Of a DNA stretch of 41,470 nt, positions 1 to 41,470 are shown piece by piece. The notes beneath the pieces are model-generated. The model made no database searches and was not told the origin of the DNA. It saw only the letters and a list, made by a program, of their open reading frames with translations. The translations under genes and the position numbers were made by a program. Each line of letters begins with the position of its first letter. Within the stretch, counting starts at the first letter, position 1. Origin of the DNA: Atractiella rhizophila (Eukaryota); contig MU271439.1 in NCBI GenBank assembly GCA_021432655.1, positions 1 through 41,470 of the forward strand, in the 5' to 3' direction.

Positions 1-479
1 GCGATTTCTTGAGCGCGTTTTTCGATTTCTCAGGTCGTGCGCCAAAAAACGAGTTTTCCCAACTACATGGAGGGGCGAACGGACCCATGGAAACATGGTG
101 ATGGCCGCTCTGGCATGTAGGGCAAGTGCATGTGCTTCAGTAGGCTGGACTCATCTGTTGTCGCCGAAAGGGCTTTCGCAATGTCCTGTGGAAATCGAGG
201 CAATACCAATCAGTGATTCCCAAAGCTTCACAGGCACAGATTGTCGGTGCATGCGTTATCAACAGTCCTTTCAGGCCAGCAGTTCAAGTCCTCCCTCTGA
301 CAGTGAATATGCGCCTTCTTCGTCATCAAGCTGAAATGACACGGCGGGACTTTACGATTGCCTCTAGCTTTGCTGAATAGTTGCTGTCAGTTGGGAATGG
401 TGCAACCCACAACCGAGAAGACTGTGGCCATGGTCCATTAACCATGAAGGGTCAAACGATGTCCAACAATTCCGTGGAC

Positions 480-1190
480 TGGAGGGTCATTTAAATGACA
501 TCTATCCTGGGCTCAGCACTATAACACAAGATGTGAACTCAGTTGAGCTCAGGCAATACTTTCAAGAGCGCATGGTCCTTACAACCAGAAATATTGATGT
601 TGACCTGATAAATGATCAGCTTATTCAGGACTTTGTCTCCCAGCACGAGCGACCTTGCTATCCAAAGCAATACATGGGATGAGGACTGATGTACCCGCAA
701 ATGTTCCTGTGATGATTGTAACCTCAATAAGGCGAGAAAGCAGCTGGGTGACCATCAACTGTGTACTATTACAGAGCCCAGCCAAAGGAATGAGGTAGGG
801 GCTCCAACTTTGAGATGAAGCCAATGAAGAGGAAGTCCCATCATGTTGAGAGTGTTAAGGTAGTCAACTGTAAATGCTTGTTGAACATTCTCACTGTTGT
901 CCATCAATCGGTCGGCACTGAGATAGACTCTCCAATTCATTTCCTTTCACCTTATACCGATATCAATTCCCCATCAAGTTGGCCCCTCTGCCTCACCATC
1001 AACAAGTCACAGGGCAATCCGTGAAAACTGTTGGATTGTCTTTGGACACACCAGTTTTTACACATGGACAACCTTATGTAGGACTTTCTAGAGTTTCGAA
1101 CACAAAGAATCTTCGAGCTTATTTACACCAAGTGTAAGGGATAGAGAATAAGAGGACAGAAAATATAGTGTACAGAGAAGTTTTGAATTT
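480..1190 (+). mobile_element. Helitron-type PIF1 (SF1) helicase C-terminal relic with an inverted internal segment
   Basis: + strand ~490-633 reads ERMVLTTRNIDVDLINDQL. - strand ~640-940 reads VYLSAD..YLNTLNMMGLPLHWLHLKVGAP..GLCNSTQLMV..IEVTIITGTFAGTSVLIPCI. + strand ~945-1190 reads YQFPIKL..LTINKSQG..VGLSLDTPVFTHGQPYVGLSRVS..TENIVYREVL. These are the canonical Helitron RepHel helicase motifs, with frameshifts. Confidence 0.9.
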
Positions 1191-2912
1191 TCACAATTGG
1201 ATGCATGTAGACCTATCATGAAATCATATAGATTCATACCAAAACCCATGTGCATCTGGTGAGCCAGAGGCTGGGGTCCAAGCGGTGAAGCCTCTGATGG
1301 GGGGTGTGCCAGAGGAATGAGGGCACTGACATGCTTGTCTCTTCTAATGACAGAAACAGGGAATTGACGATGCAGGAGAGACCTTTAACGGCAAGGCGGT
1401 CGTCTATCTTCAAGTCCAGAGACTTTCTTCGACCCTGAAGCAAGCCTAGCTGCCAACAAGCTCTTTGCCATTACTCAGCTTTTCAGCAAATGACGTAACC
1501 TCTTCGAAAGCGAGATCCTCTGCCAGTGGAGCGATGACTTCCACCTTGTGCCTCTTGATCAAGTCATGCACTTGATCGGGATCTTTCAAGCAGAATGCAA
1601 CGAGAGAAGAAGGTTCGTTTGGATCCTTCACCGTTACCACTCCGACGCACTTATCCACCCAGTCCTTGAGCCAGAGGCAGATAAGGCTGTTCTTGAAGGT
1701 TATGCAGGTCAGAGTAACGAGATAGATCTTCTGGACTTAGTTTAGCCTCTCCGTTTGCTCACTTCTTCACTTTGCCTGGAGTTCTTGAGTGTAAGCAGTA
1801 TTATACTTGCATAAACTAATCTACTTCATTTGTTCATTTACTATTCGCTAATTTGCATTTCCACACATTACATTAGATACAGTCTATCAGAGATTCGGCA
1901 CCTTTTGGACAGGATTGCAAGCAGAGTCTCTCAGGACTTGCACTGGGCTCATGCTCAGCATCCTTCAAGCTCCTTCTTGTACCCAATAAGACTACACAAA
2001 TAATTCTCTCCTTCCACTAATTAGGTCAATGGTTGTGGTGCTTCCAGGTGAGCAAGAAAGTATGTCTTTTGCCTTTAGCTTTGCAAGTGATCGAATGCGC
2101 CTGATTTGCAGGTCCCTGGCCCTCATCAAAAGCCCCCATAATGTTCAAAACAAATTGCTGTTCTCGAAAGCATGGGCGACACTGGCGTCTGCACTTTTTC
2201 GACAGCAACTACACTGACCACTCACTACTTGTCCTGCAAGTTTCCAGGGAGTCATTCCTTGTACACCAAGGAACTAGAGGTCTTCAATTAACGGAAAATC
2301 GTTTATGCTTAGCCTACCAATCCATCTTCCTCCACTACTTGTGCCATTTTTGCTTTGATTGTCTTCTCCGAATCTATGTGCACTGTGTTCTTTGTCTGTT
2401 CGTAGTACCCTATTATTTCGAGACCTCTTCCCCCATGCTTATCCAGAATCGCCCATCTTCTACAGGTCTGTTGGTGATGTCATCAGGCGAAAGATGAATT
2501 GGAAGAATCAGGACTGTAAGTGTTGGAGATGTGTAAAATGTTAGTAATACTTTGTTCATGAACGTTCTGGAACTTTCTATTTGCCACAAGCTCTCATGTA
2601 TATAAACACCTGTTCTTGTGTTTCTGCTGCTCATGCATTTGCAAGAGCTCAGCCAAACGTAATACATTTGTTTGAGGTCAACAAAGCAGCAGAGAATAAC
2701 AACAGTAAGAGCATAATCCCAGCTGTCAATCTATGTGCCTACTCGTATTCTACCTAAGTCTCTTTAATAACTAACATCTGATTGTCACATATAGACAGAT
2801 ACTCTATACATGCTGATTGACTTCGCACTCTTGAAATCATACTTCCTCCAAATACCGCCACAGAGGATCTTGAGGAAGAGGTTTATTTGTGTGTTGCCGA
2901 TGAAAACCTACA

Positions 2913-3110
2913 TCACAGCTGGTCAATACCTGTAGTGGTGGGAAAGAAAGTAGTAACAGTCACAATATCGCCATGTTTGAGTATTGTATGTATTCCTTTC
3001 CTGACTTTCTTCCCTCTTACATACGTTCCATTCGTCGACATATCCTTTAACCAAATGTCCTGGAGATTGAGACCTCTCCAAATCACACAATTCGAATTAG
3101 AAACAACTGT
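2913..3110 (-). pseudogene. FHA (forkhead-associated) domain fragment
   Basis: ORF 2913-3179(-) contains VSNSNCVIW..IWLKDMSTNGTYVRGKKVRKG..ILKHGDIV, matching the FHA S..H and D.S.NGT..NG..L..GD motifs. Its 5' end runs into Copia sequence and stops follow downstream. Confidence 0.7.
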
Positions 3111-3545
3111 CGCATCTAAGTCAGTGTCCACCCCTCTCGATATAAACACCAAGCTACTCCTTAATGAAAGGGAAGTCAATCCTGAAGCCCAGAGGCTGTA
3201 TCAATCAGCCATCAGCTCTCTAAGGTATGCTGTGATTGCTACACACCCCGACATCGCATCTGCAGTCCAAACCCTATCACAATTCTCCTCAAACCCAAAC
3301 TCGACTCACTGGACAGCAGTCAAATACATTTTTCAGTACCTTAAGTCCACAAAGGACTATTCCACAAAGGACTATTCCCTTGTTACGGAGGAGACAGAGG
3401 CGGAATCAACAAAGCTGGAGTATTTACGGATGCAGATGGAAATTCAAGTCAAACGAATGGAAGGAAGGCTATCTCTGGATATGCTTCTTTACTTTCAGGA
3501 GATGCAATACCTGGTCTGCAAAGAAACAGACCATGATGTGACTTG
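3100..3545 (+). mobile_element. Ty1/Copia reverse transcriptase/RNase H fragment
   Basis: STPLD..YQSAISSLRYAVIATHPDIASAVQTLSQFSSNP..HWTAVKYIFQYLKST, then after frameshifts FTDADG..RKAISGY and TWSAKKQ. Contains a 15-bp tandem duplication, tccacaaaggactat, at 3346-3375. Confidence 0.9.
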
Positions 3546-3831
3546 GTACGTTGCCTGGTGTAGAGAGTTGTTTACAGTTTCTAAATGCAGCACTCTAACA
3601 CAACTCCTTTATCTTTATCAAGATTTGATCACTCACTGTTGATAGTACCTTCAGCTCCTAGTCAGAATACGCCGATCCTGCTAGTCTAGGGTATGCACCG
3701 ATCCCCTGCTGAAAATAATCTCATCTCCAACCCCTGCTCCTTGTTGATAGGGTCCAAAGTCTGTTGTTAGGTACGGGTGCGAGATAACGGTTTTCTCCCG
3801 GCTAGAGTGTTAGGCTCATAACCTGTTGAGA

Positions 3832-3910
3832 CTAGGATTCTTCCTATCACACTGGGAAGCGTACATTGCAGAAGAAACTCACCTAGGATTCTTCCTATCA
3901 CACTGGGAAG
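3832..3910. repeat. 28-bp direct repeat, 2 copies, period 51
   Basis: ctaggattcttcctatcacactgggaag at 3832-3859 and 3883-3910. Possibly part of a decayed LTR. Confidence 0.85.
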
Positions 3911-6089
3911 TGTGAAGGGAAAAATCCTTGTGAGGGGTATATGTGTATTTCACATTGTGGTAGGTTCATTCACACCACTTCAGTTAAGCACTGACGCTGC
4001 AATAGGTACTGACACAAATGCCAGGAAGCATGCTCGCCATTTGGCGAGAGATTAGCTGTCAACTTATATCCAGCTATGCACGGAACCATATCCGTGGACA
4101 TTGTCTATGCAAAAGAGTTGCATACGAAATCAGCAGTAAGGCAATTGAAGTAGGCTGTCCGTTTTTTCTCCTACTGCGATATATCATCATGCACAGCAGG
4201 ATGGGTGACGGTGATCTCATATGGGCGGCCACTATGTTCCAAGTCCCCCCATCTCATTCTTTGCACCCTGATCAGTAAGTACCTCTATCAATGCAACAGC
4301 CATTCCACCTTCTCTGCCAAGCTACAAACTCCACCATCAGTACCCTGTTACCTCACCATCCAGAAAGGCCTTCGCTACGACCAAGGCTGTCCTTTGACCA
4401 CCTGTCATGTCGCCATACCGGGGCCCCCTCAAGACTGACGCAAACCAGGTAGCTAAACTTCAAGCAGGCCAAACTACTCGTGCACTGGTGGAGGCAGAGG
4501 ATACCAAGCCAAAAAAAGGGGGAAAGGTTGGGGAAGCAGTTCGGAAAGTGAAGCAGAAGTGAGAACCCAGAAGTGGAAGCCACGCATGAAGATGAATGGT
4601 GTATCAACTCTTCTTGTTCCTTTGCCTGACATGTGGGTTCCAGAATGGTCGCCCCAATCACAAGAGTCTCTCAAGAACCTTTAAAGGCACCTGTGGCTTA
4701 CTAACCTTCTCGAAAACCCCTTTGTTGCCTCCAAGAAGAATGTGTTTGTACCATCACCGCTTTCAAAGCTTTATGAGGAGAAGTGGCTGTTGATGAAGAG
4801 CAAATAGGTCATGTATGTCTTTGATTAGTTGTGCATGCTTCTTACAAGAAGTTACCAGTTAGTATCCTGGGTGAGCTCCTACAGAGGGCATTTTGCTCGT
4901 GTTGCTAAGAACAACACCTGTAATCTGTGGAAGATTCCTACTGGGTACAACAATGATGACTCAATTGATAAGGCAGAAGAGATGTACAGGCTCTTTGAGT
5001 GGTGGAGGTTACGGTTCCATTATGCCGATGCTGATCTGAAGAACAACCATAATGCTAGGCCAGATGAGGTTATGTCAGCTGTAAGCTTGGAGACATAGCA
5101 TACTAACAAGATTCATATTGGGCAGCTCACCGAACCATTCCTTTCCCCTGCCTTCAGTACAATAGTTCAGAGAATGATCTTTGATTCTCCTGCATGGGTC
5201 TACACCGTTCGTGATTCCGTTGATTTTGATGAAAGCTACCTCCATCAACATTGGCTTTGGTTGGAACTGCAGTATGTTGTCCACGTATAACACTCTTGCA
5301 TGATGCTGCTAACATCCATTTGGGGCAAGATCTGGCATGAGTTTAGCTGAGAGATGAAGTTCTACGACGTTTTAGGTGGCACAAGGAACGCGGACAAAGC
5401 AAAAAAAGCAGCGGCAAAGGTTCAGTTCACTCCTGAAACTTACAACAGAGTCTACGGCGCCTTTTTGCAGCAGACAAGCAGGCTATCAGACGATACTCGG
5501 AGCGCTGCGCTATAAACAGAGCAGCCTGTAAGTCTCTTTCAATGTCTACTGTGAGGCCGCTCAGACATGCTCAGGTGGACAAACTTCCTTAAGCCCTGTC
5601 ATCTCCCTTGCAGGACCTTCTGTCACACCTGTCGACGTCGACGCGGCGGCAAAGGATGCTGACAACCTTGCAGGTTGCCTGGGCCTCTCGTCAGCATCTC
5701 GATCTCCACCTAGTTTCATTGATCCATCCCTACTGAATGAAACGATCACTCTTGATCATCCTGCGGCATTTTTTGGAGCTGATAAAGCAGAGGGAGCACA
5801 AGAACATGAAGGGGACTCGGATATGCTCGACTATGGGACCGTGGGAACTGGACAATCATGGCCAAAGGATGTATTTGCCGCCGATCGCATGCAAGGGATG
5901 GAGATTGACGAAGCGGAGCAACAGCACGATGATGGGTGGGGATTTTGATGAATTTCAAGACTGAGCTACGGAGGAATATTGGCTGGTTGAGGTAACCCTT
6001 AGATTACAGCTTTACTTTAATAATCATGGATTTCACAATGTACAACAAGAGAAGAGAACCACTACAAGGACAGACAGTGATACAAAGGA

Positions 6090-6240
6090 GTCGATAGCGC
6101 GTAGCTCATAGCGCTATAGCGATATAGCGACATGGTGCGCCTAGCTGATAGGGCAATAGCAGTGCTCCTATCGTGCTACCATAGAGCCCAGGTGAGAAAA
6201 ACCCTATGAGCTATCCTAGGACATATAGGCTCATAGCCAC
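6090..6240. repeat. Cluster of short ATAGC/GCTAT motifs in both orientations, possibly DNA-transposon subterminal repeats
   Basis: tcgatagcgcgtagctcatagcgctatagcgatatagcg...ctatgagctat...ggctcatagcc. Confidence 0.5.
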
Positions 6241-7267
6241 CGCTCAGAAACTGCTGAGCCGTCCCCGCTTCTTGATGCGACCATGTCTCCCGCCAATCTC
6301 AACCTTCGACCAGCCCCCGCTTTCCTGAGGAGGAGGAGAAACGCGATTGTGGACGTGTTGGAAGGAAATAGTATCTTTGTAGCTTGGCGGAAAGCAGCGG
6401 GTTTGGAAGAGAGGAGGAGGATGCTTAAACTGAGAAGGATAAGAAATATGCGGGAGTTGAGGACCAAGGGTTGCGTTGGTGAAGTGGTGAAGAAGGTTGG
6501 ATTTGCTGAATGAGTATATTAAAGGGAAGAAAGATGGGAAATTGTTGTAGTCGAATCGGCCGGTCTGCCTGGCCAAGGGATGCTGATGCCCTTCGCGTCA
6601 CAGATATCGTTACTCCGCCACAATCTGTGTATACCGCCAACCCCACCCGGATCCCATTCCACATCATGACTTCTCCATCTACAAACACGCTTGATCACAT
6701 TTCTATGCTGTTCTCATCCTATTTGTGCAGACCAATCTTTCCTGTTCTGTAGTTACAAACCTGCCTCATCTGAAAAAGTCAATTTGTGCACGCTTCGTTA
6801 TTCATATTATCTAGAAGTAGCGATGGAAGGGTTAGGGTTATCAAATGAAATTACTGCTGCTTTTACCTTACATAGAAATATATGATATAAACACTATCAG
6901 CTCTTCTACTAACAGTACTTTAAGGTTCAACCCTGCTTGTGTTAGGAACAAGATCCTGGCTACATCCTTGCCTCCTCGCAGCCCAGGGTACAACCCTACC
7001 TCCACATCATGAAACTGTTGGCTATTAGTCAACCAGGATAGAACCTTGCCACAGATAAGAATAACAATCCAGTCAAAATGTCATGTAGGCATAAACACTA
7101 GTAGCCAGGCAATGTCCTCTAAGATGCTTCTCAAATCACTTATCCTTTGAAATCCTTGCTTCATTGGATTGCTCTGGTCCATATCTCCAAGTAAACAGAG
7201 TACATTTAAAGTTGTAAAATTAATTTATAAAGGTTGAGATATGTTATGCCTATATGTTGTTAACTCT

Positions 7268-9052
7268 AAGTGCAATTTTGGCGATACTGGGCAGGTCGAT
7301 AGGTTATCAACAACATTTGAGGAGGGGTCTAAGAGCAAAAGTTTCATGAAAACTGAGCCATTTCGATAGGTTATCGACAGCAGGTGAAGAGGGGTCTGAG
7401 GAGTTCAATTTCACTCAAAACGTCCCCAGTCATTCAAGCCAAACTTGAAATAGTTGTCAACTATTCTATCCAGAGCTGCTGATTGAACTATAAAAACTGA
7501 TGTGATTAATCCCTCTCCATCAGCTGACCTCATTAAGACAATCTATGAACACTGGATAGAGTGTAAGTGTGGCCAGAAAGCAACATGTATTTAAAGACCT
7601 TATGGGTACATATTTTGGTTTACCTTGGCCCTCTATCCTGACAAACAATCAGGTCTTTCATTAGGCCTCGATGCAACCCTCAAGGTCGCTAAGAAGACAA
7701 GGGTTTACACTACTGTAAAGGAGGCTGGTGGTGGTCAAAAGTACAAGTTACAAATAGTTTTGGTGGAGAATTGTTGACAGTGGTAAATGAGGACTGGGAA
7801 CGTGTGGGATACGCAAGTTATAAGGTTGTTTTCATCTGTAAATTCAAAGTCTAATAATAACAATCCAGGAATTTCTTGTTGGAAACACACTGCTTGAGAT
7901 GTTAATGCCACTTCAAGATTTCGCTCAACGTGCATGGCTACTTGGAGTCGATTTCGAAGGTAGCAGGCAGGCATGTGCATTCTATTTTTTTGAAGGGTTA
8001 AAACAAAACAGGCGGTGCCTTGAGGTATTTTCTGGCGGTTGCTTATGCTTTTTTCTACAAAAAATAAACCATACTCACCTTGTGGACAGTTATGTTAGTT
8101 ATGTTCAGAAAGACATGTCCTTTTACAAACTAGGCTGGCACGTCTGTTTTCCAAGAAAGCACTTCCTGTCTATGTAACAAACTCGTATTCACCGAAAGGT
8201 TATCAACATGGGTGTAAAGGCAGTGCGGAAAGTGTAATTTAGCTCCAAACTTCCGAATCTATAGCTTATCACTAAAGGTAGCTAATGAGGATGTGGAGAC
8301 AATGTTCATATATACATGCAATATCGGTATGAATGATGATATATCACCCCCACAGTGATGCTCTAGCTCCATATGCTTGACATGATAAAATGTTCCTGCA
8401 AACCACCCTCATCATTGCATGTTTTACATTCTTGCTCTCACTCATTTTACATTTACCAGTAGATGTAAAAATAATAAAGGGTCTAGAATAGCGTAATATG
8501 CACGTGTCTTCATGTAAACTCTTTCAGCAATGATCTTATTTATTGGCACTAAAAAATCTTTGACCATAATGATTCAAAACAAGCTCTTTTGTTAAATCAT
8601 TCTTAACACGTTTTCATTTTAATTGTACTACTATTTTAAACGGCTCCATCATCTTGATCATTGGTCATACATTCAAGTTTGTGTATATACCAAATTGATT
8701 CTACATGATTCAGCCCCTTGCATGCTCAAGGATACATTCAATGCATGCACTACTTCCAGCGTGTTATCAATCTATCCATTCACGTAGCCCCTCGTAAGCA
8801 GCTGCCTGGCTCAGTTTCAAATTTTGGTTCTCAGTCCCATCTTCACCTGTTGTTGATAACCTATCGACATCCGGCCAGTTTCAACTATATTGCACTCCTC
8901 AGACCCCTCTCCACCTAGTGTCGATAACCTATCAGTTTCAACAAATTGCACTCCTGAGACCCCTCTCTTCCTGGTGTCGATAACCTTTGACACGGCTCAG
9001 TTTCCACAAAAGTTTCGTTCTCAGACCGTCTCCACCTGGTGTCGATAACCTT
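7268..9052. mobile_element. Foldback-like / non-autonomous DNA element bounded by inverted arrays of a ~60-68 bp unit
   Basis: Left (7268-7410): about 2 units of ..tcgataggttatcRacaRcaggtgaagaggggtctgag. Right (8808-9052): 4 units of the reverse complement, ctcagacccctctccacct.gtgtcgataacct. The interior is AT-rich with no intact ORF. Confidence 0.65.
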
Positions 9053-9989
9053 GGGTGTGTTGGAAGGACGTTTATAGGAGAATGAAGAGGGATTAAAGGC
9101 AATCAGGAGGCACTGGAAGGGAGGGTAGAGGATCTTGGGGGAAGATTACAAGAGAGTAGAAACATAGAGAGAGGTAGTGAGAGCCAGTGAGCCAATTTCT
9201 GAATTTTGTCGCTGTTCGTTTGCCAGCATGAGGACAGTGAGAATACGCTCAAATACAAGTGTGAATAAGACATGCTGGCTAAGCGGTACTTGTCAAACGC
9301 GTAGCTACAGCGAGTCGGAAAGTGATTTGAGGCGGTTCATAAAAGGAAAAAAACTGCGTAATGCCAAATAGGAACAACACATTCTACTTTCCAAACTGCC
9401 ATGCTTCCGTCAAAACCACTTAAATCCCAACCAAAAGGCTATGCAAATTGTGAGGCCTGTATTGGAGTCATTGGAAAAGTCGTAATCCCACCTTTCACTC
9501 CCCCACTTTTTTCCTTCCTTTTTTTTTCTTGCTGCCCTTGCTCATTTCAGACCCAACATGCTCTGGTCGTTCCACAATATCTGCCGTGCTTTGTGGCTCT
9601 ATGGGGGTTACCGGACAAGTAGGTTCGAACCTGAAGAGAGATTCCATCTTTGGAGGAGTTCCTGCCATGGGATACAACTAAGGCGAGAGAGATCCATTTT
9701 TTTTTTGGCGGGAGCCGGACAGATGTGTCGGGGTGGTTCTGAACTGAGAGAGGTTCATTTACATCTGCGAGTGAGGATGGCATCATATTCATCGCAGGGC
9801 TGTCTCCTCCTGTAATCAGAGAGGGATCTCCCGCCCAGTTAGCGAACAGGTTATGCGCCAGGAAAGTATTTACTCAATAACTGCTGCGACTTGTTGCGTA
9901 GGAGAAACGGAGTAGTGGTTCGGAATCACTAAATGATGCCTGCTGAAAGAAGGAAGGACGTTGAGTTCCTTGTACAGGTACGCTGGGCT

Positions 9990-12900
9990 TTTCACGACCT
10001 CTCGCTGTGCCATGTGGTTAGAACACCTGGACAATGAACAGACACACTTACCCAGTTTGTGGCGATAAATCTTACGATCTCTGACCTTAAGGCCTTGTGC
10101 ACGATAGAAGGTGGGCTGAACAGCACATTGAAGGCGGCTTCTGGACGTAGACAATGTGGAATAGCTGCCAATGCTATTTCCTCCAACGCTACCAGGCCAA
10201 GTTCTATGTCATGATCGGTTGGAAGTGGGGGAAGCTGGTGCGTCAACACAAACGCGCAAACTTTGAAGTGCACACACGACCCACGCGCCGGGAAAGGACA
10301 AGCTGGTCGCCCTGAGGGGCTTTGCTAAGGCGCTTTGATAGCAGACCCGTCGCCAGGGGGGTCAGAGTTGGTCGGCGATAAAAATGGTCTACCAGTTTTG
10401 ACCTGCTTTTTGGCTGCAAATTTTCTCAAAATTGAAGCGCAAAACCATTTTTCGCTGGCGGCCTCGGCCGCTTTCGCAAACCCCTGGGGGGCGACCAGTT
10501 TGCCCACGTCTGGCTTGAACTAGACGGCAGCCGAAACGGCAGGAAACAAGTTCTAATTCGTTGCCAGCTGCTCTAACAAAGATGTTGTCAGCCTAGTTTG
10601 GTAACTTCGTGGACGTTCCGTGTTTTCTTACCATTGCGGATGGTTTTTAAGCTAAACTGAAATGGTGGATGCTAAGTGTATTGTGTATTGCACGAGGAAC
10701 GAAAATTTATGATAAACGTCAATGTAATTGCTCCGCAAGGAAGGCACCACATCGAAGTGAGCTGGATTGAGCAGGTAAAGCATGCATCGCTTCAAAAGAA
10801 AGTGCTTCAGGTTTGCCCATCGCAGGGCTTGAGGCAGTCTGCACAAACGTGAAAATGGTGGCTACCAACAGAAGACAGGTTGTTGCTGCTTAAGGCCTTT
10901 GAAGATCGTCTTCAGCCTGATGTTTTCAGTCTGAAGCTCATCTACCTCTGCACAAATCCAAGTAAGATAGGACCAGAAGTTTGCGATTATATTGTCATGA
11001 ATTGTTAATCATTACTGAATTTTTGCATTCAACAATATTCGAGGTCGACCACTTTTGTGTTTGCGGCCGGATGCTGCACAAATCCCCCCGAGTTGAGCGC
11101 AAGAGCGCAAACCTCTTGAGGCGACCAGTTTGCCCCCATTCTTACTACCTCGCACTCATCACCGCGCCTTTGTCTTTGCAAGGTGTATCATCACGTATAT
11201 CCAGCACCGCTTTCTTCAAACAATAGGACCCGTATGCTGCTCCGACTGGAGAATTCAGCCGTCGATGGATGTGACACACTAGTGAGTAAGTGGAAATGTA
11301 AGTGTCAATCGATTCGTGGTTGCCGGCGCGAAGGCGTGAAAGAGTGTAGGGAGCCATGTGCAAGGAGGTTTGTGTGCTCTGTGCAATGTAAACTGCATCT
11401 TTTCTTTTATATAAGAGGGTTTGAGGAGACTGGTGTTCATACATGTTATTTGTCCGGACTACCACTTCTTGCGCTATGCTACCACCCAACTTGCAAATGA
11501 CCAATTTAACAACGAATGAGATGCCAGCGTTTAGCACTTTCACTTTCATCTACTTCACTTTGCATACCCAAATTGTTACGTCCAAGCTCGGCTGAGTCCA
11601 AAGCTCTTTTCCTTGATCCCCAATTAAATTTGTCCAGTCGCGGTCTTGATTGAGGGTCCGTTGACGTTAACCGAGCCGCAAGATTAAAAAGATAGTAACC
11701 CGGCACTTATTGCTTTTGTGCAGCAGGAGGATCCCCAAAAGCATTGGAGGACAAGGGACTCAAGAAAAAACTACAAACAAAAGGCCGACAAAGAAGGCTG
11801 GACTCTTCAAGAACAGATGCAAATGTTTCTCTATTAGGTGCGGGCTCAACTCACAAGATTGCAATCAACTGATTTGAGCTGTTCTTTATTGAAAGTTTGA
11901 AACACAGATACTGAAGAAAGAAACTTGGCACCACTGCTAATTTGTTGCAGAATGCATACCTATGGCTCTGTTGCGTGTCATCAAAATTCTTCGTGTAGTT
12001 CTTGATGAAAGTGAAAGCTAAATAGGGTGTGTGTCATGAAGCTGTAGCACTTGCGAACACATCTGTTCTAAAAACCGTATAAAATACGGTATAATACTGG
12101 TATTTTGGCGCAAGCTGTTTAAGCCCCTGGAGGGGCTGAACTATCGACAGTTTTTATACTACTGTATTTCCCAATCCACCGCAAGCCCTGGTCGTAGCCG
12201 CCGTAAGACCAATAACAGCGTATCCCACCGGTATAGCTCGTTTGCAGATTCGACCATCCCCGGAATCTGCCTCGGTAATTCACAACCATCCTGACCTCCT
12301 TCTCCTTTCACCGCCGTCAATTCACTTGTGCCTTTCGCCTTACAGTGTCGGCTCCCTAAATCCTTTCCACTGAAACCAGCAGCCGACCATCCACAAGCCG
12401 AAATCTGACATCACAATAATCCAAATTGAATCGCCATAACATTAGTAGGGATGGCTATGTTTTACACCGTCAGGACAGACGATGTATTTTTATCCTCATC
12501 CCGTCACGTCCTATCGTCCTCAGATGGTGAGGTTGGGCGGTTCAAGCGCAAGGACAATCTGTTGGACATGTGGGTTTGTACTTAGAGTCTTCTCCTTTCT
12601 CTCATGGGCAGCTTTATGTTGGTCTTTCATGGGTTTCCAATGCAAACAATTTACGAGTATTGGTCAAAACAAAGCAAGGAGAGGAAAACAAGCAAACAGA
12701 TAATGTGGTTTACAAAGAAGTGTATGAGTACTCAATCGCTGATCATCTCTCAGCATGTTCCTAACAGTATAGTCAAAAGCTGAAGTGGTTCCTCAGCTTT
12801 CCATTGTTTTTGAAGACAGTAGAGTACATATGGTGAGTCTGTGGTCGCCGAAGGCAAGGCCCTATGCAGTGGTTGTCAAATCTTTGTCCCCTTGATGGAA

Positions 12901-13532
12901 TGCGAAAGGTTTTGTGAATTTTATGTGCCTAAATCAATCGATTTACGTGATCAGTGATAGAAGTGCTGTCAATGCACCCAGTATATTGAAAGAATAGGAA
13001 GCAATAGAACATTCGATAATGACCGCCACCGATTTCAACTACTGTAGGCGAAGCAATGGTCCCTGCGCTTCCTTTGCTAAAGGTTTCTGTTTCAAACCCT
13101 ACCGTCCCAGCTTCTAGAACAGAAATACCAAATTGATTCAATGAACAACACACTCAGTAAGCATGAACAGAGGATGCTCTTGATGGCATAGATTTTGCTT
13201 CCGCCTACCTCAAAAACGACATTTACAAGTGTGGAATTGTCAAAGGTTTCGTGGAGTTGGGCGGACAGCGCCAAAAGGAACGACCATTGTTTTCTGTGAT
13301 TCCACTAATGAGCTGAAAATTCAGGTACAAAAATCAATGGACTTACACCAGAAACTGACCCAATCTTACTTGTCGTAGCTATCATGAGATTGGGTGTGGG
13401 TGGTTTTGGCCTCGGAGGGCTGTCCCAGTTGAGGGATCTAGCCTTGGGTGGCACTTCGTCTGCCTCAATTAGCGGGCCAGGCGTGGGAATTGTTTGATAG
13501 TCTCTGGACTTCCCTCCTTTTTTTCCCATCAT
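9990..13532 (-). pseudogene. Fungal BTB/POZ-domain gene split by a ~2.5 kb insertion
   Basis: 13092-13274 reads FDNSTLVNVVFEVGGSKIYAIKSIL. 12929-13153 reads GFETE..VVEI..YRMFYCFLFFQYTGCI. ~12810-12845 reads SPYVLYCLQ. The C-terminal helical part at ~10000-10200 reads LEEIALAAI..LRPEAAFNVLFS..EIVRFIATNW. The outer limits are approximate. Confidence 0.6.
10290..11140. mobile_element. MITE-like inverted-repeat element(s)
   Basis: ggacaagctggtcgccctgaggggctttgc (~10296-10325) is the inverted partner of gcaaacccctggggggcgaccagtttgccc (~10476-10505) and of gcaaacctcttgaggcgaccagtttgcccc (~11107-11136). Confidence 0.6.
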
Positions 13533-13648
13533 TCCTTTTACGGCTGATCTAGCTATCTTACATGTTTCAAGAAACGTGTGTTACAGTTTATGGCAGTGCT
13601 TTTACATATGTATATATACATCGAGATGCAGTGGTGGTGACCTCAGAG

Positions 13649-13728
13649 TATTCTCTTAGGTTTACCTCCACTACAGGTTAGTCTCCTCATGCCATACTAT
13701 TATTCCCTTAGGTTTACCTCCACTACAG
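13649..13728. repeat. 28-bp direct repeat, 2 copies, period 52
   Basis: tattcYcttaggtttacctccactacag at 13649-13676 and 13701-13728. Confidence 0.85.
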
Positions 13729-14899
13729 ACACATCGCCCATCGGCGACCGCACATAGTGTTTGCCCTAACACTAGTCCATATTGTTTGGATTCATATCTC
13801 ACATGTGGTTCACTTTTCACCCCACAAGGTTTGGCAAACACCATTTTCGGCGCATGACACAAGAACCCCAAACGTGTTGAAGAAATTAATTGAAGATCTG
13901 ATTTGAAGAATGCGAGAACATCCAGCATCTGTATTTGTATTTGTTGCTGCTGAATTGCCTTCAAAGTCCCTCGGCTGAAGACCACCAAAGTTTAGAAACA
14001 GCAAGATAACACCATGTCAAGATTGTTCAATCGCAATTCACTATCTTGCTCCATTCACCCCCCATCTTCTAACCCTAACCTACCCTCAACTCCATGACAC
14101 AAAGTTTCCGAGTGTTCGTTCATCTCTGCCATAAAGGGAGATGCTTTCTTCACAGAGAAATTGAAGCCAATGGAGAGAAATAACGAGCAATATGATTATC
14201 CGGGACAAATACTTACTGCGGGTTCTTTGCCACTTCAAAGGTCTCATGAAATAAACATTGCTGAGGAAGGATTTGATCAGGGTTGGATACCACTCTTCCC
14301 ATTCCACCATATGGGCAAAGATGCCTTGTGTTTATCCTTTGAATCAACAATTCACACCTCACACATCAGCATTCGACAGCATGTTCAATCTGGTGTCCAA
14401 TCCTGCCCGAGGAGGACTCTTTGTTCCACCATAATCATACCTCCTTCACTGTCGGATTCTCCTCCGTCACCGCTACCACCAGCCCGTTCGATTTCTAGTT
14501 CAGCGAGATGTGTGGGCATGTTGGCGAGGATTCAGGTATATTGTAGGACTGGATCCGATCGTCCTTTCAAGTGTGAGGAGTGTGCTTAATCATTTTGTCG
14601 ACACCACGACCTTAAGAGACCCAGAAGAATCCATTTGACTATCAAACCGTTCCCATCTGGATATTGTGTTCGTCCTCCCTCTTGATTGCTCCCAAAGATC
14701 AAAGATAAAGTGCTCCGATGCTAGCTGCTGTCCAGTCCATAGGATAAGAGATTCACAAGAAAGGATGTGTTGAAAGTCAGAAATTGTGTAATGAAGGACT
14801 ATGCGAACGTAAACTTCTCCACCAACAACAAATTGTGCCTGAACCTTATGGCCCTTATGGAAGGCGCCAAGTATACTTCATTCATCCTTCGACTGGCCT

Positions 14900-15787
14900 A
14901 ATTGTAAAAGTGTTAGTGTCGCTGCCTCGCATAAGTCCTCCTTCTCCATCCTGCTGACATCGAAGTTGAGAAACTGAAAGAGGTCTGGGACAAGCTCAAG
15001 GAGCTCTACCAGACTCAGGACCGACAAGCGTGCGTACTGCTCCTCCAGAAGCTTTATACGCTGCGTTATGTCGAAGGTGAATCCATGCAGGAGCACGTAG
15101 ACCGAATCAGAACCATGGGACAGGAGTTGAAAGTGATGGGAGACAAGGACGATGATGATATCGCCATGCTCCTACTTATCTCACTCCCACGGTCCTGGAT
15201 CGAGGTCGTCTCCTCCTTCCACACCATTGCGCACCTCCGACTTCACATCCTCATACCTCACCTCCCGTCTTCTGCTCAAAGCAGGAACCCTGACCAAAGA
15301 CTACCTCAGAAGCATTAAAAACGAAGACAGGGTGAGGAGGAAAGTACTTCACCAAATTGAATGGTGGGAGTAGTGGAGGAAAACCGAAAAGTGAAAAGAT
15401 GTATGGAAAATGCCATTATTGTGGCATTGACGGACATTGGGAACGGGACTGCCGCGAAAAGAAGAGAGAAGCAGGAGAGAAACCTGGAGAAGCTAGAATA
15501 TCAGAAGCCTTCCGCACGGTTACGGTGGAAGGGACTCACCATGAGGGGATCTACGTCAATTCCGCTGCCATGGACCACATCGTGCCCTTTGCAAACTGGT
15601 CCCCCGCCCAAGCCCCACGCGCGTCGCATCCACTCGTCCCACGGCGTCACCACACAAGCAATTGGCATTGGCACTGTCAAAGTGTTAACAAAGGTCAAAG
15701 GAGTAGAAAGAGAAATTGAAATAACTGACACGCTCTATGACCCTGAAATCGACTGCGCCCTCCTCTCCACCAACAAGTTGAACACGC
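14900..15787 (+). mobile_element. Ty1/Copia gag-protease relic, truncated by a Gypsy insertion
   Basis: EVWDKLKELY..LLQKLYTLRYVEGESMQEHVDRI..LLISLPRSW (UBN2/gag). CHYCGIDGHWERDC zinc knuckle. IYVNSAAMDHIVP (degenerate DSGA protease). AIGIGTVKV..ITDTLYDPEIDCALLSTNKL. Frameshifted; it stops where the Gypsy terminus begins at 15788. Confidence 0.9.
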
Positions 15788-18700
15788 TGTGGCAGGCACA
15801 AACATGTACAATCAATAGAATGAAATACACACATCCACCATCTATCACTCACGTCCGATCCCCACCTTGAGAACCGCTACAGGTGGCTAGCCTGCATCTG
15901 AACCTGCCCACGCCCACGCTGGCACCCAGAAAATCCTACCATCAAGACCCCTCCTGTCTCGCCTCGCTGCTATCACATTCACCCACCTTGCACCTCATCA
16001 ATAACGCCCCGCCGCTCCTGCCCATACCCCCCTCTCATCGCCTCTCTCCCATAGCCGAACAAAGAGCATCCCCTCCTCACACACAGATCTCACAAATCAG
16101 CTCACCATTCCCGGAACAATCCTCCGACAAGCTAACACCCCTACTGACAACTCGCACCTTAGACCTCACATTCAACAAGAGATGATCCATGGACCCGGAG
16201 CAAGGAGAAGGAAGATCAGGAATGAATGACAAGGGGGGAGAAGGGGGAGAGGGAATACAGATGATGCATTTAACGAAGTTGAGGGAATTAAGAAAGATAA
16301 TAAGGAAGAGAGAAAGAGAGAGAAAACGGTTGAGAAGGGAGAGGGAGGTAAGTATTAAGAATGTCACGTCTTGGAGAGGGAAAAGGGAGGAATTGAGAAG
16401 TTTTCTGCTAACATCCTAGCCTACCATAAGGAGCAGAAGGGGAGCGAAGGGGGATATTCCGAAGTATGGTGGAAAGAGAGGATGAAGTCGGAGAGAACAG
16501 GGAGGTGGAACGGTATAGCCTGATGAAGGCTATGGAGTGACTGAGAGGTTGCTTCAGGCCGACGATCATGTTCTGTATGCGCTTCAACAACGAAGGAGGG
16601 ACATGAGGGTTCACGGAACAAGTTGGCAGTCGCTGGAAGAAGCGTACAAATGGATAGAGGAGGCAGTTACACCGCCAAGAGTGTAGCAAGGTCTTACGCA
16701 GTATCAGGAATTGGAGGCACTGATAGACGAATATGGAAGCAAGGGACAGGAACTCGAAAAGAGGGTTCTGCTTGACCCATCAAACCCAGAATCCCAGCTG
16801 GTTCTACAACACATTTCATACACCCTCCAAGTCAAGTCGTGATGCATGGCTCCCAGACGATTACCAGAACGAACCTGTACTAGCTCAGAAACTCAAGGAT
16901 TCCTTCCCTCAAACTGTCTGAACACACCTCATCGGCCTTACGACGGTTAGAGAAAGTAGTGGATACAGTTGCAAAGCTGTCGGAGGTAAGCCTGGGACCG
17001 GACCTTAGGGAAGCGAGAAAGGAAAAAGAGGAGAGATTGAAAGAGAAGGAGGATATGTTTGAGATGTAGAAAGGCAATAAGATGTCATTCAAACGTCAAC
17101 GACGCAAAAACCCTTCCAGCAACCCTTTACGCAGAACTGACCGAACCCATCATTTCAACAACATCCTCTCGCAACACACCGAACAATCATTGAGCCACGA
17201 CTATCCTCACCCCTAATCCCAACCAGGATTGAACACGGAGCGTGGAGAACATACCTTTCGAACAAGTGAGCAGCATACAGTGCTGCGTTCAAACGATTCG
17301 TAGACAGGGGCACAGCAGCATCTCCCTTAAACCCGTTTCCCCTCTCGCCGGGAACCCTTCCAGCCAACTCAAATGACTGCAACGTTTGCAGGATGGAATG
17401 GGGAGGTAGAAGCCACTGTTGCAACGTGCCACCCGTCCCCCAAATCGAAAAGCAATTTTGATGGAGCTGCAGGAACCGGAAGTTCTTCCTGTTCAAGATG
17501 GTGAGCGGAGGTCGGTGGAATGGGAAGGGACAAGGAGGCGGAGGATGAAGTGATTGAAAGATGAGAGTGCATGTTCATTGCGCAAGAACTGGAAAAGGAT
17601 CTCAAAGTCGAAGACGATGAAGAAAGGTGAATACCTGCCTCCTGCAAACCAATGCAGTCCATTCATCATCCTATGTATCCAGTGCCTAAGGCAAGGATAG
17701 ATAAGGTGGTAGGATGGTCAAACATTCTAGAAAAAAGGGAAACACCTGTTGTTCCTCCTATCGAGAATACAATCTCCTTGTTCATCAAAATAGACAGGTC
17801 GTTCAAAATAGACGGGTCGTTCCTGCACTGGCTGAAGAAGTTAGTAGAGAGTTTAGAGAGAAGAGGGATAGAAAAACTTCTAGTGTCGGTCCCCTCTAGC
17901 GGCGCAGGTCCCATCGACGTTTCGAATGGAATTTCGACGGGGAACAACTGGGGAGGATGGCGCAGGCTCTTGCCTAAGCCTTGCAAGAGCATGCCCTTCC
18001 AGGCCACCACTGGCTTGGGAGTAAGTGAATCACCAGTACCGTTGGAGAGGGCACTGATGAACACAACACACCATCTGTCACATCTGACGAATTGGATCGA
18101 GAGATATCAGCACCTTACATCCCATCCAAAACACAAACACCACCACCAAAGACAAAAACCAACTCCCCCATCAACAACAGTTGCAGCCAACAACGAAGCA
18201 ACAAACAAATTACACTCAGCCACGGGCGAACCCAGCAGAGGCATAGCGATAAATTGTGCCAAAACGGCACCAGCCATGGCTACCCCTCAGGATGCATTAG
18301 CCGACTCGGAATCGAGTACTGGATCAAACGAAAGCCTACCGAGAATCAGAACAAGGGAGGCAGGATTCCGTCAGCTACCACTGCGCCACCCTCCCCATTG
18401 GCGGCGTCAAACCTAGCAGTGGACGAGGACGAAGGAATACCAGTCATAACCGAAGAACAGAGACGGTTGGCACAAGGCGGCTCAAGAGGCAACAATGGAA
18501 GAACAGTCAGAAGCGCTAAAAAGTGGACAAGAGGGAAGTTGTTTTGCATCACTATTGAAATTGGAACAGCTTGGACCGGGCCACTGGAAGGTTCACTTCA
18601 ATCATAGACAAGGGGGGGACCAGAAATTTGATGAGCAAGGACTCTTATCTAAAGAACCAAAGAAACCTGCCCCCCTCCTTCTGTCAGACAGTTCGCTGAT

Positions 18701-20465
18701 AATTGGGAATGGATCAGTAGCTTTACCAATCGGCAGAATAACGACTCAATCAGCAGTTATCAACGGTGCACAACTAGCCGAGACCCAGTTTGAGATCCTG
18801 GACACAGGGTGAACGTTTGATGTACTCCTCAGCAAGGGATGGAAAGAAGACTTGGAAGCGATTCGTTTCTACAAAAGGGACGTCATATGCTTCGCACCAA
18901 CAGACAACAGCAAGACCTGGAAATGTTATAGGAACGAAACGATTGGATCAACTCAACCGCCTCGAAAGCTCCCATCAAACCCCTTTACATCATCAAATTA
19001 CTCACTTCCGGAACCATATTCTACTTTGAAACCACCACCAACCATGACACCAATTTATCCTCACAATTCCAAATCATCAACAACTCTTGCGAAATAGATG
19101 AAGAAGTATTTGTGCTGGAGCAATACAAGAAAATCCTTGGTCCTCCCTCCCTGGCGCAGGTGCACATTGGGTCGGCGCTAGGGGAGGAAAGTAGCGATTT
19201 CGACTCAGCGCGTGCACAACTGGGGAGAGTAGAGGTTAGCCCAGCCGTCAAGAAAACCAACTCCATTTCCACCCCTGGTGGAAAGTGTGAGCAGCCGTTC
19301 CCACAACCCGACACCAGAGACTAATGCCCTAACATTCCCCCTCAGCATGCAGACCTTTCAAAATGCTTTTGCCGACCCCTCTAGGCTTACAAATACTGAG
19401 TTCTTCATCGGAATGATATCAGAAAACGAAATCCCTGAAGAAGTTGTAATAGCTATGGAAAGACGACCCATGAGATGGTGAGCGAAGAAGAAGATGAGAG
19501 ACAGGCACCAGGAAAATGCTGTGTGAACGGAACTGGATGGGAGACGATGGAGCAGAGATGGGTAGATGGGAAAGATTGAAGGATCATTTTGTGGTCAGAG
19601 ATAGAAAGGAAGCCTCGAACCCAACCGAAGAGCAGAGACAACAAGTCACGAAAGTCCTCAGGGATTATGTCGATGTATTCGCTACTTTAATATGCGACAT
19701 GTCTCGAACTGACATCATCCAGCACTCAATAAAGCTCAATCCAAACTCGCCTCCAACACACTCATCTTTCCAACAAACCCTCACTCCTCCACAGCGAATT
19801 TATGGACAACAAAATTGATGCCATGCTACATGACGACGTCATTGTCCAGCTTCCAACGGCCGAACACCAACCTCCTCACATTGCACATCTCAAAATCGTT
19901 CCCAAACCAAATGACAACGAGAAACCCTTCGACATATCCATCGACTCTCTTCGATTAAAGGTCTCTCAGGCACTAGCTCTGCTAGAAGGAGAGCAGACAG
20001 CTGAACCATCAGAGAAGACAGACGATCCGGAGAGGCATGAACTCCCATCGGGACCAAAGGCAAAATGGAGCATGGAAATAGCATTTCTGGGACTCAAGGC
20101 GGCGGTAGAATCATCTCCATTTCTTGCAGCAGGGCTCAATCAAACAGCAGCAGAAATGGCAGGAAACAAGTTGTATTCCTGTGTGGACATGTGTAGAGTT
20201 TCTATGCTGTCTTCATGCGAGAAGGGGACATTGAAAAGACAGCTTCTGTGCTCCTGGAAGAGGATTGTTCGCTTTCAAACTAATGGCATTAGGGCTCACT
20301 GGATCCCCTGGTACATACTCGGAAATGATGGATCGCGCGTTTGGAGATCTATGCCAAAAACACAGGGGGCGGCTAGGTTGGTGGGTGGACGACATCTATG
20401 GACCCGACAAATCTTGCCAAGTTTCACGTCAACACAATGGTTCCACTTGTGCTTGAGAAGTACGT
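15788..20465 (+). mobile_element. Ty3/Gypsy retrotransposon relic(s): terminus, gag, protease and RT, 3'-truncated and possibly a composite of two elements
   Basis: Terminus TGTGGC...GCTACA (15788-15881). Gag from 16189 (WRGKREELRSFL). Degenerate zinc knuckles near 17377 and 18255. Protease IIDKGGTRNLMS near 18600. RT with YVDVFA..DIIQHSIKL, MAGNKLYSCVD, MALGLTGSPGTYSEMM and WWVDDI. Many stops and frameshifts; no RNase H or integrase. Confidence 0.88.
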
Positions 20466-20479
20466 GACGCAAACTATTT

Positions 20480-21945
20480 GAAGAGGGATACCGAAAGGAT
20501 CGAAGAATTATCTTGAGCTGGAGCTATTTCTGCCAATTGGATTCAAACCAGGACCAAAGGGAATATTACTGAGGACCGCAAGGAGATGGTTGAGGAAAGA
20601 GGGTTTCCGATGGACCAATTATAAGAAGGGGCTCTACTTTGAGTAAGTAGTTTGCATTGTAACCAACTAAGATGACATTTTGTAGTGGACATGATAGACC
20701 GGATGTTATCTGGTATCAGCAGGAGGTCTTCATCCCTGAGCTTGAAAGTTACATGCTACAATTATGCCAGCATGAAGTTGTTGATGTGATGCATGAGCTT
20801 GTCAAGGATCTCCTCCAGGTACCTGTTGAGTTGTCCTTGTCTCTCATGACAAGTCCCCCACCTGCAAATGTACATGACGGCAAGCACTTTTCATGGGTGC
20901 TAGACAGACAATCCAATCTCTGAAAGAAGGGACTAGGTCGTGGTCTTCATCAATCTGACCTGATCTGCTCAACAAAGGATTGGCTAGAGGAAGCAGGCAA
21001 GTAATTGGAGTATGGGAAAAATCATGAAGGATACTGGAATGCTGAGAAGCTTGCTGAATAGGTGCGTCTTACTACCTTTAACTTCGGTAATTAACAGAGT
21101 GCTTGGAAGGTTGGACCAAGGTAATACCTGTTTTTGAACGGTTAAATCCAGGTGATCAGGCACTTGTGATGTTCGATAACTCAACTGGGCATGGAGCGCT
21201 TGCCAAGGATGCTCTCAATACAAAGCACATGAATGTTGGACCAGGTATGTGCTTTATTCTTCAGCATATATATACACCAATCTTTGAGCAGGAGGTACAC
21301 AAGCCAAGTTGAGAGATGGCTGGTAGGTTGATGTGAAGGGGAGAAACATGCTCAGGGGATGGCTTATGCTGATGGAAAGACAAAGGGAATGAAGGCTGTT
21401 TTGCAGGAGAGGGGTCTGTAGCTCCTGGGACTGTGAGGAAAGTGCAAGCAAGTTGCAGATCATCATGATGGTCATAACTGCTGTGCTGGTAAGGCAGCTC
21501 AGTTTGTTATTGAATTTTGCTTACTTTCAGTCAGAGCGGTGGCTAGCGGCTCAGCCTGATTTTCAGGAACAGAAGCCGCTGATGCAAGAGATCTTGGAGC
21601 GGAAGGGACACAAGGCCATTTTCTTACCGAAGCTCCACTGTGAACTGAACTTCATTGAGTTCTTCTGGGGACCTATGAAACGATATATTAGGGGTAAGAT
21701 GTTTGCTCCTTGTCTTGAGGCTCCTGTCTGATACAATGAAGCAGAAAATTGTGATTATACTTTTGAGGGATTGAAGAAAACAGAGGGACTCCGCTCAGTG
21801 CCGCTCTCAACTATCCGTAAATTTGAACACCGGACTCACCGTTGGATTCAAGCTTACAAGGATGGAAAAAGTGCTGTCGATGCTGAGTATCAAGTAAGGC
21901 AATACTCCTCATATTGTAGGGTTCCGGAGGTACAAGCATCATATG
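20480..21945 (+). mobile_element. Intron-containing DDE (Tc1/IS630-like) transposase pseudogene
   Basis: Spliced reading: RTARRWL..GF..KKGLYFDGHDRPDV..KKGLGRGLHQSD..YGKNHEGYWN..ALVMFDNSTGH..DALN..MNVGPGG..KGMKAVLQERG..QPDFQEQK..GHKAIFLPKLHCELNFIEFFWG..ENCDYTFEGL..WIQAY. GT-AG introns at 20643-20685, 21245-21291, 21489-21530 and 21694-21744 (plus one near 21062). In-frame stops are present. Confidence 0.9.
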
Positions 21946-22404
21946 AAGATTTTGAAATGTTGAATAGTAACAAACTATTGCTCAATAATTTAGTTACAGA
22001 TACTAATCTATTTCTGTCTTATAAACCTCTCTCCTTGTATATCACAAATATATAACACCTCGAACCAAGCTCAAACAAAGACAAAAAATTTCGAAAAAAA
22101 ATTGGAATAAAAATTTAATTCATCAACCCTCATCAATGAGTCATGGTGTGACACAATGGCGGTGACTAGGCGACCTGCACCATAGAAGGCAGTCCATATC
22201 GGTCATTCTTGGATCTTTCGTCATTCTCAAACCTTTGTAAAACTTGACAGCCAGCGTTTTGCCACCAAACCAGGCCCAGAAGACAGATATAAAACCACTC
22301 TACCCAAGGGTTTTGCTGACTTGTCAGGGTTCGCTTCTGGAATATGTGGCAAATGGTCTAGAAGGTTCTGTCAGGCATGCGGCAAATAGAGTTAACAGTG
22401 GAAT

Positions 22405-23206
22405 ATGCCGGCCGGTCCTTGTCTCCCACGGGGCTTCGCACGCTTTTTTGGATGAGGCTCCTCTCGTGCAGGATTCCTTGGTCGGAGAGGTGCGAGTCCC
22501 AGTGGAGGAGGATGTTGAAGAGCGACCTTCGGGACTGCTGCCCTTCGGCCAGGTATTCGGGTCGAGCCTCGCTGTAGGAGACCTGGGCGAGGGTGGGCAC
22601 GGGGGGTTCCGTCCGTGCTTGCTGCTGGCTCGTTTCGGGCGGCTGGACGTGAGCGATGATCTTTTGGTTTCCTTTGGAGCCGAGGTGATGGTGGTAGACG
22701 AGTTGGACGTGGCAGCGGTGGGCGGACGTCGACCTCGGCTCGTCCACGTCTCGGTGGTGCGCCTGGCGGTGGTCTCGGACGGCGGAGTGGGAGAGGAAGA
22801 GTTGGAGGCAATCGCCGTGGTGGCAGTGGTAGCCGTGTTGGACGGGTAGCGACGGGAGCGGCTCGGGTGGTGCCGGTTGGAGGGTGCCTGGGTCACGGTC
22901 AGTGGACCCGAAGCGGAGGGTCTCTCGCCCCTACCTGTCAGATACCTCTCGGGGGGTTCGATGGGCTCCGGGAGACGGCGGATGGCTCGGGCGATGTGCT
23001 TCTTCGTGTGACCCGCCAGTTTGTGGCTTTTCTGGGTGAAGTGTTTCTCTTTCGCCTCGGGGTGGACGTAGACCTGGTGGTTGCGGCAGTAGAGGTAGCC
23101 CGGCGGGAGGACGAAAGCGCCCAGATCGCTCGGGGACAGTTCTGTGGTCTCGTGAGGGGGATGACCTGCTCTGGGATGCTTACTTACCTGAACTGCTGGA
23201 GGACAT
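22405..23206 (-). pseudogene. 5' part of a DUF3505-type gene (N-terminus typical of fungal telomere-linked RecQ-like helicases), 3'-truncated
   Basis: ATG at 23206 plus two GT-AG introns give MSSSSSELSPSDLGAFVLPPGYLYCRNHQVYVHPEAKEKHFTQKSH..PEPLPSLPVQHGYHCHHGDCLQLFLSHSAVRDHRQAHH..CHVQLVY..RRSLFNILLHWDSHL. The segment is markedly GC-rich, and the composition changes abruptly near 22405. Confidence 0.65.
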
Positions 23207-23489
23207 GTTCTGCTGAGAGCTGGAGGGGGATGATGCCTGAGTAGATGGTGGTTGATGGATTATTTCCCTGATTAGCTTCAGCGCATGGTCGGCTTTACAT
23301 TTGGGCGCCGCATGCGCCGGTGCACCAGGATGTCCCCACAAAGCGGGGCTCCAAAAGGCTCTACTTTGATCCAAGGCCTTCATAGGTTCATGTTTTAGGG
23401 TAAGGTTCGCATCTGGGAGGCCAAAGTCACGCATGGGCCTCATGTTGGCCTCGCTGGGTTCAGGTATGTATTTGAGGTGTAGCCCCCTA

Positions 23490-24181
23490 AGGGGCCACGA
23501 AGCGCAGACCCGAAGTTGTCCTTATCAGCTCACACGAAGTGAAATTTTGGAGGGGTGGCGAACTTGACATGTTTTAGCTAGTTCCTGCACAAAAGTGATT
23601 ATCTTGCGAAACAGGTGAATTTTGCACGTTGCAGACCCATAATAGCTACTTCGCGACCGGGGGTAGGTCACAGCCAGTAGCTGACCCGAAGTGGTTATAA
23701 CCCACCTGGAGGCACTTCGCAGTTGTGGCCCATTGAAGATCCAAAATGTAAATTTCGTGGCTGCAGTTGAACTTCGCAGGTTGCGGCCTGTTGCTGATCT
23801 GAAATTGCTAATTCGCTACTGGAGGTGCACTTCGCAGGTTGCAGCCAGCGGGCCGCCCAAAGTGGCCATTTCGCGACTGTAGGGTTTACTGTCCCACGAG
23901 TGTGCTCTCTCGCGTTTGGAGTCTCGCGAGTTTGCAGTCTGGCGAGTTTGCATTCTTGCAAGCTCGCATTCTCGCTAGTTGGCCGTCTCGCGGGTTGGCC
24001 GTCTCGCGAGTTTGCTCTCTCGCGCGTTTGTTGTCCCGTGAGTTGCTCTCTCCCATATCTGCTCCCTCGCAACTACAGGGACACTTCGCACGTTGCAACC
24101 CATCGCTGAACCAAACTTGACCTTTCGCGACCGGAAGGCACTTCGCACGTTGCAGCCAGCCAGCGACCCGAAGTGCCAACT
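23490..24181. repeat. CpG-rich array of short degenerate repeats
   Basis: Repeated cttcgcaSgttgcagcc, gacccgaagt and tctcgcgagtttgc motifs upstream of the DUF3505-like gene. Confidence 0.75.
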
Positions 24182-24727
24182 TCGCGACTGGTAGCGAACT
24201 GGGCCCCCTCGCTATGAACCTCGCATGTTTGAGCGGGTTCGCTTCGGGGCTGATCCCACCTCGCGAGACAATTTGGCCGTCGCGTCCGAGCTGATGGGAC
24301 TCAACGGTGCGTTCCGTCCCGTCAGGTTAGTTCCGTCAGTGAGAGCCTCGCAACTGGGCTGACGGGACTCACCCTGGCCCTGACCCTAACTCTGTTCCCC
24401 AGCCAAATTTGACTGACGGAACAGTTCCGTCACGAAGGAATAGTAGTAGGGCCCACGTCGTGACTGGTAGCGAACTGGGTGCCCTCGCGATGAACCTCGC
24501 ATGTTTGAGCGAGTTCGCGTCGGGGCTGATCCCCACCTCGCGAGACAATTTGGCCGTCGCGTCCGAGCTGACGGGACTCAACGGTGCGTTCCGTCCCGTC
24601 AGTTTAGTTTCGTCAGTCAGAGCCTCGCGACTGGGCTGACGGGACCCACCCTGGCCCTGACCCTAACTCTGTTCCCCAGCCAAATTTGACTGACGGAACA
24701 GTTCCGTCGCGAAGGAATAGTAGTAGG
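24182..24727. repeat. ~276-bp tandem duplication, 2 near-identical copies
   Basis: Units start tcgYgactggtagcgaactggg at 24182 and 24458, and both run to gaaggaatagtagtagg. Confidence 0.95.
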
Positions 24728-25341
24728 CTAGGACGTTAGCCAGGAAACTCCTCAATTCCTCCCTTTTCCCACTCCAAGCTGTAACGTTGTGAATGCTCAC
24801 CTCCCTTTCTCTTCTCCGACGTTCCTCTCTCTCTCTCTCTTCCTTATTATCCTTTCGTAATTCCCTCAACTCCATTAAAAGCATCATCTGCATCCTGTCT
24901 CCTCCTTCTCCTCCCTCGTCCTCCACCCCTGATCTTCCTTCCCCTTGCTCCAGGTCCATCGGTAATCTCTTGTTGAATGCGAGGTCTACGGTTCGAGTTG
25001 TCAGTAGCGGTGTTAGTGTGTCAGAGGTATGTTCCAGTGATGGTGAGCTGATCAGTGAGATCTGTGTGTGAGGAGGTGGTGCTCTTCATTCGGCTATGGG
25101 AGAGAGGCGATGAGAGGGGGGTATGGGCGGGGCGTTGTTGATGAGGTCCGAGGTGGTGGGCGTGATCTGAGAGCAGCGAGGCGGAAAGGGTCATGATTGT
25201 AGGGGTTTTCTGGGTGTGGGCGGGTTCGGGTGCAGCCTAGCCACCTGTAGCAGTTCTCGATGTGGGGATGGGACGTGAGTGAAGATGGTGGATCAGTGTT
25301 AGTTTTCATTCTATGGATTGTACATGTTTGTGCCTGCCACA
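24723..25341 (-). mobile_element. Second, inverted 5' fragment of the Gypsy family at 15788 (terminus plus start of gag)
   Basis: The reverse complement starts at the same TGTGGCAGGCACAAACATGTACAATC terminus. It encodes MDLEQGEGRSG..WSGKREELRSFLANVLAY, homologous to 16189-16420. Confidence 0.92.
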
Positions 25342-25583
25342 ATGAAGGAGACGTGTGGGATTGCATGCATTTTCCACTTAGTATACAATTCAAAGTCAAT
25401 ATAAAGGACACTCCTTAGGGGATAGGAGAAGAGGGATACGACATATATTGCGACAGATACAGAGCCTTTAGTGATTTCCTATTTTGGAATTCGCCTTTCC
25501 GACCAAGATACTGCCAATTCAAGAATTCAGAGTTGTTTTGAGAATTGGCTGGGGCACGGTCTCAAAGGACGTGAATCTGATCT

Positions 25584-26318
25584 TCATTTCTCGGTCTCGT
25601 TGTCCTCTAGAACAGCTGACTGGGGTGGTGCTTCGCCCACTTTCACAGTGTAAACGGTGGATAATATAAGCCCAAGTCCGTACACCACAAATCCCACAAT
25701 CATAACGGAAAAGTAACTCCAATTCCAATCGTGATCCTCTGGGCTGGGGTGAAGATTATACTTCCTCATATCGTCCGCTGCCTTACCAGCGAAACCGAAT
25801 ACAAAACATGTGATGATGAAATTTATCAAGGTGATAATGCGTGCTCGGCGCTTGATGTCTCTGACCCAGAGAAACAACAAGCATAGGCCGATATGAACGA
25901 ATGAGATAATAACGTAGACCAACGGATTGTGCGTCAACTCCCAGTCGTAAGTTAAAGAGTTGTCGTGGACGGAGATGGCCGCAATCACCAGTCCTATGGC
26001 ATTGACAAGTTTCTCGATTGCGTCCCCTAGGTTTTCGCTGTCAATGAAGGTGATGCAAACTGCTTGAGCGACGATGCACAGCAGAAGGGCGGCATTTTGC
26101 TGCGCTTGGGGCCATTTTTGCGAGGTGGACACAAGGGACGCGACGACGGAAAGGTAGGCGCACACTGCGCTGCTGCGAGTTTTGAACCTCGCCGGTTCTC
26201 TGTTGGCCGCTGCGATGACGATACATGCAAGGTACCATAGAGCGGCAAACCCCAGAGTCGCAAGCGATACCACCGCAGATCCAGGGTTATTGATCTGGGT
26301 CCACTGAGCTTTGTCCAT
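25584..26318 (-). CDS. 244-aa integral membrane protein with about 7 hydrophobic segments; function unknown
   Basis: Uninterrupted ORF from ATG to stop with seven hydrophobic stretches. A probable 5'UTR intron (gtgcga...actaac...tag, ~26327-26390) lies just upstream of the ATG. Confidence 0.8.
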   Translation of the reverse strand: MDKAQWTQINNPGSAVVSLATLGFAALWYLACIVIAAANREPARFKTRSSAVCAYLSVVASLVSTSQKWPQAQQNAALLLCIVAQAVCITFIDSENLGDAIEKLVNAIGLVIAAISVHDNSLTYDWELTHNPLVYVIISFVHIGLCLLFLWVRDIKRRARIITLINFIITCFVFGFAGKAADDMRKYNLHPSPEDHDWNWSYFSVMIVGFVVYGLGLILSTVYTVKVGEAPPQSAVLEDNETEK

Positions 26319-27331
26319 ACTGATAACTAGATTGACGGTTAAGGTTAGTTGGAGTTAAATGGTTCGACGAGTCATTTGAACTTGTCGCACCTGATTTTAA
26401 TACGGGTGCAGCGGGCGGGGTGCGGTGGGTCCAAATAAATGGAGTGATGGTTGTTGGAATTACGAACGCGATAAGATGAATCGAGTAAGGTGATGAGAAC
26501 GGTTGTAGATTTCGATGTTACTCTAGCACCAGGGTGATTGAAAGTCAGGGAAGGAGATTGACAAGACCTTCATGCTGCACAGCAAAGTGGGTTGAAATAT
26601 CTGCTCACCTTTTCCCAGCGCTAAGATGCAGACAGCTGGTTCGATAGATACAAGGAAGAGCAGGCAGTGCTGGAGGTATTGAGAAAGTATGCGCTAGGGT
26701 ATCAAAGTCAGAGAAAGGGGGTAAATAGTTGAAAGCACTACTCAGGTGTGAAGACCGATTGCTCTGAAGCGGTGTGCGATCTTGCTCCACTAGACGTGAG
26801 GATTCGCATCCAGGTTTTATACTCTGCCCAAAGAATGGAAGGCAAGAACAGATGGGTTCACCGAGAGATGGAGAACTCACCCATTTAGAACTTCTCCAAC
26901 CCTCTCGTCCCCATCGGAGGCTTTCGATCGCCATCCAGACGGTCGTCGTCGACTGTTGAAGATGTCCACTAGTATCGTTGTTCATTGACCTGGCCGTGTG
27001 ACCATCATCTGTAGGTCCTACCGAGTCCTTCTATAGGTCAGTGGAAAAAGGAAAAATTAGACGTCGACGTGAAAGACAAAGCAGGCCAAAAATTTCGTCA
27101 ACATTTATATATATATATTCGACGTTTGTATGTTCTTGCAATCCAACCCTCAAGTTCTAGATGTCTCTCAATTCCTTTGTCCGTACTTTCTGCAAATGCT
27201 TTAGACTCAGAAACGTCCAGATCCATCAAATACTGGGCTCGTGACAGTGTGAAAGTCGTAACAGTCGACCATTCCACTCTGATCAGAAGTCAGCCCAGTC
27301 TCAAAGCAGCACAGAGGAGACATTTGCCACC

Positions 27332-30300
27332 ATGCCGTTATCTGAACTGGAAATCTATGAGAAGGCGATGTACGATACTCGCCATCATTTCCCCCTCTTT
27401 AATCCAATGTTTCCGCTGGATCCGTCTGGCTCGACGAGAAGGGTGCAACCTTTTGGCGAATGTGAGATTGGTGATTTCGGGTACTGCCGCGATGGTCAAT
27501 TTGTCGTCTCACGAAACGTCCGCACTTTGTTGGGTGCTGGCGACCCACCATTACCTCACGGCATTGTGGACGCTGCTTGCAGTCCACTGAAGCCAATATA
27601 TAAAGGCACAAGCTCATCTACAAATTTTGCGGTAAACGTCTCTGCACCAATGTGCGTTATTCCTCGGAAGCGTAATGAATTTCGGCGCTCAGTCGTAAAT
27701 TAGTGTTGCCGCTCCCACTTTCGCAGCTCAAATTGCAAGTCACTCTTTAGAGTCGGCTTTCCTCGTCACGAAACAACGTGCGCCTCGGTTCCAAGTTGAT
27801 CGGGTGGCGCTGGCAGAGAGCCACTTTAGGCGATATTACGAGCAAGTTTTGCAAGATGATTTAGATAACTGGTTCCGCCGCGCCAACGACAGAAATCTCT
27901 GTATGGTAGTCGGAGCTGTGAAAGCTTTTGATTGGCTTCATGCAACCTTTGCACAGAGTGGTCAATCCTTTCATCTCACGCTCGAATCACCACCGCTGGG
28001 ATTCGACATAGGACGTGATTGCAGAAACAATTTAGGTGCCAGGCTGCATCATGGTCCACTTCTGCATAACCCACGTAATTCTCTCGCTTGTTCATACCTT
28101 GCTCCGCTGAAGCCATATTCAGGAAGGGGCATTCTTTCTACAGCAGCATACTCAATTGGAAATCAAACTCTGTCATCAGTCGAATCAAGATCAGGTGGCA
28201 CAAGCGTCTGCCCTTGAAGGTTGAAGGTCGAGGTTCCAGCCCATCTTCCCCCATCACATCGTGAAGGTGAATCTGTTGACTCAATCGTATGCGATATTGC
28301 GGGCAGTGAGAAAGTTAATCACTTATCAACATGATGCATCATTGTTTCTAATTGACATTTTCCATCAAATTCCTGATCCCTTGGATGTTCTTCTCGATGC
28401 TATGTTGATGGTACCGTTGGTTTACATTCTGCTGTGCCTGTCGCTAACCTTTAATAGCTACGGCCAAAAAACACAATCGCCATTTCTTCCGATATTCACC
28501 TCTCTACCTTGTGCAGAACGGTAGATATCTTTTGTCCCTTTGAGGCACTCCGAAAGCTAAGAAACCGCATAGTCGCAGTGGCTGTTTGATCCCGAAGGAT
28601 GGACTGTGTAGCAAGCCATCTACTTGTTGGAGGGTTGCCAGAACTGCATTAAGGGTTAGGAAGATGGTAACTATCTGCTCTCAGTCGTTCAGCTCTGACA
28701 CCTAAGGAATAGTGGTAACACTCAGCTTCCCTGACGAATCGTACCTTCCCGAGTTCGCCCCAGCGCGTAAGGATGGGCTGTCTAAAGGCAGCGTCAGCCA
28801 TGTGACTTCGTATAGAATAGAACTCCCAGCGTATTCTTCGACCGTGACGCTAACTTCCCAAGCGTCTCTGCAGCCTAGCCAGTTATTACAAATGTCACCC
28901 ATGTCAGATTCTGCAAGTGCGGAGGACAGCTTGGATGGAAATGTTGATGTGAACCTGGATAACGATCTCCCATCGATACAACAAGCTGGAATGCATGTCG
29001 GCTTTGGGAATGAAGAGGGCTCCGAGGCCATTGCTTCATCTTCTACAGGGGTTCCGGCGGATTACGCCTTGGATGGAGACGTCAACTTGGATCACGATTT
29101 CCCATCAATGCATCAAGCTGGAACCGATTTCGACTTTAGAAACGAAGAGGACGATGCAGACACCTTGCGACTTCAAGTTCAAGCTTCCTCCCCTATCGTT
29201 TCTCCCACCTCCCCAACCCAACCGGGAGCGAGGAAACGCTCGATAAGTTCCCCCAACACATCGGCCATTTTCCGCGCCGCGCTTCCCCCACAATTTTACG
29301 GCCGCGAAGAAGAGATCAACAGCATCAGAGAAGCTGCCCTCGAGGGAAGTCCGGTAGCAATTCTTGGAGGAGCTGGAAACGGAAAATCCACAATCGCAAG
29401 AAGGCTCCTTCATGATCCTCAAATCCAAAGGGAATTCACAGACACTGAAAAGGACCGTCGGTTCTTCGTCAATTGCGATACCATCAAAAGTTTCCAAGGC
29501 CTCAGTGCGAAGCTATGCCAGGACATTTTCGAACTCCACTCTTCTAATGTATTAGAGCGAGACGCTGTAGCGCAAAATGCCTCCTCATTCTAGACCATTT
29601 TGAGACTTTAGCTAATGCGGACAAGGATAACCTTCAAGGCTTTCTTCGAACCATTCTGTCGCCCCCAACAGTCAGCTCCTTGGTGATCACTCAGCGAGGA
29701 TATCAGCCACCAATCATAGACTACACTGACACTCAATTCACTTCCATTCGGATAGGAAGACTTATGACGAAACCTGCTGAAATGCTATTACTCCACAGCT
29801 CAACATTTCGCCAGATGGAATGCGACCCTTCCCTCGTAACAGAGGTCGTAAAACAATTGGAAGGGCATCCGCTTTCCATTCGTCTGTTCGCTCTTCGATT
29901 CAATCAAGCTTGTCAGTCTCTTCGAGCACTCCTTTCTGAATGGAAGAAAGTACGAACCCAGATTCTGAAACAAACGCAAAATGGCGATGTCACTCTCTGT
30001 ACCTCCATCATAGTTTCTCTCCAATCCCCTTCTCTCAACGACCGTAGCCACCGTTGTCAATTTGCACTCGGACTGCTTTGTTTGGTTTCAGATGGTCTGT
30101 GTCAAGCACACCTTAATCAGCTTGTGAATGACGAAAAAGATGAGCTGGAAGTTCTAGACCGACTTTTGCAAGCAGGCTTAGTGGAAGAGTCGGTTGGGCT
30201 GAAAACCAGGCGACCCCGACTCCGTGTACTTGCTCCCATTCGAGATTTCATTATTTCTACATTAGAGACTAGTCACGGTCACGGTCACGGTCAAATCCGC

Positions 30301-31815
30301 AGATTGAAGAGTTTTATCAGGATGAGGTTCAAATTTCAGTCGTGGGACTTGGGAAATTTTCAGACATTCCCCGATCAACAGAAGTGTTCGACAAGTTACT
30401 CCGACATCAGATCGCTGCTGCTCATGAGATCATGAATCGTTCTGGCCAGACAATCCCTTTAGAGAATGCACGATCCATCATATTTGATGAATATGCCAAT
30501 TTGACGGAGCTAACACGTCGAGCTTTCACTACTTTTCATGACTCCAGAAAAATAGACGGCCTGAAATTTATTTTGAAGGTTTCAATTTTTCTTGCGAACA
30601 TTTATCCCTTATCCGAAGACTCTCTCCTTGCAGCAGTTGTGCAAGTCAGCAATTCAATCCAAAAATAACGATAATGTTTGATACCCCTGCGTTCTTTTGC
30701 AAGGGACCACACTAGGAGGTTAGCAGAAGCGACTCGACAGGTCATGCTCAACATCCTCAAGACCCTAGAGGAATCAGATGAACCACGCACTGAGGCCAGG
30801 TCCACGGTTGCGCTTGGAAAAGTCTACCTTCAACTAGGAATGCGAGGGAAGCTTTCAATGGCGCAAAAGTCATCTTCTCCAAACTGGGAGAAAGAAGCGA
30901 CGAGGCAAGGTGCATTCTCGAGCTTGGGTCAGTCGACCTGTGACTTCACCAGACCGAGAAAGCAAGGGAAGCATTTGAAACAGCCAGAGCGATCTTCTCA
31001 GAACTCGGGGAGCAGGGTGACGAGGCCAGGTGTATAGTCGAACTCGCGACGTTAGACTTCAAACTTGGGCAGGTGGAAAAAGCGAGGAAAGCATTCAAGG
31101 CGGCCCACTCGATCTTCTCAAAGCTGGGAGACGAACAACTCAAGGCGAAGTGCATTGTCGCACTTGGTTTGATTGACGTCGAACTTGGGCAGTACGATAC
31201 AGGGATTGAAGCACTCATTGACGCCAGAGATGTCTTCGCGGCAGCAAGAAGATCGACTCAGCGAGGCTGGGTGCGGTGTTCAGCTTGGAGAGAGTTATCT
31301 TGAGCTCTCAGAGAACGAGAAAGCGAAGGGAGAGTTCATGAGGGCCAGAGACATGTTTTCACAGTTGGGAGAGCGATACAAGGAGGCAAAGTGTATCTAC
31401 GGCCTGGGAAGGGTTGCCTTGAAGTCCGGACAGAACGAGGATGCAAGGAAATCGTTCAACACAGCCAGAACCATTTTCTGGGAACTGGGCGAACGAGAAG
31501 ATGAAGCATGGTCCATCTGCCAGAGTGGTTTTGTCGACCTGAAGCAGAATGACAATAATGCGAGAGAAGCATTCGATACAGCTAAAGCCACGTTCTCAGA
31601 GCTGGGAAACCGACTTGGCGAGCAAAGTGCCTTGCTGGACTGGGATGCTTCGACCCCATCCTAGAGCGCACAGATTAGCGACGGGAAGATTCAATGAAGC
31701 TGCAGAAATATACTCCAACTTGGGGCATCAATGCAACGAAAAGCAAACCCGTGAGGTAGTCTACCTCTATCGTGGAATGCTCAGGAAGAAATCTGTGACC
31801 CAAAGCCATAAGTAA
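27332..31815 (+). pseudogene. NLR-like gene: putative gasdermin-like N-terminal domain + STAND (NB-ARC/NACHT-like) NTPase + TPR repeats; multiple frameshifts and stops
   Basis: gccaccATG at 27332. Introns at 27652-27703, 28075-28122, ~28411-28458, ~28521-28572 and ~28667-28706. Walker A GGAGNGKST (~29366), RRFFVNCD, Walker B CLLILDHFET (after a frameshift near 29560), sensor LVITQRG, LEGHPLSIRL and LRVLAPIRDF. ~40-aa TPR repeats (EARCI..LG......G..EKAR.AF..AR.IFS.LG) span ~30780-31760. Confidence 0.85.
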
Positions 31816-32259
31816 CTGGATGGATGTGGTTATAAACTAGGATAAATCAAGACTTGAAATACAAAAAATACTCCCACAGCATGGTGGAGAATACGGGAAT
31901 TCAATCAGCATTTTCCTGGAATGAGGCAGAATAGGATTCTTCACCCGTGGAGTGCTTTTCCCCGGAAATAACGGCGACGCAAAGCAGTAAGAAACGGGTT
32001 AAATTGTCGTTATAAATTGGTATAAAGCAGTAACGGTTAGCAAGTTGATTGAAAAACAGGAATCATTGTGTAACAGGTAGACATTCCTGGAATTGAGTTT
32101 AAACTAGTAATCTCTCAGCATTTCACTGGAACGGGGCGGCAGAAATATTGACACGGTTTGCTCTCCGGAACGTGCTACTAGTACATTGAATAATGGAAAC
32201 CTATTATCGCTATACGAAACGAGATCCCTGAATGCCATTTGCGCCATTCTTCGTTCTTT

Positions 32260-34035
32260 TCAATTCTTCTCGATAGGTTTAACGTGTATCCAAAACCCGC
32301 CCTAACCCTTCATTGAGCCACTAATCTACTTTTCGGGGCAACATACCTTCGCTCTCCAAACACCGGAGATATTAGATTTCCAGCTATTCTCCCTCCCCGT
32401 CCATCTCGCCGTTCCCCTCTCCCCCACATCATCCACCTCCAACCTCTGTCCCTCCATCTTCTGCCCTTCTTTCATCCTGATATCTAACCTCTCCACATCA
32501 AATTCGAAATTGAGTAATATCATCGTTATCGTGCTCAAGACCGCCGCAATTGCGACATGTCTACCAGCGCAATGAGTAGCCCCAGCTCCAAAATAGTAGA
32601 GGTCCTTTACTCTTTCCCTTCCTTCGCTCCGGACGAACCTCGTCCCATCAAACACAAAAGGCTCCTTCCAAACCTTCTCATTGACGTGAAGGGAGCGCGT
32701 TGGGACGACAAGGACAGTCCCTTTCTTGATTGGAACCTCGTGCTTGTCGGAAGAGAGGACAGTGTCTTGCTTAGCTACTCGACCCATGGCGGGACCAGCG
32801 CGAAGCCGCATGGTTTCGTGAAAGGCAGAGAGGAGAGTTGGAAGATGGGTCGTCAGCTCGTCAGCTGTGTAGTTCAGAAAGAGGGTGCTTTGGGAGGGCA
32901 GATTGGTAATTTCAGACTTGATTTGGGAGAGGAGAGACGGAGATTGGAGGAGGTGGACCATTGTCCAACTTTGCGCGTGGGAACTTGAGTCTCGTTCAGA
33001 GTGAGGAGGAGGCTTACGCGACGGAGTCCGAGAGATTTGCTATCAGAATTGTTAGTTTCCAGCACATGTTTGATAGAGACAGCGCACAGGACAGAACGAA
33101 AAGCAAGACCTTCCAGAACCTCGCACAGCTTTCCTCACTCCAACGTGTCTCCTCCAACACAGCTCTAACCTTCTTCACAGACAAGGAAGAATCTTCCGCT
33201 AATCCGTTCTTGTGAAACTGCAGGCAAAGCGCTCTCAATTTCTCCTGATATTCGATCCCTTTCCTCAATACCGTCCATCTCAACAAGGCACCGATGGGCC
33301 AAGGAAGCTTCGAAGTGATGTAGATTCCCTGAAAGTCCGCCTCAAAAGTCCTGATCATTTCTGGCAACCCATCCAGGGGGAAGGTGCTTCCAAAGAAGGC
33401 TTTGGCGCTGGCACGAACCATAGCTTCGTAGCATACGCGATGGAGTTCGATCTTCTGCCCTTCGACAGATACGGTTTCTTTGAGAGAAGTGACTTCGTGC
33501 GCGATGCAGGTGTTGAAGGAATGAACCAAGGAGGAGAGATTGAGAGGAGAGAGCGTGTGGTGAAGTATTCGCTCAATCTTGGACAGCGATTGAGAGTCCG
33601 AAGATGAAGGGTCCAAAAGGGTAGAAGGTAAACCGTGAATATCGACGTTGAAATATCGATGCAGTTCCTTTGCTGCTCAATTCGTGAATACAGAATGTTG
33701 AGCTCGAACGGACGGACGAACCATCAAAGGTAGAAGTGTTCTTATACATCTTCCTCCACAGTCCATAATCCAACACATGCTATTCAATAAAATCAGCCAC
33801 TTATTCCATTTGCGAAAGAGCGACTCACAGTTTGCGAAGGCAGCAAGCGCAAAGGAAATCGGACCTCATAGAACGGCTGTTCTCGATTCTTGGCATACCA
33901 CAAATCCAGCTGGCGCTCAGAGTCCTCTTCCACCTTCATCAGCTTTACAAAGCGATAAATCTGGTTCGTAACATAGCTAAGAATGCTGACTAGGATGGCG
34001 AGGACGATGCTTTGGGCAGTGGAGAGGGAAGCCAT
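32260..34035 (-). CDS. Cytochrome P450, CYP7/CYP8 (cholesterol 7-alpha-hydroxylase/prostacyclin synthase)-like; 6 exons
   Basis: N-terminal membrane anchor, ExxR (ETMR), EPFVFDGTRF (PERF-like) and the heme motif FGAGATHCAG. Five GT-AG introns give an open frame ending GGFWIHVKPIEKN* at 32260. Confidence 0.92.
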
Positions 34036-34401
34036 CGTGGTTGGACGTTGGAGACTGGACGGGAAGCTTCCAAGTGAAAGTCAACAATTGTTCAACAATG
34101 GGATCACCTCGAGATCACATCGCGTCGATCACATTTGGAGCCCTGGGGACTGAGTACTGAGTGCTAATGCTTGTATTCAGCGCGCGTCAAAAGTCGCTGG
34201 GAAGGGACAGGTTCGAGGGGATGCTCAACGTAGTTTTGCATTTCATGCCACGCCTTCGATCAGTGCCGTCATCATCAGCCATCATCATCAGCCAGAGTGT
34301 CCAAGGACGAACGGGAGGAACGAAGGATCCAGCCATCATCTGGTTTAGTGATATTGCAACCTCATATCCGTTACAAACAGATATACTTGATTTATACTGA
34401 C

Positions 34402-35952
34402 ATGGTGAGTTGCTCCTTGAACGAGATGGACACTGTGCTGTTGGCCTCCTTTCCGTTGATGCAATGTTGATTGGTGTCTATCGGACCGTGGGGCTGAAAT
34501 CCCGAGTGATGGGAGGTGTTGTTAGATAGCAGGGATTGTTGATTTGCCCCATTCACTCCCAAAACCTACGTTCGCGAAGACCGTAGATTTGGGCAACACT
34601 TTGTGTATGTTGCTCAATCTCGTCGTCAGCTGTGTGGGGAGATGCCCCAATGTTTCCATGTCCACAGATCCGAACACTTCTTTGAAATGTTTACGCCTAT
34701 TCTGACGCCAAGCTGCAGTCATACGGTCCGCCCTCAGGCCCTCCTCCCCCATTTCCACCAAGCAACCAGCCACCGTATCCTCCTCCGAATGCAGGCTATG
34801 GAGCGCCAGGCGGCTACGCTCCTCCTGCTGGCGGTTATGCACCACCCGCTGGCGCTCCTGCACCAGCTCGAGGAGCTGAAGATCCTTTCACAGCTCTGAC
34901 GTACGCCCTTGTCATGTCTGAAGCATTCTTCGGGTTTCTCATTAAGTGATAGCCGCTACGACACTGTGTTTCTGGTAGATGATTCTGGATCCATGGAAAT
35001 GTTTTGGGATGAGACGAGAAATGCCATGGAGATGGTAGTTTCCAAGGCAGTCCAATACGATGCAGATGGAAGTGAGTCCCGTCGCGCTATCACCTTGTTC
35101 ATAGAATATGTTGATACCTCTTATCGAACAGTCGACATGTATTTCTTCAATTCGACCCATGTTGCACAATCCGTCAGTTCCGCGCAAGAGGTTAGAAAAA
35201 TATTCAACCAAGTCTGGCCAACTCGTTCAACGCCAACAGCTGCTGCTCTGAAACGGGTGATTCTTCAGTTCTCGCCCCTGTATACTCGCTCAGAAAACTT
35301 TGGGCAGATTTTGGATCCTTACGTCGCAGCCCTGGAAGCGCAGAAGGCGTCCGGTGGACCCAAGCTCAAGCCTTTGAATTTGATCGTTCTCACCGGTAGG
35401 CGGAGCTCCTCAAGCTCAAAGTCTCACGTAGGCTCGCTGACCCCCATTGCGCAGACGGCGCCCCAGACAGGAACCAAGACCCAGAACCAGTCATTGTAGA
35501 CATCGCAAGACGTCTCGATGCTGGTCGCTTTCCCCTTTTCCAAGTCGGAATCCAATTCATCCAGGTCAACTGTCCTTTCACAATTTCGTGGCGACGACTA
35601 AATACTGGGGTTGAGTAGATTGGGAACGACGACGAAGCTACAGCCCACTTGACTAGGCTCGATGACGATCTGAAGAAGGTTCATAAGATTAGAGACATGT
35701 GTGATACGACTCCGGCTACGGTAGGGGAGGTGCGATCACTGTACTTCATTTGCTAATTGGATTGTTGACGGAGAAGCAGGCTGTCGTCTCTGGCGACAAA
35801 CTCCTCAAAGCGTACGTAGTTTAATCCTAACACTCATCTTTACTTACTTTTCTGCGTATCAGGCTCCTCGGCGGTTTGAACAGGTTTGTCCCACTTATGC
35901 TCAAGAATTAGCGAGCTTACTTCTTAGTAGGAAAGTTGATAGTTCCGGCTAG
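34402..35952 (+). CDS. VWA-domain protein with a Pro/Gly/Tyr-rich N-terminus
   Basis: ATG-only first exon (intron 34405-34718), then SYGPPSGPPPP..GYAPP repeats, YDTVFLVDDSGSM (MIDAS DxSxS), YDADG, STPT, KPLNLIVLTDGAP, QVGIQFIQIGND and LDDDL. Multiple short introns; stop at 35950-35952. Confidence 0.9.
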
Positions 35953-36219
35953 TCGATGTCTCCCAAATCCATGTGCAAACTGTACGATGAACATTGAATT
36001 CCTTCCATGTACCTAACAAAGAAAGAAGCATGACTGTACCATAGCTGTTTTGAAATCATGTGTTTGGTGTCTGAAGAATACAGGAACTGTGGTAAAGACG
36101 ACAGCGAAAGGGAAGATGCAAAGGGCTGTATCATGATGTGCATTGAAGTACGACAATTACTGACTGATCCAACAAACCTACTGAACAAATGCATGAAAAG
36201 ACGACGGCACTCCAAACAC

Positions 36220-38685
36220 TCAGGCCATCGAGCCCCAATCAATCTGCTTAATAGCTCGAGAGATTTTTGCGCCGAAAGTGTTCGGATTGACAGGTTTCGG
36301 CCCACCGACGCTCTTGAAAGCCTCAACCACGCCTGGGAGGTTTGCTTCGTAGCACGCCATGATCGCATTGCGTGCCTCCCGCTGAACACCTGGATCCTTG
36401 TGCCTGTGTACAAAGGTTATGTTAAGCAGGTCTACAGTGTCAAGAGAGAACGTACTTGAGAAGGGCCACCATCGGCTTGAGGAAACGGGGTTGAAGGAAC
36501 TCCTCCTTCGGATCGGTCTCAAGAATCATTCCCATTGCTGTACATGCCCAACTGACGATGAGGTTCCTTTTCGACTTGAACAGTTCGAGAAGACTATCAA
36601 AATCCGTGACTGAGATTTCGTGAAGATCTCGAACATCCGTTATCCGCTGATGAAGCTCCAAGTCGTTGTAGATCATCGTGCTCGTGTGCCGTATTGTTTG
36701 GTCATTGTCTTCCATCAGAACGGACATGCTAGTTGCCAGCTCTGCCATGACGTTCAGTGCCCCAGGAAGGAGTACCGGCTCAGGAGGCGCCTCCGGTTCT
36801 CCTTCTTCCGTTTCCTGGGGAGGCATCTGGACCAACCGAGGAGGGAGACAGATGGCGAGACGAAGCGTCATCAGTTTGAGAAGCCTGCAGGCGGGCTGGA
36901 GGGACGCTGTATCTGATGCATTGTTGAGAAGAGCGACCATGCCCTCGTGCAGCTTTAGCGGCGGCAACAGAACGTCGGGATGGACTTGATCAGCGATGTT
37001 GAGGAGGATCTGACACGCATGTTGACCGACAAAAGGATCGGGGTGCCTGAGACGTAGGCATCAACAAAGTGACACCAGAACTTAGGGAATCCACATACGA
37101 AAGGACTTCAACAAGCGGTGTTTAAAAAAGCCTACCAAAACGGGAGTTAGCATCAACAATATAGGCACGGTACAAGGATGAAGATGGGAGCAGCAATGTC
37201 CGTCACCGTACAATTCGCAACAGCCTACAGGACATTCTACGGCTGCGCGAAAACCAAGACGACAGCATTTGCTATCTCCCCAATTTTTTTAACCGCTTTC
37301 GATGGATTGGCGAAGGCGACTCTTTGAGTAGGGGATGTCGCGATGCATTAATGCGGGACACATTGTAGGCCTCCAACCTTCAACGATTCTCCGCCACAGC
37401 CAGCCCTTGAAAGGTTCGAAGCATGACAGCAGACGAAGAAAAAGTGGTTAGATGGCATAGATTATGTGTAAACAAAATATCCCCTGGAAGGTGTCGGGAT
37501 GTCCATAGCTCCACATCAACATCCGAATCATCACAGCCAATCTGTTTGCTATTATAAGAGGCGGCCGCAGCGATGATTTAGGGATATCATGTCAGAACAT
37601 TGGCAAGTGCTCTGGCCGCAGCAGCAGCAGCGGATGAGGATCCATCAAGTGTGGATCATGGAATGCAAATCATCAAGGCGGAATACCTTCTCACCATCCT
37701 GCTATTCTTGCTCAACACCATCTCTTCTACTTCTATGATCCAGCCATTATCGAGATGTTGACATGTGTCATCCCCATCTGGCGAAGGAGAATTGGAGCAG
37801 AAAAGGAAGAACATTCACATCCACAAACGCAGACAGACAATACACCTAGTAAAGAGGAGGGCGGGAGAAAAGACTCACCGTTCCTGACAGCATATTCGGC
37901 ATATTCCTTCCACTCACTCACGCGACTGAGAATCAACAAACTCTGCTTGAGCGACTTGTCGTCACCAGGATGTTTGGTCCGCTTGAGAGGAAAAAGGAGA
38001 TTTCTGAAACCTGGCCCTATTCATCCATCCATCAGAGTTGAAGAGTACGTTGAGGATTGGAGTTACCTTCAGGAGGTAAAAGCCGTTTAGCTACCGGTAA
38101 AGGTATCGTCAGTGGAAGGATCTCGTTTGGATCCCCACCTTGCATGGACGGGTCGAGGTTGAGTTGTGAGAGGTCGATACCACCCAAGTTGGCGGGGTCA
38201 GCGTGAGCAGGGGTATTATTCGGTACCCTCACTCCTCCTACAACACTCTGCACATCCGCCATTCAGCAACAAAGGGAGCTGTGACTAAGGAACGACGGAC
38301 GCACCTCTCTCGAACTCCCGCCGCCGTTCGCAGCATACATCCTCCTCGGGGTTCCATTGCCTCCCAGCCCCAAACCCCTTCCCAGCCTACCATCCATCCT
38401 CCCGCCTCTCCCAGCTCCACCCCTCGCACCTGCGCTCCCACCTCTCCGATACTGTTCATGACCAGCTGGGCTCCCCGCGCCGCCCGCCAACATGTTTGCG
38501 ACACCCGACAGGCCTGCTGAAGCGGTGATGTCGGGGAAAAGACTATTGATCTCGTGCAGGAGGTTCGGGTCGGAGGACAAGGTCTCCCGCAGCTCGACGT
38601 CTGACAGGCTCGCGAGGTAGCCGAGGATCTGGGAGGCGTCGAGGCCCTCGCGCGGGGTGGCTGCAGCTGACTGGAAGCGTGACAT
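36220..38685 (-). CDS. Armadillo/HEAT-repeat protein with a Gly-rich N-terminal region; start uncertain, possibly a pseudogene
   Basis: Spliceable exons give PLVEVLSHPDPFVGQHACQILLNIA, LLELFKSKRNLIVSWACTAMGMI and FLKPMVALLKHKDPGVQREARNAI. Upstream exons at 38685-38305, 38247-38068 and ~38017-37879 join in frame. There is an apparent frameshift in the T6A3 run near 37121-37129. Confidence 0.6.
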
Positions 38686-39360
38686 CTGCTGACGGAGGAT
38701 GGCGGAAGGAAGACGAGGTTGTTGGCTGTGGCGTTGGTGCTCAAAACGAAGATGAAGTTGAAGACGGTTGATGATGGTCTCTTTGTTGTTGCAGGTTGTT
38801 GGTGAACAATATTTGTTCGCTTGTTTACATTGAGAGCCACAGGGATCAGCTCAAAATGGAAAACTATTGGATTGGAGATATAATTGATATCAATATTTGT
38901 CGTGATTGATATAGCGGCCTTCTTTTTCGTGCGTCCTTCATGACATGCATGGAAGTCGCCCGCGTCTATTTCGGCAGCATCTTCTCTTTCTACTGTGCAG
39001 AGTACGGGTGACTTGCAGCTCGTCCATGTAATGATGGCGTGTGGGTTCAATCCATCTGGATATTTGTTGTCCACCAATTTCATCTGGGGTTTCGACAATC
39101 GAGTCGACAATACTCAAGTTTGAGGAGGACGGATCCGACAACTGACCCTCAAAGGGTAAATAGAAACTTCCTGCCTGATTGTAACTGTTTTGAAATCTGA
39201 CGTCCATCAACCCACTGCTTCGGCTTATTGTCTGTGGTATTGATGTCCCCGTGACCCTCCTATGGGGCAGGCTTGAAGAGCATTACTAGGGAAATGGAAG
39301 GTTATCGCAGCGATAAAATGCTTGCAGTCCTGTTATCCTCCGTCTGTTGTCAGCAGCATA

Positions 39361-39385
39361 NNNNNNNNNNNNNNNNNNNNNNNNN
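39361..39385. other. Assembly gap (25 N)
   Basis: Run of N bases. Confidence 1.
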
Positions 39386-39629
39386 ATGCTGACCCAGTCC
39401 AGAAGTTCTAGTTCCGAAGAATGGAAATTGGATGCCTTTCGCGGGAACATTCCAGATGTCTCGCCCACCCTTTATTATTTCTCTTTTCCCAATTCTCAAG
39501 CGCCTCCTGCTGCTCGAAGCCAGAGTCGGGGAGTAGATAGACCAATCCCCGAGCAGTTCCTCTTTCTTCAACAGTTATATTAGCTACATCGCTTTTAAGC
39601 ACGTTGTCATTCATTCCTTCCAGTTCACA

Positions 39630-40965
39630 ATGTTGCATCATCTAATCTCCCTCGTCCTCCTCTCATCCATCTTGAACATCGGATCACAAGCGGCAATCAT
39701 CAAGATCTATGATCCCTCCAAAGCGGGAGCGAAGGTGAGTCCTCTATCCCTTCAAGACGGCAGTGACCAAAATGCGTGGTGGAACAGGTTACCAACATTG
39801 GTCCTTTGAACGGGAACGTGTGTCCCAAACGTCTGTCACTCCTCTACTCCTCCGATCCTTCCCACGACCAATAACCATCTTGCCTGTGTCTTATCTCCTC
39901 ATCGTTGAGCAGAATACCCCAACTGCGTGGGGAACGATCAAACACAGGCGCAGACTTTCTTCGTGTCTGGCTCCGGCTCTGCGGCGACTTATAACTTTTA
40001 CAAGGGTGCAAAGTACGATAGAGCTGAGGTGCATGGTGGGAAGGGGCTATTTGAGGAAGGAAAGACTTACTACATCAATTGGTAGGCTCTCATTCTGTCT
40101 CCTCGTCCAAATCATTCAAGGCTACAACCCTTCGCAATGTTAGGAAGTTTCTCATGACCAACCTCCCCAAGCCTGTCGATTGCACGAATCAAGACGAGGC
40201 ATGCACCGTGAAGACGAATCGAGTGTACGCCCCTCATCTTCATCGATTCCGCGAAGCGAGAAGCTGAAGAATTCAATGCAACTAGTTTCCAATTCCATCA
40301 ATTCGCTGGCACCTCGTCACAGCCTGCGGTTCTCAACATTCCCCTCCAATGGCTCGTTGACGGCTCTGGCAAGAACCTTACTTACGTCCGTTTTTCTTCG
40401 GACATTGCCTCCTTCCATTGAGGCTAACTTTGGGAAATAGTATAACAAACCTAATAACGATCAGTACGTTCCGCTCTTCACAACACCAGCGGTTGCGAAC
40501 AAGTGGTACGACGTCACCATCCGCATCACTACTGGACGCACCGCTCAGACCGGCATTACCGAATTGTGGTTGGATGGAAAGAAGAAAACACTTACGAATG
40601 GGCAGACCGTCGCGAGGGTGCCGACATGGGATGGAGGTGTCACCGAGCCGAAATGGTGTGTCGTCTCCAATACGACGCGAGACGCTAACATGAAGCGATG
40701 GGGCAGGGGAGCCTACGGTGCTTGGATGACATCGATCACCACCAAAGTAGGGAAGATTATCGTGGCAGACCGCTATGCCGATATTCTCGATGAGAAGGCG
40801 AAGACAGAAGGAACAGCGGCAGCGAGCTTGATGGCGGCAGTCGCACAGGAACATAAGAGCTTCGCTGTCGCAGACGTCCTCAAAGGCTCTTACGCTGATG
40901 CATTCATCCCAAAAGACAAGTGGTACAGTAAGGCGGCGTCAAAGGCACTCGTCGCAAGTGAGTGA
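39630..40965 (+). CDS. Secreted polysaccharide-lyase-like protein (PL20/heparin lyase I-like beta-jelly roll)
   Basis: Signal peptide MLHHLISLVLLSSILNIGSQA. Spliced motifs DRAEVH..FEEGKTYYINWKF, VFQFHQF, NKWYDVTIRI..GITELWLDG and EPKWGAY. About 7 short GT-AG introns; stop at 40965. Confidence 0.75.
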
Positions 40966-41470
40966 CCTAGAGGATGACTATGATCTATTCAGTTCCATAA
41001 TGCAGTATCTTCTACATAAACTCTCCTTGCTCGCAAGTTCAAGTTGTCGAGAGCACCGCGTCAAGCGCCTCTATATTTGAACTCCAGCCGCCTGGATCAT
41101 CCCACAGCCATCGCGATACATCGCATCTTGACGTGGATAAGGAAGTGGTTTAAGGTAAGGGCCTTACACAACAATCAGGAAAAATGTGCATCCGTGGCCA
41201 TCGAGAGACTTTCGACATCCCCTTGCTTGACTGGCGATCTTAAATTCCCACCATGACTACGAACTAGACTAAACTAAATGACCAGGTGGTCTGAAATCTG
41301 AAATCGAAAGAGTCAAATCGAGTCAAATATAGAGTGGATTACTGGCACACCTCTAATCTCACCATGGGACTTTGACGCGGAGGCTGTTGTCAGGGGATTG
41401 TGGCAGGGAAGCATGACTGGAGTACGATGTTGTAAGTGTTTCCTTCTCACTGCAATTAGGGGACCAGTCA

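Follow-up and report, generated by a model that had tools for sequence, protein, structure and literature searches.

A decayed NLR copy in Atractiella rhizophila whose N-terminal domain is probably gasdermin-like

The question raised by this locus is whether a gasdermin-like killing domain and the NLR that controls it may be encoded by a single gene. The known fungal gasdermins, HET-Q1 and RCD-1, are described in the available portions of the literature as stand-alone proteins of ~240-280 residues, activated by a separately encoded S8 or CHAT protease or by an allelic partner (PMC8851545, PMC12881547). Accordingly drawn, gasdermin cell death requires two genes, that is, a protease-bearing sensor, sometimes an NLR, beside a stand-alone gasdermin, and the same partly available sources describe all-in-one receptors only for helical HeLo/MLKL-type killers (PMC12881547, PMC10197012, PMC9815663, PMC8851545). 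In the latter, a HeLo, HeLo-like or MLKL-like pore-forming domain occupies the N-terminus of the NLR, as far as the accessible text goes (PMC12881547, PMC9815663). A gasdermin acting as the N-terminal effector of its own NLR was not described in the literature searched, supplements excepted.

The window analysed here is a stretch of 41,470 nucleotides from A. rhizophila (contig MU271439.1, assembly GCA_021432655.1). A sequence-only reading of it had proposed a single gene that joins a gasdermin-like pore-former to a STAND-TPR NLR, and all the peptide strings quoted in its support are present at their places in the translation of the + strand. On balance, we regard the locus at 27332..31815 (+) as an "all-in-one" fungal NLR gene in a copy that is transcribed but decayed, with a head that is probably gasdermin-like.

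The N-terminal domain and its family

In an exhaustive phmmer search of 1.84 billion representative sequences, the exon-2 ORF (27699-28214) retrieved five relatives at E<=0.001, with values from 2.9e-23 to 1.4e-6. P0006 and P0007 were added by profile search and P0008 by a cluster look-up, giving eight annotated paralogs, all of which carry the species name Atractiella rhizophila. In tblastn comparisons of the family proteins with the window (E 1e-11 to 4e-31), the matches were found in order over 27329-28668; the segment 27329-27664 was matched by P0001, P0002, P0003, P0004 and P0006, and exon 2 is 42% identical to P0006. The invariant motifs of the family (GD.GY, CM..G..K, Q-T-L, DPL.VLL.AML and IASD.D) are kept in the locus, which reads IGDFGY at 27467-27484, NLCMVVGAVK at 27894-27923, GNQTL at 28158-28172, ISRIKIR at 28175-28195 (out of frame by one base), DPLDVLLDAML at 28375-28407 and AISSD at 28479-28493. 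Judged by this similarity, which is in order across the whole ~340-residue domain, the head of the locus belongs to an unnamed Atractiella family. The assignment to an uncharacterised basidiomycete family had been made beforehand and was borne out, the eight paralogs lacking any Pfam family.

Word-index protein searches yielded no longer proteins related to exon 2 or exon 1, and no relatives of the domain appeared in two metagenome scans. An RNase III-like reading of P0006 (E 2.6e-4, below the cut-off) was discarded, being unsupported by PDB sequences. An NTPase or TPR part is present in none of the eight annotated paralogs, and no fused form was found by a profile search of proteins of 700-2000 residues (three matches, 8000 scored candidates), so that the fusion is known only from the broken copy at this locus.

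Kinship with gasdermins

The N-terminal domain of the family is probably gasdermin-like, as suggested by sequence profiles and structural models. By shared features, the nearest named clusters in the ESM Atlas were Bact_GSDM (0.86) and Gasdermin/PJVK (0.82), where scores <0.9 are to be taken as leads only and where 152 features were shared, against 170 typical of same-family matches. By structure, which relies on the low-confidence model of the Atlas itself (pLDDT 0.44), unannotated Basidiomycota clusters were found at TM 0.66-0.73, a 261-residue bacterial cluster at 0.53/0.67, and GSDMD, pejvakin and two bGSDM (bacterial gasdermin) rows at TM 0.37-0.47; gasdermins made up four of the six named rows, the others being a WD40 fusion partner and TamB (TM 0.33). 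Exon 1 alone gave no usable match in the Atlas. The modelled secondary structure is gasdermin-like in its layout, with a beta-rich part first, then a disordered linker, and a small helical tail at the end.

Profile comparison provided a second line of evidence. A set of seven bGSDMs (233-274 residues), verified against the solved structures 7N51, 8SL0, 7N52, 9V2S and 7N50 (E 2e-91 to 1e-16), was aligned with the family by hhalign, giving a weak match: E 0.039 and 0.017, or 0.021 with a second family alignment, at a probability of 1.3-2.7% and a score of 24.6-24.7. The match constantly fell on NLCMITGVVKS.. versus ..LYVITxxLKS.. (the locus strand at 27894-27923), and its extension, at low mact, was co-linear between family positions 33-331 and bGSDM positions 2-254. 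A score of 24.7 was reached by none of the 90 column shuffles, neither of the 2 reversals and none of the 11 unselected natural controls. The family profile had a single match in 401 Bacteroidota genomes. This outer-membrane-type ORF (E 4e-4 per genome) was read as a chance hit and, selected as the best such HMMER match, scored 34.6 in hhalign. In these same genomes, PF04598 gave nothing above the cut-off. Of 36 ORFs flanking peptidase C14 genes, 23 were screened for bGSDM and none was one.

The same decayed NLR may, alternatively, have carried a lineage-specific beta-rich head unrelated to gasdermins, which could be an effector of a different kind, or else a domain with a regulatory or adaptor role that recurs before varied C-termini. 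This reading is doubtful but to be taken seriously, given that HMMER detected no similarity to gasdermin models or solved gasdermins: in Pfam (E<=10), gasdermin matched none of five family members and the sole match was CPT_N (0.22); the PADLOC models, including PDLC02986 for bGSDM (E<=10), matched none of the five either; and the PDB sequences, gasdermins included, returned only two rows for ribosome-inactivating proteins at E about 0.7. AlphaFold2 yielded no fold, its two models (pLDDT 36.6 and 38.0) being unusable, and Foldseek and VIA found nothing with these low-confidence models. Likewise, the hhalign match is weak and was surpassed by a chance-selected beta-barrel ORF, and the Atlas leads come from a single language model and from a structure of low confidence. 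What argues against an unrelated domain is that gasdermin had been named beforehand and then came up without any other named family in the feature list of the Atlas, that gasdermins predominate among the named structure rows, and that the co-linear hhalign match stood above every shuffle and every unselected natural control. The gasdermin-like character proposed from the letters is a lead that the look-alikes and the weak profile match have strengthened without establishing it; the lack of HMMER-level similarity and the unusable AlphaFold2 models count against it.

Gene structure and decay of the locus

Contigs from three public runs (X1, X2 and X3) representing two samples were compared with the window. 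X1 and X2 contigs are DNA contigs; X3 was taken as RNA-derived solely because segments bounded by GT..AG, kept in the X1/X2 contigs, are missing from its own. One X3 contig (record 18, 2088 nt, 0 differences) covers 27770-30050 with four GT..AG joints, and exons 4 and 5 (63 + 94) account for the 157 letters of the contig that separate its listed pieces. The resulting features are collected in Table 1.

Table 1. Coordinates of the features of the locus in the window
Feature	Position	Strand	Content and basis
Exon 1	27332..27651	+	ATG, conserved helix EIYEKAMYD..HFPLFNP, IGDFGYC..GQF hairpin; translation and tblastn
Predicted intron 1	27652..27703	+	52 nt, GT..AG, phase 2; read from sequence
Exon 2	27704..28074	+	Domain core: SAFLVTK, FRRYYEQV helix, NLCMVVGAVKAFDWLHATF strand, HHGP
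Intron	28075..28122	+	48 nt, GT..AG; X3 contig joint 28074>28123
Exon 3	28123..28410	+	Three breaks; X3 contig continuous over 28123-28409
Intron	28411..28457	+	47 nt, GT..AG; X3 contig joint
Exon 4	28458..28520	+	LRPKNTIAISSDIHLSTLCRT, helical module; aligns to family-invariant IASD.D..LC
Intron	28521..28572	+	52 nt, GT..AG; X3 contig joint
Exon 5	28573..28666	+	End of helical module; in-frame TAG 28609-28611 and TAG 28657-28659
Last 5' intron	28667..28712	+	46 nt, GT..AG; X3 contig joint 28665>28712 (cut +1)
Last family strand and acidic linker	28713..29290	+	VVTLSFPDES; homologs here LTL.F
STAND-type P-loop NTPase (putative)	29291..30270	+	Pfam matches below cut-off, and motifs
Microsatellite (GTCACG)3.7	30272..30293	+	Frame changes here again; TRF
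TPR units	30675..31815	+	About eight or nine, 40 residues (120 nt) each, in four reading-frame pieces
In-frame stops	TAG 28609, TAG 28657, TAA 30666, TAA 30672, TGA 30941	+	

The end of exon 1 is a prediction made from the GT at 27652; none of the contig joints falls there or supports the first intron, which is the sole GT/AG pair keeping the homologous segments in frame in the family alignment. Within exon 3, one base is lost after GNQTL (28173-74), the frame returns near 28256, and an unspliced 61-nt insert at 28314-28374, with a GT at its start and without an AG, lies ahead of DPLDVLLDAMLM. The homologs read GDQTLFISRI and C-D-x(8-10)-DPL in this region and lack the insert, and at the two TAG positions of exon 5 they have K/Q and D/E.

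Downstream of the domain, the acidic linker contains an internal duplication (LDGNVDVNLD at 28931-28960 and LDGDVNLDHD at 29069-29098). The NTPase shows a Walker A motif, GGAGNGKST, at 29366-29392 (+), and a frameshift located between about 29560 and 29581 divides it in two. Further motifs are LLILDHFE (29581-29604), which we take to be Walker B, VITQRG (29683-29700) and GHPLSI (29863-29880), named on the same assumption. Its Pfam matches all fell below the cut-offs (AAA_16, E 1e-5 and 26.5 bits against a cut-off of 32.6; NACHT, 3.7e-4; NB-ARC, 0.02), and its second half had no match in Pfam or PDB sequences. The TPR region matched TPR_12 above the cut-off (E 8e-15, 55.2 bits against 30.1) and again at 3.6e-8; six regular 40-residue units start at 30842, 30962, 31082, 31323, 31443 and 31560, and the final stop is the TAA at 31813-31815.

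The joining of the head to the NLR part is visible on the spliced contig and in an open frame of 295 codons (28660-29590) that contains both VVTLSFPDES, the terminal strand of the family, and Walker A. The last 5' intron had been placed at 28655-28706; its junction into the Walker A frame holds, and the spliced contigs set it at 28667-28712, with which exon 5 reads through the TAG at 28657-28659. It is improbable that a gene for the family domain and a separate NTPase-TPR gene were merely neighbours merged by read-through or contig assembly. Such an arrangement would fit the absence of the NLR part from all eight annotated paralogs and the ~190 codons of low-complexity linker between both parts, and a single transcript is unproven by a contig spanning both. 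Nevertheless, the intron at 28667-28712 splices exactly into the frame 28660-29590, in which the LTL.F-type strand is followed by the linker and by Walker A with no intervening stop or candidate start context.

As one gene the locus is also broken. The spliced model requires nine frame changes, where a single frameshift had been allowed for, and contains five in-frame stops, so what had been proposed to read as one gene is one transcript-like unit that cannot be read through; the fused architecture is supported, but this copy of it is a pseudogene, and no annotated paralog has the NLR part. An X2 variant contig has a T inserted behind 28172, rejoining the GNQTL and ISRIKIR segments; among the contigs listed, no variant contig lies over 28456-28926 or 29241-30339, so that the variant pieces at the N-terminal exons and at the TPR region may come from one second fused gene, from alleles or from different paralogs. 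That the gene is functional, its breaks arising from faulty assembly, from recoding or from introns that went unrecognised, is scarcely credible: same-sample variant contigs do remove three breaks (+T 28172; +A 30634 with -1 at 30684; -1 at 31246/31248), but the window version is reproduced with 0 differences, frame breaks included, within gap-free X3 contigs and X1/X2 DNA contigs, that is, in three runs and two samples and in spliced contigs too, the breaks of the NLR part are not introns because they are located inside continuous spliced-run contigs, and nine frame changes in two directions with five stops of all three kinds match no known recoding. The locus copy is a pseudogene, the relic of an unusual design that would have joined a probable killing domain to its own sensor.

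Proposed mechanism and relation to known receptors

In its intact form, the protein would begin with a beta-rich region of ~250 residues; a linker rich in Pro, Ser and Gly and a helical module of ~85 residues would come next, the whole ~340-residue domain, which no family but the multi-copy Atractiella one is known to contain, probably being a very divergent gasdermin-like membrane-attacking module that carries its own regulatory tail. An acidic linker would then lead to the NB-ARC/NACHT-type P-loop NTPase and to ~8 TPR units. On the model of HeLo/HELL-NLRs and plant CC-NLRs, binding of a ligand by the TPRs would cause oligomerisation of the NTPase, by which the N-terminal domains would be crowded and released and membranes permeabilised, with no need for a separate protease. 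The copy at the locus is unable to run this mechanism because translation initiated at the ATG ends after 261 codons and further breaks follow downstream.

The proposed receptor would resemble the all-in-one HeLo NLRs in having a cell-death-type domain directly before a NOD NTPase and repeats (TPR, WD40 or ANK in theirs), in its presumed activation by oligomerisation and in the occurrence of the same N-terminal domain in other architectures. It differs from them in that the head is not a four-helix bundle: it is beta-rich, ~340 residues long, ends in a helical tail and belongs to no Pfam family. A further difference is that this copy is a pseudogene. Compared by description, HET-Q1 and RCD-1 possibly share the pore-forming fold and the link to NLR-type sensors with TPR or WD40 repeats, whereas the sensor here would be fused in cis; no adjacent protease was detected at E<=0.01 among the 22 window ORFs of at least 110 residues that were scanned. 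HET-Q2, which the initial reading had called a gasdermin, was named by a slip, since the accessible part of the source gives the gasdermin as HET-Q1 and the protease as HET-Q2 (PMC8851545). Bacterial gasdermins, which are protease-activated according to the portions of the literature available, share with the family the weak ..ITxxxKS.. profile match, its co-linear extension and a small C-terminal tail after a beta-rich core, but no HMMER-level similarity. Finally, the Walker A and B motifs, the GxP-type motif, the 40-residue TPR_12 units and the 120-nt period are like those of fungal NB-ARC/NACHT-TPR NLRs, from which the locus differs only in its N-terminal domain and its decay.

As a relic and nothing more, the locus is of worth for the architecture and the family to which it points. 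If the gasdermin-NLR reading is true, gasdermins would also be switchable by induced proximity and not only by cleavage, the likeness of the necroptosis-like branch to the pyroptosis-like one would be extended, and a large number of basidiomycete proteins lacking annotation would be indicated; the coverage by Pfam is poor, with 23% of basidiomycete NLR N-termini annotated, according to the available part of one survey (PMC9815663). A broader and rather unlikely proposal is that a deeply divergent clade of gasdermins exists in basidiomycetes and is controlled in cis, by C-terminal modules that can be exchanged, and not by a neighbouring protease. With the same reserve, these modules would be NB-ARC-TPR at the locus, WD40 in an 801-residue Basidiomycota cluster and others in the Atractiella paralogs. 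Were this so, a sister copy of the same strain with less damage would code for a "gasdermin-NLR" that works without cleavage and is by itself a complete receptor of the pyroptosis type. The 801-residue cluster with WD40 was observed among the ESM Atlas neighbours of the domain.

Architecture and transcription of the locus

The stretch is contained in three public sequencing runs: X1 and X2, from one sample, whose contigs agree with the window letter for letter (0 differences) along most of its length, and X3, from another sample and of a kind not on record. Because its contigs lack four GT..AG-bounded segments (Table), X3 appears to be RNA-derived and was treated as such. A single X3 contig (2088 nt) joins 27770-28074, 28123-28409 and 28712-30050, plus 157 further letters corresponding to two small exons (63+94), and therefore spans from the N-terminal family domain into the NTPase, beyond Walker A and Walker B. 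In addition, the spliced frame has no stop for 295 codons at 28660-29590, where both VVTLSFPDES, the last strand of the family, which aligns with LTL.F of the paralogs, and the Walker A GGAGNGKST lie, so that the fusion rests on more than splice inference. The sequence-only reading had placed family domain, NTPase and TPR on one unit, and this architecture is supported by the spliced contig and the shared open frame. The peptide strings it quoted are all present in the translation of 27332-31815 (+ strand), and its last 5' intron does enter the Walker A frame, but the position proposed, 28655-28706, was a few bases out on each side.

Pfam matched the NTPase module with AAA_16 (E 1e-5), NACHT (3.7e-4) and NB-ARC (0.02), and the repeats with TPR_12 (E 8e-15 and 3.6e-8); a frameshift through the NTPase module keeps its three matches under their own cut-offs. 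VITQRG and GHPLSI are also directly readable in the NTPase translation; together with Walker A and the Walker B-like LLILDHFE, we take them to be NTPase motifs. Six regular TPR units of 40 aa each (120-nt period) could be placed, with space in the region for eight or nine. Within the acidic linker at 28927-29240 one segment is duplicated (LDGNVDVNLD.. / LDGDVNLDHD..); contigs from each of the three runs match the linker in short pieces only and then continue into sequence unlike the window, and X3 depth reaches 744, so the linker motif is common to other, more highly represented loci.

Features of the locus, its variant contigs, its surroundings and the family unit
Feature	Position	Strand	Remark
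Intron 1	27652-27703	+	predicted; joint absent from contigs
Segment absent from X3 contigs	28075-28122		GT..AG
Segment absent from X3 contigs	28411-28457		GT..AG
Segment absent from X3 contigs	28521-28572		GT..AG
Segment absent from X3 contigs	28667-28712		GT..AG; the real last 5' intron
Walker A	29366-29392	+	readable directly in translation
Walker B-like LLILDHFE	29581-29604	+	readable directly in translation
Variant +T	behind 28172		GNQTL and ISRIKIR rejoined
Variant +A with -1	behind 30634; 30684		opens 30273-31034, 254 codons vs 131
Variant -1	31246/31248		opens 30944-31661, 239 codons vs 119
Cytochrome P450	32329-33676	-	E 6.2e-27
VWA	34900-35496	+	weak match
Scaffold gap	39361-39385		25 N
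Polysaccharide lyase	40441-40962	+	weak match
Family unit, first part			N-terminal helix, R-rich stretch with GD[FI]GY..GTF hairpin, QSQ..A.LATKS strand, YFK.Y helix
Family unit, middle			CMITGVVKSFDWL.AVF strand pair, GDQTLFISRI, Pro/Ser/Gly-rich linker
Family unit, helical module at end			DPL.VLLEAML ... IASD.D..LC ... EW..QKA..LL..C..C ... LTL.F

Decay of the copy and a second version

The copy at 27332-31815 is a transcribed pseudogene, damaged far more than the sequence-only reading had stated. Homologous segments along the spliced model follow the frame path 0>2>0>1>1>1>0>2>2>1>1>2>1>0, that is, nine frame changes, one of them at a (GTCACG)3.7 microsatellite, and five in-frame stops are found at 28609 and 28657 (TAG), 30666 and 30672 (TAA) and 30941 (TGA). 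Translation from the ATG ends at 28215, after 261 codons. The N-terminal domain has lost a single base behind GNQTL (28173-74), the frame being restored near 28256, and the X3 contig keeps a 61-nt segment (28314-28374) with GT at its start and no AG, whose deletion would fuse CDIAGSEK with DPLDVLL and restore the exact junction of the paralogs. The breaks in the NLR part are not assembly errors, since DNA contigs of another sample carry identical letters, nor are they introns, since all lie within continuous X3 contigs that run across them (28712-30050, 30047-30895, 31022-31230 and 31222-31718).

In X1/X2, and at one place in X3, further contigs share about 91-92% identity with portions of the stretch; the one over 31210-31621 shows 32 differences and one gap in 411 letters. 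Indels in these variant contigs remove three breaks of the window copy (Table).

Copia-type LTR retroelement remnants occupy 14098-20464 in several broken frames, with Retrotran_gag_2 (E 4.9e-18), a zinc knuckle and a Pol beta-barrel domain, and the pseudogene thus lies in a decaying, repeat-bearing stretch. On the minus strand (26880-27648), a 651-nt X3 contig, with a depth of 77 versus 6-17 for the NLR transcript, covers 27331-27483, 27549-27648 and more upstream; its joints (27279-27330 and 27484-27548) are bounded by CT..AC, indicating that an antisense transcript, itself spliced, overlaps exon 1. It may form the 5' portion of the minus-strand gene that lies upstream and matches MFS_1 weakly at 25587-26354.

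The N-terminal family and its probable relation to gasdermins

A Pfam scan of the N-terminal pieces matched no family, and an exhaustive phmmer search with ORF 27699-28214 against 1.84 billion representative proteins retrieved just five relatives (E 2.9e-23 to 1.4e-6). Of 8000 candidates scored in a profile search of proteins of 700-2000 aa, three reached E<=0.001, two of them new paralogs, and a cluster look-up provided the eighth. All eight (P0001-P0008) are annotated 'hypothetical protein BT69DRAFT_...' of Atractiella rhizophila; in tblastn they give collinear matches to 27329-28668 of the window (E 1e-11 to 4e-31), and the unit they conserve measures about 340 aa. Beyond it, the C-termini are wholly different from paralog to paralog; Pfam found an NTPase or TPR in none of the eight, and the sole match for P0006 was a sub-threshold RNase III-like one. 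A beta-rich C-terminal domain of about 250 aa, with no Pfam family, is common to P0003 and P0005, and P0004 differs again, so one N-terminal unit is combined with no fewer than four kinds of C-terminus. An X1 and X2 contig at 28371-28412 matches the DPLDVLLDAMLM exon alone, both flanks being unlike the window, which fits many paralogs with this common, most conserved piece.

The sequence-only reading had regarded this domain as gasdermin-like. Direct sequence matching did not bear this out: at E<=10, five family members matched neither a Pfam gasdermin model nor any PADLOC model, including PDLC02986 for bacterial gasdermins (bGSDMs), and the family profile had no match among the sequences of solved gasdermins. 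The claim is favored, however, by ESM Atlas neighbors and a weak profile-profile match. Two AlphaFold2 models from a shallow alignment gave no usable fold, making structure searches with them uninformative. The ESM Atlas was queried with P0004 residues 1-345. By features, the 30 nearest clusters were unannotated Basidiomycota families (0.96); among clusters that carry a Pfam family, Bact_GSDM ranked closest, at 0.86 with 152 shared features, followed by Gasdermin/pejvakin at 0.82. When ranked by structure, Basidiomycota hypotheticals led at TM 0.66-0.73, one of them a WD40 protein of 801 aa. Next was a bacterial cluster of 261 aa at 0.53/0.67; GSDMD, pejvakin and a pair of bGSDM rows lay at 0.37-0.47, and TamB at 0.33. 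Scores of this size were rated as leads, and both lists count as one source.

Comparison with a bGSDM profile was the independent test, set in advance. PDLC02986 at E<=1e-6 matched in 3/401 Bacteroidota and 5/381 Myxococcota genomes; seven ORFs, verified against solved bGSDMs (E 2e-91 to 1e-16), were aligned, including one match flagged with internal stops (L156) and omitting a weak one (L161). With hhalign, the family matched this profile at E 0.039 (alignment A6), a domain-only family alignment at 0.017 and a second one (six paralogs plus two window exons) at 0.021, centered every time on NLCMITGVVKS.. versus ..LYVITxxLKS..; the low-mact alignment was co-linear across nearly both domains (family 33-331, bGSDM 2-254). 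The observed score of 24.7 was reached by 0/90 column shuffles (mean 14.5, sd 2.4, max 24.3), and compares with 11.2 and 12.7 for two reversals and 12.0-19.8 for nine unselected single ORFs; a peptidase C14 alignment scored 15.3 against the domain-only alignment and 17.2 against the second. HMMER's best chance match among the 401 genomes nevertheless scored 34.6, so such scores are possible by chance under selection. This top chance match of the family profile (L121 904-1917, minus strand; E 4e-4 per genome) is a Bacteroidota ORF of 337 aa whose start resembles a signal peptide and which looks like an outer-membrane beta-barrel, a reminder of cross-matching between beta-rich profiles. By eye, the bGSDM consensus GDxxLxFAFKAxR seems to resemble GDQTLFISRI. 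Kinship of the N-terminal domain with gasdermins is, on balance, probable.

A proposed mode of activation

If a copy of the gene were intact, ligand binding by its TPRs would be followed by oligomerization of the NTPase, whereupon the crowded N-terminal domains, freed from the hold of the helical tail, might attack the membrane. By analogy, this is the activation logic of HeLo/HELL-NLRs and CC-NLRs, here with a gasdermin-like module; these receptors are described as 'all-in-one' in PMC12881547, which also offers RCD-1 as a precedent for gasdermin activation without cleavage. No protease would be required, and none of the 22 window ORFs of at least 110 aa scanned contains a protease domain. In full-text literature searches and in passages of PMC9815663, PMC8851545, PMC10197012 and PMC12881547, every gasdermin described is encoded by a gene of its own, in a cluster with protease-bearing sensors.

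The N-terminal unit precedes unrelated C-termini in the paralogs and apparently WD40 in an ESM Atlas cluster, a recurrence that fits an effector plugged onto different sensors. This cluster comprises 57 Basidiomycota proteins, each about 801 aa long and with WD40 as the only annotation, whose non-WD40 part aligns structurally with P0004 residues 31-338 (TM 0.66 by query), and the modeled similarity suggests that a like N-terminal domain is joined directly to the WD40 repeats.
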